64,000 nucleotides of DNA, taken from Armatimonadota bacterium (GTDB lineage: Bacteria > Armatimonadota > SYMT01). The stretch lies in contig JAWLHY010000013.1 of assembly GCA_041690135.1 (NCBI GenBank), positions 180,921 through 244,920 on the forward strand. The letters are read 5' to 3'. Positions 1 to 64,000 of the stretch are shown one piece after another. The notes below the pieces were generated by a model. That model ran no database searches. It saw only the letters and a program-made list of their open reading frames with translations, and had not been told where the DNA came from. A program made the position numbers and the translations under genes. Numbering within the stretch: the stretch's first letter is position 1; the number at the start of each line of letters is the position of its first letter.

Positions 1-2343
1 GGCGCGGAGGTTGGAGACTCCCGAGATCTTCTTTCCCGGGCGGAAGACGGGGCGCGAGGCGATCGGCAGACGGCTGATATGCGCGATGGGGGTGGCGTGG
101 GTGTAGAACTCCCAGAAGCCGGAATCGTCATACACGAGCGAGCGGTACGCCTGGCGGGATACGCCGGCCATCGTCACCATGGCTTCACGCCAGCGCTTGA
201 GGTCGGGACGCGGGCGCGAGGGCTCTCCCGCTGCGATCAGCACTGCATTGGCGATCTGCTCCAGGTGGCGATGGGCGATCGGCTTGAGGCCGTACCGGAA
301 CGAGATCACCTCCCCTTGCTCCGTGAAGCGGATCTGTCCGCTGAAGCTGCCGGGTGGTTGGGAAAGGATGGCCTGGTTAGCGCGGCCGCCGCCGCGGCCG
401 ACCGTTCCGCCGCGACCGTGGAACAGGCGCAGAGTTACTCCGGCAGTGCGGCACGCCGCGGCAAGGCGGGCCTGGGCATCCTGAAGGGCCCAGTTGGCCG
501 CCAGGTAGCCGCCATCCTTGCTGCTGTCCGAATAGCCCAGCATGATCTCCTGGAACTGGTCGCGCGCGGCCAATTGCTGGCGGTAGACCCGGTTCGTGAA
601 GAGTTGCCGCATCAGGCCCTCGCACCGGTGGAGGTCGTCCACGGTCTCGAACAGCGGCACCACGTCCAGGTCACTCTCCATCACCGGTCCGTCGTCGGTC
701 ATCCGCCAGCGGACCAATCCCTCCTCCTTGGCCAGCAGGAGGACTTCCAGCACGTCGCTGACCCCATGCGTCATGCTGATGATGTAGGTGGTGACGGAGT
801 GCGGCGAGATGTAGTGCTGGGCGTGCCGGATCACCTCGAACACCTGGAACACGGCCTGAGCCTCCGGGCTGCCGACCCAGTTCCGCGGGAGAAGCGCGCG
901 CGGGTTGGCGATCTCCCGGGTGAGGACGCGGACCTTCTCTTCCTCGGAAAGCTCACTGTAGCGCTGCCCCGTCGGCAGGATCCGGGAGGTGGCCATCATC
1001 TCGTCCAGCACCGGTGCATGCTCGTCGCTGTGCTGGCGCACGTCGAGCGCGGCGAGGCGGAAGCCGAAGGTCCACACCTGCACGGCCAGGTGCGCCAGGG
1101 GGCCTTCGTCGGCCAGGGCGGCAGCGTGACCGGCACGCAGGCTCCGTTGAATCACGTGCAGGTCTTCCAGCAGTTCGCCGGAGAGCGTGTAGGCGGGCAA
1201 CTGGGCGGCAAAGGAGGGGCCTTCCGCTCGGAAGTCCGAGAGGCCCTGGAGATGGTCCAGGGTCGCCTGCAAGCGCGCTTCAATGAACAGGAGCTTGAGT
1301 GAATACGGCTCCGATTGGAACCGGGGCCGGGGTGCTATCGCCAGGGGGACGGTCTCGCGGTCCTTTTCCAGCGACTGGAGCAGCTCCTCGCTGGGCGGCA
1401 CGAGGCGGCAGCTCTGGGTGAGCAGCCGCTGAAGGGCCTGCACCCGCTCCAGGTAGTAGCGCAGGACCAGCTCCTTGTGGGTCAGCAGGGTGCGCCAGGT
1501 AACATCGGGGGTCACGTTCGGGTTGCCGTCCCGATCGCCGCCGACCCAGGAGCGGTACTGGATGAACGGCGGAATCCGGAAGCTATGCTCCGGATACGCG
1601 GTGGCCAATGCCTCGCGCAGGTCATCGTGCAGCCACGGGACCACGTCCAAAATTGTCTGCTCGAAAAAGTAGAGGGCATTGCGGACTTCGTCCTCGACGG
1701 TGATCCGTGAGGCACGCAGCTCGTCCGTCTGCCACAACGCCGTCAGGGTTCCCCGCAGGCCTCGCTCCACGGCGCCGCCCGGGTTCAGCGGACGGTCGAG
1801 GCGGGGCAATTCGGAGGGGATGGAGCGCTCCATCAGCCAGCCCGCGATGGAATACAGCTTGTTCAACACGGCTCGTCGGCGGGCTTCCGTGGGATGCGCG
1901 GTGAGCGTGGGACAGATCTTGATCTGCTCCAGCAACTCCTGCACCCGCTCGGCCCCTACCCCGGCATCCCGCAGGCGGCACACGGCCTCGGCGATCGAGT
2001 CCGGCCGTCGTCCCGCGGAGTCCTGGGCCGCCCGGCAGCGGTTGACCCGGATGATCTCCTTCTGCTCGGCGGTATTGAGGAGCTGGAACAGGACCGTGTA
2101 GGCCCGCAGCAGTCGCTGGACACGCACCGGGTCGGTGAGCTCGGGGATGCGCTCCGCCAGCGAGCGCGGATCTCCTTCGTCCTGATAGATCCGGCGTGCC
2201 ACGGCCAGGAGTTCGGGATCGCCCTGCTCGGCCAGAACCTCTCCCATCATCCGGTCGAGCAGGCGGATGTCCTCCGAAAGGGGTTCGGACAGCCCCTGCG
2301 GATCGAGGCCGAGTAGCGAAGTTTCCATTGCGCGTTCTGTCAT
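1..2343 (-). CDS. ppc: Phosphoenolpyruvate carboxylase (3' end runs off window; absent from ORF track)
   Basis: Manual minus-strand translation from ATG at 2343 (MTERAMETSLLG...) gives PEPC motifs TLTAHPTE, WVGGDRDGNP, QEIMLGYSDSSKDGG, FHGRGGTVGRGGG and HISRLPIASRP...SNLRA at the window edge. Confidence 0.95.
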   Translation of the reverse strand, partial: MTERAMETSLLGLDPQGLSEPLSEDIRLLDRMMGEVLAEQGDPELLAVARRIYQDEGDPRSLAERIPELTDPVRVQRLLRAYTVLFQLLNTAEQKEIIRVNRCRAAQDSAGRRPDSIAEAVCRLRDAGVGAERVQELLEQIKICPTLTAHPTEARRRAVLNKLYSIAGWLMERSIPSELPRLDRPLNPGGAVERGLRGTLTALWQTDELRASRITVEDEVRNALYFFEQTILDVVPWLHDDLREALATAYPEHSFRIPPFIQYRSWVGGDRDGNPNVTPDVTWRTLLTHKELVLRYYLERVQALQRLLTQSCRLVPPSEELLQSLEKDRETVPLAIAPRPRFQSEPYSLKLLFIEARLQATLDHLQGLSDFRAEGPSFAAQLPAYTLSGELLEDLHVIQRSLRAGHAAALADEGPLAHLAVQVWTFGFRLAALDVRQHSDEHAPVLDEMMATSRILPTGQRYSELSEEEKVRVLTREIANPRALLPRNWVGSPEAQAVFQVFEVIRHAQHYISPHSVTTYIISMTHGVSDVLEVLLLAKEEGLVRWRMTDDGPVMESDLDVVPLFETVDDLHRCEGLMRQLFTNRVYRQQLAARDQFQEIMLGYSDSSKDGGYLAANWALQDAQARLAAACRTAGVTLRLFHGRGGTVGRGGGRANQAILSQPPGSFSGQIRFTEQGEVISFRYGLKPIAHRHLEQIANAVLIAAGEPSRPRPDLKRWREAMVTMAGVSRQAYRSLVYDDSGFWEFYTHATPIAHISRLPIASRPVFRPGKKISGVSNLRA

Positions 2344-2538
2344 CACCGTGCGTTCTCCCGACCGGCATGGCGTCCGGTCCATGAAAGGATAGCCGCTCTC
2401 CCACCGTTGGAGTAGTGCCGCCTTTACGGGTTCGCCACACGAACGATCGGCCCAACCGTAAGCAGTCGAGTTTGGCTCTCACCTGCCTGGGTAGATAGCC
2501 TCCGTCAGGGTAAATCAATAACCCTCGGAGGAAGGACC

Positions 2539-3291
2539 GTGGAGAAAACATACAACAGCAACCCGGGCGACCTGTCCGGAAGCACGGGCACGACCGCCGG
2601 CTACGGGTCGGTCGGGCCAGGGGGAATGTCCCAGACCGGTTCGACGGTGGATCAGGCCAAAGATAAAGCGCACGAAGCAGCTGAGCAGGGCCGCCGCAAG
2701 GCGAGCGAAATGATGGGCCAGGCCCGGCAGCAGATCAAGAGCACGGCCGACAGCCAGATCGATCGCGCCGCGGAGACGCTGGGCAGCACGGCGGAAGCCC
2801 TGCGCCAGGCCAGCGACCAGATGCGCCAGCAGGAGCATGACCGCATCGCGAAGTTCGCGGATGGCGCCGCCGGGCTGGTGGACGACGTTACCACCTACCT
2901 GCGGGACCACGATATCGACCAGATTATGGGCGACGTGGAAAACGCGGCGCGCCGCAACCCGGCAGCGTTCCTGGGTACGGCCTTTGCCCTCGGCTTCATG
3001 GCGACTCGCTTCTTGAAAGCCAGTGGAACTTCCGGCTACTCCGGCGGCCAGGGCGGCTACCAGGGTGGTTATCAGGGCAGTGGCAGCTACGGCTACGGCG
3101 GCTACGGTTACGGCAGCATGGCGGGGCGTGCGGACGCGGTGCCGTCCGAGTATGGTTCCGGTTATGCCGCCGTAGGAACAGCGAGTGGCGCGGTGACCGC
3201 CTACCCTCCCACCGTCGATGCCACGAACACTACTGGCGAGACGCTGGAGATGGATGAGACCGAGGAAGTGACCGGTACCTACCGGAGATGA
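2539..3291 (+). CDS. Hydrophilic general-stress/LEA-like protein with ElaB/YqjD-like membrane anchor and Gly/Tyr-rich tail
   Basis: GTG start with GGAGG/AAGGA upstream; helical Q/K/A-rich repeats; ARRNPAAFLGTAFALGF anchor; first gene of a holin-like/DUF3618 trio. Confidence 0.7.
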   Translation: MEKTYNSNPGDLSGSTGTTAGYGSVGPGGMSQTGSTVDQAKDKAHEAAEQGRRKASEMMGQARQQIKSTADSQIDRAAETLGSTAEALRQASDQMRQQEHDRIAKFADGAAGLVDDVTTYLRDHDIDQIMGDVENAARRNPAAFLGTAFALGFMATRFLKASGTSGYSGGQGGYQGGYQGSGSYGYGGYGYGSMAGRADAVPSEYGSGYAAVGTASGAVTAYPPTVDATNTTGETLEMDETEEVTGTYRR

Positions 3292-3301
3292 GGGCCGAGC
3301 T

Positions 3302-3712
3302 ATGGACTACGTAGATCAGCCGCCCAGGAACGAACGATCCCTGGGTGAGTTGTTCCGGGAACTGGGCCAGGAGTTGGCTGACCTGGTGCGGAAGGAAGCG
3401 GCCCTGGCCAAAGCCGAGATGAGCCAGAAGCTATCGCACGTCCTCAAAGACGTCGCCATGATCGCGGCGGGCGGGGCGATAGCGTATGCGGGCTTCCTGG
3501 TGCTGTGCGGCGCGGTGGTGGTGCTGCTGGTGGAGGGAGGCCTCGCCCTGTGGGCATCGGCGCTGCTCGTGGCGGTTGCCGTGGGGCTTGGTGGCGGACT
3601 GCTCATCTGGAAAGGCCTCGATTCGCTGAAGCATGAGGACATGGTCCCACGACAGACATTGGAAACTTTGAAGGAGGAAAGAAATGAGCCCAGGATACGG
3701 CGGGCGGCGTGA
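3302..3712 (+). CDS. Phage-holin-like (YhjD/DUF1469-type) membrane protein
   Basis: ERSLGELFRELGQELADLVRKEAALAKAEM, two TM segments, C-terminal PRQTLETLKE typical of this family. Confidence 0.85.
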   Translation: MDYVDQPPRNERSLGELFRELGQELADLVRKEAALAKAEMSQKLSHVLKDVAMIAAGGAIAYAGFLVLCGAVVVLLVEGGLALWASALLVAVAVGLGGGLLIWKGLDSLKHEDMVPRQTLETLKEERNEPRIRRAA

Positions 3713-4859
3713 TCCCGTGGAAGATCGGGATGTGGAAATGGATTACGAAGAGGAGATCGTAGCGGTGGACGCGGCGGGAGACCCCATCCAAATCGTGGCT
3801 CGCGATCAGAGCCCGGATGCCGAGATCGCGCGGCGTCGCGCCGAGGTCGAGGAGACCCGGTGCAGTGTCACCAATACGCTGGATGAGATCAAGGACCGGC
3901 TGGACCCGCACGTGATCGCCGACCAGGCCAAGAGCGCGGCTTCCGATATCGCCGACAAAGCGAAGAGCACCGCGTCCGAGATCGCGGACAAGGCGAAGCA
4001 GACCGCGCACGATGTCACCGAGAACGCGGTTCATCGCGTGCAGGACGCCACCATCGGGCGGGCGCAGGAAGCGATGAGCGGGGCGGCTTCGACCGTTCGC
4101 CACGCGGGCAGCAGTGCGGGACACTTCATCCAGGACAATGCGATTCCGTTGGCTCTCATTGGCATCGGCCTGGGTTGGCTTTGGCAAAGCCAGCGTCGGT
4201 CGGAACACGACTACGGGCGTTATGAGGGTCGGGAATACTACGGTGGGCACACGGGTTCCTACCGCGGCGGCTCCTACGAGGGCCAGACCACCGGCCATTA
4301 CATCGGCTACCAGGGCGGGTCCGACATCCAGGGTAACTCCGGACATTGGGGCAGCACCGGCACCGCCACCGGCTATCCGGGCGGAACCGCTCAGTATGGC
4401 GGCATGCAGGGGCATACCGGTGGAATGACGGGACGCGCCCAGGAAGCTGCGGACCAGATGAAAGGCCAGGTCCAGGAGAAAGCCGGGCAGATCAAGGGCC
4501 AGGTCCAGGAGAAAGCCGGACAGGTCAAGGATCAGGTCCAGCAGAAGGCAAGCGAGGTGACTCACAGGGCTCGCGAGCAGAAGGAGCGTGCCAAGGACAC
4601 ATTCCAGCGGACCCTGCACGAGAACCCGATGGCGCTCGGTATCGGCGCGCTGGCGCTGGGGGCCGTGGTCGGCCTCCTCATTCCGGAAACCCGGAGAGAG
4701 CGGGAGATGATGGGCGAGGCGCGGGACAAGATGGTGGACAAGGTCCAGCAGAAGGCCCAGGACCTGGGCCACAAGGTCCAGTCGGTAGCCACCGAGGCGG
4801 TCCAGAGCGCCAAGGAAAGCGCTAAGGAGGAAGCCAAGAACCAGGGCCTGGCAGCCTGA
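3684..4859 (+). CDS. DUF3618 domain / LEA-like stress protein
   Basis: AAGGAGG SD before ATG 3684; IARRRAEVEETRCSVTNTLDEIKDRLDP; NPMALGIGALALGAVVGLLIPETRREREMMGEARD motif; 11-aa helical repeats. Confidence 0.85.
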   Translation: MSPGYGGRRDPVEDRDVEMDYEEEIVAVDAAGDPIQIVARDQSPDAEIARRRAEVEETRCSVTNTLDEIKDRLDPHVIADQAKSAASDIADKAKSTASEIADKAKQTAHDVTENAVHRVQDATIGRAQEAMSGAASTVRHAGSSAGHFIQDNAIPLALIGIGLGWLWQSQRRSEHDYGRYEGREYYGGHTGSYRGGSYEGQTTGHYIGYQGGSDIQGNSGHWGSTGTATGYPGGTAQYGGMQGHTGGMTGRAQEAADQMKGQVQEKAGQIKGQVQEKAGQVKDQVQQKASEVTHRAREQKERAKDTFQRTLHENPMALGIGALALGAVVGLLIPETRREREMMGEARDKMVDKVQQKAQDLGHKVQSVATEAVQSAKESAKEEAKNQGLAA

Positions 4860-4976
4860 TCCGGAGGTCCATCCGGGTGTACGGTTCGGCAGGCGCTGGG
4901 TGCGGTATTGGAAGGTTGGAAGGTTGAAGGTTGAAGCCCCCACGGAGGCTAGGGGTTGAAGGTTGGATCAGGATGG

Positions 4977-5080
4977 CTGAACGCCTGAACGCCTGAACGC
5001 CTGAACGCCTGAACGCCTGAACGCCTGAACGCCTGAACGCCTGAACGCCTGAACGCCTGAACGCCTGAACACCTGAACAC
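4977..5080. repeat. Tandem octamer repeat (CTGAACGC)x11 plus 2 CTGAACAC variants
   Basis: Counted directly; the same unit recurs around 49670-49700 and 49917-49946. Confidence 0.95.
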
Positions 5081-5093
5081 CCAACGCCCGAAC

Positions 5094-5130
5094 ACCCGCC
5101 GGGGAGAGTTATCTCCCCGGCGGGTTTTTG
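5094..5130 (+). terminator. Rho-independent terminator of the stress-gene trio
   Basis: ACCCGCCGGGGAGA-GTTA-TCTCCCCGGCGGGT hairpin followed by a T run. Confidence 0.85.
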
Positions 5131-5681
5131 GGTCCCTGGCCCGCAAACAATCGTTTTCTTCGTGGGACGGCATTCCTGAGTGCATGTCGGTAGAATGAGA
5201 TCTGAGGGGGCCCGTTCCCCTCTCTGCCCGCGGCTAGATTCCCCGCGGGTGGACCGGAAGCCGGACGGATGATCGCTCCTCTCGTGGGCGGCGCAAGTCT
5301 ATCTTCTCCCTGGTCTTTGAGCGTGGAACGGCTCACCCGCATAACGGTGTACAGGAGCAGACGCCTTGCTGGAGTGGCTCCGAGCGGGCTTGTGTGCCGA
5401 GAGAATAGCTGGTTGCAGGCGTAAGCGCCTGCTCTACGGGGTAATACCAGCTAGAGCCCACGCCGCACAGCCCCACTAGGTCCGCGGCGTGGCATCGTGG
5501 GCGCCAGAATTGAGGACACAAGGCAGCAGGCCGGCACGCGGTTGCCGGCCGGCGGCGGCAAGTCCCTGGCAGAACGCGTGACGGCCCGCAGCAGTCCTAT
5601 GGATCCACGCGACGCAGCCAGGGGTCTGGTCCTCAACCGAATGGCCATTGGCCATTCCTGACCAGGAAAGGGGATAGTGCC

Positions 5682-7622
5682 GTGGACTTGATGGAGCGGC
5701 TTGCACAATACCGTTCGGAGGAAGCGAAGGTCCAATGGGAAGGCAACTTTGCCGAGTATTTCGATCTCGTCAAGGCCAACCCCCGGATCGCTCGGCTCTC
5801 CCACGGCCGGGTATTCGATATGATCATGGCCGCCGGGGTCGAGCGCCGCGGCGAGCAGGAGTTCCCGCACTACGAGTTCTTCGCCGACGAGCTGTTCGGG
5901 CTGGAAAAGCCTTTGCAGCAGATTGTCGAGTACTTCAATAGCGCGGCCCAGCGTCTCGAAGTCCGCAAGCGCATCCTCCTGTTGATGGGACCGGTGGGCG
6001 GCGGCAAATCGACCATCGTCAGCCTTCTCAAGCGGGGCCTGGAAGCCTACTCCCGCTCCGACAATGGGGCGGTGTATTCCATCCGGGGCTGCCCCATGCA
6101 CGAGGAGCCGCTCCACCTGGTGCCGGAAGTGATGCGACCGGACATGGAGAAGGAGTACGGGGTCTATATTGAAGGCGACCTCTGCCCGCACTGCCGTTTC
6201 TACCTGGAACGGGATGGGTCGGAAGTCAACAACCATCCGTTCGGACCGAACTTCCGACGGCTGCATTTCGAAGAAGTGCCGGTGAACCGGATCGTTCTCA
6301 GCGAGAAGCACCGGGTCGGAATCGGCACCTTCACCCCCAGCGATCCGAAGAGTCAGGACATCTCCGAACTGGTGGGCGGCATCGACCTCTCGACCATCGG
6401 TGAAGTCGGGGTGGAGTCCGATCCTCGCGCCTACCGCTTCGACGGGGAGTTGAACATCGCCAACCGCGGCTTGATGGAATTCATCGAAATGCTCAAGTGC
6501 GATGAGAAGTTCCTCTATGTGCTTCTCACCCTGTCGCAGGAGCAGAACATCAAAACCGGCCGGTTCTCGATGATCTACGCCGATGAGGTGGTCGTCTCGC
6601 ACACCAACGAGAACGAGTACACCAGCTTCGTTGGTAACCGGAAGAGCGAAGCCCTCCAGGACCGCATCATCCTGGTGAAGGTGCCCTACAACCTGCGGGT
6701 GAGTGAAGAAGTGCGGATCTACGAGAAGCTGCTCAGCCAGAGCAGCATTCTGCAGAACGTCCACATCGCGCCGCACACCCTGCGCGTAGCCAGCACGTTC
6801 GCCATCCTCACCCGGCTCGAGCCGCCCAAGAAGGCGGGAATGAGCCTGATGAAGAAGCTGCGTCTCTACGACGGCCAGGACGTGGAAGGGTTCACCACCA
6901 AGGACGTTCGCGAGTTGCAGGAGGAGACGGTCCGCGAGGGCATGGACGGCATCAGCCCGCGGTACGTCATCAACCAGCTCTCTCGCGCCCTGATCCAGGA
7001 AGGGGTGACCTATATCAGCCCGATCTCGGCCCTGCGGGCGCTGCGGGATGGTCTCGACCAGCACACCAGCATCACCAAGGCCGACCGGGAGCGTTACCTT
7101 AACCTGATCGACGAGACCCGCCGGGAGTACGACGACCTGGCGAAGCTGGAAGTCCAGCGGGCCTTCGTTTACAGCTTCGAAGAGAACGCGCGGACGCTGT
7201 TGAACAACTACCTCGACAACGTGGAAGCGTTCTGCAACCGGCAGAAGGTGCGCGATCCGATCACGGATGATGAGGTCGATCCGGATGAGAAGCTGATGCG
7301 TTCGATCGAAGAGCAGATCGGCATCACCGAGAATGCAAAGAAGACCTTCCGCGAAGAGATCCTGATCCGGATGGCCGCGATGGCTCGCAAAGGTCAGAAG
7401 TTCGAGTACCACAGCCACGACCGGCTGCGGGAGGCGATCGAGAAGAAGCTGTTTGCGGACCTGAAAGACGTGGTGAAGATCACGACTTCCACCAAGACGC
7501 CGGACGCCGAGCAGCTCCGAAAGATCAACGAGGTCGTCGATCGGTTGTGCAAGGAGCACGGGTACATCCCGGCCAGCGCCAACGAGTTGCTGCGCTACGT
7601 AGGCACGCTGCTCAACCGGTAG
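5682..7622 (+). CDS. prkA: PrkA/YeaG family AAA+ serine protein kinase
   Basis: Walker A GPVGGGKST, CPMHEEPL, ANRGLMEFIEMLK, GMDGISPRY; followed by yeaH- and spoVR-like genes. Confidence 0.95.
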   Translation: MDLMERLAQYRSEEAKVQWEGNFAEYFDLVKANPRIARLSHGRVFDMIMAAGVERRGEQEFPHYEFFADELFGLEKPLQQIVEYFNSAAQRLEVRKRILLLMGPVGGGKSTIVSLLKRGLEAYSRSDNGAVYSIRGCPMHEEPLHLVPEVMRPDMEKEYGVYIEGDLCPHCRFYLERDGSEVNNHPFGPNFRRLHFEEVPVNRIVLSEKHRVGIGTFTPSDPKSQDISELVGGIDLSTIGEVGVESDPRAYRFDGELNIANRGLMEFIEMLKCDEKFLYVLLTLSQEQNIKTGRFSMIYADEVVVSHTNENEYTSFVGNRKSEALQDRIILVKVPYNLRVSEEVRIYEKLLSQSSILQNVHIAPHTLRVASTFAILTRLEPPKKAGMSLMKKLRLYDGQDVEGFTTKDVRELQEETVREGMDGISPRYVINQLSRALIQEGVTYISPISALRALRDGLDQHTSITKADRERYLNLIDETRREYDDLAKLEVQRAFVYSFEENARTLLNNYLDNVEAFCNRQKVRDPITDDEVDPDEKLMRSIEEQIGITENAKKTFREEILIRMAAMARKGQKFEYHSHDRLREAIEKKLFADLKDVVKITTSTKTPDAEQLRKINEVVDRLCKEHGYIPASANELLRYVGTLLNR

Positions 7623-7884
7623 ACGGTGGAAAGGAAGAACGGCGCGAGGGGGAAGAACGCCGCCCCTCGCGCCCTATAAAGACTTCCGTACAGACGCATG
7701 AAGTGCGTCTTAGAGCGCTGGTCTGGGTAACGGGGATTGGTGTTGCGCGAGTTCCCAGGCCGAGGTAGGCATCACGGATCCCGTATAACGCATTTCGCAT
7801 CACGAAGCAGTCACTACGCGTATCAAGCACCCGCCTGACAAAACCGGGTTCCAGATTACGCAATACGCAATACGCAAATCTCTT

Positions 7885-9042
7885 ATGGCAGTTGCATCGA
7901 TCTCACAGGCAGACTGGTCTCTCCATCGGAAGGGACACATCGACCAGAAGCGGCACCAGGAGAAGATCAAGGAGGCAATTAAGGAGAACCTCCATGAGAT
8001 CGTCAGCCGCGAGGACATCATCCTGTCCGACGGGAAGAAGGTGGTAAAAGTCCCCATCCGGTCGCTGGAGCAATACAAGTTCCGCTTCGACCAGAACAAG
8101 GGCGAAGGCGTAGGGCAAGGCCAGGGCGGCACTAAAGTCGGCGACGTCATCGGTCGAGCCCCTTCCGAAGGGCAGGGCCAGGGTCAGGGTCAGGGTCAGG
8201 CCGGTGATCAGCCCGGTGGCGACTACTACGAAGCCGAGGTCAACATCGAGGAACTGGCTGCTCTGATCTTCGAGGACCTGGGCCTGCCGAACCTGGAAGA
8301 GAAGCGCAACCAGCAACTCGAGGCCGAGAGCGTTACGTTCAAGGACATCCGCCGGACCGGAATCATGTCCAACCTGGACAAGCGGCGGACCATCAAGGAG
8401 AACATCAAGCGGAACGCCAAGCTTGGCGCTGCGAGATTTCAGAACGTGCGGAACGAAGACCTGCGCTTCAAGACCTGGGACCCCGAGATCCGGCACGAGT
8501 CGAACGCCGTCGTCATTGCGATGATGGACGTTTCCGGGTCCATGGGTGAGTTCGAGAAGTATATCGCCCGCAGCTTCTACTTCTGGATGGTCCGCTTCCT
8601 GCGCACGAAATACAACAACGTCGAGATCGTCTTCATCTCGCACCACACGGAAGCGAAGATCGTCTCCGAAGAGGAGTTCTTCACCAAGGGTGAAAGCGGC
8701 GGCACCCGGGTGTCGAGCGCCTACCAGCTGGCTTACGAGGTGATCCAGCAGAAGTACGCTCCATCGGACTGGAATATCTATCCGTTCCACTTCTCCGATG
8801 GCGACAACATGTTCAGCGACAACCGTCTCTGTGTGGAGCTGGTGAAGCAACTCCTGGAAGTCTGCAACCTTTTCGGCTATGGGCAGATCAAGCAGGGCTG
8901 GTATCCGGCGGGCACCCTGATGAGCGTCTACAGCCAGGAGATCGATCACGATAAGTTCGTGGCCGTTACCATTGAGGACAAAGAGGACGTTTATCCGGCA
9001 CTCCGAAAGTTCTTCGCCATCCGCCAGCCGGTAGAGGCCTGA
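7885..9042 (+). CDS. yeaH: YeaH/YhbH (DUF444, vWA-like) protein
   Basis: DWSLHRKG, MMDVSGSMG MIDAS-like motif, GESGGT, YPFHFSDGDN. Confidence 0.92.
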   Translation: MAVASISQADWSLHRKGHIDQKRHQEKIKEAIKENLHEIVSREDIILSDGKKVVKVPIRSLEQYKFRFDQNKGEGVGQGQGGTKVGDVIGRAPSEGQGQGQGQGQAGDQPGGDYYEAEVNIEELAALIFEDLGLPNLEEKRNQQLEAESVTFKDIRRTGIMSNLDKRRTIKENIKRNAKLGAARFQNVRNEDLRFKTWDPEIRHESNAVVIAMMDVSGSMGEFEKYIARSFYFWMVRFLRTKYNNVEIVFISHHTEAKIVSEEEFFTKGESGGTRVSSAYQLAYEVIQQKYAPSDWNIYPFHFSDGDNMFSDNRLCVELVKQLLEVCNLFGYGQIKQGWYPAGTLMSVYSQEIDHDKFVAVTIEDKEDVYPALRKFFAIRQPVEA

Positions 9043-9046
9043 CCTT

Positions 9047-10498
<1,452 letters not shown>

Positions 10499-10542
10499 TC
10501 CGACCGCCCACCAGGGGATCGAGTGAAGGGAAAGGAGGGTGG

Positions 10543-12297
10543 ATGTCGAACGGACATCCACCCTCCTTTCCCAATACAAACCCGATGGCCTTCTTCGTTC
10601 AACTACGGGCGTTCCTGCTCTCTAGAGATGGGCAGGGATACCCTGCTTATAAGCGCCTCGACCGGCGATACCAGTTTGATCGATTTGAGCTATTCATCGA
10701 TCACGTCCAGGGTGACCCGTTCGCCGAGCCGAGCCGGCTTCGAGTGAGCCTCTCCTCATCCGCCGCGGGCCTGCCGCCGGAGTACCTCGTCTCGGAGGCG
10801 CGGCGCAGGGCCGTGGCCGATTTCCTCAACCGGGCCTTTCTCGCGGCTTTGGAATCCCGGGAACGGGTTCGCGGTAGCGGGAAGAGCGGTGAGCTACGGG
10901 TCCTACGCCCGGGACAGGAGGTGTTGGCGAGAACCTCTGTCCTGGTCTTTCCGGACGGTGCGGTGGAAGCACGGTTCCGCGCCGGACTACCGGCCCGAGG
11001 ACGCACGATTCTGGGCCAAGAAGCAGCGCGCTTGCTCTGCGAGGACATTCCCGCGGCGGTCGATGCGGCGCTTTTGTACTCCAGCCTCGATCCCGCCGCG
11101 CTGCGGATCCACTTGGAGACCGTGGAGGACGCCCGCGCGCTCCGGGATCAACTGGCGGAGCGCGGCCTGGTGGCGTTCGTCGCGGACGGCGCCAACCTGC
11201 CGCGGCGGTCGGGCGTCGATGACCGCCCGCTGGCGGCGGACCGGTCCGTAACCTTCAGATCGCCGAAGAGTCTCCGGGTAACGCTGCGGGTACCCAACGC
11301 GGGCGATGTGACCGGTATGGGGATCCCGGCCGGCGTCACGCTGCTGGTCGGCGGCGGCTTTCATGGCAAGTCGACCCTCCTCCGGGCCATCGAGCGAGGA
11401 GTTTACGACCACGTTCCGGGAGACGGGCGGGAGAAGGTGGTGACGATCCCGTCCGCGGTCAAGGTCCGCGCCGAGGACGGGCGACGCGTAGCGGGGACCG
11501 ACATCTCCAATTTCATCAACCACCTGCCCGGCAATGAGGATACCCGGCACTTCTACACGGAGAACGCCTCCGGCTCCACTTCACAGGCGGCTTCCATCGC
11601 CGAGGCGCTGGAGCTCGGTACGGGCTGCCTGCTGCTGGACGAGGATACCAGCGCGACGAACCTGCTGATCCGGGACGCCCGGGTCCAGGCCCTGGTGGCG
11701 CGCGAGCACGAACCGATAACGCCCTTTATCGACCGCGTCCGCCAACTCCACCAACTCCACGGAGTTTCCACCATTATGGTGGTGGGTGGCGCGGGCGACT
11801 ACTTCGACGTGGCCGACACGGTGATTGCCATGCGGGAGTATTATCCCTACGAGGTGACGGCGGAAGCCCGCGAGGTCGCGCGCCGGTTCCCCACCCAGCG
11901 CCGCAGCGAGGCGGACCCGTGGCGACCGCTTGCCGAGCGGATCCCGCAGCCCGAGTCAATCGACCCGAGCCGGGGCCGACACGACGTGAAGGTCCAGGCC
12001 CGCGGAACCGAGCGCGTGCGGTTCGGCGAAGAAGACATCGATCTCTCGGCGGTGGAGCAGTTGGTGGAGACGGCACAGGCGCGGGCCATTGCGCACGCCC
12101 TCGCCTGGGGACGCGGCCGCTTCCTGGACGGCCATCGTCCTCTGCGGGACGCGCTGGAAGCCATGATGGAAGTCATCGAGGAGCAGGGTCTCGACGCCAT
12201 CGACGACCGCCGGATGGGCGAGTACGCCGCATTCCGCCTTTACGAGTTGGGGGCAGCCCTCAACCGCCTGAGGTCGCTGCGGGTGGGTCGCGCCTGA
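10543..12297 (+). CDS. ABC-class ATPase domain protein (ABC_ATPase/PF09818-like)
   Basis: GGAGG SD before ATG 10543; DHVQGDPFAEPSR, GGGFHGKSTLL, ENASGSTSQAA, LLLDEDTSATN. Confidence 0.85.
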   Translation: MSNGHPPSFPNTNPMAFFVQLRAFLLSRDGQGYPAYKRLDRRYQFDRFELFIDHVQGDPFAEPSRLRVSLSSSAAGLPPEYLVSEARRRAVADFLNRAFLAALESRERVRGSGKSGELRVLRPGQEVLARTSVLVFPDGAVEARFRAGLPARGRTILGQEAARLLCEDIPAAVDAALLYSSLDPAALRIHLETVEDARALRDQLAERGLVAFVADGANLPRRSGVDDRPLAADRSVTFRSPKSLRVTLRVPNAGDVTGMGIPAGVTLLVGGGFHGKSTLLRAIERGVYDHVPGDGREKVVTIPSAVKVRAEDGRRVAGTDISNFINHLPGNEDTRHFYTENASGSTSQAASIAEALELGTGCLLLDEDTSATNLLIRDARVQALVAREHEPITPFIDRVRQLHQLHGVSTIMVVGGAGDYFDVADTVIAMREYYPYEVTAEAREVARRFPTQRRSEADPWRPLAERIPQPESIDPSRGRHDVKVQARGTERVRFGEEDIDLSAVEQLVETAQARAIAHALAWGRGRFLDGHRPLRDALEAMMEVIEEQGLDAIDDRRMGEYAAFRLYELGAALNRLRSLRVGRA

Positions 12298-12388
12298 AGG
12301 GGTGGCGGCAGGTCAAGGAAGGTCGAGGGCGGAAGGCGAACTGTGCGGGGGCGTGACCGGTGGTCCGCCCGAGGAGAATTCAGCACAG

Positions 12389-13711
12389 ATGTCCGATCCG
12401 ATCCTTCAACCGCAAGAGATCGAGGCCGCCGTGAACGCGGCGCTCCGCGAGCAGCCGATCATCGATCTCCACACGCATACTTATCCCCCCTCGTTCGGTA
12501 CGCCGGTGGCGAATGCGACCGGCCAGGTTGATCCCCGCGGGCTGATGCTCTGGGGCGTGGACGAGCTCCTGACCTACCACTACCTCGTGGCCGAGGTCTA
12601 CCGCGTCGTGCCGCCGAGCCGCCTCCCCTACGAGCAGTTCTGGCAGATGTCCCGCCGTGAGCAGGCGGACCACATCTGGAAGAACCTCTTCCTGGAGCGC
12701 ACTCCGGTCTCCGAAGCGTGCCGGGGCGTGGTGACCTGCCTCAACCGGCTGGGCTTCGATCCTTCCACCGACAGCCTGGACCAGATTCGCCGCGCCCAGG
12801 CGGAGCAGGACCCGAGCCAGTTCGTCGACCGCCTGATGGAGCTATCCGGCGTCGAAAAGATCACGATGACCAATGAGGTCTTCGATGACAACGAGCGCAA
12901 CCGGTGGCTGTCAGACCCGAACGTGGGTTCCGATCCGCGGTTCAGCGCGGTGCTTCGCATCGATGCCATGTTGCTCGACTGGGCCAACACCGCCGGCAAG
13001 CTCCACGGGTGGGGGTATGACGTCTCGGGCGACCTCACGGACCGGACGGTGGAAGAAGGACAGCGCTTCCTGCGGGAATGGCTGGACCGGATGAAGGCGA
13101 TCTACATCGCGGTAAGCCTTCCCCCGGAGTTCGCCTACCCGGCGGTCGGGGACGATGCCGGAAGCTGCGCGGGCCAGGCAGTGTTGGAGCGCATCGTCCT
13201 CCCCGTGTGCGCGGAGCGAGGCATTCCGTTTGCGATGATGATCGGCGCGCGCCGCGCGGTGAACCCTGCCTTGAAGGGCGCGGGCGACATGGGCGGCATG
13301 GCGGACGTGCAGTCGGTGGCCCGGCTCTGCAACGCTTTCCCGGACAATAAGTTCATGGTGACCATGCTCGCGCGGGAGAACCAGCACGAGCTAGTGGTGA
13401 CCGCGCGGAAGTTCGGCAACCTGATGGTGTTCGGCTGCTGGTGGTTCATGAACAACCCGTCAATCATCGAGGAGATCACCCGGATGCGCATGGAGATGCT
13501 GGGGACGAGCTTCATCCCGCAGCACTCCGACGCACGCATTCTGGATCAGCTCCTGTACAAGTGGGACCACAGCCGCATGGTGATCGGCAAGGTGCTCACG
13601 GACAAGTACCAGGATCTCGTGACCGCGGGCTGGAAGCTCAAGCAGTCCGAAGTGCGCCGCGACGTGCGCCTCCTGGTGCGCGACAACTTCCTGGACTTTC
13701 TTGCCCGTTAG
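12389..13711 (+). CDS. Uronate (glucuronate) isomerase, Bacillus halodurans-type amidohydrolase
   Basis: GAGGAG SD; DLHTH metal motif, ELLTYHYLVAE, FGCWWFMNNPS, PQHSDARILDQLLYKW. Confidence 0.85.
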   Translation: MSDPILQPQEIEAAVNAALREQPIIDLHTHTYPPSFGTPVANATGQVDPRGLMLWGVDELLTYHYLVAEVYRVVPPSRLPYEQFWQMSRREQADHIWKNLFLERTPVSEACRGVVTCLNRLGFDPSTDSLDQIRRAQAEQDPSQFVDRLMELSGVEKITMTNEVFDDNERNRWLSDPNVGSDPRFSAVLRIDAMLLDWANTAGKLHGWGYDVSGDLTDRTVEEGQRFLREWLDRMKAIYIAVSLPPEFAYPAVGDDAGSCAGQAVLERIVLPVCAERGIPFAMMIGARRAVNPALKGAGDMGGMADVQSVARLCNAFPDNKFMVTMLARENQHELVVTARKFGNLMVFGCWWFMNNPSIIEEITRMRMEMLGTSFIPQHSDARILDQLLYKWDHSRMVIGKVLTDKYQDLVTAGWKLKQSEVRRDVRLLVRDNFLDFLAR

Positions 13712-13813
13712 GGGACTGGGGGGAAGTATCTGAACAGGATCAGATTCGCCTGCCCTCGGAACACGTCCGGCGTGGGTCAGGTCCCGACCGGCGAGCCTGC
13801 GAAAGTGGAACAT

Positions 13814-13961
13814 GTAGGGAACGTCTCGCCGCAGCGTTCCGCCGTCCTTGGGCTGATCCTGTCCTGACTACTCGTAACCGTCCCGTGACAGGAAGGGTCC
13901 GGTTTGGCCCAACGGGATCAACAAAAGTACCTGCGGAATGGAACGGCGTCACATTCCCTAC
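13814..13961. repeat. 148-bp GTAG-terminated REP/MITE-like element, copy 1
   Basis: Ends GTAGGGAA...TTCCCTAC; an inverted near-identical copy lies at 61087-61234. Confidence 0.85.
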
Positions 13962-14107
13962 AGACGCCGCCTCTCACGGCCGGCGTTGGCTCGATGACCC
14001 TTCTTGGTGGTTGCGATACCGCACTCGGAAAACTGCTTCGATTTGCCGGACGCACCCCTCAACGTTCGATAGCGCGCAGCAGGGAGTGCAGTGTGGCCTG
14101 GCTGCGG

Positions 14108-14232
14108 TCAGGCGGCGCGGATGCCTTCCCACAGCTCGGCGGGGACGAACTGCGAAAGGTGACCCACGTTGGTGGTAGCCACGACCAGTTCCCCCGCCGG
14201 GATCTCCAAAGGACTCTAAGGCTTGCGAACTC
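14108..14232 (-). pseudogene. C-terminal remnant of a PIN-domain (VapC-like) toxin
   Basis: Minus-strand translation QALES/LEIPAGELVVATTNVGHLSQFVPAELWEGIRAA* with one frameshift; resembles the ATTNVGHL...W terminus of a PIN family (recalled, not searched). Confidence 0.5.
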
Positions 14233-14375
14233 ACTGACGACGCCTACTCTGCGCAGTGCCCCTCTCAGTGTTTGCGGTTCGTCAGGGCACGGGTGCCAGG
14301 TCCCTCGTCGCGAATGCGGACAGCGCTAAAGCGCTTGACTACAAGCCAGGGGTTCCCGTTCACCGTAGGCGGATT

Positions 14376-16136
14376 CTACTCTTTGGCTACTAGTTTGCTC
14401 GGTTTCCAACCGAGCCGGATTGCCTGTGCCTCGATACGGGTGCCGGCCTGAACCGGAAATGGCTCCGTGTAAAGCTGCCACGGGCCTGTGCCGTCGAGCC
14501 GGAAGGCGAGGGAGGCCCCCTCGGTCGGACAGGTGATCGTCGCTTTTCCCTCGGAAACACGGACCACCGGATCGGCGGTGGTGGGCTGGCGACCGTCCGG
14601 CGGCCAGAGCTTCTTGATCAGCTCCGTCTCGGGGATCCGACCCAGGTCGCCGTATTTCGCGGTCCAAGCTTCGTGGGCGCTCCGCAGCTCCGCGAGCTTT
14701 TCTCGATGTTTCGGGTCGGCGGCCAGGTTCCGGATTTCGTAGGGATCCGCTTCGGTGTCATAGAGCTCTTCCTGCGGCTTTCGCTGCGCGGAGAACTGCC
14801 ATTGGTCCGGTCCCAGCTTCCCCTCGCGGGCGAGCTGCTTGATTTCGCGCTGGATCTCCTGCTGGTCTTCGTAGGGGATGAAGCCGATGTAGGGCAACTC
14901 CGGGCGGTAGTTGCGGACGTACTTGAACCGCCGGTCCCGCACGGCGCGGATCGTCTCGGGAGCGGGGTCCATCCGGTCCCGGCAGGCGTAGACGTACTTC
15001 CGGGGCGCGGCCTTGCGCGGGCCCAGGAATGGCTGTCCCTGCAGGTGCGCGGGGACCGGCAGCCCGGCCAGGGACAACATCGAGGGGGCGAAATCGACGA
15101 AACTGACCAGGTCCCCGTTGGTCGTGCCCGCCTCGGCCGGCTTTTGCGCGCCGGGCCAGCGGACGATCAGCGGGACCCGGGTCCCCGAGTCAAGCACCCA
15201 GCGCTTGTGCCGGGGAAGCCCATCGCCATGGTCGCTGAAGAAGAACACGACCGTCTTCTCCAGAAGCCGGTCCTCTTCGAGTTGCTTGAGGATCTCCCCC
15301 ACCCAACGATCCATCGCGGCGATGTTGTCGTAGTGGCGGGCCAGGTCGCGGCGGACGGTGGGGGTGTCCGGATAGTAGGGCGGCAGCTTCAAGCCGGCGG
15401 GGTCCGTCACCTGGGGCGACGTTTGCTTGAAGATCTGGCTCTCGTGAGTCTTGTTGCTGTTGAAGACGGCGAAGAACGGCTTGTCCGGCTGGGGCCGGTT
15501 GCGCCAGTGCGCCTTGCCGCTGTTATCGTCCCAGGCGGTGATCGGGGGCTTGAACTGGTAGTCCGTCTTCGAGTTGTTGGTGCAGTAGTAGCCGGCGGCG
15601 CGGAAATACTCCGTGAAGCACTTCACCTGGGGCGGCGGGGTCGCCTCGTACGTCGGGATTTTGAGGAGCTCCGGGTCCTTGATCATGGAGAGCGCCGACG
15701 TGCGGGACATCGTCCGCATGTGCATCGCTCCCGTGCTGGTGGGATACATCCCGGTAATCAGCGTGTGGCGGCTTGGCGCGCACACGCCGTAGGTGGAGAA
15801 GGCGCGGGTGAACCGGACCCCTTCTCGCGCGAGGCGGTCGATGTTGGGAGTGGGGACCGTCCGATCACCGTAGCAGCCGAGCCGGGGACTCATGTCCTCC
15901 ACGGTGATCCAGACGATGTTGGGACGGTCCGGCGGCGCCGATTGCGCCGATCCGCCTCCCGCGCACGCGGCAATGGCCAGCGCCGCGCCTAAACAGAACC
16001 GCGGAATTGAGGAACCATTTTTGCCCGCGGAACACACGGAATTGCGCGGAAGGAAACGGAAGAAGGAAGGTCGCGAATAACCCAGAAGGGCCGAGTCTTC
16101 TGGGGTGCTGTTTAGAAGGTCAACTACTCTCATCAT
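14376..16136 (-). CDS. Sulfatase (FGly-dependent), secreted
   Basis: [24 protein letters not shown]; ATG overlaps the upstream stop (ATGA at 16133-16136). Confidence 0.9.
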
Positions 16137-17731
16137 GGCTTGCGATCGAGGGGTTCTTTCTCGAAGTCCGTCTCCTCGACCCAGCCGGCTCGCAGCTTCT
16201 CACCCCGCATGTACCGCTCGTAGAAGCCCTTGCCGCTGGCATCCGCGTAGGGGTACTGGTCGAAGATCGAGCCCTGTCCCAGCATCCGGGGATCTCCCTG
16301 CGCCTTCAACTCGCGGAAGAGCTGCTCCTTCAGGGCGGTCTTCCGCTTTCCATGGTCACCGGACGCGGCCAGGTTGCGGACGCAGTCCGGATCGCTGGCG
16401 ATGTCGTACAGCTCTTCCTGGGGTCGCTTGCCGAAGCAGAGATCCCAGTGCGCGTCCTTCCCCTTCTCGCGGCGGGCGTTCAGGATGAAGGTCTTGGTTG
16501 CCCCACCGTCGCAGTTCAGGTAGCCCGTTTCGGGGTTGCCCGCCGGCCAGCGGGAAGTCTCGAAGTTGTGGACGTAGAGTGATCCGTTCTTCACGATGCC
16601 GCGGATCGGGTAGCCCCAGTCCTGTGGACGGCCGATGTCGTGCCGCTCCTTGCCGATGAGCACGCGATCTCGCTTGCGCTCGACCCGGCCCTGCTTCTCC
16701 GTACGGAACAGAGAGGTGAGGCTCACACCCGGCGAAGGATCCATGCCGGTCTGGTCCCACTTCAGGCCGGCCGATTGCACCAGCGTTGGCGCCAGGTCGA
16801 CGAAGCTGATGTAGTCCTCGATGATGCGTCCGGGGTTCTTGACCTGCTTCCCCCACATCACCGCCAGGGGAATGTGGTTGGAGTGCTCGTAAGCCTGCCC
16901 CTTCACCCGCGGGAACGGCATCCCATGATCCGCCGTGACGATGACAATCGTGTTGTCCAGCTCGCCGCGCTTCTCCACCTGCTCCAGCATCCGGCCCAGG
17001 TGGCGGTCGAAGTGCTCCACCTCGTAGGCGTAGTCGAGCATGTCGTTCCGGACCACCTCGTTATCCGGCCAGTACGCCGGCACCCGGTCCACGTCTGTCA
17101 CCTTCTTGCCGCCCTTGGCCACGCCGCTGCCGTACTCGTAGCCGCGATGAGGCTCGAGGGAGCCGTACCAGAAGCACCAGGGACGACCCTTCGGGCTTTC
17201 CGCGAGGAAGTCCTCGAAGTTGCCCGCATAGTCGTTGTTGCTGATCCCCTTCGCGGGAGAGGGAGCGGTCCGCTTTCCGAACGGCTTCCCGGCCAACTGC
17301 CGGGGGCGGCCGTCCGCATCCCGAGCCACGCCGGGGCCCCAGCCCTTCCCCGTCACCCCCACGAAGTAGCCGCTCTCCCCCAGGGCCTCCGGGTAGGTCT
17401 TGAACTCCTGCGGGAAGTAGCACCAGTGGTTGGCGGCTTCCTTAAGCTGCCAGGAATTCCGGCCCGTAAGGATGGCGGCGCGGGAAGGCGCGCACTTCGC
17501 GTTGGGGGTGTAGGCGCGTGTGAAGAGGATCCCGTTCTTCGCCACCCGATCGAAAGCGGGCGTCTTCACCCACTTGCAGCCGTACGCCCCGGCGTGCCCG
17601 AACGACCAGTCGTCGGCAATGGCGTAAAGGATGTTGGGGCGCTCGGTAGCGCCGATGGCGGCCGGCGCCGTGGTAGAGGCCACGACTCCGAGAGACAGAA
17701 GGACGGTCAGGGTAGAGAGAGTTCGTCTCAT
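16133..17731 (-). CDS. Sulfatase (N-sulfoglucosamine sulfohydrolase-like), secreted
   Basis: Signal peptide from MRRTLS; [28 protein letters not shown]. Confidence 0.9.
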
Positions 17732-17741
17732 CAGAGCTCGC

Positions 17742-18443
17742 TTAGAGGTGTTCCAGCACGATGTTGCGGTACCAGAGCTCCGCGCCTTCGGACTGCAGGT
17801 TGATCTTGCCCTTCGTGAGGCTGGCATTCTTGCCCTTCATGTTGAGCTTGCCGTTGACCCAATGCTCGATCTCCGGGCCGCGCGCCACCACCACCGTGGT
17901 GTTCCACTCCCCATGGGGCTTCTCGTGGTCGGAGAACTTCACCACGCGCCCGCCCGTGTAGCTTTTGCCGTTGACTTCCAGGCTGGGCTTTACGCCGCCC
18001 ACCCCGGGGACCAGCCACATGTCGCCCGTGTCTCCTTCCTGGATCTGCAGCTCCAGCGAGTGGTTCCACACCTTATCGGGCCCCTGGCAGTAGTAGAGGA
18101 TGCCGGCATCACGCTTGGCGTTCTCTCGCGGCGGCCACTTCTTCGTGCCCCACTTGAACTCCACGGTCAGCCGGAAGTTCTCGTACTCCTTCTCCGTGCT
18201 CAGGAACCCGAACTTCTCGCCGCTGACGTGGATGGTGCCATCCTCCACCTTGAAGATGCCCAGGGTGTCGTTGTTCTTGCCGAGGTCCCGGATGTAGGTG
18301 TACCAGCCGTCGAAGTTCTTGCCGTTGAACAGCACCTCCTTCTTACCGCTCTGGGCGGCCGATGGGCAGCTCGGTCCCCCGATCAGAAGGGCGGCCGCGG
18401 CAACCGTGAGGAGGCCGGCGCCTATGCGGATACAGGTCTTCAT
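17742..18443 (-). CDS. DUF1080 (3-keto-disaccharide hydrolase-like) protein
   Basis: [45 protein letters not shown]. Confidence 0.88.
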
Positions 18444-18477
18444 CGAACCTTCATCCTTTCCGTTTCAGGGGGAGGGA

Positions 18478-22011
<3,534 letters not shown>

Positions 22012-22066
22012 CCTTCGCCTCTTCCAATTCCCAGATTAAAATCCGCGACTGCCTGACCGATCTTTT

Positions 22067-22116
22067 CCCCGGATTGAAATCCGGGGCTGGCTGACCGAAG
22101 TCCGCCGTCGCGGACT
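22067..22116. repeat. Double-hairpin REP-like element
   Basis: CCCCGGATT-GA-AATCCGGGG followed by AGTCCGC-CGTC-GCGGACT; related inverted copy inside the CDS at about 21232-21300. Confidence 0.75.
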
Positions 22117-22185
22117 GTTTGATCGACGTCCATCCACCTTTCCGGAGCCTCGCCATTCCTGCAGCCAGCGGCAAACCACTGTCCA

Positions 22186-23640
22186 CTAGGGGCGGCTGCG
22201 GCCTTCTCGCCGGTACTTTTCAAGCAAGGCGCTGAGCCGCTGGACGACCTCCGGGTGGGTAGCGTAGAGGTTCGTCTGCTCCGCGGGGTCCTTGTCCAGG
22301 TCGTAGAGCTGGCCCGCGGGTTCGCCGGCCTTCGCGCGGACGACCGCCGGTTGGGTGAATCCGCCGCTGCCGAGGCCGGGGATCAGCTTCCATTGCCCCT
22401 GGCGGATGGCCAACACGCCGCGGGAGGACTGGTGGACCGTCGCCTCGCGGAGGGGGCGGTTCAGCTTGCGGCCCTCGAGCACCGGCAGAATGCTGTGGCT
22501 GTCCTCGCCTGCGTTCTCCGGCAGCGGTTTGCCCGTGAGGTCGGCGAAGGTCGCCAGCATGTCGGTGAAGCAGATCGTGTCGCTCGAAGTCGAACCGGCC
22601 CTCACCTTACCGGGCCACCGGGCGATGAACGGCATCCGGTGGCCGCCTTCCCAGGCATCCCCCTTCATCCCGCGATAAACGTGGCTCGATGCATGGCCGT
22701 ACTTCCGGACATCGTCCGCGTACCACACGGGGCCGTTATCGCTGGTGAAGATCACCAGGGTGTTCTTCGCCAGGCCGGACTGGTCGAGTGCCTTAAGTAC
22801 CTGACCGACCGCGGCGTCTACGTGAGCCACGAAGTCGCCGTACTCCCCCGCCTGGCTCTTGCCCCGAAATGCCGGCGCCGGCAACCAGGGGGTGTGCGGA
22901 GCCGCCAGGGCGAGGTAGAGGAAGAAGGGAGATCCGCTCCGCTGCTTCCCGCGCTCTTCCACATACTCCACCGCCTTGCGGCTGAAATCATCCAGCACTT
23001 CCTCGTGGCGGAAGCCCGGCGCGATCTTCCCCTCCCTCCAGAAGGCGCCCTGGATCGGGCTCACACCCGGGCTGCTGCTGGCGGGAACCGTCTCCGAGGC
23101 CGACGCGACGGCCCGGTCGTTCCGGATGAAGAAGTACGGCGGGATGTCCAGGGAGGCGTGCATCCCATAGAAGTTCTGGAACCCGTGGGAGAAGGGACCG
23201 CCGGCCAAGGGCTTGCCGTAGTCGAAGTCCACTCCCCCCTCGAAGCCGAGGTGCCACTTCCCCACCATCGCCGTGGCATAGCCGCGGTCCCGGAGCAGCG
23301 AGGCGAGGGTCACCCGTCCCGGCTCGATGAGGGCCTCCTTCTGGATGTTGGCGCGGTTCCGGAAGGGATAGCGGCCGGTGAGGAGCCCGTAGCGCGAGGG
23401 GATGCAGACGGACCCCGGAGCGTGGGCATCGGTGAAGCGCATCCCCTGCGCGGCCAGGCGGTCGAGGTTAGGCGTGGGCGCCTTGGACTGCGGGTTGAAG
23501 CACCGCACGTCGCCATAGCCCATGTCGTCCGCCATGATGAAGACGATGTTGGGCTTCGGGGCCGGGGCGGCTTCGGCGGCACCCAGGCGCGTCGGGGCGC
23601 AGGCGGTTGCGAACAGGATGAAGAGGGAGGTCCATTTCAT
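22186..23640 (-). CDS. Arylsulfatase A-like sulfatase
   Basis: Signal peptide MKWTSLFILF; PNIVFIMADDMGYGD, CIPSR, VGKWHLG, FTSDNG. Confidence 0.92.
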   Translation of the reverse strand: MKWTSLFILFATACAPTRLGAAEAAPAPKPNIVFIMADDMGYGDVRCFNPQSKAPTPNLDRLAAQGMRFTDAHAPGSVCIPSRYGLLTGRYPFRNRANIQKEALIEPGRVTLASLLRDRGYATAMVGKWHLGFEGGVDFDYGKPLAGGPFSHGFQNFYGMHASLDIPPYFFIRNDRAVASASETVPASSSPGVSPIQGAFWREGKIAPGFRHEEVLDDFSRKAVEYVEERGKQRSGSPFFLYLALAAPHTPWLPAPAFRGKSQAGEYGDFVAHVDAAVGQVLKALDQSGLAKNTLVIFTSDNGPVWYADDVRKYGHASSHVYRGMKGDAWEGGHRMPFIARWPGKVRAGSTSSDTICFTDMLATFADLTGKPLPENAGEDSHSILPVLEGRKLNRPLREATVHQSSRGVLAIRQGQWKLIPGLGSGGFTQPAVVRAKAGEPAGQLYDLDKDPAEQTNLYATHPEVVQRLSALLEKYRREGRSRP

Positions 23641-23769
23641 ACCAGGGAGAGATTCCGTCTGCGCGAGAGGTGTTCCTTCCCATGGAGAGGCCGCCGAACG
23701 GGAACCGTTTTTGCCCGCGGAAAGGTGCGGAAGGAGAGAGAAGGACGGAAGAACGAAGCGGGCCAAGCA

Positions 23770-24310
23770 TCAACCTGGGAAGCGCGCGCTCTGGAGGCCC
23801 CGGAGGCGACGCTGACCGCCACCCCCACCGACCGGTTGTACCTGTCCATGGACGGAACGATGTGCCCCTTGCGGGACCCGTGGAAACGCGACGGTTCGGC
23901 GGGAAAGCTCCAGTGCCGCTAGGGGGATGCCAAGCTGGGAGTGGTCCTCCAGACGCGGCGGAAGAGCGGCCTCGATACGGAAGTGGTGCGCCGGGGATGT
24001 GTCCGCACGCTGGGGAACCTGGGTGTGTTTCTGCCGCTTTTGTTGGCGTTAGCACGGCAATGGCGATTGGGCACGCTCCGCGAGTTGATCGTACTGGGCG
24101 ACGGTGCGGACTGGATTTGGAAGCTGGTCGCGACGTACTTTCCGCACGTTGTCCCATTCCTGAACTTCCGACATATGACCGGGCATCTGTGGAACGTGGC
24201 GCACGCGATGCATGGGCCCGGAAGCGGCGCGAGTCAGGCCTGGGTCCAGCAGGCGCAATGGGACCTGAAACACGACTTGGTGCAGAGCTTCCTGTTGGTG
24301 GCTCAGCCGG
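23770..24310 (+). mobile_element. Degenerate ISKra4/ISLre2-like DDE transposase fragment
   Basis: RLYLSMDGTM...QCR*GDAKLGVV...IVLGDGADWIW...LNFRHMTGHLW; in-frame TAG at 23920-23922; truncated at both ends. Confidence 0.75.
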
Positions 24311-24407
24311 GAACCTACCGATTTCTTTCCTTAATTGTCGCGTGCATTGGATGCAGTCAACGTTAACCAGACACTGTCCGTCGCGTAGCCCTGGTTTCGG
24401 GGACGGC

Positions 24408-25643
24408 TCAGGGTCGGTGATCCCGAATGGCGATCACCGCCGTCAATATCCCCTTGACTTCCGCCCACGAGAGGGCCGTTAGCTCCCGGTAATGGCGGTA
24501 CGGCTTGCGTTGGAACACCTTGATATCCCGGTTGTGGCTCGGCTGCCAGAACTCGGGAAAGGGATCGAGGACCAGCACTTTTCCAGTCTTGCGATCTATA
24601 CTCCAAACCGTCGCCTGGTGAGTCCGGTCCCCGGATCGCACGATGATCTCATCGCCGGGCAGTACGCAGTCCGCCAGGCGTGTCCGGCTTCCGAGAGCCA
24701 CCACTTCCGGACCGTCCGACTCGCGCTTTTTTTCGGCCAGCAGGAAAACGGAGGCAAAGGCATTCCGCGGGAAGGCCTGGCGGTAGTTGGAGAACGCCTG
24801 GCGCACGGTTACTCTCGTCTGCCGGGTCGGATCGAAAAACGCACGCCATACGAACCCCAGGCGCACCCGCATCAGACCATCCACGAAGGCGGCAGTGAGA
24901 TCGGAGCGGCCCGGGAGCTCGCGGGAGACACGCGGCGCGCTCCCTCCGGCCACCGAGAGCTTCTTCACCACCGAGGCGAGGAAGGCCCGATCGGCGGAGG
25001 TGTATTGTTGTTCGTAGAACTTCTTGAACTGCTGCATCCTTTCCAGCGGCTCGCTCATCCTCTGGAGCAGGAACCAGTAGTTCATTTCCTCCTTCTTTCC
25101 CTGCGACTTATAGATGCCCTGTAAAACCTCCATACACCGGGGGTCGCCCAGTTCGGCGCCCATCTGCAAATACTTGAAGGCTCTCGCCTTGAGGTTTGCG
25201 GCCGCGGGGTTTTCCTGCCTTGCCTGGATCAAGAGGTGAGCGCCGGCCAGATAAGGGGCGTCCGGCTGCCCCAGGTCGCTCGCGCGCGCGTAATCTTCCG
25301 TGGCGGCCTCCGGAGCTCCGTCCTGCTCGTTGATCTGGCCGCGCAAGTAGTAGGCATTCGCCCGCACGAATTGCCGGAGGCGCGCCCCAGAGGAGGAAGC
25401 CAGCGGTTTGGGTTTGGCTATCAGGGCATCCGCCAGCCGACGCGCTTCCGGCAAGCGTTTCGCCCGGATAGCAGTTACAATCCGCTGCAACTCCGGTTGC
25501 GTGACAAAGCCATCGTCGTCCTTCGTGACTGACGCGGCCGCTGGCGATGGAGACGGAGATTGCACAAGGCCGAACGCTGGAGACAGGCAAATCCCAGCTA
25601 GAAAGGTGGCAGTTGACCAGGAGTGCAGGTTTCGTTTGAGCAT
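24408..25643 (-). CDS. Secreted TPR/Sel1-like repeat protein with a possible papain/C39-like C-terminal domain
   Basis: Signal peptide; ANAYYLRGQINE, AFKYLQMGAELGD helices; C-terminal THQATV...VLVLDP. Confidence 0.55.
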   Translation of the reverse strand: MLKRNLHSWSTATFLAGICLSPAFGLVQSPSPSPAAASVTKDDDGFVTQPELQRIVTAIRAKRLPEARRLADALIAKPKPLASSSGARLRQFVRANAYYLRGQINEQDGAPEAATEDYARASDLGQPDAPYLAGAHLLIQARQENPAAANLKARAFKYLQMGAELGDPRCMEVLQGIYKSQGKKEEMNYWFLLQRMSEPLERMQQFKKFYEQQYTSADRAFLASVVKKLSVAGGSAPRVSRELPGRSDLTAAFVDGLMRVRLGFVWRAFFDPTRQTRVTVRQAFSNYRQAFPRNAFASVFLLAEKKRESDGPEVVALGSRTRLADCVLPGDEIIVRSGDRTHQATVWSIDRKTGKVLVLDPFPEFWQPSHNRDIKVFQRKPYRHYRELTALSWAEVKGILTAVIAIRDHRP

Positions 25644-25693
25644 GAATACCTTCTTTTAACACGTGGCAATGTTTCGATTCGCAATAACCCGCG

Positions 25694-26398
25694 TTACTCC
25701 CGGAACTTCCGATAAAGGTAAGTCCAGCTTGTGTGGGTGCTGTGCTGTTCTTTGCTTATCTGGTAGGTGACCCTGAACCGCGCGCGATAGAGGCCGGGAC
25801 TCTTTGCCTCCAGCACTACGCTCATCGGATGATGCGCATCCGGTAACTCAGGGGCAAGCGTGACCCCCTGGCTTCCTTCCACGGTGCGCAAGAGGTTCCG
25901 CGGCTCTACCGCCACGACGTCTCCCTCGGTCCGGCTGCGGACGTAACTGCCGCTCACCTCACCGGAGTGGAGAACGAACCGGTATTCGTGCACCTTAACG
26001 ATCCCGTGTGGGGTGGACTCCAGCTCATCGATCTCGTACGCCAATTGCTTCGCGGCGGAGGGTGTCAATGGGACGGGTTCTGTTTCCAATTCGAGCTCTC
26101 TCACGAGAATTGGCTTCTTCCCGTCCTGGTTGTGCGCGAGGGTCAACTCGAGCCGTACCACTTCACAACCCACGAAAGCGTTGTACCAGGTGGGATTCTT
26201 CCCCAACAGCGGCACTGCCTGGATGGGCTCATCCAGAGTTAGACCCAGGTTGGTTCGGTCGGACTCCAGGTCCCGGTTGACCAGGAACCCCGCTCCGTTG
26301 AGAACGGCTCCAAGAAGTACCGTGACCACTCCGACGAACAGCGCTCCATTTAGGAACGTCCACTTACCGCCTGACTGGGGGTTCTGATGGCTATCCAT
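25694..26398 (-). CDS. Hypothetical protein with N-terminal membrane anchor
   Basis: 234-aa ORF, one TM segment then beta-rich domain, co-oriented with 24408-25643. Confidence 0.6.
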   Translation of the reverse strand: MDSHQNPQSGGKWTFLNGALFVGVVTVLLGAVLNGAGFLVNRDLESDRTNLGLTLDEPIQAVPLLGKNPTWYNAFVGCEVVRLELTLAHNQDGKKPILVRELELETEPVPLTPSAAKQLAYEIDELESTPHGIVKVHEYRFVLHSGEVSGSYVRSRTEGDVVAVEPRNLLRTVEGSQGVTLAPELPDAHHPMSVVLEAKSPGLYRARFRVTYQISKEQHSTHTSWTYLYRKFRE

Positions 26399-27177
26399 AA
26401 GCCCTCACGATCGCGTGAAGAACAGTGTCTGGAACAGAGCGGTACTGAAGTTGCACATGTGACATGATACAGCCATCCTCCGCAGTGTGCTGGTGCTGGC
26501 GATGGATGGAAATGTCTTCCGTGTGGGCAGGAAATTTAACTGGATGATGCGCTAGTTGGTAAGATACGAAGCTATGAAACGATATCCTCATTGATTACAC
26601 CGCGGCAGGCGAATCCCTTGTCGCGGTGTGATAAGAACGGATCGCAACCCGGAGTGCGGTCGAGTTCCAGAGCGGATTGCCACCACCCGCGAGAGATTCA
26701 AATACCCTTGTCAAAGAACTGATCGCGATCTCGGGCGGGTGCGGTTCGACCCGGACGAATCGGAGATCGACGCGCCACAGTCGCAGGTGCCGGTGGCGCC
26801 GGAGTGGATCCCGCAATGGCCGGGGGATCGGAGTCCCTGCGGGGGGCTAAATGTTCGGGAGTTGCTTTACCGGCCATGGTGTTCGCCCCAAGGGACGATC
26901 CGGATTCGGGACCAGTATTCGCAAGGGGACCGGACTTTGTCCGGACTCCCACCGCGCGCTGTAGGGTGGTAGCGAGTTGGGAGCGTGGTGTACGGAACGT
27001 CCGCTCCTCGCAGGATCCCCGTGGTACACCCGGCAACTGGGTTAACCTTGGCGCGAGGGCCAGGTGCAGGAGAGAGAGCAGCCGTGGCCGGCGGGTGTGC
27101 GGTTTGTCGATTGTGCGTACTGTGACGGACGGTGGCAAGCCCCTGTGCTACCTTTCGAACCCGAGGCGACTGCCGCC

Positions 27178-28611
27178 TCAGGCCTTCTGGAGAAGCTCGC
27201 GGATCGGTTTGCCATGGCCGTCGCGGGTGACGTAGAAGGGTCGCTTCTCGATCTCGTAGGCCAGCTTGGGGGAAATGCCGAGCGTGTGGTACATCGTGGC
27301 GTGAAGGTCCTCGATGATCACCGGCTTCTCGATCGTTTTGCAGGGGCGCTCGTCCGCCGTGACACCGTGGAGGTGGCCCTTCTTCACGCCGCCGCCGAAC
27401 ATCAGCACGCAGCCCGCGTCGGTGAAGTGGCGGTGCATGCCGTAGTGCTTGCGCTCGGTAATCACGTCGGGGACCTCGACCTGGTTCTTGATCAGCTTGT
27501 CCGGCTTGCCTTCCATCATCATGTCGCGGCTGAACTCGCTGGCGAGCACGATCAGAGTGCGGTCGAGGAGGCCGCGCTCTTCCAGGTCGCGGACGAGCTG
27601 GGCGATGGGCGCATCGATCAGGCGCTTCATCTCCACCAGGCGGTCGTGGCCGTTGTCGTGGGTGTCCCAGCCGAAGAACGGCACGTATTCAGTGGTCACT
27701 TCGATGTAGCGGGCGCCGGCTTCCGTTAGGCGGCGGGCGAGCAGACAGCCGAGGCCGAACCGGCCGGTGTTATAGATGTCGTAGGACTGCCGAGGCTCCA
27801 GCGCCAGGTCGAACGCCTTAGCGGCGGGAGAGCTGAGGAGCCGGTAGGCGTTGTCCAGGGAGCGCAGCAGCGACTCTTTCTGGTAGTCGCTGCCGTACTT
27901 ATTGATCGGGCTGTTCTTTACCAGGCTCTTGTAGAACTTTTGCCGGCTCTCGAAGCGGGACGGGCTCATGCCGCGGGGTGGGCGGACCGCCTCCACGGCC
28001 TGTTCCGGGTAGGGCACGTTGAACGGGCCATACTCGCTGCCCAGGAACCCCGCCGTTGTGAAGGCCTTGAGCTCCTCCCCCTCCCCCACGTCGAACCGCT
28101 GGCCGATGTTGATGAAGGCGGGCACGGCCGGGTTCTTGGGTCCGAGCGTCCGCGCGATCACCGCCCCGATGTGGGGACAGGCGACCGTCTGCGGCGGCGC
28201 GTAGCCGGTGTGCCAGTAGAACTGGTGCCGCGAGTGGAGGATGAAGCCGAGGTCCGGGCCGGTGTACGTGCGGATCAGGGTGCCGCGATCCATCACGGCG
28301 GCGGTCTTCTCCAGGCCCTCGGAGAACCGGATCCCGTCCACGGCCGTGGGGATGGAGGGGAAGGTGCTGAGGACCTTCTCGGAAGGGGTGCCCGGCGCGA
28401 ACGGTGTGTAGCGCTTGGGGTCGAAGGTCTCCGTGTGCGCCATGCCGCCCCCCATCCAGAGGACGATCACGGTGTCGGCGGTGGCGGGGGATGGGCGCTG
28501 GGCTTCAGGCTTTGGGCTTTGGGCCGCGTGGATCGCCTGGGGATAGCCGGCGGCGAGGGCGGAGAGGGTCGCGGCGCTCGCGCTTTTCAGGAAGTCTCTT
28601 CGATCGTTCAT
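27178..28611 (-). CDS. DUF1501 domain protein (Tat substrate)
   Basis: DRRDFLK Tat motif, LWMGGGMAHTETFDPK, FGLGCLLARRL, GWDTH, SEFSR. Confidence 0.92.
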   Translation of the reverse strand: MNDRRDFLKSASAATLSALAAGYPQAIHAAQSPKPEAQRPSPATADTVIVLWMGGGMAHTETFDPKRYTPFAPGTPSEKVLSTFPSIPTAVDGIRFSEGLEKTAAVMDRGTLIRTYTGPDLGFILHSRHQFYWHTGYAPPQTVACPHIGAVIARTLGPKNPAVPAFINIGQRFDVGEGEELKAFTTAGFLGSEYGPFNVPYPEQAVEAVRPPRGMSPSRFESRQKFYKSLVKNSPINKYGSDYQKESLLRSLDNAYRLLSSPAAKAFDLALEPRQSYDIYNTGRFGLGCLLARRLTEAGARYIEVTTEYVPFFGWDTHDNGHDRLVEMKRLIDAPIAQLVRDLEERGLLDRTLIVLASEFSRDMMMEGKPDKLIKNQVEVPDVITERKHYGMHRHFTDAGCVLMFGGGVKKGHLHGVTADERPCKTIEKPVIIEDLHATMYHTLGISPKLAYEIEKRPFYVTRDGHGKPIRELLQKA

Positions 28612-28622
28612 ATCCGAATCCT

Positions 28623-31106
28623 TCAGTAGATCAACTGGAACTCGGGCAGCATCACCAGCGCCCAGAACAGGTCTTCCACACCTTCGCGGGTGGGCGGCGT
28701 GCCCAGGATCTCCTGCGCGGCACTCCGTTCCGCGGCAGAGGGCCGGCGTCCCAGGGCGCGCTCGTAGAGGGCCTCCGCCAGCGGGGCCTGCTTCTCGCTA
28801 CCCGGCACCCGGCCGCTCACCCAGTCCTCCGCGCCCTGGGCCAGCATCGACGCGAGCACCTGGCCGTTGGTCAGCTCCAGGGCCTGCAGCGTGGTGGCGA
28901 CTGGCGAGCGCCAGGTGACGATCTGTTCCCGGTTCGGCCGCCCCAGCGCGCGGGTCAGCGGGTCGGCCGTCGCCAGGGCGGCGCGGGCCTCGAGGAGCGG
29001 GCGGTCCGAGGTGACCACCAGCAACTGGAGGGAAGTCTGCGCCCCCGGCGTCTCGTGGGCGCCCGTGTCCGGACCGGCGGTCGCGCGGAAGCGGGTGGTC
29101 CCCGGCGGGAGCACGTAGGTGATGAAGGAATTGGCGTGGGTGCCGATCCCCGTCTTGAAGGTTCGGGTCCCCAGCCGCAGCGGCTTGTTGACCACGCTCC
29201 GGTTCAGGCGCACCTGGCCGTAGCCCGTGGTGGCCGACTGCCACTTGAGGGCCGTGAGGGAGGTCTCGCCTTTGGCGCCGACGAGGACCGGCTCCACCCA
29301 GTTGGCCCAGTCCGAGTTGCCGCCGTTGCCCCCGTCCAGGGTGATGAGCGTGAGAACCCGTGCCCCGGTGACGTCCACGTCCACTTCGACGGAGCCGCCC
29401 TTCAGCACCTCGCTCCGGAATTTCACCGCAGCCCGCCCCTCCGCCGCCAGGGCATCCAGGTCCGGCAGCTTCACCGGCGCGCCCGGCGCGGGAACGGACC
29501 ACACCCCGGTGAGGGAGGAGATCGCGTCCACGAACTGTTCCGCGGACATCCGCTTGACGGTGGGCCCGCGGAATACAAAGGCGGCGGCATCTTCCGAGGC
29601 CAGCATCATCGGCGGAAGCTGGTAGGCGCGCGAGGTGACGATCCGTTCCAGGGTCTTCTTCAAATCGTAGCCGTTCTGCACCAGGTCGGCGGCCAGCCAG
29701 TCCAGCAACTCCGGCGACCAGGGCCGGTGGTCCATCTCGTCGACCGGCTCGACCAGGCCCCGCCCCATCAACCGCTGCCAGAGGCGGTTCACGAGGGTCC
29801 GGGGCAGGCGACCGTTATTGCGGGAAAGCAGGATGGAAGCAAGCTGCTCCGCTCGCTTTTCCCGTGGAGCGGCGGGGTCGATGGCGCCCAGTTCCGGATA
29901 GAGGAACTTGACCGGCGCTACCTGGCCCGTCGGCTTGTCGCAGCGGACCATCTCCAGCGGCTTATCCGCGTAGATCCCCGCCATCCCATAGGCATCGGCC
30001 AGCTTCCAGGTGTTGATGAAGCTGTCGTGGCAGGAAGCGCACTTGAGGTTGATCCCCATGAAGATCTGCGAGATGCTCTGCGCCGCCTGCATCTGGGGGG
30101 TCTGGCTGGCATTCACCACGCCGCGCCAGACGATGCCCTTCACGAACCCCGCCGAGGCGGGCGTCGGGTTCACCAGCTCCGACACAAACCGGTCGTAAGG
30201 CTTGTTGGTCAGCAGCGCGTCGTAGAGCCAGCCGGTGATGGAGGCGCGGCCGCCGTCGATGTAGCCCGTCCCGATGTAGTCGTTGCGCAGGAGGTCGTTC
30301 CAGTACGAAAGCCAGTGCTCGGCGTAGCGGCGGTCGTCGGCCAGCAGCTTCCGGGCCAGGCGGGCGTGTTTGTCCGGTCCGCGGTCCGCTTCGAACTCCC
30401 GCAGTTCTGCCGGCGTGGGCAGGAGACCGATCAGGTCCAGGTAGACCCGCCGGGCGTAGGTCCGGTCGTCCACCACTTGCTGCGGCTGCACCTTGTGCGT
30501 GCGGAAATAGGAGGTCAGCAGCAGGTCGATCGGGTTCGAGAGCCCGGACCCGGGCGGGGCGGAGGGCACCCGCGGTGCGCCCAGCGCCAGCTTCGGCTTC
30601 CAGGTGTCCGCCGCCTTCGCGTTCCCGAAGCTGAGGCCCTGGTCGATCCAGGCGCGGAGCACCGCCACCTCGCGCGGCGCCAGGCGGGCTCCCTTGGGCG
30701 GCATGATCTTGCCCGGTACCTGGCCGGAAACGAGGCGGACCAGGTAACTCTGGGCGCCCTTGCCGGGCTGCACCACGGGGTGGGTGCTCTCGCTGCCGGT
30801 GAGGATCCCCTCCCGGCTGTCCACCTGGAAGCCGCCCAGACGCGTTCCGTTCCCGTGGCAGGCGTAGCACCGCGCCACCAGGATCGGCTTCACGTCCTTC
30901 TCATACGAGATGGGCGCCGGAGCGGTTTTCGCAGTCGGCCTGGGGGTTGTCTTTGGAGCGGCTTTGGCCGCCGCGGCGGGCTTCGCGGGAGCGGCCTTCC
31001 CCGCGCTAGACTTCACGGGCGCCGCCAGGGCGACCAGGGAAAGCGAGGAGAGCAGACCCAGCCCGGCCAGGCCCTGGAGGAGACGGTTGGAGGAGCGTAT
31101 GCGCAT
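28623..31106 (-). CDS. Planctomycete cytochrome c + DUF1549/DUF1553 protein with NPCBM/NEW2-like domain
   Basis: CYACHG, CASCHD, WSPELLDWLA, DGGNGGNSDWANW, GIGTHANS, WALVMLPEFQLIY. Confidence 0.88.
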   Translation of the reverse strand: MRIRSSNRLLQGLAGLGLLSSLSLVALAAPVKSSAGKAAPAKPAAAAKAAPKTTPRPTAKTAPAPISYEKDVKPILVARCYACHGNGTRLGGFQVDSREGILTGSESTHPVVQPGKGAQSYLVRLVSGQVPGKIMPPKGARLAPREVAVLRAWIDQGLSFGNAKAADTWKPKLALGAPRVPSAPPGSGLSNPIDLLLTSYFRTHKVQPQQVVDDRTYARRVYLDLIGLLPTPAELREFEADRGPDKHARLARKLLADDRRYAEHWLSYWNDLLRNDYIGTGYIDGGRASITGWLYDALLTNKPYDRFVSELVNPTPASAGFVKGIVWRGVVNASQTPQMQAAQSISQIFMGINLKCASCHDSFINTWKLADAYGMAGIYADKPLEMVRCDKPTGQVAPVKFLYPELGAIDPAAPREKRAEQLASILLSRNNGRLPRTLVNRLWQRLMGRGLVEPVDEMDHRPWSPELLDWLAADLVQNGYDLKKTLERIVTSRAYQLPPMMLASEDAAAFVFRGPTVKRMSAEQFVDAISSLTGVWSVPAPGAPVKLPDLDALAAEGRAAVKFRSEVLKGGSVEVDVDVTGARVLTLITLDGGNGGNSDWANWVEPVLVGAKGETSLTALKWQSATTGYGQVRLNRSVVNKPLRLGTRTFKTGIGTHANSFITYVLPPGTTRFRATAGPDTGAHETPGAQTSLQLLVVTSDRPLLEARAALATADPLTRALGRPNREQIVTWRSPVATTLQALELTNGQVLASMLAQGAEDWVSGRVPGSEKQAPLAEALYERALGRRPSAAERSAAQEILGTPPTREGVEDLFWALVMLPEFQLIY

Positions 31107-31265
31107 CTGGAAGAGGAAGGATCACGACAGGAGTGGGCCACGACGCCCCGCCCTACCCTATTGTGACACGAACTACGGGACGAAGGTTGTGACCAAATGG
31201 GAGCTGGGAGGGGTTCGTGTTTGAGGATGATGGACGGGAACTGGGGTGCCCCGTGCAGGGTAGGC

Positions 31266-31303
31266 GTGATGCGTAAGGAGTGATGCGTAAGGAGTGATGC
31301 GTG
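31266..31303. repeat. Short tandem 14-mer repeat GTGATGCGTAAGGA (about 3 copies)
   Basis: Read directly; related to TACGCAA/ATGCGTA heptamers at 7857-7878 and 19289-19315. Confidence 0.7.
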
Positions 31304-31695
31304 AGGTCTGGGGCAGAGGTTGTGCCGTTCGAGAGTGATGCGCTGCGCGGCTAACGCGCCCAGACGGGCGTCCGTATGGACGAAATCGCGAAAGCCCCTT
31401 CGGGCCCGTAGGGGGGCGGAAGACGCGAAAATCCGAACCCCAATAGACGGATAGATAAGGCTTCTGGCGGGAGATTAACTGCTTGCGGCCTCGCGACCAT
31501 CGAGCCAGCACTTGGGTGGGGCTGGTGATATTCGATTGTGATCGGCGGTCCCGTCGCCCAAGCATTTGGATACGGGACCGCCGCACTGCGCCATGGTGCT
31601 GGCACCCTCGCTGTTGGGAGAGATGTGTTCGACCTCCCCCCCTCTTCGCGCCCTCTGCGTCCTTTGCGCTCTTTGCGTTAGGAACGGGCCAGGCG

Positions 31696-32571
31696 CTATT
31701 TGACGGTGTGGTATTCCTTGTTCTTGAGTCCCTCGTGGGTGTGCTTCACATCGAGGTCCACATCGGGCTCCTTCTTCAGCTTTGGCGGGACCAGGTCGCC
31801 GACGGGGCCTTTCCCGATGGTGATGCCGCCGTCCACCGTCCAGAGGGCGCCGGTCACGTAGCTCGCTTCATCGGAAGCCAGGAAGGCATAGACGTTGGCG
31901 ATCTCTTCCACGGTGGCGCGCCGGCCGAGGGGGGTGGCCTGGAGCGTCATCGTTTCGGTCTGGGCATCCATCGGCCCCTGCTCTTTGTGGGTCCAGGCGG
32001 TGTCGACGGCGCCCGGGCAGATGCAGTTGGCGCGTACGCCGTAGTGGGCTTGCTCGACGGCCACGCCGCGCATGAACGCGTGGAGAAAGCCCTTGGTCCC
32101 TCCGTAAGGAGTGTTCTTCGTCAGGCCGACGATGCCGGACTCGGAACCGGCGCAGATGACGTTGCCGCGAGTCTTCTGCAGGTACGGCAGCGCGTACTTG
32201 GTCATCAGGAAGGCGGAGCGAAGGTTCATCCGCAACGTGTAGTCGAAGTCCTCGAGAGCGTAGTCTTGTGTTTCGCCCACGGCAACGAAGACGCCGGCGT
32301 TGTTGATCAGGATGTCCAGACGGCCCCATTCCGACACGGCAGTCCGGACACAGTCTTCCGCGGCCTTTTCATCGGAGACATCGCCCAGGAAGCCGATAGC
32401 CTTCCCGCCGTGCTTCTGGATGCTGTCCACCACGTCCTTCACGGGGTCGGTGGGCAAACCGTTGACGACGACCTTTGCGCCTTCCTTGGCGAACTTGTGG
32501 GCGATTGCCTCCCCGATCCCGGTGCCGGCTCCGGTGATGATCGCTACCTTATCGTGCAGGTGCTGATGCAT
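31696..32571 (-). CDS. Classical SDR family oxidoreductase
   Basis: TGAGTGIG, NNAG, YGGTK, VTGALWTVDGG. Confidence 0.92.
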   Translation of the reverse strand: MHQHLHDKVAIITGAGTGIGEAIAHKFAKEGAKVVVNGLPTDPVKDVVDSIQKHGGKAIGFLGDVSDEKAAEDCVRTAVSEWGRLDILINNAGVFVAVGETQDYALEDFDYTLRMNLRSAFLMTKYALPYLQKTRGNVICAGSESGIVGLTKNTPYGGTKGFLHAFMRGVAVEQAHYGVRANCICPGAVDTAWTHKEQGPMDAQTETMTLQATPLGRRATVEEIANVYAFLASDEASYVTGALWTVDGGITIGKGPVGDLVPPKLKKEPDVDLDVKHTHEGLKNKEYHTVK

Positions 32572-32694
32572 TGTGTCCTCCTTGAATGCTGGTCGTGGCG
32601 CTGTTGCCGCTTGCGGCGTGTGTTACCCAAAGCGGCCACCGCACCTTTACCCAGCGAGAAGTCTGAACACCCATGACGGATAGGAGGTCGCAAG

Positions 32695-32725
32695 AAAAAG
32701 GCAGGGCCGTTTCCGACCCTGCCTT
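32695..32725 (-). terminator. Probable intrinsic terminator
   Basis: AAGGCAGGG...CCCTGCCTT stem with an A run on the + strand (T tail on -), downstream of 32760-33179. Confidence 0.65.
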
Positions 32726-32759
32726 CGTTGAACCAATTCGCCCCTAAATTCAGCATTAC

Positions 32760-33179
32760 TTACCGGCGATAGCGGTTGTAGTCGTAGCGGTCGTACTTGT
32801 TGCGCACGCCGTCTCGATCCCAGTCCCGCTCGCGCGAGTGCCGGCTGTGAGTGTAGTCGTACCGGTCGCGGCTGTTGGGGATGCGGTCGCCGTCGATGTC
32901 CCGGTCCCGATGGTTCGGGATCCCATCCCGGTCGAGGTCGTATCGGTTCGTGCGGTAGCGACTGCTGCTATACCGGCTTCGGTCGTAGCGGCTGCTGCCA
33001 TAACGGTAGGAGTTGGACCGATAGCTGGGATAGCTGCGGCTCTTGTTCTTATAGTAACCATGGGCGCGCGCGTGTGGAGGAGGCGCGGCGGAGGCGGGAG
33101 CCGCCTCGGCGAACAGCAGTCCGAGACCCAGCAACGCACCCACTCCTATCGCAAGTCGAAAGTTGTTCCGACCGGTCAT
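32760..33179 (-). CDS. Small secreted Arg/Tyr-rich protein with DxDxDG repeats
   Basis: Signal peptide, PPPHARAHGY, DLDRDGIPN / DIDGDRIPN / DWDRDGVRN. Confidence 0.75.
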   Translation of the reverse strand: MTGRNNFRLAIGVGALLGLGLLFAEAAPASAAPPPHARAHGYYKNKSRSYPSYRSNSYRYGSSRYDRSRYSSSRYRTNRYDLDRDGIPNHRDRDIDGDRIPNSRDRYDYTHSRHSRERDWDRDGVRNKYDRYDYNRYRR

Positions 33180-33365
33180 TTTCTTTTTCCTTTCCGGATC
33201 GCAGGCTCACTCCCTCGTTAGTTTCGAGGCCACGCTGCGACAGGTGGCGAACACCTCTACCGGAAAGACCCGCTAACTGGCGTTAGGCTCCCTCGCTTAT
33301 ATTGCGTATTTGTTGAGGATTGGCGCGATTGAGACGCCGTTATCCCACGCCGTCAATCAGTAGAC

Positions 33366-33722
33366 ATGCGACGGATCGAATTCACCCCCGACTGCGCCCT
33401 CCCAATCTCCCACTTTGAGAGCCACGGAGCCTCGAGCGTGCCACTCGGCGATGGCTCCGGCGAGACGCACATCTATTGCATCTACCTGGAGTCGGGAAGC
33501 GCGATCGGTCTGCACCCGGCCGGTTTCGGGCAGCTCTTTCTGGTCGTGGCGGGAACGGCCTGGGCCGCGGGCGCCACGGGAGAGCGGATCCCCCTTCAAA
33601 CCGGCCAGGGCGCCGTGTTCGAGAAGGGTGAGTTGCACTCCAAGGGCAGTGACAGCGGGGCGACGGTCCTGATGATCCAGGTCAGTAAATTGGATGCGCG
33701 TTGCTCCGTGGAGCAGGAGTGA
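33366..33722 (+). CDS. Cupin domain protein
   Basis: IGLHPAGFGQLFLVVAG and FEKGELHSKGS cupin motifs. Confidence 0.8.
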   Translation: MRRIEFTPDCALPISHFESHGASSVPLGDGSGETHIYCIYLESGSAIGLHPAGFGQLFLVVAGTAWAAGATGERIPLQTGQGAVFEKGELHSKGSDSGATVLMIQVSKLDARCSVEQE

Positions 33723-33756
33723 GGCCGGGCTGTAGAGAAACCAGCAGTCGGGCGCG

Positions 33757-33826
33757 GGGACTGTAGCTCAAGGGAAGAGTGCCCCCCTCAAGCGGGAAGT
33801 TGGCGGTTCGAGTCCGTCCAGTCTCT
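33757..33826 (+). ncRNA. tRNA-like element 1 (degenerate anticodon arm, extended acceptor stem, no CCA)
   Basis: GGGACTG TA GCTC AAGGGAA GAGT G CCCCCCTCAAGCGGG AAGTT GGCGG TTCGAGT CCGTC CAGTCTC; flanks GGCGCG/TGCGCC extend the stem. Confidence 0.7.
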
Positions 33827-33842
33827 GCGCCTCCTACCTGTG

Positions 33843-33914
33843 GAGACTGTAGCTCAAGGGAAGAGCGCCCACTTGTCACGTGGGGGGTTGGCGGTTCGAG
33901 TCCGTCCGGTCTCC
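33843..33914 (+). tRNA. tRNA-like element 2, anticodon GTC (Asp), atypical, no CCA
   Basis: GAGACTG TA GCTC AAGGGAA GAGC G CCCAC TTGTCAC GTGGG GGGTT GGCGG TTCGAGT CCGTC CGGTCTC C; complete cloverleaf. Confidence 0.7.
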
Positions 33915-33932
33915 GTGCCTCCAGCCCATCCG

Positions 33933-34004
33933 GAGACCGTAGTTCAAGGGAAGAGCACCCACTTGCTAAGTGGGAGGCTGACGGTTCGAGTCCGTCCGGT
34001 CTCC
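33933..34004 (+). tRNA. tRNA-like element 3, anticodon GCT (Ser) but short variable loop, no CCA
   Basis: GAGACCG TA GTTC AAGGGAA GAGC A CCCAC TTGCTAA GTGGG AGGCT GACGG TTCGAGT CCGTC CGGTCTC C; complete cloverleaf. Confidence 0.7.
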
Positions 34005-34040
34005 ACCTCCTTCCGGATCGAGTGACAAGGGTGGTGCAGT

Positions 34041-35528
34041 GTGGAACCCGTCGAAGGCTTCACTCCCGAAGAAAGGGATCTCTTTATCCGCATCCTCCAG
34101 CGGATTTCGGAGGATCCTTCCGTCATCGCCGGCGACGAGCGGATGAAGGGGTTGATCGCGAAGATCCACCGCCGGGGCAGGAAGGGGGAGCGGTTGGCCA
34201 ACCGCAGCCTGCAGCAACAGCAGGACGGTGAGCTTCGCCGGCACACCGCAACTGTCCGCCGTGACCTCGAGTCTCGCCCGCTCGCGGAAGCTGATGCCAC
34301 CGCCGCAGCCCTGACCGTGGGCGCCCTCCACCGGCCGGCTTCCTGTTACATCTGCAAACAGCGCTACACGGAGCTCCACTTCTTCTACCATTCGCTCTGT
34401 CCCCCTTGCGCTTCGCGGAACTATGCACGTCGTACGCAGCGCGCCGACCTGTCCGGCCGGACGGTGCTCTTAACAGGCGGCCGGATCAAGATCGGGTATC
34501 AACTGGCCCTGAAGCTCCTGCGGGACGGGGCGCGGGTCATCCTCACCACCCGCTTCCCGGCGGACGCCCTCCGGCGCCTGGCCTCCGAGGGTGACTTCAC
34601 GGAGTGGCGGCACCGCGTGGAGATCGTGGGGCTGGACCTCCGCAACTTGCCGGCCGTGGAAGCTTTTGCGCACCGGCTGCTGGAGACGGAGCCCCACCTG
34701 GATATCCTCATCAACAACGCTGCGCAAACGATCAAACGTCCCCTCGCCTTCTACCGGCACCTTCTGGATCGGGAAGAAAGCCCCGCACTGCTGGAAGCGC
34801 TGCCCGGCTACCCGGCCGAACCCTTCTCTCGTTTCAGCACCGCTCCGGTGCTCCCAGTGAACGGAGCGGAACACGGGGAGATGCACTCCGGGCGTGAGAC
34901 AGTGGAGATCACCCCAACACCGATGTTGCCGCCGCCCACCGCTAGGGGCGATGGTGCCTGCGTGAGCGGGCTTCTGCCGGACCACCTCTTTTCCCCGCCC
35001 GGAGAATGCGATCCGGACGGCCAGCAGGTAGACCGCCGTCCCCAGAACAGTTGGGCTTTGCGCCAGCACGAGGTCACCACGCTGGAATTGCTCGAGGTGC
35101 ATCTCGTCAACGCGGTCGCTCCGTTCATCCTCTGCCGGGAACTGCGTCCGCTGTTCCTGCGCTCTCCCTTCTCACGGCGGTTCATCATCAACGTCTCCGC
35201 GATGGAAGGCCAGTTCGCGCGGCAGAGCAAGACGGAGCACCATCCGCACACCAACATGGCCAAGGCCGCGCTGAATATGCTGACCCGCACCGCCGCCGCG
35301 GACTTCGCCCGCGACGGGATCTCCATGAACAGCGTCGATACCGGCTGGATCACCGACGAAAAGCCCTTCGACCGCCGGAGGCAGCACCAGGAGGAGGGGT
35401 TCTTCACTCCGCTCGACGCGGTGGACGGCGCCGCTCGTGTCTACGACCCCGTAGTCCGCGGGCTAACGGAGGCGGACGAGCCGCTGTGGGGCCAGTTCTT
35501 GAAGGACTACGCGCCCCACCCCTGGTAG
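34041..35528 (+). CDS. Atypical SDR family oxidoreductase with N-terminal CxxC...CxxC zinc finger
   Basis: CYICK...CPPC, TGGRIKIG, NNAAQT, NVSAMEGQF, HPHTNMAKAALNM (no YxxxK tyrosine), VDTGWIT. Confidence 0.85.
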   Translation: MEPVEGFTPEERDLFIRILQRISEDPSVIAGDERMKGLIAKIHRRGRKGERLANRSLQQQQDGELRRHTATVRRDLESRPLAEADATAAALTVGALHRPASCYICKQRYTELHFFYHSLCPPCASRNYARRTQRADLSGRTVLLTGGRIKIGYQLALKLLRDGARVILTTRFPADALRRLASEGDFTEWRHRVEIVGLDLRNLPAVEAFAHRLLETEPHLDILINNAAQTIKRPLAFYRHLLDREESPALLEALPGYPAEPFSRFSTAPVLPVNGAEHGEMHSGRETVEITPTPMLPPPTARGDGACVSGLLPDHLFSPPGECDPDGQQVDRRPQNSWALRQHEVTTLELLEVHLVNAVAPFILCRELRPLFLRSPFSRRFIINVSAMEGQFARQSKTEHHPHTNMAKAALNMLTRTAAADFARDGISMNSVDTGWITDEKPFDRRRQHQEEGFFTPLDAVDGAARVYDPVVRGLTEADEPLWGQFLKDYAPHPW

Positions 35529-35569
35529 TCGGAGGCACGTCCTGGTCCAATCGCCAGGCGCGACGGGGA

Positions 35570-35632
35570 TGGAAGGGTGGGGTGTGGAAGAGTGGGAGTG
35601 TGGGAGTGTGGAAGAGTGGGAGTGTGGAAGGG
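35570..35632. repeat. Degenerate octamer repeat (GTGGGAGT/GTGGAAGA)
   Basis: Read directly between the SDR and LRR genes. Confidence 0.75.
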
Positions 35633-35639
35633 TAAAGGA

Positions 35640-36839
35640 ATGGAGAAGCAAGCTCCCGAGTCAGGCATGTCCGAGCGGTCAACGGAGATAGCGCCGATCC
35701 GCTGCCCCGTGGGCGATCCCTATGCCCTCGTTCCGTGTGATCCGGACGAGATCTCGCCCCTGCTTCAGCACCTTCTCAGCGATGCTGCGGTCGACGCTCC
35801 CGCGGTGTTTCCACGGGGGACCCTGCTTCCGGATGGGCGCCTCGACCTGTGCAAGCAGAGCCTTGGCCCCACCGGCTGTCGCATGGTAGTCCAGGGCGTC
35901 GCGCGGAGTGCCCGGGTGCGGAGCCTGCTGCTGGGAACCAACGCCATTGGGGACGCGGGCGTTGCCGACGTGGCGGACCTGATCTCCCGCAACCCCTCGG
36001 TGGAGATCCTCTACCTGGGCTGCAACCGGATCTCGGCAGCGGGTGCGGAGCGACTGGCCGAAGCCCTCTCCGGGAACACCACCGTCACCGGCCTGTGGCT
36101 GAAACGGAACCCACTCGGGCCCCCGGGTATGGCCGCACTGGCCGGCATGCTCCGGCGTAACCGTACCCTGCGCACCCTCGATCTGGTGAACACCCAGCCC
36201 GGAGCGGAAGGGTTGGCGGTCCTCCTCGACGCGCTGATCGAAGAGAACCGAACGGTGGAGCGCCTGTACCTCGGCGGCAACGGCGTCACGCCCGAAGTGG
36301 CGGAGCGCTTGAAGGAGCTCCTGCGCCGAAACCTGCGGGTTCGCGCTCTCCTGCTCAACGTCAACCCGTTGGGCGATGCCGGTGTCGAGGCCCTGGCGGA
36401 GGGTCTCCGGTCGAACCCTACCCTGGAGGAATTGGGGCTCGCCAGTTGCGGAGTTACTGGCGAGGGGGCGAGCCGGCTGTTCCAGGCGCTGGCGCGGCAC
36501 CCGGCCCTGCGTATTCTCGACCTCGGCTACAGCCCTTCCACACGGGTACTCGGAGCCGTGGGCAATTCCCTGGGCGATTCCGGGGCGGAGGCGGCCTCAA
36601 TGTTCCTGTCCGCCAATCCCCCACTCCGGCGGCTGAACTTGCAACGGAACGGTATCGGCGGGGAGGGCAGGCGGCGCCTGGCGGAAGCGCTCGGTGGCAA
36701 CACCCACCTCGTGGAGCTGACCCTGGACGGCACCCCGGATCCGCGGATCACGGCACGGCTGGAGCAGAACCGCGCCCGAACGGGAGAGGTGCCGGTTTGT
36801 TCTCCCGATGTGGCGCTGATCCGGAGCGTCTACCGGTAG
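35640..36839 (+). CDS. Ribonuclease-inhibitor/GALA-type leucine-rich repeat protein
   Basis: About ten 28-aa repeats of LxxLxLxxNxIgxxG (LLLGTNAIGDAG, LYLGCNRISAAG, LWLKRNPLGPPG); AAAGGA SD. Confidence 0.88.
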   Translation: MEKQAPESGMSERSTEIAPIRCPVGDPYALVPCDPDEISPLLQHLLSDAAVDAPAVFPRGTLLPDGRLDLCKQSLGPTGCRMVVQGVARSARVRSLLLGTNAIGDAGVADVADLISRNPSVEILYLGCNRISAAGAERLAEALSGNTTVTGLWLKRNPLGPPGMAALAGMLRRNRTLRTLDLVNTQPGAEGLAVLLDALIEENRTVERLYLGGNGVTPEVAERLKELLRRNLRVRALLLNVNPLGDAGVEALAEGLRSNPTLEELGLASCGVTGEGASRLFQALARHPALRILDLGYSPSTRVLGAVGNSLGDSGAEAASMFLSANPPLRRLNLQRNGIGGEGRRRLAEALGGNTHLVELTLDGTPDPRITARLEQNRARTGEVPVCSPDVALIRSVYR

Positions 36840-36845
36840 GAATGA

Positions 36846-37061
36846 GGCGGGCAAGATGCCCGTCCCACTCCTGTGCCAGCTCCTTCGCACTCGTGATCGA
36901 CTTCCTGGCGGGCGAGACGCCCGCCCCACTCCACCATTCAACGCTCACTACCCTGGGCACACGGGTCCGCAGTTGGCCGGCTCCAGATTCACGAGTGGCT
37001 ACGGTTTTGCACGCACTCATCCCTCCACCGGGGTCCTGGCGGGCAAGATGCCCGCGTTCCA
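36846..37061. repeat. Three REP palindromes GGCGGGC(A/G)AGA(T/C)GCCCG
   Basis: Copies at about 36846, 36907 and 37038 between convergent genes. Confidence 0.8.
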
Positions 37062-37066
37062 GCCAC

Positions 37067-39304
37067 TTACTTTTTCGCTGCGGGCATGGCAGCCGGCTTG
37101 GTGGCGGGCTTGGGAGCCTGTTGGTCCACCACGATCCGGAAGCCGAGGAAGTTGGCGCGGAAATCGGGGGCGGCGTGCTTCCGGCGGGCGGCTTCCAGGC
37201 CGTCGGCGGGATCGTTCCAGGCTCCGCCGCGATAGACGCGCTCCTTGCCTTGGCCCGGACCGGAAGGGTCTTTGACGGGAGACTGTCCATAGAAGTCCGG
37301 TGCGAACCAGTCGGCGCACCACTCCGCCACGTTGCCGGTGAAGTCGTGAGCTCCGGTCTGGCTCATCCCCATCATCCGCTGCCCGACGATCGCTGGTTTT
37401 TCCGCGCCGAACACGGCCCGTGAGGTATCGGGCTTCTGTCCGCCCCAGGCGAACGTGCGAGAATCCCGCCCGCGCGCGGCGTACTCCCATTCGGCTTCCG
37501 TGGGGAGTCTCCCGCCCGCCCACTTCGCATAAGCGGCGGCATCTTCCCAGGAGACGCCCACGACCGGTTGGGTCGGACCGTTGAACCGCGGGTCCTCCCA
37601 GTGCGGAGGTTCGCGGTGCCCTGTCGCTTCGACGAACCTCCGGTATTGGGCGTTCGTCACTTCATTAGAGTAGATCCAGAATGACCGCGAGAGGATTACC
37701 GGATGCGCGGGGAGATTCTCCGGCGCCCCTTCATCCAGGCCCATCCGGAGACCGCCGGAAGCGACCAGGACCATCTGGGCGCCATCCGCCGAGTTCGTGC
37801 GCGGCTCCGGTCGCATGTAGGGCTTGCCCTCGGGGATCGGTTTGTCGCTCAGATCCAGCGTAACCGAGGTGCTCCAGACCATGCGCTTCCCATCCTGGCG
37901 GATGCCCTCGTAGTAGGCGCGTACCATCACGGCCGGCTGGCCCTCCGCACGCGCCCGCGCGATGAGATCGTTGGGCAGGGGCAGCTCAAGACGATGCGAG
38001 AACACGCCGGTGGCGGGAAGCGCTTCTTTCGCCTCGATCGGCCCGAAGCTGCGGAGACCTTTACCGTTCGGGAGCACATACCGCAGCCAGCGCGCAATCA
38101 GGCGGACCGGATAAGCGCCGTACCGGAAGTGGAAGCTCACTGGGGCTCGCGATCCCGGATCGATCTGGGTCCGGTTCGGCACGGCGCGCAGGCCGCTCAA
38201 GCTGTCTTCGGGCTCGGCGGAGACCACGCCGGGCAGGGTCCGCGCCGGCGTGGCCCGTACCTCCGCGGAAAAGTCGGAGTAGCCCTTGGGCCCCCGGTAG
38301 CGGATACGATAGGCCACGGGCGTCCCGGCGGTGAGCCCGTTGTCGACAAAGGTGGTGGTATCGGGTTCCAGCACCGCTACCTGGGCGTAGCGGGCCATCC
38401 CGGCCTTGCGTTCGATCAGGACTTCCTGCTCATCGTTCGCCACGTCGGTCCAGTCCAACCTTACGCGGGTCCGGGTAATCGGCGTCAAGTGAACGTTGAT
38501 CGGCGCCGAGGGCACGTCCAGCAGCGTGGTCCCGTCCGCCTCATTGGAGGGGCTGGAGCTGCCGCCGGCGTTCTTCGCCGTTACCCGGTAAAAGTAGCGC
38601 GTGTTCGGGGTGAGGTTTTCGTCCAGGTAGGTGGTCGTATCCTTCGCCACCTTGCTCACCACCACGAAGGCGTCGTCCTTCTTCCGTTCCACCACGAACT
38701 CGGTCTCGTTGGTGCTGTGGTCCTGCCAGCGGAGCTCCAACTTCGAGGGAGACACCGCCCGGACCAGCAGATCGCCGGGAGCGTCCGGCACGGCGACGAG
38801 GGTCTTAACGGCCGCCTCGTTGGAGTAAGCCGGAACTCCGGCTTCGGCCGCTAGGCGGATGCGGTAGGTGTAGGCCGTGTCCGGGTCCAGGTTCTGGTCG
38901 GTGAACGACATCGTCCCCGGGGCCGTCTTCGCGATCACCGCGTACGGGCCGCTTGCCTTTCGCCGCTCGATGACGATTGGGAACGGCTGCGTGTTGCTGT
39001 CCTTCCAGGTCAGCCGGACCTGCGGGCCCGTGGCCGCTGCCGCGAGCATCGTGGGCGGTTGAGCGGGAGCGAGCAGGCGCGTCCCATCTGCTTCGCAGAA
39101 GTTGAATGTCAGGGCATAGGTGCGCTTGCATCGGGGACAGGTCTTCACCGTCGCGGGGGCGGCTGGTTTGGTGGCCGCCGGCTTCCGCACCGGCTTCTTG
39201 GGAGCGGGCGCGCGGGGCGCCGATACAGCGCTACCGGCTACCAGCACCGTGGCCGCAAGCACCCAGCCTTCGCTGCCTGGATTTCGCTTAGGACTCATCT
39301 TCAA
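37067..39304 (-). CDS. Secreted zinc ribbon + 3x fibronectin III + FGE-sulfatase (SUMF1-like) domain protein
   Basis: CPRC...FCEADG; LTWKD/LRWQD/LDWTD FN3 units; EVTNAQY, PVVGVSWEDA, RLPTEAEWEYAAR, GNVAEW, LGFR. Confidence 0.85.
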   Translation of the reverse strand: MKMSPKRNPGSEGWVLAATVLVAGSAVSAPRAPAPKKPVRKPAATKPAAPATVKTCPRCKRTYALTFNFCEADGTRLLAPAQPPTMLAAAATGPQVRLTWKDSNTQPFPIVIERRKASGPYAVIAKTAPGTMSFTDQNLDPDTAYTYRIRLAAEAGVPAYSNEAAVKTLVAVPDAPGDLLVRAVSPSKLELRWQDHSTNETEFVVERKKDDAFVVVSKVAKDTTTYLDENLTPNTRYFYRVTAKNAGGSSSPSNEADGTTLLDVPSAPINVHLTPITRTRVRLDWTDVANDEQEVLIERKAGMARYAQVAVLEPDTTTFVDNGLTAGTPVAYRIRYRGPKGYSDFSAEVRATPARTLPGVVSAEPEDSLSGLRAVPNRTQIDPGSRAPVSFHFRYGAYPVRLIARWLRYVLPNGKGLRSFGPIEAKEALPATGVFSHRLELPLPNDLIARARAEGQPAVMVRAYYEGIRQDGKRMVWSTSVTLDLSDKPIPEGKPYMRPEPRTNSADGAQMVLVASGGLRMGLDEGAPENLPAHPVILSRSFWIYSNEVTNAQYRRFVEATGHREPPHWEDPRFNGPTQPVVGVSWEDAAAYAKWAGGRLPTEAEWEYAARGRDSRTFAWGGQKPDTSRAVFGAEKPAIVGQRMMGMSQTGAHDFTGNVAEWCADWFAPDFYGQSPVKDPSGPGQGKERVYRGGAWNDPADGLEAARRKHAAPDFRANFLGFRIVVDQQAPKPATKPAAMPAAKK

Positions 39305-39313
39305 GCCTCCACT

Positions 39314-40522
39314 CTATAACGCTCGACCACAACTGCCGCAGAACCGGGTGCTGCCCCGGACCGTAGTACCGCAGCCACCGCAGAACCGCGTCTGCGGTGC
39401 GGCGGGAGCAACTCTCGGCGTCCGCTCGCGGTGGGCACGACAAAAACCTGCGGGCGCCGCGGCCGCGGTAAACATCCTTCGCACCGGGTTGGTGCAGTTC
39501 TCACCCGCGCGCAGACCGCTCGCGCGGCACACCACCACGGCCATCTGTGCCGGCGGGCGATGCTCCGTACAGGTGCCGGTCGGGACCTCGGTCCCGGCGA
39601 ACTTGCGGGTCACCTTCTTCGGGCAATGTTCGTTCGGAGGTAGACCGGAACCGGCACACACCTTGACCGGCACCTTCTCGTGACGGGTACACGTCTCCGT
39701 CGGGGCGGATGCCCCGGTGAACTCCCGCTCCACCACCTGGGGACAGTCCGGTGTGGCGCGCACACTGCTTGCCGAGCAGACGCGAACGGTGCGCGCCGGC
39801 TCCGCGGTGGCCTTCGCGGGCGCCAGACCGGCGGCACTTTGCGACTGCTGTGCGGCGGGAACGGTCCCGGTGCCGGCGCTGGCGGTCTGACCTTTGGTCT
39901 GGCCCACCTGCCACAGCATACCGGCGACGACGGCAGCGAGGCCTACGCCCCCGATCAACAGCATCGGCGATCTTCCCCGGCGTCTGGAGGGCGGTGTGGC
40001 GCGAAGACGGTCGGGCAGGTCGGTACTTTCGGTGGCAAGCACGGGAAGGATGGACGCAAATGCGACGGTGACCACCAGGTCGCCGGCCGCACCCCCGTGT
40101 TGCCCCGGAGCTCCTCGCCCTACCAGGCGGATAATCTGTCCCTCCTGGATGCCGGGGGGAACCGTCACCGCAACGTAGGCCTCCCCCACCTGCAGCATCT
40201 TCTCGGCGCCGCGGACCGCTTCTTCCGGTAAAACTTCCAGCCGGGCTTCCACATCCACTCCGCGCTCGGGCTCCGGCTCCACCTCCAGGCGGACCGAAAG
40301 GTTGCCCGGGCGTCCCCCGTTCAGGCCCGGCATTCCCCGTCCCGGCAGCCAGATCGCCTGGCCGTTCTTCACTCCGGAAGGGAGGTCGACTTTTTCCATG
40401 CGGTCGTCCACCCGGACCATACGGGCGCAACCATGCTTGGCTTCTTGCCAGGAGAGCTGAACGTCCACCACGACGTCTTCGCCACGGATGGGAGAATCGG
40501 CTGCCGGGAGCTCTTCGGACAT
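39314..40522 (-). CDS. Membrane protein with two DnaJ C-terminal-like domains, three Cys-rich repeats and a C-terminal zinc ribbon
   Basis: AAGGA SD before MSEEL; LPSGVKNGQAIWLPGRG and VPPGIQEGQIIRLVGRG; TM; 3x VC..SG...C...F...P..C..H; FCGGCG...FCGSCG. Confidence 0.75.
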   Translation of the reverse strand: MSEELPAADSPIRGEDVVVDVQLSWQEAKHGCARMVRVDDRMEKVDLPSGVKNGQAIWLPGRGMPGLNGGRPGNLSVRLEVEPEPERGVDVEARLEVLPEEAVRGAEKMLQVGEAYVAVTVPPGIQEGQIIRLVGRGAPGQHGGAAGDLVVTVAFASILPVLATESTDLPDRLRATPPSRRRGRSPMLLIGGVGLAAVVAGMLWQVGQTKGQTASAGTGTVPAAQQSQSAAGLAPAKATAEPARTVRVCSASSVRATPDCPQVVEREFTGASAPTETCTRHEKVPVKVCAGSGLPPNEHCPKKVTRKFAGTEVPTGTCTEHRPPAQMAVVVCRASGLRAGENCTNPVRRMFTAAAAPAGFCRAHRERTPRVAPAAPQTRFCGGCGTTVRGSTRFCGSCGRAL

Positions 40523-40892
40523 CTGCAATTCCTTCGCCCGGCACGACCGGGCGCAGAGGTTTCGTCGCGGAGGACCTGCTGGTAGGGGACGACCGCACAC
40601 CATGGGAGAAGAGAAGGGGTTCACCGCAGCAGTGCGGTAAAAACCATCCATCTGGATGTTTCCATATTGTGGCAAAAGTTTGCCAGCTCTTTACAACCAT
40701 TCAAGCCTAAGGTAGGAGTTTCCCCTTTCGCACTTCCGCCGGCTGGAGGATACTCACAGTAGTCCCTGGGCAGGATTGCCGCGGATCGCGGCATGCGCGA
40801 AGCGCCTTTCGGGTGCGGCCCAAGGTCAAGGTTCCGTGCTCGCTTGCCATCATTCGGCATGGGAGCGCAGGAGCGAGTGAGGCAGGCAGATC

Positions 40893-42839
40893 ATGGTTCG
40901 TGAGGAAAAACCCCGGATTCTGGTGCTGATCCGGTCCGCAACGTTGCTCCAGGCAGTCCAGGCAACGTTGGCAAGTGAAGTTACCCTGGCCGTGGAATCG
41001 GACGCTGCCGCGGCGGCGCTCACTATCGACGGCCTGCACCCACCGGATCTGGCGATTATCGATGGCGCGATCGCTTGGGGGGAGTTGGACCCGATCCGGG
41101 CGGCGGTGCGAGCTCCGTCCCGCACGCGCTACCTTCCGGTTCTGGCGCTTCTACCCGGCGGTGATGCCGAAACAGCACCGGGTTGCGACTGGGTGGACGA
41201 GGTGGTGATGGATGCTGCCGCGCATCCCCAGGCGCTGCTCGCCCGCGTCCGGACGCTGCTGCGGATCAAACAGGTCTGCGATAACGCTGCCGGGGAGCTC
41301 AAGCGCCTCACGGAGATCGGCATTGCGCTGGGAGCTGAACACAACCTCCACCGCCTCCTCGACCGGATCGTGAACGAAGCTCGCGCCATCAATCATGCCG
41401 AGGCGGGAACGCTTTACTCGGTGGATCGCGACGCGGGCGTCCTGCGCTTCCAGATCTTTCAGAACGAACGCCAGGGAACGCATTTCGCCGGCCGCGAAGG
41501 AAACGACCTCCCCCCCGTGCCGCTGAACCCCAAGAACGTGTCGGCCTACGTGGCGCTCACGGGCGAGATCGTGAATATCCCGGATGTTTACGAGGCGGAG
41601 GGGTTCGACTTCAGCGGTCCCCGGAAGTACGATGCCATGACGGGCTACCGCTCCCGCTCCATGCTGGTGGTTCCGATCCGCAGTCGCGAAGAGATCATTG
41701 GGGTGCTGCAACTGATCAACGCGCGCGATCCCCGCTTGGGAGAAGTAGCTCCCTTCCACGGCAGCAACGTGGAACGGACCTGCGCGCTGGCCTCCCAGGC
41801 GGGGGTCGCCCTGACCAATGCTCGCCTCATCAACGACCTGCAGGCCCTGCTCGAAGGACTTATCCAGATGATGGCGACCGCCATCGACGAAAAGTCCGCC
41901 TACACCGCCGGGCACGTACGCCGGGTCACCCGCCTCGCCCTGCTTCTGGCCGAAGCGGTCAACGGCACGACCTCCCCAGAATTTGCGGAACACCGTTTCA
42001 CGGCTTCCGAGATGGAAGAGCTGCGGATCGCCGGCCTGTTGCACGATATCGGCAAGATCGTGGTGCCCGAATACGTGGTCGACAAAGCCACCAAGCTGCA
42101 GACCATTCGCGACCGGATTGAGGAGATCCGGGTGCGGTTCGAATTGATCGGCACTTTGATGGAGAACGGCGCGCTCCGTCGGAAGTTTCAGCTGGCCGCC
42201 TCCGGGGCGTTGGCCTCGGAAGTGGCCGCGGTCGATGGCGAATTGTCCATGCAACGGGAGCAACTGGCGGCGGACCTCGCCTTTATCGAGGGGATCAACC
42301 GCGGTGGCGAGCACATGGCCCCGGAGAAACTCGAGCGCCTGGCGGCCATTGCCAACCGGACGTACTGGGACGCCCGGGGTCGCGAGCATTCCTACCTGAC
42401 GCAGGAGGAGGTCCGCAATCTCTCCATCTCCCGCGGCACGCTGCTGCCCGAAGAGCTGGCTGTCATCCGCTCCCATGCGGCCGTCTCCTACCGGCTGCTG
42501 CAGCAGATTCCGTTTCCACGCCAGCTCAGCCGGGTCCCCACGATCGCCGGCGAACACCACGAGACCCTGAATGGTACGGGGTATCCGGACGGGAAGACGG
42601 CCGAGACGCTGTCGCTGCAATCGCGCATCCTCGCCATCGCCGACATCTTCGATGCCCTGAGCGCCGCCGATCGACCTTATAAGAAGGCTTTTTCGCTGGA
42701 AGTCTGTCACCGCATCCTCCGCGAGGAGGCGGAGCGGGGCAAACTCGACGCGGCACTGGTCGAGTTGTTCATTGCCTCGGACTGCCACGGCCGGCTGCTG
42801 GCCGAACTCGCCTCGTGCCCGGACGACCCCTCCAATTAA
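40893..42839 (+). CDS. REC-like + GAF + HD-GYP cyclic-dinucleotide phosphodiesterase
   Basis: GYRSRSMLVVP...IGVLQLIN GAF; LHDIGK, HHETLNGTGYP, ADIFDAL. Confidence 0.9.
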   Translation: MVREEKPRILVLIRSATLLQAVQATLASEVTLAVESDAAAAALTIDGLHPPDLAIIDGAIAWGELDPIRAAVRAPSRTRYLPVLALLPGGDAETAPGCDWVDEVVMDAAAHPQALLARVRTLLRIKQVCDNAAGELKRLTEIGIALGAEHNLHRLLDRIVNEARAINHAEAGTLYSVDRDAGVLRFQIFQNERQGTHFAGREGNDLPPVPLNPKNVSAYVALTGEIVNIPDVYEAEGFDFSGPRKYDAMTGYRSRSMLVVPIRSREEIIGVLQLINARDPRLGEVAPFHGSNVERTCALASQAGVALTNARLINDLQALLEGLIQMMATAIDEKSAYTAGHVRRVTRLALLLAEAVNGTTSPEFAEHRFTASEMEELRIAGLLHDIGKIVVPEYVVDKATKLQTIRDRIEEIRVRFELIGTLMENGALRRKFQLAASGALASEVAAVDGELSMQREQLAADLAFIEGINRGGEHMAPEKLERLAAIANRTYWDARGREHSYLTQEEVRNLSISRGTLLPEELAVIRSHAAVSYRLLQQIPFPRQLSRVPTIAGEHHETLNGTGYPDGKTAETLSLQSRILAIADIFDALSAADRPYKKAFSLEVCHRILREEAERGKLDAALVELFIASDCHGRLLAELASCPDDPSN

Positions 42840-43044
42840 TGCCCGAAAGTGGGAACGGATTCGAAGGCATCAGGGTCTTAGAGGTGTTACGGGGCGGTGC
42901 GGGCCGGGTAAGATCGTGCCTGACGCCCCCGGACTCCTTCACCGGTCCGGGGTTGCCTCGGGGTCGTAGCCTTCTCCATCCAGCCGATCTCCGGCGCGGG
43001 ACTTCACGTGCCGGGCCGCAAAGCATCACGGAATAGATAAAACT

Positions 43045-43554
43045 TTGAATACGAAAAGAATCACCCGGTTCGGGTTTCTGGCCGCGGCCGGTCTGGCCAT
43101 CAGCAGTATGGTATTCGCCGCCCCCAGGGGCCGTGTGGAGAAAGGCCAGATGCCGCCGGACTTCACGGGGACGTCCCTGAGTGGCCAGAAGGTAACGTTG
43201 TCGGCGTACCGCGGTAAGAGCCCCGTGGTGCTGAACTTCTTCGCGGAGTTCTGCGGGCCATGCCGTCAGGAGTTTCCGCACCTGAAAGCCCTGGACGAGC
43301 AATATCGCGCCAAGGGTCTGAAGGTGATCGCGGTTTCGCTCGACGAAAGCCGGGATGCCGCGTCGTCGATTCCCAATGAGCACCGGGTCAAGTTCCCCGT
43401 GGTGTTCGACCCCAAAGGGACCATCGCCGCCAGTTACGGGGTGCAGGCCATCCCTCACACGTTGGTGATCGATCGCGACGGCAAGGTCCACAGCTCCATC
43501 ATTGGGCTGGACCTGAAGGCCCTCGACCGCGCGGTTGATAGCGTCATGAAGTAA
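43045..43554 (+). CDS. TlpA/ResA-like thiol-disulfide oxidoreductase
   Basis: Signal peptide, PDFT, NFFAEFCGPC, YGVQAIPHTLVIDRDG. Confidence 0.88.
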   Translation: MNTKRITRFGFLAAAGLAISSMVFAAPRGRVEKGQMPPDFTGTSLSGQKVTLSAYRGKSPVVLNFFAEFCGPCRQEFPHLKALDEQYRAKGLKVIAVSLDESRDAASSIPNEHRVKFPVVFDPKGTIAASYGVQAIPHTLVIDRDGKVHSSIIGLDLKALDRAVDSVMK

Positions 43555-44304
43555 TCAGCGGTTGCGGAAGAGATAGAATTCGCTTTTCCGGCCGGACTTG
43601 CGTTCCGCGGCATCCAGCCACCCGTGAAGGACCTCTACGGGCACGGCATAGGCGGCCCGCGAAATGCCGTCGACTCCGGGCACCTGGCGGCTACTAAGGA
43701 CGCCCACCACGGCGGCGTCCCGTAACCGCACCACCGGACTGCCGCTGTCTCCTCGTTCCACCTGGGTCTCCAGTTCGAGTAGTGTATCGAGCCTGCCGGC
43801 CGGATCTCGGAGCCGCACCCGACGCTTGAATCCGGCCGGCAGTCCGATCCGCTCGGCGGGGTCGCCCTCGGCGGATGGAGGCAGCGCGGCTCCCGCGACT
43901 ACGACCAACGCCTCGCGGTCCCGCAGGCTCGCACTGTCGCGAGCCAGTTCCACCGGCTTGAGTAGCAAGTTCGGCGCTCGGAGACCCAGGATGGCGAGGT
44001 CGTGGTCCATGTGGGTCTCCAGGACGTCGGCCCGATAGCCTACTCCATTGACCCACGCGGCGACGGACGCTACCTCGTCCACCACATGACCCGCGGTGAC
44101 CACCAGCCCCGGCCGGGCAAGAAAGCCGGTTCCGAATCCGTGCAGGTTGCCGCGTCCTGTCTTAACGACGACCACCTTTGTCCGCACCCGATCGACCGCT
44201 TCGCGGTGAGCCACGGACGAACCCCTTCCGTTCGCGGCTGTGGCTGTCACGGCGGCAACCGTCGCAAGGAGAATGCTGAGTGGGAGGCCAACGGGTAATC
44301 GCAT
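43555..44304 (-). CDS. Trypsin-like (S1) serine protease, secreted
   Basis: Catalytic triad motifs VVTAGHVV, DLAIL, GDSGSP. Confidence 0.85.
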   Translation of the reverse strand: MRLPVGLPLSILLATVAAVTATAANGRGSSVAHREAVDRVRTKVVVVKTGRGNLHGFGTGFLARPGLVVTAGHVVDEVASVAAWVNGVGYRADVLETHMDHDLAILGLRAPNLLLKPVELARDSASLRDREALVVVAGAALPPSAEGDPAERIGLPAGFKRRVRLRDPAGRLDTLLELETQVERGDSGSPVVRLRDAAVVGVLSSRQVPGVDGISRAAYAVPVEVLHGWLDAAERKSGRKSEFYLFRNR

Positions 44305-44394
44305 CGACGTATCTAATTCTCTGTCCGCTCCGGGATTGAGTTGCACTCTAGAGATTAGGCATACTTAGAGTCATTCGACACCCGTTGCCCCGTT

Positions 44395-45366
44395 ATGGCC
44401 CCCAACCTGGAGAACCGAATGCAAGTCGCCGAAGCCCGTGCCCTGATCCAGCAGATGGTCCAAGAGATCGAGACGGTGATCGTGGGCAAACGCCTGGTAG
44501 TGGAGCGCTCGTTGGTCGCTCTCCTGGCGCAAGGTCATCTGCTGGTCGAGGATGTTCCGGGTACCGGTAAGACGATGCTGGCCCGCGCGATGTCGCGCTC
44601 CATCGACGGTACCTTTCGGCGCATCCAGTTCACACCGGACTTGCTGCCCGCCGACATTACGGGCACCTCCATCTACAACCAGAAGGAAGGTGAGTTCGAG
44701 TTCCGGCCGGGGCCGGTGTTCGCCAATATCGTTCTGGCCGATGAGATCAACCGCGCCACGCCGAAGACCCAGTCCAGCCTGTTGGAGGCGATGGAGGAGT
44801 TCCAGGTAACGGCCGACGGGATCACTCGCCCCCTACCCCGTCCCTTCTTTGTTATTGCCACGCAGAATAACGTGGAGTACCAGGGTACTTTTCCCCTGCC
44901 CGAGTCGCAGTTGGACCGGTTCGTGATGCGTCTTTCGATGGGCTATCCCGCGCCGCGTGACGAAGTGGCCATCCTGGGACGGCAGACCCACGGCCACCCG
45001 ATTGAGAACGTGAAGCCGGTGGTGACGGCGGAGCAGGTGGAGTCTCTCCGGAACCTCATCCACGATGTGCGCGTTTCGGAGGCAACCCGCGAGTATATCG
45101 TGGACCTCATCAATGCCACGCGCGAGTCTCCCCAACTTGCCCTGGGCGCCAGCACTCGGGCCTCGATCGACCTGATGCGTGCTTCCCAGGTGCTCGCGAT
45201 GACCGAGGGACGGGACTTCGTGCTGCCTGATGATGTGAAGGCTTTGGCGGAAAACGTTCTCGCCCACCGGCTCATCATTAACCCCGAGGCGCGGCTGCGA
45301 AAGATCGATGCCGGCCAGGTCGTCCGCGACCTCCTCCGCCAGGTGCCCGTGCCGGTTGTTTCATAG
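44395..45366 (+). CDS. moxR: MoxR family AAA+ ATPase
   Basis: EDVPGTGKT, RIQFTPDLLPAD, LADEINRATPKTQSSLLEAM, FPLPESQLDRF. Confidence 0.93.
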   Translation: MAPNLENRMQVAEARALIQQMVQEIETVIVGKRLVVERSLVALLAQGHLLVEDVPGTGKTMLARAMSRSIDGTFRRIQFTPDLLPADITGTSIYNQKEGEFEFRPGPVFANIVLADEINRATPKTQSSLLEAMEEFQVTADGITRPLPRPFFVIATQNNVEYQGTFPLPESQLDRFVMRLSMGYPAPRDEVAILGRQTHGHPIENVKPVVTAEQVESLRNLIHDVRVSEATREYIVDLINATRESPQLALGASTRASIDLMRASQVLAMTEGRDFVLPDDVKALAENVLAHRLIINPEARLRKIDAGQVVRDLLRQVPVPVVS

Positions 45367-45528
45367 GGAAACAGAGTGAAGGATCTCCTCACGACCTCCG
45401 TTCTATTCTCCAGTCAGGCCAACTCAGCACCCGCCGTGGTCCTTAGTGTGGACTCGCCGATTGCATCGGCGCCTCGCGATCTTGCCCCCGCCTTCCGTCC
45501 TGACACACGGAACTTGCCCTGCAGAGCA

Positions 45529-45555
45529 CGTCATCCTGAACGGAGTGAAGGATCC
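45529..45555. repeat. REP-like palindrome GTCATCCTGAACGGAGTGAAGGATC
   Basis: Read directly; partial copy GAGTGAAGGATCT at about 45374. Confidence 0.55.
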
Positions 45556-45666
45556 ACTAGCGACCTTGCCTCCGGCTCCCGTCTCGCCGGCCCAGCGCCC
45601 GCACTTCGGGAGTGTTCCCCAGTGTCGCAGTAAGCTCTGCGGCCAATTCCCTTCAGAGGTTCCCCC

Positions 45667-46677
45667 GTGCCCGCGCCACAGATCTCTGTTCTGATCCTGG
45701 TCTATAACGCCGAGGTGACACTGGATGAGGCCCTGGAGTCGGTTCGGAGACAGACCTTCGAAGACTGGGAGGCACTGGTCGTCGACGATGGTTCGACGGA
45801 TGAAACCCCGCGGATGTTGGAGGCGTGGGCGCGGCGGGATCCCCGCTTCCGTGTAATTCAAAACGAGCGGAACCTGGGGATCGTCCCCAGCCTGAACCGG
45901 GCCATTGCCGAGGCTCGCGCGCCACTCCTGGCGCGGATGGATGCAGATGACGTGGCGCTCCCCAACCGGTTCGAGAGGCAGTTGGATCGGATCTCCCGCG
46001 GGGACGTGGCGGCGGTGGGCTGTTTTGTCCGCTACTTCCCCGAAGAAAGTGTGGCGGAAGGCGCTCGGCGCTATGCCGCGTGGCTGAACTCCCTGGTGAC
46101 TCCCGAAGAGCACGACCGCGACCTCTTCGTGGAGTGTCCCCTCGCCCACCCCACCATGCTCCTCCGCTCCGAGGCCGTGCGTGCCGTCGGCGGTTACCAG
46201 GACCACGGTTGGCCGGAGGACTACGACCTCTTGCTGCGTCTCTGGATGGCCGGGCACCGGATGGCCAAAGTCCCCGAAGTCCTCCTCCTCTGGCGGGAGA
46301 GCCCAACCCGGACCTCCCGCACCCGGCCGGAGTATTCGCTGCCCCAGTTTCCGCGCTGCAAAGCGCACTACCTGCGGCGGAGCGTGCTGCGCGAGAAGGC
46401 CGCACTGATCTTCGGCGCCGGCCCTACCGGCAAAGACCTGGCCCGCGCGCTCCTGGCCGAGGGGGCGACGGTCCATGCCTTCGTGGATATCGATCCGCGC
46501 AAGGTCGGCCGGCGTATCTACGGTCTTCCGGTTCTGGATCGGGAAGAGGGATTGCCTCTCCGGGGCCGCTGCTTCGGCCTGGCGGCCATGGGCCGGGCCG
46601 AGAGCCGGGAACAGCTCCGCCGGTTCCTCCGCGAGAATGGGTGGGAGGAACCGGCGGACTTTCGCTGTGTGGGATGA
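45667..46677 (+). CDS. Glycosyltransferase family 2
   Basis: VVDDGSTD, ARMDADD, LAHPT, PEDYDL; C-terminal Rossmann-like IFGAGPTGK. Confidence 0.9.
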   Translation: MPAPQISVLILVYNAEVTLDEALESVRRQTFEDWEALVVDDGSTDETPRMLEAWARRDPRFRVIQNERNLGIVPSLNRAIAEARAPLLARMDADDVALPNRFERQLDRISRGDVAAVGCFVRYFPEESVAEGARRYAAWLNSLVTPEEHDRDLFVECPLAHPTMLLRSEAVRAVGGYQDHGWPEDYDLLLRLWMAGHRMAKVPEVLLLWRESPTRTSRTRPEYSLPQFPRCKAHYLRRSVLREKAALIFGAGPTGKDLARALLAEGATVHAFVDIDPRKVGRRIYGLPVLDREEGLPLRGRCFGLAAMGRAESREQLRRFLRENGWEEPADFRCVG

Positions 46678-46691
46678 GGGAAGGCGTACCT

Positions 46692-47650
46692 TTACTTACG
46701 GCGCGGCGCTCGCACGGCCAACCGGTTTTCAACGAGGTAGAAACCGGGCAACTGATCCACGGTCTGCTCGGCGATCAGGGCGGCGCGCTCCTGCATGAAG
46801 CGGCTGGTGGCGGTGCCCGACAGGATGACCTCGCCATCCTCCACGGTAACGGTGATCCGGTTCGGCGCCTTCTTCAGGGCCACGTCCTCCGCGAGTGCCT
46901 TGCGCACCGCGGTGACCACCGTGGCGGGGTCAGCCGGTTCCGTAACGGCGCCGCCCTCCGCTCCCGCGCCCTCCGCCCCAGCGAGGCCCTCTTTGAAGCC
47001 CTGGGCGAAGAGTTCCATCAATCCGCCGCCCCCGGTTTTCGCCAGCAACTCCAGCTCCCGTTTCAAGTCGAAGGGTCGGAAGTCCGTCAGTGCGCCGATG
47101 CTGCGAACGTTCACGAGCGCCAGCGAGAGCTCCGAATCCTCTTTTAAGCTCCCACCCAGCAGGCTATCCACGTCCGGCTCTTTGTTCTCCGCGCCCGCCT
47201 TGAGCGCCAACTCCATCAGGCTGCTCTGCTGCGGTTGGTAGCGGTAGGTCACCAGAAAGGTTTCCGGTCCGATCGCGACCGTTTGCCCGCGCGTGTAATG
47301 AACGGGCTTGGCGCCACCCCCGCCCGAGCCTCCGAACATCGACGACATCACCATCATGCCGAGTGCAGCATCGGCTCCCGGAGCTTTACCTTTCTCGCCT
47401 GCCTGGGACATCATGCCGAGCTGCATCAACTGCTTCAACATATCGCCGGATTCGTTCGCCGGCCCACCGGCTGAATGCCTACGTAGCGCCATTCGCTCGT
47501 GAGTTCCTTGAGCTTGAGGGTGGGCGGCAGTCCGGCCCCCACCGGGCGCGGCGAGGGGATTCCCTGCTGGGCACTCGCCGGTAGTGCCAGCGCGGCAGTC
47601 TTCCCCACGATCACCAATCCTACTCGGCTCTGCCTGTCTCGCATCCGCAT
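46692..47650 (-). pseudogene. Secreted BON-domain protein split by an apparent frameshift near 47460-47490
   Basis: Signal-peptide ORF (MRMRDRQSRV...ASAQQ...LKLKELTSEWRY) stops at 47435 while an overlapping frame continues into DMLKQLMQ...ITVTVEDGEVILSG...VENRLAV (BON). Confidence 0.6.
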
Positions 47651-47842
47651 GCAGTCCTCCCTTGCGTTCCGATTAACTACGCTCAATCTTTTGGCAGTAT
47701 ACAGTGGCCAAGCACTTCCTGCCCCGGCTTTTCTCGCCCTGCCAATCCGCTCGGACGACCGTGTAGAAAAACATGGAGTGGGGCGGGCGTCTCACCCGCC
47801 ACGGTAGCCGGTGGAGAGCGCAGAGCACAGTGGGATCCAAAC

Positions 47843-47876
47843 AAAAAAGGGCCGGCTTCTTTCGAAGTCGGCCCTT
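47843..47876 (-). terminator. Intrinsic terminator
   Basis: GGGCCGGCTTC-TTTC-GAAGTCGGCCC with A6 on the + strand (T6 on -). Confidence 0.8.
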
Positions 47877-47908
47877 CCGTTATGACTACGGGTTTCCCCG
47901 GTGTTCTT

Positions 47909-48049
47909 CTATCCTACCCGGCTCCGGGTTCCATCCAGGTTTTCACCTGCATTCCGCCCCCTACCGGCAGCAACCGGCTGTTGCGCCAGCCGCTGGAAGG
48001 CCCATCCCAGACCAAAGAAGTCCAGGAAGTACCGCCAGAATGCGCTCAT
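47909..48049 (-). CDS. Small protein, 46 aa (not in ORF track)
   Basis: MSAFWRYFLDFFGLGWAFQRLAQQPVAAGRGRNAGENLDGTRSRVG*; GGGAAGGGAG SD upstream; terminator 30 bp downstream. Confidence 0.5.
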   Translation of the reverse strand: MSAFWRYFLDFFGLGWAFQRLAQQPVAAGRGRNAGENLDGTRSRVG

Positions 48050-48268
48050 CCGCTTGTCTCCCTTCCCGACTGCTCGCGTACGCCAGTTTATCCGGCCGGA
48101 GCGCAGAACGAAACTCCGTTCTTTACGTAGTTTCGCCTACGGGGGCCGCTCCTGGCGAGAGGCGCCGCACTCCGCGGATGTGAAAGGGGTCACACCCCGA
48201 AGCTCTACCCATTACAACCCGAGCAGTACCCCGTGGGTTCCCCCTTTTTGCGAGCGGGTCGTTGGCTG

Positions 48269-49444
48269 TTACCAGCGGGGATTGCGCGGCTCCCAGTGGG
48301 GATCGTACTTCTGGCGCATGTATTCGGCGTCGCTGCGCTTGGTGAGGCCGCAGCGGTGATAGTCTTCGGTCATCCGGGCGACCTGGTCCTCGTCCACCGT
48401 TATCCCGAGCCCGGGACCTTCGGGAACGCTCATCATGCCGTCGGCGAAAGTAGGCTTTCCACCTACCAGGATGTCTTGTTCCAGCCACACGTAGTGGGTG
48501 TCACAGGCGTAGGTGAGGTGCGGCGTGGCCGCCGCCGCATGGAGCATGGCCGCCAGGCTGATGCCGAGGTGGCTGTTGCTGTGCATCGACACGCCCAGTC
48601 CCCATACCTGACAGATGCGGGACATCTCTTTGGTAGCAAGCAGCCCACCCCAGTAGTGGTGGTCCGACAGCACCACGTCCACGGAGTGCAGGCGAATGGC
48701 TTCGGGGAAGTGGTCGAACGCGACCAGGCACATGTTGGTGGAGAGCGGAACGTTCACGTGGCGGTTGACCTCCGCCATGCCTTCCAGTCCCGAAGTCGGG
48801 TCCTCCAGGTACTCCAGGTCTCCTTCCAACTCCCGGCCGACCCGGATCGAGGTTTCCACGCTCCAGATCGCATTGGGGTCGAGCCGGAGGCGGAAATCCG
48901 GACCGAACTCCTGGCGCATCAGGCGGATGGAGGCGATCTCCTCGTCTGGGGGAAGTACTCCCCCCTTCAGCTTGAGCGAGCGGAAGCCGTGCTCCGCCAC
49001 CATGCGCTTTGCCTGCGTGACGATAGCTTCGGGCGTAAGGCATTCCCCGTACTGCGGGCAATCAAAGTGGTAGAAGAGGTAGGCGGAGAACTCGATTGGG
49101 TTCCGCAACTTGCCGCCCAGCAGATTGTAGACAGGCTGGTTGAGGGCCTGACCCACCAGATCCAGAAAGGCGACCTCCAGTCCGGCCACGGTCCGCGGGT
49201 CAGGCACGCGCAGCCGCAAAGCCTCAATGGCGAACGGGTCCGCGCCGATCACCAGGTCCCGGACCGCCTCCAGAGCTTCCTGCGGCGCGCTGCCGCCGTA
49301 CGTTTCTCCCCACCCGACCAGGCCTTCATCGGTGGTCAGTTTGATGAGCGTCCGCAGCGCGAACGGCTCGTGAACCCCGACGGAGTTCCGGAGCGGCGGG
49401 TCCGGAAAAGCCACCGAGATGATTTGCATGTCGACGATTTTCAT
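48269..49444 (-). CDS. Glucarate dehydratase-like enolase superfamily protein
   Basis: KLKGG, RLDPN, YLEDP, DHHYWGG, MHSNSHLGISLAAM. Confidence 0.85.
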   Translation of the reverse strand: MKIVDMQIISVAFPDPPLRNSVGVHEPFALRTLIKLTTDEGLVGWGETYGGSAPQEALEAVRDLVIGADPFAIEALRLRVPDPRTVAGLEVAFLDLVGQALNQPVYNLLGGKLRNPIEFSAYLFYHFDCPQYGECLTPEAIVTQAKRMVAEHGFRSLKLKGGVLPPDEEIASIRLMRQEFGPDFRLRLDPNAIWSVETSIRVGRELEGDLEYLEDPTSGLEGMAEVNRHVNVPLSTNMCLVAFDHFPEAIRLHSVDVVLSDHHYWGGLLATKEMSRICQVWGLGVSMHSNSHLGISLAAMLHAAAATPHLTYACDTHYVWLEQDILVGGKPTFADGMMSVPEGPGLGITVDEDQVARMTEDYHRCGLTKRSDAEYMRQKYDPHWEPRNPRW

Positions 49445-49576
49445 CAGTGAAAACTCCCGGTGTCAGTTGGGTACGGGCGCCGAAAGCCCTCCTCAAGTTG
49501 GGCAGTATGGCGTTCGGGTGTTCGGGCGTTCAGGCATTCGGGTAGTCAGGTCTCAAGTTGCGGACAGCATAAGCAA

Positions 49577-49622
49577 GAAGGCGTGAGGGGTTGAGAACTG
49601 CTTCCCAACCCCTCACGCCTTC
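49577..49622. terminator. 17-bp perfect hairpin downstream of trxA, possible terminator
   Basis: GAAGGCGTGAGGGGTTG...CAACCCCTCACGCCTTC; weak T tail. Confidence 0.5.
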
Positions 49623-49700
49623 ACCTCCGGCGCTCAACACACTACCTACTGATTTACCCCACAGAGGACCCCGAACGCCTGCAAGCCTGAACGCCTGAAC

Positions 49701-49916
49701 GATGTTGTTGGTAAATTCCCCAAGATCGGCTGCAGTTGCACTGCAGCCGGAACGCTTCGTGCGCAGTTGCACTGCGCCGCTCCCGACCTGGTGTCGGCAT
49801 TGGCGAGCCGGGTGTGCTGCGACGAATGTGAGACCACGGGCTTCCGCAGTGCAACTGCGGGACGAAGGCTTTCGCGGGCAGTGCAACTGCCCGCGATCGA
49901 GTTTCCCAACAGCATC
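49701..49916. mobile_element. 216-bp MITE-like element with four internal GCAGTTGCACTGC palindromes
   Basis: 18-bp imperfect terminal inverted repeats; flanked on both sides by CTGAAC of the octamer repeat. Confidence 0.6.
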
Positions 49917-49945
49917 CTGAACGCCTGAACGCCTGAACGCCTGAA

Positions 49946-50272
49946 CTACAAGTGCTGGTTCAGTCGCTCGACGATGCGCTGCTTGGGATGTCCCGCGCCG
50001 ACGATCTGGTCAACGACCTTGCCGCCCTTGAAGACCATCAGCACCGGAATCGTCATCACGCCGTAGCGGGTCGCGACGGGGCCGGCATCGTCCGTATTGC
50101 ACTTCACCACCTTGACCTTGCCGGCCATATCGGCCGCCACGGCCTCCACGGTGGGGGTCAGCATCCGGCAGGGGCCGCACCAGGGCGCCCAGAAATCCAC
50201 CAACACCGGAATATCGGAGTTCAGGACTTCCGCTTCCCAGTTGTTGTCATTCACTTCGAGCAGATTCGCCAT
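49946..50272 (-). CDS. trxA: Thioredoxin
   Basis: VLVDFWAPWCGPC; AGGAG SD before MANLL. Confidence 0.95.
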   Translation of the reverse strand: MANLLEVNDNNWEAEVLNSDIPVLVDFWAPWCGPCRMLTPTVEAVAADMAGKVKVVKCNTDDAGPVATRYGVMTIPVLMVFKGGKVVDQIVGAGHPKQRIVERLNQHL

Positions 50273-50389
50273 ACCCTTCTCCTGTTCGTCTTGGAAACGG
50301 AGACCGGGAAGGCCGGTCTCCCGGCGGTCCTGGCTCCAACGACCTTCAACCACACTCGATCGGATCTCACGGACCCGTTAGGGAATCCG

Positions 50390-50563
50390 TCACCCGGATG
50401 GGGCGCACGCGCTATCGCGCGGAGCGGCTACCACGGAGAGCACGCGGCGCGCCTGTTCGTTGCCGCACCGCGGACAGCGGCTCGGCTGATCCATCTCGCG
50501 GATCGGGCGCAGCCGGCTGAACTTCTCCCGGCACTCCGGACACACGTATTCGTAAATGGGCAT
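50390..50563 (-). CDS. FmdB family zinc-ribbon protein, possibly extended by Sec readthrough (not in ORF track)
   Basis: MPIYEYVCPECREKF...CPRCGNEQARRVLS...SACAPSG(TGA); MPIYEY-CxxC...CPxCG is the family signature. Confidence 0.88.
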   Translation of the reverse strand: MPIYEYVCPECREKFSRLRPIREMDQPSRCPRCGNEQARRVLSVVAAPRDSACAPSG

Positions 50564-50633
50564 CCTTCCGAAACCTGTTCACTTTTCTCGACCGGTTGGG
50601 AAGCAACCCCCACCTTCACCGTCGGAAGGGATT

Positions 50634-52202
50634 TTATCCCTGCCCCTGGGGGGTGTCAACGCGGGGGGAAGGGCGATCCCGTCTCCGGTAGACGCGGAAC
50701 CGACCGTATTTGCCCTCTTCCCGGTACTGCCGAAACCGGAACGCCGCGAGGGGTTCCGCCCAGGCCGGTCGAGTAAGAGGTGTAGGCGGCTCCCACTCCA
50801 CCCAGTATAGAGGCGGAGTGCCACGCAGGTCGTCCAGCATCTCTGCCAGCCACACCTTCCGCCGGGACTCGCGGATGCTGGTCTCACCGAACAACGGCGC
50901 ATCCGAGGCATGCCGGGTCGGCGCCTGCAGTCCGCTGTAAAGGTAGACATGCGGCTCGAAGCCCAGCACCAGGAGCCGATCACCTGGTGCCGCGTGCGCC
51001 GCGACGTGGGCCGCAGCGTCCATCCCCTCTGCCACCGAGTAGTCAAATACACCTCGGAACCGGCGGTGATAGTCTTGAAGCGTGGTCCGGCCGGACAGCA
51101 CGTCCAGGCTTGGCAGCCACGAAGGGACCTGTCGTGCCAGGGGAAAGAGGACCAGCGCCGCCCCAAGCGCCACGACCGGCACCCGGAGTGAGTGTACCCG
51201 GAAACGTCCTGGCCGGATCCTCCCCCACCCCAGTCGTAACAGACCGTCGGCGGCCAGGAAGGCAGCGGCCGGGGTAAGGACCGACCAGTGGTAGAGGTAG
51301 AACCGCCGCTGGAGCACGATCTGGGCCAGGGCCAGCGCCCACCAGGTCGCAATCACCCACCGCACGCGAGTGGGGCGCGTTTCGTCCCGGAGCCACGGGA
51401 CCAAAACGAGGGTGCTAACCACCACCAGTGGGAGATAGGTCGTCAGCCCCAGGGCATGTACGAGGTCCAGCGGGTTCAAACCGGCGGTCCGCGGGTCGCC
51501 GCCGGCGTACTCGGATTGAACGCGGACCAACTCCCACAGGTAAGGCAGCCCATCCCTCGCGGCGAAATAGAGTACGAATGCTAGAGGAACGCAGGCCGTC
51601 CCCACCAGGAGGTGCACGAGGTCCCGCCGGCAGAGACGTTGCTGGTTGGCCGCACCGGGAGAGCCGGGGAGAAGTGCAGCCAGGGCCAGCGCCGGGATGA
51701 AGAGCACCGCAGTGGTTTTGAGTGAGGCTGCGGTGCCGATGAGGAGCCCTGCCCCGATATACCGGCCGCGCAACGCCATCAATACCGCCGCTGCCGCCAG
51801 GGGACCGATCAGCGTTTCCGTCTGGGCGAGATTCCAGTAGTCCAGCGCGCCAAAGGTGTAGAGACCCAGTAGCACCGGTGCGAACAAAACGGTGGGATGG
51901 TGATGCTTGTCACCGCCGGTGAGTTGTTCGCCGAGGAGCACGAGCACCCAGGCCGCCCCGCCGGCGGCGATCAGATCGAGAAGCCGAGGGCCCCACGCCA
52001 CTGACCCGACGAGGGCATACACCGCATAGATGCCGGGAAGCTTGACGTCCCAGGCGTCGCGGTAAGGCAGTCCGCCCTCGCGCCACACCGCGCCGACGTA
52101 GGCGAACATCGCCTGGTCGCGCCCATAGGGGAAGAGCAGCGTCGGTAAGGCCAGGAGCAGGATCGCCAGCATGCCAATCCCGAATGCCCGTTGGGAGTTC
52201 AT
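50634..52202 (-). CDS. Polytopic membrane glycosyltransferase (GT-C, ArnT/PMT-like)
   Basis: GRDQAMFAY, PYRDAWDVKLPGIY, AQTE, many TM segments, FYLYHW. Confidence 0.75.
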   Translation of the reverse strand: MNSQRAFGIGMLAILLLALPTLLFPYGRDQAMFAYVGAVWREGGLPYRDAWDVKLPGIYAVYALVGSVAWGPRLLDLIAAGGAAWVLVLLGEQLTGGDKHHHPTVLFAPVLLGLYTFGALDYWNLAQTETLIGPLAAAAVLMALRGRYIGAGLLIGTAASLKTTAVLFIPALALAALLPGSPGAANQQRLCRRDLVHLLVGTACVPLAFVLYFAARDGLPYLWELVRVQSEYAGGDPRTAGLNPLDLVHALGLTTYLPLVVVSTLVLVPWLRDETRPTRVRWVIATWWALALAQIVLQRRFYLYHWSVLTPAAAFLAADGLLRLGWGRIRPGRFRVHSLRVPVVALGAALVLFPLARQVPSWLPSLDVLSGRTTLQDYHRRFRGVFDYSVAEGMDAAAHVAAHAAPGDRLLVLGFEPHVYLYSGLQAPTRHASDAPLFGETSIRESRRKVWLAEMLDDLRGTPPLYWVEWEPPTPLTRPAWAEPLAAFRFRQYREEGKYGRFRVYRRRDRPSPRVDTPQGQG

Positions 52203-52567
52203 CGCAGTTGCCGGCACAGTGTCCGCAGGTATCTCAGGCTGTCGCTCAACGGCCCGCACCTGCTCTGCGCCTCGGCGGAGAAGGCTCTTGGTGAAGAGTA
52301 TGGGCGTTGTCCTCGCAACTGTTTTGACCCCTCGGCACGAACTTGCTTCTCCAGCGCGGTCAGTGAGGCCTGCCGGAGTGACGGCGCCCATGCCTCAGTG
52401 AACCGGGAACCTCGGCTTGTAGTCAAGCGCTTTAGCGCTGTCCGCACCCGCGACAAGGGATCCGGCGCCCGTCCCCCGGTGAAACGTCAACGCGGCGAGC
52501 GCCATCTCCACGAACCAGTGGTTGCCCACAAGTTCGCAAGCACCCGGGCTACTCCCAATTCTGACAG

Positions 52568-52602
52568 AAAAAAGAACGGGAGCGCCGCATCCGGCGCTCC
52601 CG
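52568..52602 (-). terminator. Intrinsic terminator after the DUF1559 gene
   Basis: CGGGAGCGCC-GCATCC-GGCGCTCCCG with an A run on the + strand. Confidence 0.75.
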
Positions 52603-52628
52603 CTCCGACGAGCCACCGTGGTGGAAGA

Positions 52629-53294
52629 CTACGGCTGGCGGAAATTGATGATCTTCAGAGAGCTAACCTTCTGGTGCTTTACGTGCCCATCCGCAAAGGC
52701 CGCGATGTAGCCGTTGTTGTGACGGTTGTATTCGAGAAGGTAACCAGCGGACATCGCCGGCACCCACTCTGCGGCCGGCGTGTCTCCGCTGTCCTCGATT
52801 CCGGCATCGCTTTCGACTGAATGCAGAAGGGCGACCAGTTCTGCCGGGGCCTGGATTCCGGCTTCGTGGCGGTTGGCATAGCCCGTTGGGTTCCGGTTGA
52901 TGGCATAGCTCGACCAGAAGGGGGAGGAGCAGATATCGGTAGTATTCCCGGCTGCGTCCAGAATAGGAGTTCGGAACTGCAGCGGTTGGGACGGGCACTT
53001 GAAGAGTTGCCAGTTTTTGACGTAGGGCTGCAGCAGGGCCCGGTAATCCCAATAGTAGTTGACGGCAGCGGTAGGCGAACCACCGGCATCGCAGTCGGCG
53101 TGGAAGGGGCTGATGCCATCGTAATCCTGGGTGTAGGCGGTGGCCGCAAGCATCAACTGCTTCAAATTGCTTTGGCAGGCGCTGGTGCGAGCCGCCTCGC
53201 GGGCTCGGGCAAAGACGGGGAAGAGGATGGCAGCGAGAATGGCGATAATGGCTATCACCACGAGTAGTTCGATGAGCGTGAAGGCGCGCCTCAT
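52629..53294 (-). CDS. Prepilin-type N-terminal cleavage / DUF1559 / H-X9-DG protein
   Basis: [56 protein letters not shown]. Confidence 0.92.
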
Positions 53295-53441
53295 CAAGGG
53301 ATCTCCTTTGATACGTTAGAAATGGCGGGCTACTTGTCGCATGACAAGGCAGCTGATTGCCAGCTTGTGCTAAAGAATATCGCAATCCTGAATGGTTGAC
53401 GACGATTTTCGCGGGTCTCCAGAGGGAGTGGGAGAGACGAC

Positions 53442-53470
53442 AAAAGGCCGCGGATGGCGATCCGCGGCCT
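53442..53470 (-). terminator. Probable terminator of the XPB operon
   Basis: AGGCCGCGGAT-GGCG-ATCCGCGGCCT with AAAA on the + strand. Confidence 0.65.
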
Positions 53471-53539
53471 CGACAAGGCTTCTCTGTGCTCGGTATCCCT
53501 TGCGGCCGGAAGTGTGGATTTCCAGCCCGGCCAGGCGCG

Positions 53540-55297
53540 TTAGCCGATGAGACGAGCGCCGGTGGCCTCTACTTCGTTCTCGTCCACCAGGTCGTCCTGA
53601 TCGAGGATCTCGTAACGGTAGCCCTGTTCGGTGAGGAACAACTGGCGATGGACGCCGAAGTCCTGGTCCACGGTATCGCGCGTGACGATGCTGTAGAAGT
53701 GAGCCGGCACCTCCGGCCCCTTCGGACGGAGGATGCGTCCCAGGCGCTGCGCTTCCTCCTGCCGGCTTCCGAAGGTACCGGAGACCTGGATCGCCACGTT
53801 GGCGTCCGGCAGGTCGATGGCGAAGTTGGCGACCTTGCTGACCACCAGCACCTTGATCTCGCCGGTCTTAAAGGCGGCGTAGAGCTTTTCCCGCTCCCGG
53901 TTCGGCGTCTTACCGGTGATGATGGGTGCGTCGTACCTTTTTGAGATCTCCTCCAACTGCTCGAGGTACTGCCCGATGATGAGCACATTGTCCGCACGGT
54001 GGCGCTGTAGCAGTCGATCGATGGTGTAGTACTTCACCGCATTCGTGCTGGCGATGCGGTACTTCTCCCGGCGCTCGGAGACGGCGTAGTCCATCCGCTT
54101 TTCCGGGTCCATCGGCACGCGGATTTCGGTGCACATCGCCTCGGCGATCCACCCTTGCTTCTCCAATACGCGCCACGGAACGTCGTATTTCTTGGGCCCG
54201 ATGAGGGAGAAGACGTCGTCCTCACGGCCGTCTTCCCGTACGAGCGTGGCGGTGAGACCCAGACGGCGCCGGGCCTGGATTTCCGCCGTCATCCGGAACA
54301 CGGGCGCGGGCAGCAGGTGGACTTCGTCGTAGATGATCAGGCCCCAGTTCTGGGCATTGAACAGCTCCAGATGGGGGAAGTTCTTGAGATCTTCTTCGTC
54401 CGCAGCCTTCTTGTCTTTCTTGCCGCCCTTTCGGTACGTCAGCACCTGGTAGGTGGCGATCGTCACCGGCGCCATGCTCTTGTCCTCGCCGGAGTACTCG
54501 GCGATCGCTTCGGGTGGGAGATCGGTCTTGTCCAGGATCTCGTCGCGCCACTGGCGCGCCGCGGTGATGCCGGTTACCAGGATCAGGGTCTGCGTCTGCG
54601 CCCGTGCCATGGCCGCAATGCCGATCACGGTCTTGCCGGCGCCGCAGGGCAGCACCAGCACGCCCGAGCCGCCCCGTTCCGTGCCCCCGACCCAGAAGTT
54701 ATCGACCGCCTCCACCTGGTAGTGACGCAGTCCAAAGGCACGGCCCCGCAGCGATTCCTCTCGCAGTTGGACAGGCATCGCGTCCCCCTGGGTGTAGCCT
54801 GCCAGGTCCTCGACCGGCCACCCCAGCTTGAGGAGGGCCTGCTTCACCCGGCCGCGGTTCAGCAGGGGCACTTCCAGGGCATGGGAACCCACCTGCTCGC
54901 GGAAGAGGATGCGTGCTTTGCGCTGGGCCATCACCTCCGCGAGAAGAGCCGGGTCCTCGCTTTGCAAGAGCAGCCGGTCGCCCTCGCGCACCAGCTTCAG
55001 CCGGCCGTAGCGGGCTACCAGGTCGCGGATATCGGCCAGCAGGCTCTGCGGCACTTCGAACTTGGAGAACCGCCGGAGACCCTCTTCCATTTCCGGAAAG
55101 TCCATTCCGGCGGCCCGGGCGTTCCACAGCGAAAGCGGCGTTACCCGGTAGGTATGGATGTGTTCCGGACTCTTCTCCAATTCCGCGAAGCCCGCGATTG
55201 CTTCCCGGCACTCCTCGTAAAAGGGGTTTTCCACCTCGAGCAGGAGCGTCCGGTCGGATTGCACGATCAGGGGGTTCTGCGGGTTATAGCTGCTCAT
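53540..55297 (-). CDS. Bacterial XPB/Rad25 DNA repair helicase
   Basis: PLIVQSDRTLLLE, LPCGAGKT, DEVHLLPA, GLTATLVREDG, GSRQEEAQRLGRILR. Confidence 0.95.
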   Translation of the reverse strand: MSSYNPQNPLIVQSDRTLLLEVENPFYEECREAIAGFAELEKSPEHIHTYRVTPLSLWNARAAGMDFPEMEEGLRRFSKFEVPQSLLADIRDLVARYGRLKLVREGDRLLLQSEDPALLAEVMAQRKARILFREQVGSHALEVPLLNRGRVKQALLKLGWPVEDLAGYTQGDAMPVQLREESLRGRAFGLRHYQVEAVDNFWVGGTERGGSGVLVLPCGAGKTVIGIAAMARAQTQTLILVTGITAARQWRDEILDKTDLPPEAIAEYSGEDKSMAPVTIATYQVLTYRKGGKKDKKAADEEDLKNFPHLELFNAQNWGLIIYDEVHLLPAPVFRMTAEIQARRRLGLTATLVREDGREDDVFSLIGPKKYDVPWRVLEKQGWIAEAMCTEIRVPMDPEKRMDYAVSERREKYRIASTNAVKYYTIDRLLQRHRADNVLIIGQYLEQLEEISKRYDAPIITGKTPNREREKLYAAFKTGEIKVLVVSKVANFAIDLPDANVAIQVSGTFGSRQEEAQRLGRILRPKGPEVPAHFYSIVTRDTVDQDFGVHRQLFLTEQGYRYEILDQDDLVDENEVEATGARLIG

Positions 55298-57309
55298 TCT
55301 ACTTCCTTAACAGATTCCGGATCAGATTCCGGATCAGATTCCGGCTCAGACTCCGCGACCGGCTCGCTGTCCTGAACCAGGCGCGCCCAGAGGATGGCGG
55401 CCAGGCGGTAAGTCCGCTCCTCGCCGTCTTCCGTCTCCGCAATCACTTCTTGTGGCCCCACGTACACGGGATACACGACCTCCGTGGCCCGTTTGCGCTG
55501 GGCATCTCCGAGGTAATCGATTTCGATAGATAGGCCGACTTCCAATGCCAGTTCCAGGAGTTCGCGGATCTGGCGCCGGCCGGTGACCTTCACGTTTTCC
55601 GGAACCACTCCGTCCTCGGCACCTTCCGGTCCGGCCGTGAGAGTACTGTTCCGGCTTCCCACCAACTCCGCCGGGGGCGGGGGCGCCTTTTCCGGGTCCG
55701 CCGGCAAAGGCAACGTGTCTCCCACCTCCGCCTGGTTGATGGGCGCATACCCGCGGGTTCGGAGCTGGCGCATCAGCGGCGTGATGGCCGCGTCGGCTAC
55801 GAGGGCTGTCCGCTCCGTTAGCGGTTCGCCCATCTGCGCGACGATCGTCTTCAGATTTCGCAGTTCGTCCATCAACTCGGGCTGGTCCGTCACCAGGACC
55901 CACTCCGTGGGCACCAGACGGATCCGACCGTGCTGGCGCCCCGCGGTCTCCACCATGGCCTTGACGTTGGCCGGCAACCCCGTCCGGGAGAACCGCTCCA
56001 GAAAGGTGGCGACTTGCGTCACCGTGAGGCCGGAGTCTAGGGCTCGGCGGACCGACTCCGCATTCAACGGATACATGCCCGCCGGACCACCCTTCTTTTC
56101 CCCCGTAAGGCGCCGCAGGTGGAACAGTACCCAGGGCGACAGGTTGGGCGGCGCGAAAACTTCTGCGTTCGGCTGAAGGAAGAAGCAGTGCTCTTCCGGA
56201 ACCAGTCCCTCGCCGGCGGTATCCGGGATCAAGACCGCCCTACCCAGGGGCGTGAGCCGGAAATGCCTGGGGGCGTCCGGGTCATCCACCGCCACCAGGC
56301 CAAGCCAGTAGAGGCTACGGGCCAGGCGCGCGGCCACAAAGGACGGGTCGCGGTTGCCGTTCCACTGCTGGAACGCCATCGGGACCATCCATGCTAACCG
56401 CGCGGCGACGGACCCGACAACGACGGGTGTTTCGAGATCCAGCTCCGCCGCGATCTCCAGCATCCGCGCGCGCTGATCGCCGAGTTGGGGCGGTAGATAG
56501 GAGGCCTCAGCCGGGTCGCCGCTCGCGCTCTCCGGATAGCCATGGCCCTGCTTCCAGCCCTCGGTGTAGGTGAGGGCGCGTGTCCGCTCGGGAGCCGCCA
56601 GCCAGGGTTCCGCCGTCTCCGCGACGGTCAGGATATTCTCACCGGAGGCCAGCAGGAAGCCTGCTTCGACGAGGAGGCTGTAGACGAAGTCTCCGTATCC
56701 TTCCAGGGGGATGGCGAGCGCCGCTTCGATGTTCCGCAGGTCGCGTCGGTTGATGCGCCGTGCCTGGGTGAGCTTCATTCGCGTCCGCGCGATCCGGGAC
56801 AGGGCCTCCGCGAAATCGCCGGAAAGAGTACCCGGTCGCGGGTCGCAGCGCACGCCCGGCGCGGTTTGGAGTTCCGGCGGCACAACAAACCCCGCCAACG
56901 GGGTGTCGGGCTCACTGCCCTTCGGCGCCGCCACGTAACCGGTGGCGGCCTGCGTGCCTGGTGGGATGTGGATGTGCTCCCAGTCCCCTTCGGGGAAAAC
57001 GAGGCCCCACAGCCGCAAGCTTTCGAGTACCCCGCGGACCACCGCGGCCTCGGCGGTGGCCGCTTGCGCAATCGCCGACTGTCCGGCCCGCTTATGATGC
57101 AGCAGGTACCAGAGGACCGCCGCTTCCGCCTGGTTGAGGCGGATGACCGAGCTGTAGACGCTTCCGTACTGCTCCAGGGCTCCCGCCAGCGTTCTCAAAA
57201 GCGTCTGCCGCCCTACCCGGGCGTCCTGCGAAACACGTACCCCCCGGCGTCGCGCCATCTCTCGCAGGTCTTCAATCGAAAAATCGCCCAGGTAGTCGAT
57301 CAACTTCAT
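55294..57309 (-). CDS. XPB-associated helicase-associated domain protein with WYL-like C-terminus
   Basis: LQPNAEVFAP...SVRRALDSGL...LPANV (Helicase_C_3-like); IEIDY...ERTYRLAAI; ATGA-type coupling to the XPB gene. Confidence 0.8.
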   Translation of the reverse strand: MKLIDYLGDFSIEDLREMARRRGVRVSQDARVGRQTLLRTLAGALEQYGSVYSSVIRLNQAEAAVLWYLLHHKRAGQSAIAQAATAEAAVVRGVLESLRLWGLVFPEGDWEHIHIPPGTQAATGYVAAPKGSEPDTPLAGFVVPPELQTAPGVRCDPRPGTLSGDFAEALSRIARTRMKLTQARRINRRDLRNIEAALAIPLEGYGDFVYSLLVEAGFLLASGENILTVAETAEPWLAAPERTRALTYTEGWKQGHGYPESASGDPAEASYLPPQLGDQRARMLEIAAELDLETPVVVGSVAARLAWMVPMAFQQWNGNRDPSFVAARLARSLYWLGLVAVDDPDAPRHFRLTPLGRAVLIPDTAGEGLVPEEHCFFLQPNAEVFAPPNLSPWVLFHLRRLTGEKKGGPAGMYPLNAESVRRALDSGLTVTQVATFLERFSRTGLPANVKAMVETAGRQHGRIRLVPTEWVLVTDQPELMDELRNLKTIVAQMGEPLTERTALVADAAITPLMRQLRTRGYAPINQAEVGDTLPLPADPEKAPPPPAELVGSRNSTLTAGPEGAEDGVVPENVKVTGRRQIRELLELALEVGLSIEIDYLGDAQRKRATEVVYPVYVGPQEVIAETEDGEERTYRLAAILWARLVQDSEPVAESEPESDPESDPESVKEVE

Positions 57310-57462
57310 GCAGCCGCCGGTCCTCCCATCCCCACCGTGTTCCAACCCCTAAAGCCATCCGTCATGGTATCACGACGAGCGGAAAACGATTAAGAGATTC
57401 GGAGAACGATAAGGGAGTGCCGGGAATTGACGGCGCTGATGCGTGAGTGCACTCAGGGTTTC

Positions 57463-57996
57463 TCAAAGCCCCTGGATGGTGGGGTCGGACGGGAACACCT
57501 CCTTCATCAGGGCCGCGAGCTGGGCGTGCACCGGGTCGAAGTCTTCCCAGCGCAGTGAGCCGGGGGGCGCGATCGAGAGCATCTGGCACTCGAAGCAGAA
57601 ATGGAGGTCCACAACCTCCCCATCCTTCTTGAACCGCACCACAACTCCGGGGATCGGCACGCACCCCTTGGCCGCATCCCAGAGATAGCTGCTGGGGCGG
57701 CGCAGGATGGAGCGCAGACGTTCGGTCCACTCGCGTGAAGGAGTGACAGGAGGCCCCTTTCGCAGTTCTTCCGCCGGCCACTGCCGCCCCGCCCACTTCC
57801 CGATCTCTTCCTGCTGTGGCTTTCGGAGACGGTACACTTCCACCTGGTCCGCCTCTTGCAGGATTCGCCACACTTCCGGCCCGAAGTATCGGCGGACGCG
57901 CATGCTCTCTTCCGCCCACAGGAACCCGGCCACGCTGGCGGTCACGGTGCCCAGCAGCGCAATTCCGGAAGTGAGGACCAGGCGGCGAGGATTCAC
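57463..57996 (-). CDS. Hypothetical exported protein
   Basis: N-terminal hydrophobic segment; KGCVPIPGV and CFEC motifs; start abuts the mlrC-like stop. Confidence 0.65.
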   Translation of the reverse strand: MNPRRLVLTSGIALLGTVTASVAGFLWAEESMRVRRYFGPEVWRILQEADQVEVYRLRKPQQEEIGKWAGRQWPAEELRKGPPVTPSREWTERLRSILRRPSSYLWDAAKGCVPIPGVVVRFKKDGEVVDLHFCFECQMLSIAPPGSLRWEDFDPVHAQLAALMKEVFPSDPTIQGL

Positions 57997-58001
57997 CCGA
58001 A

Positions 58002-59462
58002 TTACTCCAGGGGCCAGAGTGGGCGGCGGACGTGCTGGTACTCGAACCGGAGCGGGTTGACCGCCGTGACGCCGGGAGTGTCGGCCTCGATGATCTCCCC
58101 GGCAATCGGCTCGTAGGCGGCCCGGTAGGCGATGGCGGCCTTCACCACCAGAAGCTTCATCCGTTCTGGTAGGATCCCCAGGCTCGTCAACTGGTGCAGG
58201 CTCATCGGCGCCGTGCGGCGGCTGTTCAGCACGACAAGAGTACCGGTCGGCAATTCCACAACGGCCGTGAGACCCTGATTCCAGCGGGTCTGTCCCCCGT
58301 GTCGCGGCTCGGGCTCGAAGAAACGGCCGTCGTGCAGGCTGCGGACCCTGCCCCGGATCACGACCGGGTCGCCGTGCATGCGGTCCGTCTTCCCGCCTAC
58401 CCGCAAGTCGACTTCCGCATCGATGCCGGCGGAAGCGCAGGCGCGGGCCGCTTCCGGATCGTAGATCACGCTGACGGCGCCCGGCGCGCCCTGCCGGACC
58501 AGTTCGGCCAGGATGGCGGTGCTGTCACCGGGAGAACCCCCGCCGATGTTGTCCCCCATCTCCACGATCACGACCGGCGGGTGAGCCGAGCGGATGGCGC
58601 GTGCCACAGCCTCCGCGGGATTGGGAAGGTCAATGCGGATCCGGTCCCGGACCTTCCACATCCGCAGCGCGAGCCGGCCTGCTTCGGATTGTGCGAGTTC
58701 CGGGTCCCCGTCGGTTACTACGATCACCGAGGGCCCCATTTCGTGCACGTCGGCGTAGGGATAGCCGGCAGCCACACTGGCGGCCAGGATGCCGTTCTGT
58801 CCCTCCAGCGAGGCCGCGTCTTCCATGATGGAGCGCAGCGGCTCGGCGCGAGTGTACTGGTGGAGAATGTTCCAGACCATCGGCGGCTTGGCCATCCGCT
58901 GAACCGGCCGGATCTCCCCGCGCGCGGTGCGCGCGATGATCTCCGCTGCCTGCAGTCCGCGCGCTTTCTGATCCACATGCGGGTTGGTCTTGTACACGAC
59001 CGTGGCCGTCGCGTGCTCCACCATCTGCGGCGAGGCATTTACGTGGAAGTCGTGCGTCACGACCAGGGGCAGGTCCGGCCCCAGCACTTCCCGCACACGA
59101 CGGATGATCTCCCCGTCGCCGTCCGGAAACTGCTCCGAGACCATGGCGCCGTGGACCGCCAGCAGCATCCCGTCCAACTTCGGCGCCGCGCGCAGGGCCT
59201 CCAGGAGTTGACCGGTGAGCGTCTCGAACGCCTCGGCGGTGACCGTCCCGCCCGGCGTGGCCCCGGTCATCAGCGTGGGGTAGAGCTCATAGCCGAAGCG
59301 CTCCGCCCCCTCAATGAACCCCGCCATCTCGTGGTGCGTGTCCCGCCACCACTTCACCAGGTCCTCGCCCCGGTGATGCCGCACCATGAACTCATCCAGC
59401 CCCGTCGGCTTCGCCGCGAAGGTGTTCGACTCGTGGTGTATCCCGCCAATCGCTATCCGCAT
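58002..59462 (-). CDS. MlrC-like M81 family metallopeptidase
   Basis: MRIAIGGIHHESNTF, LAVHGAMV, DFHVN, YKTNPHVD, GDNIGGGSPGD. Confidence 0.9.
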   Translation of the reverse strand: MRIAIGGIHHESNTFAAKPTGLDEFMVRHHRGEDLVKWWRDTHHEMAGFIEGAERFGYELYPTLMTGATPGGTVTAEAFETLTGQLLEALRAAPKLDGMLLAVHGAMVSEQFPDGDGEIIRRVREVLGPDLPLVVTHDFHVNASPQMVEHATATVVYKTNPHVDQKARGLQAAEIIARTARGEIRPVQRMAKPPMVWNILHQYTRAEPLRSIMEDAASLEGQNGILAASVAAGYPYADVHEMGPSVIVVTDGDPELAQSEAGRLALRMWKVRDRIRIDLPNPAEAVARAIRSAHPPVVIVEMGDNIGGGSPGDSTAILAELVRQGAPGAVSVIYDPEAARACASAGIDAEVDLRVGGKTDRMHGDPVVIRGRVRSLHDGRFFEPEPRHGGQTRWNQGLTAVVELPTGTLVVLNSRRTAPMSLHQLTSLGILPERMKLLVVKAAIAYRAAYEPIAGEIIEADTPGVTAVNPLRFEYQHVRRPLWPLE

Positions 59463-59550
59463 TTTTAGAATCTCGCGCCAAGACGCCAAGCCGCAAAGAA
59501 GGGGAAGAAGGGAAGAAAGAAGCAAAGGGACCCGAAGTAGGTCGCTATCT

Positions 59551-59943
59551 CTAAGGACGCTGCTCTTCCAGGCCGTTAACGAGGCGAGTGACACCCTCCT
59601 TGATGAGCGGGGCGCCGAAGTTGATGAGTAGGCCCAGCTTGAGGCCCGTGATCCGCAGGTAGGTCAGCAATTGCTTCTTATGCACTCGCTCGATCGATTC
59701 TACGGATTTGATCTCGAGAATGACACGGCCTTCGACAATGAGATCGGCGCGGAAGCATTCGTCGAACTCGATCCCCTCGTAGACGATCGGAACCTTCACC
59801 TGTCGGTCGACCTTGAGACCGCGTTGCTGTAGCTCAAACCGCAGCACCGTTTCATAGACCGACTCCAGCAGTCCTGGCCCCATGCGAGTGTGGACCTTGT
59901 AGGCCGCATCCACTACGATCCGAGCGATCTCATTTTCACTCAC
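59551..59943 (-). CDS. GxxExxY protein (PD-(D/E)XK-like)
   Basis: GPGLLESVY, RADLIVE, LEIKS, QLLTYL, GLLINF; flanked by inverted repeats. Confidence 0.93.
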   Translation of the reverse strand: MSENEIARIVVDAAYKVHTRMGPGLLESVYETVLRFELQQRGLKVDRQVKVPIVYEGIEFDECFRADLIVEGRVILEIKSVESIERVHKKQLLTYLRITGLKLGLLINFGAPLIKEGVTRLVNGLEEQRP

Positions 59944-60082
59944 GCCACCGCCCCCTTTGCACCATCTTCTTCTTCAACTTCGCCCCCCTCCCTCTCATTT
60001 ACTTCCTCGCCTTACTTTCTCTCTTTCTTGGCGGCTTTGCGGCTTCGCGCGAGATACTTCTCCTTGAGATGGAGGCAATGGC

Positions 60083-60850
60083 ATGAACCGGTTGACGGGT
60101 GAGCAGGTGGAGCGGTACCACGCGCATGGGTACCTCAAGGGGTTCCGCGTCTTCGGCGATGCGGAGGTCCGGGCGATGCAACAGGAGTTCGACCGGGTGC
60201 TGGGACTGCTGCCGCCGGAAACGAACGTGAACTTCGTGAACTGGTGGCACAAGAAGAACCGGTTCTTCTACGACGTGTGCACCACCCCCGCCCTGCTGGA
60301 TTACGTGGAAGACCTGCTCGGCCCCAACTTCTACCTCTGGGGATCGCAGTTCTTCGTGAAGGATCCCGGCGACGGCCGCGTGGTGCCCTGGCACCAGGAC
60401 GCCCAGTACTGGCCGCTGGAACCGCAGAACTCTTGCACCGTGTTCATCGCCCTGTGGGACTGCGACCGCGAGAACGCCTGCATGCGGGTGGTGCCCGGCA
60501 CCCACCGGGTAGGCCTGCTCCGCCACCACACCACCGAGGACGGCCGCCACGTGCTGAAGCAGGAGATCGACGAAGGCGAGTTCGATCCGGCCGAGGCGGT
60601 GGACCTGGAGCTTAAGGCTGGCGAAATCTCCCTGCACGACGACGCCATCGTCCACGGCTCCGGGGCGAACCACTCCAACCGGCGGCGCGTGGGCTTCACC
60701 ATGCGCTTCTCCTCCACGGACGTGAAGTGCGACCTGAACGTATGGCCCACCTTCCAGGCCTTCCTCGTCCGCGGCGTCGATGAATATCGCCATAACCCGC
60801 CCGGCATCCTCCCCACCGAGAACGGCATCACCACCACCGCCCGCCCCTGA
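60083..60850 (+). CDS. Phytanoyl-CoA dioxygenase (PhyH) family protein
   Basis: GGAGG SD; PWHQD, HGSGANHSNRRR. Confidence 0.9.
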   Translation: MNRLTGEQVERYHAHGYLKGFRVFGDAEVRAMQQEFDRVLGLLPPETNVNFVNWWHKKNRFFYDVCTTPALLDYVEDLLGPNFYLWGSQFFVKDPGDGRVVPWHQDAQYWPLEPQNSCTVFIALWDCDRENACMRVVPGTHRVGLLRHHTTEDGRHVLKQEIDEGEFDPAEAVDLELKAGEISLHDDAIVHGSGANHSNRRRVGFTMRFSSTDVKCDLNVWPTFQAFLVRGVDEYRHNPPGILPTENGITTTARP

Positions 60851-60999
60851 GGGGCTGGGAGAGAATCTCAACAGCGTTTGAACCCTCGGCACGGACCTGT
60901 TTCTCCACACAGATTAACGAGGCTTGCCGGAGTGACGGCGCTTGCGCGGCCTCCCTTTGGAAAACCGTATCTGCTGAGTAGCTTGCCCCCACCCCTTAG

Positions 61000-61333
61000 T
61001 GGTGCATCCGGTAAGTCTGGCATAGTTTTCTGTCCACCTCTGGTGAAGGGGTTTGGGCTTGCGCAGCGTCACGTGTATCCTGGATAGTAGGGAATGTGAC
61101 GCTCCTCCGTTCCGGAGGCACTGTGGTTGATCCCGTTGGGCCAAACCGGACCCTTCCTGACACGGGACGGCTACGAGTGGGCAGGACGGGATCAGCTCCA
61201 AGGCGGCGGAACGCTGCGGCGAGACGTTCCCTACCGGTGCCGCTGTTAATGGCTTGGCGGACGGAACCCGGCCCACTCCGCCGGACGTGTTCCTACGCCA
61301 GGAAAATCTTACTGGCACTTACCGGATGCACCA
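61000..61333. mobile_element. 334-bp MITE with perfect 17-bp TIRs and CTTAG direct repeats
   Basis: CTTAG|TGGTGCATCCGGTAAGT ... ACTTACCGGATGCACCA|CTTAG. Confidence 0.8.
61087..61234. repeat. 148-bp GTAG-terminated REP/MITE-like element, copy 2 (nested in the MITE)
   Basis: Inverted near-identical copy of 13814-13961. Confidence 0.85.
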
Positions 61334-61359
61334 CTTAGCGCCCCGACTGAAGAATCAGG

Positions 61360-61446
61360 AAGGCACGAAGGACACGAAGGACACGAAGGCACGAAGGACA
61401 CGAAGAAGAGGTTAGATTTCCTTCGTGTCCTTTGTACCTTCGTGGT
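61360..61446. repeat. Inverted tandem 8-9-mer repeats (GACACGAAG)n ... (CTTCGTGTC)n
   Basis: About five copies followed by three degenerate reverse-complement copies. Confidence 0.75.
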
Positions 61447-61551
61447 TTGACCCCAACCGATGCCGGGTATCGCCTTCACACGGACCGGCCTTCCGCACCG
61501 CGGGATTGGAGATGGGCGGACGGTGCGCAGTCCGGGAGAAGGGCAACGAAC

Positions 61552-62007
61552 ATGCCGACCCACCGCGTATCCGACTTGATGACTCGCAACCCGATGTGTT
61601 GCACCCCGCAGGACCCGGTTACGGAGGCCGCTCGTCTGATGGGTGAATGTGACTGTGGGGCGATTCCAGTGGTAGAAAACCTGCAGGACTACCACCTCAT
61701 CGGGATGATCACCGATCGCGATATCGCCATCCGCATCGTCGCGGCAGGCCTGGACCCCTCCACGGCGCTCGTGCAGCAGGGTATGACCGGTGAGGTTATT
61801 ACCGTTCAGGCGGACGACTCGCTGGACAAGTGCGTGCGGCTGATGTGCGAGAACCAGATCCGCCGGATCCCGGTGGTAGGCGAGGACGGCGAAATCATCG
61901 GCATCGTCGCCCAGGCCGACCTGGCGCGCGCCAGCACCGACGAGCCCGAGCTGGAAGAGGAGCTCGCGGACATGGTCGAGGAAGTCTCCGCTCCCTCCGG
62001 CATCTAA
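61552..62007 (+). CDS. CBS domain pair protein
   Basis: VSDLMTRNP, CGAIPVV, GMITDRDI, QIRRIPVV, GIVAQADL. Confidence 0.92.
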   Translation: MPTHRVSDLMTRNPMCCTPQDPVTEAARLMGECDCGAIPVVENLQDYHLIGMITDRDIAIRIVAAGLDPSTALVQQGMTGEVITVQADDSLDKCVRLMCENQIRRIPVVGEDGEIIGIVAQADLARASTDEPELEEELADMVEEVSAPSGI

Positions 62008-62011
62008 TGGA

Positions 62012-62929
62012 TCACCGGAGGGATGGAATGCCCGTCATAAGGGTCCGCAATCGGTAGACGGATGAGGTCGCCGTAACATAAAGGGTTTGCCAATCCGCGT
62101 CGCCCCAGGCGCAGTTGGCCGTCCGCTCTGGGAATTTGAGGTGGGCCAGCACGGTCCCATCCGGCGCCACGACCCACAGGCCACCCGGGCCGGTGGTCCA
62201 CAGGTTGCCCTGCCGGTCCACCTTCATTCCATCCGGGCGCCCCGCGCCTTTCTCAGCCTCGAATTCCACGAAAACGTCGCCCCCGGTCAGCTTTCCATCC
62301 GGCAGGACTTCGAAGCGCCGGATGTGGTAGCGCGGGGTGTCCCCCACGTAGAGGTAGGTCTCATCCGGGCAGAACGCCATCCCGTTCGGGCGGTCGAAAT
62401 CCCGGGCCAGCAGGATCGGCTCGGCGTCGCCCGGCCGTAGCAGGTAGAGGCCGTTCAACGGCTGGTCCGCCTCCGCGATCTGACCGAACTCCGCCGACTG
62501 GATGCCGTAGGGCGGGTCGCTGAAGTAGAGATTGCCGCTCGAGTGGACCACCAGGTCGTTCGGGCTGTTGAGGCGGCCGCCGCGGTACCGCTCGGCCAGC
62601 ACCTCGATCGAACCGTCCTCGTTCGTGCGGCTGACCCGCCGGTTCAGGTGCTCGCACGCCAGCAGCCGCCCCTCGCGGTCCCAGGTGAGCCCGTTCGACT
62701 TTCCGCTTGGCTCCCGGAAAATCTCCGGGGTGCCTCCCTCCCGCCAGCGATAAATCCGGTTCGCCGGGATGTCACTGAAGTGGAGGGTATCGCTGCGTGG
62801 GTCCCACAGCGGTCCCTCCGTGAAGACGAACCCGGTAGCCACCTGTTCGAGGTGGGGGTCGTGCGGAAGCAGGTCCCAGATGGCGGGAGAGAGGGCGTCG
62901 ATTTCAAGCATAGGAGCATTATGGCTCAC
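62012..62929 (-). CDS. SMP-30/gluconolactonase/LRE family protein
   Basis: FTEGPLW, LNSPNDL, RPNGMAF, PDGMKVD, ANCAWG. Confidence 0.92.
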   Translation of the reverse strand: MSHNAPMLEIDALSPAIWDLLPHDPHLEQVATGFVFTEGPLWDPRSDTLHFSDIPANRIYRWREGGTPEIFREPSGKSNGLTWDREGRLLACEHLNRRVSRTNEDGSIEVLAERYRGGRLNSPNDLVVHSSGNLYFSDPPYGIQSAEFGQIAEADQPLNGLYLLRPGDAEPILLARDFDRPNGMAFCPDETYLYVGDTPRYHIRRFEVLPDGKLTGGDVFVEFEAEKGAGRPDGMKVDRQGNLWTTGPGGLWVVAPDGTVLAHLKFPERTANCAWGDADWQTLYVTATSSVYRLRTLMTGIPSLR

Positions 62930-62959
62930 TCGTGCCGGAAGCGGGGCGGCGATGTGTCC

Positions 62960-64000
62960 TCACTGGCCGTTGATGTCCCGGTGCATCCGTCTGAGCTTCT
63001 CAGCCAGAGAACTCACCCGGTCCGGGTGGGAACCGGCCACGTTGCGACTTTCGCTCGGGTCTTGTTCCAGGTTGTACAGCTCGAAGCGGTCCATCTCCGC
63101 CGTGGAGAGCAGTTTCCAGGGGCCGTCGCGAAGCGAGAGCGTCCACGGTTTGCTGATGGCCACGTCGTACTGCCAGTAGAGCGGAACCGTTCGCTGCACC
63201 GCCTTCCCGCGGAAGAGCGGCATGAGACTGGCGCCGTCGAGGGTGCGCCCCTCCGGTAGCTTGACCCCCGCCGCTTCGCTGAAGGTCGGCAGCACGTCGA
63301 GAAGCGAGACCGGCTCCCCGGACACCAGACCGGGCTTGAGCTTCGCGGGCCAGCGGATGATCGCGGGCACCCGGTATCCGCCCTCGGTCACGTGGAGCTT
63401 CATCCCGCGGTAGGGACCCGGCGATCCGAAGGAGTGGATGCCCCGCGGATAACGCTTCAGCGTTTCGGGACCGTTGTCGCTGGTGAACCACACCAGCGTG
63501 TTGTCGCGAAGGCGGAGCTCGTCCAGCGCGTCCAGTACGCGCCCCACCTCGTGGTCGACCAGTGAGACGCTTCCGTAGTAAACGGCCTTATTGGGATCGT
63601 CCTGGCCCGGGTAGCGGCGGATGTAATCCTCCGGTGTGGCGACCTGCTCGTGAGGGGCGTGGTACCACACGAACACGGCGAATGGCTTGCTGTCGCGGGC
63701 CCGGATGAACTGCAGCGCCTCGTCCGTAGTGAGGGTGGTTGCGTGCCCTTTCAGGGGTCCCACGCGCTTGCCGTTGCGAATGAAGTTGGTGGGGTCCTGA
63801 TGATTGGGGGCGGCGTTGTTCTGCGTGGAAAACCAGTGATCGAACCCGTGGTCGCCGGGCGTTGGCTCGCGGCCGTTGAACTTGCTGTTCAGGTGCCACT
63901 TGCCGACGTGCGCCGTCCGGTAGCCTGCCGCCCGGAGTTGCTCGGCGACGGTCGTCTCCTCCGTCTTCAGGTACACTCCGGAGTCCAGCGGAATCCAGTC
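62960..64000 (-). CDS. Sulfatase (5' end outside window)
   Basis: GYRTAHVGKWHL, YHAPHE, FTSDNGPE, EGGYRVP, ELYNLEQDPSE; frame open to the edge. Confidence 0.9.
   Translation of the reverse strand, partial: DWIPLDSGVYLKTEETTVAEQLRAAGYRTAHVGKWHLNSKFNGREPTPGDHGFDHWFSTQNNAAPNHQDPTNFIRNGKRVGPLKGHATTLTTDEALQFIRARDSKPFAVFVWYHAPHEQVATPEDYIRRYPGQDDPNKAVYYGSVSLVDHEVGRVLDALDELRLRDNTLVWFTSDNGPETLKRYPRGIHSFGSPGPYRGMKLHVTEGGYRVPAIIRWPAKLKPGLVSGEPVSLLDVLPTFSEAAGVKLPEGRTLDGASLMPLFRGKAVQRTVPLYWQYDVAISKPWTLSLRDGPWKLLSTAEMDRFELYNLEQDPSESRNVAGSHPDRVSSLAEKLRRMHRDINGQ

Follow-up and report, generated by a model that had tools for sequence, protein, structure and literature searches.

Three tRNA genes stand in tandem just upstream of two protein-coding genes in the stretch of DNA studied here, a 64-kb piece of an Armatimonadota contig that we call the window. 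They share one body and carry different anticodons, which raises the question of whether they serve translation at all and, if not, what they do. A reading of the letters alone (hereafter the sequence-only reading) had taken them for tRNA mimics under selection on structure instead of tRNAs of ordinary translation, i.e., decoys for anticodon nucleases, mischarging tRNAs or processed leader elements. The features of the locus are the following:

33756-33829, + strand: tRNA-like unit 1 (ARAGORN 33756-33828; Rfam 44.2 bits; model R1 71.9 bits)
33842-33917, + strand: tRNA-like unit 2 (ARAGORN 33842-33915; Rfam 58.9 bits; model R1 86.6 bits)
33932-34007, + strand: tRNA-like unit 3 (ARAGORN; Rfam 61.7 bits; model R1 90.1 bits)
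34041-35528, + strand: Zn-ribbon and divergent SDR protein of 495 aa, with homologues downstream of arrays
35577-36839, + strand: RNI-type leucine-rich-repeat (LRR) protein (LRR_6), following the SDR gene

tRNA-shaped genes of one conserved class

In the whole window ARAGORN finds three tRNA genes and no more, all on the + strand and with starts 86 and 90 nt apart, and the Rfam model RF00005 (gathering score 29) matches each of them with E-values from 4e-6 to 6e-11. They are built on one scaffold, with an 8-bp acceptor stem, a short variable loop and the D-loop AAGGGAA. They have in common the acceptor, a D arm (GCTC-AAGGGAA-GAGC) and a T arm (GGCGG-TTCGAGT-CCGTC), and on these points, as on the spacing, the sequence-only reading was accurate. 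The hallmarks of a cloverleaf are all present (U8, A14, G18G19, T54-Psi55-C56, and a 5-bp T stem), and the 5' acceptor strand ahead of U8 is 8 nt long and paired with the 3' strand. Pairwise, the units agree at 59-64 of about 74 positions (about 85% alike), and with any of the genome's other 68 tRNA calls at 52 positions at most. Identity to the host set, which the sequence-only reading had named as telling against itself, is thus not seen.

The anticodon loops are of CAA type in unit 1, GTC in unit 2 and GCT in unit 3. Units 2 and 3 carry the loops TTGTCAC and TTGCTAA that had been read from the sequence, both with U33, and the extra G:C pair that gives them an 8-bp acceptor, also noticed before. 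The minimum free energy structure of unit 2, which has a variable loop of 5 nt, is the 8-bp cloverleaf, and unit 3 folds with a z-score of -3.8. The variable loops of units 1 (CAA) and 3 (GCU) measure 3-5 nt. Thus, the Ser-anticodon copy indeed lacks a long variable arm, while the tRNA-Ser(GCU) of the host is 91 nt long. CCA follows none of the units, as had been stated, and ACC lies directly 3' of unit 3. Units 1 and 2 have G, and unit 3 has A, as the base after the 8-bp stem; the C73 once attributed to the Asp-anticodon copy therefore stands if the acceptor is read as 7 bp and falls with the 8-bp stem, where the next base is G. Unit 1 is the weakest copy: its single-sequence minimum free energy structure is not a cloverleaf (z-score of +0.27), and its anticodon stem is weakened by two C.A mismatches. 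Its 8-bp acceptor includes two G.U pairs and is flanked by four further pairs (GCGC/GCGC), where an extension of about 6 bp had been described. The shortened loop centred on TCA that had been proposed for this copy is in the ARAGORN call a 7-nt loop, CTCAAGC, and since a well-formed counterpart in another genome has the loop CTCAAGA, CAA is the best reading for this copy. A scan of the locus for promoters and terminators gave one weak promoter-like site, within the upstream ORF, and no terminator.

We built a covariance model of the class (R1) from 16 units, with which the window units score 72-90 bits, compared to 63.4 bits for the best other tRNA of the genome. Units 1-3 are members of this class, a conserved set of RNA genes with the shape of tRNAs that stand in groups of 1 to 9 per locus, with a single unit listed in 17 loci. 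Members are class I cloverleaves with the usual tertiary-contact bases, an acceptor of 8 bp (9 in some), a 5-bp T stem, a 4-bp D stem closing a short 7-nt loop (AAnGGAA), and a variable loop of 4-5 nt. The class thereby departs from the 7-bp acceptor stem of canonical elongator tRNAs, which gives a 12-bp branch. Among 63 aligned members, 97.5% of the cells pair, versus 69.3% in shuffles, and 21 of the 22 pairs show compensatory change; in the T stem (5 bp) the figure is 99% of cells. The first acceptor pair, the additional one that brings the stem to eight, is GC in 46 members, AU in 7, GU in 5 and something else in 5; with the AU and GU variants included, it is kept in 58 of the 63. This covariation supports an 8-bp cloverleaf. 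For comparison, N-1 could pair with N73 in 12 of 47 ordinary host tRNAs, and as G:C solely in tRNA-His. Because the base past the 8 bp is usually A, then C (AC in 54 of 175), a genuine 8-bp stem that carries a discriminator of its own is more likely than a G-1 of the tRNA-His type. The units resemble tRNA-His in having an extra 5' G paired with a C after a 7-bp stem, but differ in the anticodon, since GTG, the GUG of tRNA-His, is absent from all 148 class loops.

The helix also recalls bacterial tRNA-Sec, which has the same 13-bp acceptor/T helix (8 + 5 bp). According to a review (PMC7609411), the 8-bp acceptor of tRNA-Sec lowers the affinity for EF-Tu, and through its 8/5 branch the tRNA is kept from EF-Tu and singled out for proteins of its own. 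The likeness ends there: tRNA-Sec has a long variable arm, a 6-bp D stem and a UCA anticodon, whereas in the units the variable loop has 4-5 nt, the D stem has 4 bp and closes a loop of 7 nt, the anticodons are many (TCA in just 4 of the 148 class loops), and neither SelA nor SelB is encoded nearby. The host's own tRNA-Sec, of 99 nt, lies elsewhere in the genome. With the irregular-tRNA polycistrons, allo-tRNAs and selC* tRNAs of Mukai et al. (NAR 2016/17, PMC5389517), the units share a noncanonical acceptor length, diverse anticodons per body and a polycistronic arrangement, as well as members of the G-1 type and a doubtful use in translation. Those tRNAs are described there as 8/4 or 9/3 (12 bp); most have the long variable arm of Ser identity, and they were linked to toxin-antitoxin or transposon contexts (PMC5389517). 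The units, in contrast, are 8/5 (some 9/5) class I molecules, with a 5-bp T stem, a variable loop of 4-5 nt and an SDR-LRR pair as neighbours.

The anticodons seem ill-matched to the bodies. The host has canonical tRNAs for all three anticodons of the window, i.e., Asp-GUC (two copies), Ser-GCU and Leu-CAA. Units with Ser and Leu anticodons lack the long variable arm, and G3:U70 was not seen in the subset of TGC and GGC (Ala) units inspected by eye. These comparisons suggest that the isotype identity elements of the units do not fit their anticodons. The repertoire is biased towards Ala, Gly, Trp, Glu, Asp, Ser-GCU, and Met, and differs between close strains. With the register taken from the model alignment, U33 is present in 100 of 145 class loops (31% lack it) versus 58 of the 58 other host tRNAs, and A37 is found in 121 of the 145. 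Some loops match canonical extended loops (CUGUCAC, CUUUCAC, CUCCAAA, UUGCUAA). The mimicry is imperfect, since 13 of 148 loops have A34 (in ATC, AGC, or ATG), which is not normally carried by bacterial tRNAs. In at least three units the loop is replaced by an insert of 25-49 nt. The host genome also has another array of atypical tRNAs.

A three-part cassette with SDR-like and LRR proteins

The array of the window, which ends at 34007, is directly followed on the same strand by the gene of the Zn-ribbon SDR protein, 33 nt after unit 3, and then by that of the RNI-type LRR protein (from 35577), and the same order is found elsewhere. The sequence-only reading did not cover these partners, with which the RNA units form part of a multi-phylum cassette. 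It had proposed searching genomes with a covariance model and recording the neighbours, and this places the class in many genomes beside SDR and LRR genes.

Among 69 LRR-centred loci with enough upstream sequence to be informative, 65 have the SDR gene upstream of the LRR gene, and 59 have at least one same-strand unit at E<=1e-9 (64 at E<=1e-3). Nearly all unit matches (170/173) are on the gene strand, and the last unit lies mostly about 25-70 nt from the start of the SDR match. Conversely, starting from the arrays, the LRR gene follows the SDR gene in 10 of 13 sources. The only genes conserved in 55 full loci are those of the SDR (53) and LRR (55) proteins; these loci show no other conserved neighbour, be it a nuclease, toxin, aminoacyl-tRNA synthetase, transferase, or elongation-factor paralogue. 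Within 80 genomes of the window's own phylum, unit matches of 76 bits or more occur solely in genomes carrying the SDR gene, and they all adjoin it except in one (G183), where the units have no adjacent SDR gene; the best match in the 42 SDR-negative genomes reaches 74.7 bits. Two loci (L169, L177) have the array and the SDR gene without the LRR gene, and in two others (L160:10255; L264:6205) units are also found downstream of the LRR gene. The units are thus the RNA part of a self-contained three-part cassette consisting of the array, the Zn-ribbon SDR and the RNI-type LRR.

The records of the cassette bear ten NCBI phylum labels, and its culturable carriers include Massilia, Undibacterium, Variovorax, Herpetosiphon, Corallococcus and Microcoleus. 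Massilia atriviolacea, Undibacterium pigrum, Variovorax sp. OK212, Herpetosiphon llansteffanensis and Corallococcus terminator are among them. Closer to the window, a blastn-type search of 61 related genomes retrieved mostly ordinary tRNAs, along with a first homologous array, and gave no match in the 6 genomes of the same family. The cassette is patchy and self-contained, and its spread is compatible with a conflict function, though no proof of one. No LRR homologues were found in plasmid and phage collections at the thresholds used. In two loci a protein of about 315 aa, with no family match, is encoded inside the array; a neighbour protein in Undibacterium is unrelated to it. Full-text searches of the literature brought up no account of tRNA-like arrays paired with an SDR or LRR gene. 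The cassette is widespread and apparently undescribed.

The SDR protein consists of a helical and basic N-terminal region, a CxxC..CxxC zinc ribbon (C102, C105, C120, C123) and a divergent SDR domain. In an alignment of 42 sequences, the family has an invariant TGGRIKIG and, in place of YxxxK, HPHTNMAK, with Thr at the position of the catalytic Tyr; compared to classical SDRs, the TGxxxGxG motif is altered and the catalytic Tyr missing. Pfam adh_short matches the protein in two pieces only, and it falls below every NCBIfam cut-off. A sequence search of the PDB with the whole protein returns ordinary SDRs; for a profile of its first 130 residues, the best match has an E of 0.55 and is not significant. 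The ESM Atlas does not contain the window's protein and, queried with a homologue, gave only sub-threshold unnamed clusters. When 1.84 billion representatives were searched with the profile of the N-terminal domain, 1644 proteins were retrieved; among the 150 matches listed, the four longest scanned are SDR-type by Pfam, one being the LRR fusion described below, and most others are short fragments. The zinc ribbon and the basic region could bind RNA.

SDR paralogues that keep these conserved residues also stand alone in many places, with no array or LRR gene beside them, so the basic activity of the SDR protein does not need these RNAs. A scan with a single SDR protein gave 80 loci, mostly actinobacterial, with arrays in none (neighbours were clustered for 16 loci). 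The LRR gene is also absent from array-less SDR loci, i.e., from 80 actinobacterial, 24 own-phylum and 78 other ones. A canonical tRNA-Leu(GAG) lies upstream of the SDR gene in 14 of the 80 scanned loci, which was taken for local synteny.

For the LRR protein, homologues align from about residue 31-41, so that translation probably begins further in, with the ATG of 35640 or that of 35667. Pfam and NCBIfam give generic SDR and LRR matches only, and PADLOC has no match for either protein. The term ‘ribonuclease inhibitor’ is no more than a name given by sources to this type of repeat. One protein of 920 aa (P0377) joins a complete LRR, 43% identical to that of the window over 371 aa, to a complete SDR. 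Another candidate fusion (P0240) was rejected, since its SDR is reduced to the first half, in which the motifs are damaged, apparently as the result of a deletion.

What the units may do

Considering the canonical host tRNAs for the same anticodons, the missing identity features, the loss of U33 and the 8-bp acceptor, the units are not expected to be ordinary decoders. Together with the covariation of the 8-bp stem, these observations support the earlier view of a structurally conserved, selected class standing apart from translation. We put at about 0.85 the probability that the units are a dedicated, non-standard RNA component of this cassette. What they do within it is more tentative. Their place, 25-70 nt ahead of a conserved gene, is what co-transcription followed by processing would lead one to expect. 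The mimicry and turnover of the loops argue for a role in trans. Our preferred, though still doubtful, reading is that the units serve as baits, as decoys or as ligands of factors by which anticodon loops are read, and that they work with both proteins. The array would be transcribed together with the SDR and LRR genes, and RNase P and RNase Z would cut the units out of the transcript, after which the released RNAs would join the two proteins in an RNA-protein module that acts in trans. Their uniform body may be a handle recognised by these proteins or by the processing enzymes, and the anticodon loop a variable specificity element that copies the loops of particular cellular isoacceptors. The putative targets would be toxins that cleave or modify tRNAs, or the cell's own enzymes, and the longer acceptor helix would keep the units out of EF-Tu-dependent decoding. 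The LRR protein may be a binding or sensing partner, and the SDR-like protein a nucleotide- or RNA-binding or catalytic one. Against this stands the lack of any nuclease, toxin, or known defence protein in the cassette. The imperfect mimicry, the many solitary SDR paralogues, the loci lacking the LRR gene or an adjacent SDR gene, and the failure to find LRR homologues in the plasmid and phage collections also weigh against it.

Some of the same observations could be explained otherwise. The tight operon linkage between RNAs and enzyme is what one would expect of dedicated carriers or substrates, where the units would be charged or bear a nucleoside, the SDR-like enzyme would transform the attached group and the LRR protein would be an accessory subunit, with a logic comparable to that of Glu-tRNA reductase, SelA and GatCAB. 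The long acceptor helix, which in tRNA-Sec marks tRNAs for special enzymes (PMC7609411), the discriminator pattern and the possible RNA binding by the zinc ribbon and basic region point the same way. However, the SDR lacks its catalytic Tyr and has an altered glycine motif, its solitary paralogues keep the same residues without such RNAs, the cassette has neither aminoacyl-tRNA synthetase nor transferase, and many anticodons per body, or loops replaced by inserts, would be unnecessary for a carrier. We regard this explanation as unlikely, and somewhat more so the one in which the units are mistranslating or recoding tRNAs, whose body would set a single amino-acid identity (e.g. via the extra G:C pair) inserted at Asp, Ser, Ala, Gly and other codons, like allo-tRNAs or tRNA-ProX. 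The many anticodons on one scaffold and the extended loops resembling real ones (A37 in 121/145) would suit it, and there are precedents: HisRS charges G-1 irregular tRNAs (PMC5389517), and tRNA-ProX exists in Streptomyces and Kitasatospora with its ProRSx (PMC10404621, PMC11415595). As described there, tRNA-ProX is likewise an extra bacterial tRNA with an anticodon unfit for its body and an adjoining gene for a dedicated protein, but this partner is a synthetase paralogue and the fold a canonical 7/5, whereas the units pair with SDR-like and LRR proteins. The mistranslation reading is weakened by the 45 of 145 loops without U33, by units that lack an anticodon loop altogether, by the absence of a synthetase or elongation-factor paralogue from the cassette, and by the 13-bp acceptor branch, which disfavours EF-Tu (PMC7609411). 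The irregular tRNAs charged by HisRS, for their part, were not used in translation (PMC5389517).

Two improbable explanations start from the place of the array. A same-strand array of RNA repeats directly upstream of protein genes, in a patchy and self-contained cassette, is reminiscent of type III toxin-antitoxin systems such as ToxIN, where tandem structured RNA units directly precede, and are co-oriented with, a protein gene. Under this explanation the repeats would neutralise the protein pair, and losing the labile RNA would free a toxic activity. The units are nevertheless tRNA-shaped and number 1 to 9, often just one (the 17 single-unit loci), and their loops differ, where the type III repeats are near-identical; the proteins are not ToxN/AbiQ-type endoribonucleases, PADLOC does not recognise them, and SDR genes that are commonly solitary would be odd for a toxin. 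The constant position and strand of the array would also suit a purely cis-acting leader, whose tRNA shapes recruit RNase P or RNase Z to set the 5' end of the SDR-LRR mRNA or to stabilise it, the released RNAs being functionless; co-transcripts of tRNA and mRNA are known from the tufB operon and from MALAT1 with its mascRNA. This would leave unexplained the compensated 8-bp stem, the isoacceptor-like loops, the biased anticodons and the arrays of up to 9 units, as well as the units that lie after the LRR gene (L160, L264) or apart from the genes (G183). Finally, the degenerate unit 1 and the other atypical tRNA array of the genome might suggest that ordinary tRNA genes were duplicated and are decaying, or were left as scars of integration, and that selection maintains no function in them. 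This is very improbable, as it is contradicted by the conservation of the class, with covariation, under ten phylum labels and beside the same two genes. An association of an SDR-fold protein with tRNA is also known from the SDR5C1 (HSD17B10)-TRMT10C subcomplex of mitochondrial RNase P, a tRNA-binding complex. The cassette resembles it in linking an SDR-fold protein with a tRNA-like RNA, but is bacterial and without a methyltransferase or nuclease partner, and beyond the SDR fold there is no detectable specific relationship. Overall, the sequence-only reading is partly supported, in its core claim rather than in any one of its three options (decoys, mischarging tRNAs or processed leaders).

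The cassette may even be a new kind of RNA-protein system, widespread and self-contained, a tentative idea in which tRNA shapes with exchangeable anticodon loops would lend a programmable specificity to a Zn-ribbon SDR-like protein and an RNI/NLR-type LRR protein. Such a system could, for example, serve surveillance or defence by detecting or soaking up an attack on particular tRNA isoacceptors, or else be a tRNA-guided enzyme. Annotators label such units as ordinary tRNA-Asp, tRNA-Ser, tRNA-Ala, etc., which inflates tRNA gene sets. The culturable carriers make the role of these arrays of tRNA look-alikes directly testable. For the Zn-ribbon SDR proteins, a very large family that has no name, and for the bacterial LRR proteins of ‘ribonuclease inhibitor’ type, the units would offer a first way to approach function. 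Noncanonical tRNAs such as tRNA-Sec, allo-tRNAs and tRNA-ProX have each opened a new chapter on the uses of the tRNA shape.

The tRNA-like units and their structure

The units make up a conserved class of RNAs with a longer acceptor helix, in fixed association with two protein families. In the 64-kb window, ARAGORN identified three tRNA genes, all within the interval singled out by the sequence-only reading, and the Rfam tRNA model (gathering score 29) agrees on their positions.

33756-33828, +, unit 1: ARAGORN anticodon caa; Rfam tRNA 44.2 bits
33842-33915, +, unit 2: ARAGORN anticodon gtc; Rfam tRNA 58.9 bits
33932-34007, +, unit 3: ARAGORN anticodon gct; Rfam tRNA 61.7 bits

The common D arm (GCTC-AAGGGAA-GAGC) and T arm (GGCGG-TTCGAGT-CCGTC) of this three-unit array, and the anticodon loops TTGTCAC and TTGCTAA of units 2 and 3, are present as that reading had described them. 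Each unit has eight bases 5' of U8, paired with the 3' strand, and a variable loop of 3-5 nt. Unit 1 is the weakest copy, its anticodon stem weakened by two C.A mismatches. ARAGORN reads its loop as CTCAAGC (CAA), not as the TCA-centred loop proposed earlier. Its single-sequence minimum free energy fold is not a cloverleaf (z +0.27), in contrast to unit 2, whose fold coincides exactly with the 8-bp cloverleaf (z -1.5); unit 3 has a z of -3.8. Within a few bases 3' of each unit there is a CCTCC (33826-33840, GCGCCTCCTA; 33915-33926, GTGCCTCCAG; 34004-34015, CACCTCCTT), which looks like an anti-Shine-Dalgarno sequence. Since it is absent from the unit flanks of the other loci compared, its recurrence here probably reflects duplication together with the spacer.

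We aligned 16 units from six genomes (mean column identity 71%), for which the RNAalifold consensus is a cloverleaf whose acceptor has 8 bp, with compensatory changes in 15 of 22 pairs, and built from them a covariance model of the class, R1. The model separates the class from ordinary tRNAs in the window's genome, with 90.1, 86.6, and 71.9 bits for the window units and 63.4 for the best ordinary tRNA. Among 63 aligned hits, both sides changed in 21 of 22 pairs and 97.5% of the cells are paired, compared with 69.3% after shuffling and at most 56% with the partner slid, in a model-fitted alignment that somewhat favours structure. This supports the selection on structure suggested earlier. The outermost (8th) acceptor pair is GC in 46 of these hits, AU in 7, GU in 5, and unpaired in 5; among ordinary host tRNAs, N-1 can pair with N73 in 12 of 47, as G:C solely in tRNA-His. 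Some members have a ninth pair, of an upstream G with a downstream C. Immediately 3' of the stem, 90 of 175 units have an A, and in 54 the stem is followed by AC.

Association with the SDR and LRR genes

Searching 61 related genomes at the DNA level, we found two loci whose arrays combine the common scaffold with other anticodon sets; in each, the array lies immediately 5' of a homologue of window ORF 34041-35528.

G050 array: caa, gct, gtc, ggc
G010 array: gca, insert-bearing unit, tgc, cca

In the 495-aa product of this ORF (hereafter SDR), a helical, basic N-terminal region precedes a CxxC..CxxC zinc ribbon, after which comes a divergent SDR domain. The Pfam adh_short match to the protein is split into two pieces, and its NCBIfam matches are all far below cut-off. 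In an alignment of 42 sequences, TGGRIKIG and HPHTNMAK are invariant, and the YxxxK motif keeps its Lys with Thr at the catalytic Tyr position.

SDR homologues are found in 39 of 301 genomes of the window's phylum, labelled Armatimonadota by the tree. R1 was run against 38 SDR-positive and 42 SDR-negative genomes and the neighbours were recorded, a kind of search that the earlier reading had proposed. Structurally conserved homologues were found beside SDR: hits of at least 76 bits occur solely in SDR-positive genomes (G010, G050, G133, G138, G156, G187, G209, G255, and G183), and all adjoin the SDR gene except in G183. The top score among SDR-negative genomes, 74.7 bits, is an ordinary tRNA-Met. 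Larger loci have 2-9 units (seven in G096, nine in G031). In a FastTree phylogeny of 121 SDRs, the 16 array-linked rows require 4 state changes, compared with 15.3 in shuffles, and the window SDR pairs with a protein of an Armatimonadota MAG that itself has a unit. The remaining SDR-positive genomes of the phylum have only a solitary SDR, and some genomes (G138, G031) have solitary and array-linked paralogues together. No conserved neighbour was found for solitary SDR genes in 16 loci. A canonical 87-89 nt tRNA-Leu(GAG) precedes the solitary SDR on the same strand, at a distance of 90 nt to several kb, in 14 of 80 loci listed in the first scan (L023, L025, L030, L037, L041, L045, L051, L052, L060, L079, L080, L090, L091, L096), from Rhodococcus, Prescottella, and relatives, some with two tRNA-Leu copies; this second tRNA-SDR adjacency is probably synteny. 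In G183 (L168, G183:C1:6028000-6044000), class-type units of 72-77 bits without an adjacent SDR adjoin genes for a DUF2201 metallopeptidase/VWA protein, a MoxR-like AAA_5 protein, and an LRV-repeat protein, and these genes also flank the G050 cassette, convergently (L158 10746-15722).

The gene 3' of SDR (35577-36839) encodes an RNI-type LRR_6 protein. A homologue follows SDR in 10 of 13 array sources, the others being L167 (contig end), G183 (no SDR), and G031. Among 110 SDR loci (30 from the phylum and 80 actinobacterial ones listed), it occurs in 5, all array loci, and among 84 further loci only in L170, L174, L175, and L184, each an array locus or the contig mate of one. The LRR family comprises at least 1180 clusters at E<=1e-20, with source names such as 'ribonuclease inhibitor' or RanGAP-like. 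The 80 loci listed in a scan from the LRR alignment include, by record title and NCBI phylum label, Armatimonadota, Abditibacteriota, Cyanobacteriota (Microcoleus, Microseira, Tychonema, Chamaesiphon, Scytonema), Chloroflexota (Herpetosiphon), Planctomycetota, Acidobacteriota, Pseudomonadota (Massilia, Undibacterium, Variovorax, Albitalea, Parabeggiatoa, a Rhodanobacteraceae MAG), Bacteroidota (Xanthocytophaga, Hymenobacter), Actinomycetota (Actinoallomurus, Acrocarpospora), and Myxococcota (Corallococcus). R1 gave 173 hits in 79 of them, 170 on the gene strand. Considering the 69 listed loci with at least 2200 nt upstream of LRR, SDR is directly upstream in 65 and at least one unit at E<=1e-9 is present in 59; since the scans were pattern-seeded and the sets included related strains, the locus counts of this section are not independent samples. 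Five more LRR loci have weaker hits (L295, L309, L316, L320, L330; L309 is doubtful). The gap between the last unit and the SDR match is usually 25-70 nt, and in the window 33 nt.

Across 55 full-length loci the only conserved neighbours are SDR (53) and LRR (55), and the cassette of array, SDR, and LRR is therefore self-contained, in varied contexts. In one representative protein, P0377 (920 aa), a complete LRR is joined to a complete SDR that retains its N-terminal domain; the LRR part is 43% identical to the window LRR along 371 residues that reach the C-terminal RSVYR motif. This fusion supports a putative physical partnership of LRR and SDR. Another candidate fusion, P0240 (650 aa, on a 5-kb contig), was rejected as functional: it has the first 238 SDR residues, damaged Cys and Gly motifs, and a full LRR, and is probably an internal deletion of the cassette. 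Extra class-like units (53-58 bits) lie just 3' of LRR in L160 (10255-10328), L264 (6205-6278), and L259 (3795-3868), with a GCT anticodon in the first two, so units can bracket the cassette. A ~315-aa protein that matches nothing in Pfam, NCBIfam, or PDB is encoded inside the arrays of L184 (1581-2528 and 2833-3798, +; two paralogues, 52% identical) and L163 (8775-9740, -), and could be an optional fourth component.

Anticodon loops and the host tRNA set

We read 175 units, near-duplicates from related strains included, of which 148 have a 7-nt loop. The anticodons are Ala 40 (TGC 26), Gly 15, Trp 15, Glu 14, Asp 13, Ser-GCT 11, Met 10, and, more rarely, Arg 9, Cys 5, Leu-CAA 5, TCA 4, and Val-GAC 4; none for Phe, Tyr, His, Asn, Gln, Pro, Thr, or Ile occurs among the 148. 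Many whole loops (CTGTCAC, CTTTCAC, CTCCAAA, TTGCTAA, TTGCCAA, CTCATAA) are what we take to be canonical extended loops. Compared with the host loops, Ser-GCU is identical and Asp differs at position 32. With registers from the model alignment, U33 is found in 100 of 145 loops, compared with 58 of 58 other host tRNAs, and A37 in 121 of 145. In three units, 25-49 nt replace the loop; in the insert unit of L167, the anticodon arm is extended and the acceptor, D, and T arms are intact. Array content varies between close strains, with GGC, GCC, or TGC in Massilia, and ATC+TGC, AGC+TGC, or GGC or TGC alone in Microcoleus.

Cognate charging requires a long arm for Ser and Leu and a G3:U70 pair for Ala. 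The units inspected with these anticodons lack the feature concerned and, judging from their sequence, cannot be charged cognately; the Ser-anticodon copy of the window was correctly described as lacking the long arm, the host tRNA-Ser(GCU) being 91 nt long. The window's genome (9.1 Mb, 25 contigs, 71 ARAGORN calls) also has ordinary tRNA-Asp(GUC) (two copies), tRNA-Leu(CAA) of 87 nt, tRNA-His, and tRNA-Sec. Pairwise, the window units agree at 59-64 positions; with any other host tRNA they agree at 52 at most. They are thus extra to the host set and unlike it.

The same genome has, outside the window, a second array of ~10 atypical tRNA genes (L333 6413-7694, -; G000:C4:52411-53694), with Leu anticodons on 74-76 nt bodies without the long arm and several 8-bp acceptors. 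It falls outside the class (R1 at most 63 bits). Its neighbours are an RNA ligase (PF09414), a methyltransferase, an unknown 549-aa ORF, and a ResIII/DEAD helicase, and the region looks like a tRNA-supply plus RNA-repair island. The window also carries (27178-31106, -) a DUF1501 gene and a PSCyt1/PSCyt2/PSD1/NPCBM gene, a pair typical of Planctomycetota and Verrucomicrobiota, though the tree labels the phylum of this genome Armatimonadota.

Possible role and relation to known systems

The array would be co-transcribed with the cassette genes and its units released by RNase P/Z. Their longer acceptor helix may exclude them from EF-Tu-dependent decoding, by analogy with tRNA-Sec (PMC7609411), and the anticodon loop would be the variable specificity element. 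We tentatively favour, at a probability of roughly 0.38, a role in conflict or surveillance in which the units would be baits or decoys for loop-reading factors and LRR the binder. Such a role fits a cassette spread patchily over many phyla with no further conserved neighbours, loop repertoires that turn over rapidly, and a sensor-like LRR partner. Against it count the absence of a nuclease or known defence protein from the cassette and of plasmid or phage copies from the collections searched, the A34 anticodons and loop inserts, which make poor mimics, and the solitary SDR paralogues, which work without RNAs. Of the earlier proposal that these are tRNA mimics and not ordinary translation tRNAs, the conserved structural class is supported, by covariation and as an addition to the host set, and the decoy role is kept at this tentative level only.

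Among the rival readings, tRNA-dependent chemistry by SDR is unlikely as the function, and mistranslation rather more so. Type III toxin-antitoxin loci are alike by architecture only, and control of that kind is improbable; we give an equally low chance to an array that is purely a leader in cis. That units with such covariation are junk is hardly credible.

Among the closest known RNAs, tRNA-Sec has the same 8/5 branch and differs in variable arm, D arm, and context; tRNA-His and tRNA-ProX/ProRSx are others. Mukai et al. (PMC5389517) describe allo-tRNAs, selC* tRNAs, and 'polycistrons of irregular tRNAs', which are 8/4 or 9/3, mostly class II, and in toxin-antitoxin contexts, with G-1 members charged by HisRS and unused in translation. 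When the defining features of each closest system were tested against the units, at least one was lacking in every case. Full-text literature searches turned up no account of such arrays of tRNA-like units partnered by SDR or LRR, and the supplement of PMC5389517 might show related polycistrons. The units belong among the non-canonical bacterial tRNAs, and the cassette as a whole might, with some doubt on our part, be a new kind of RNA-protein system.
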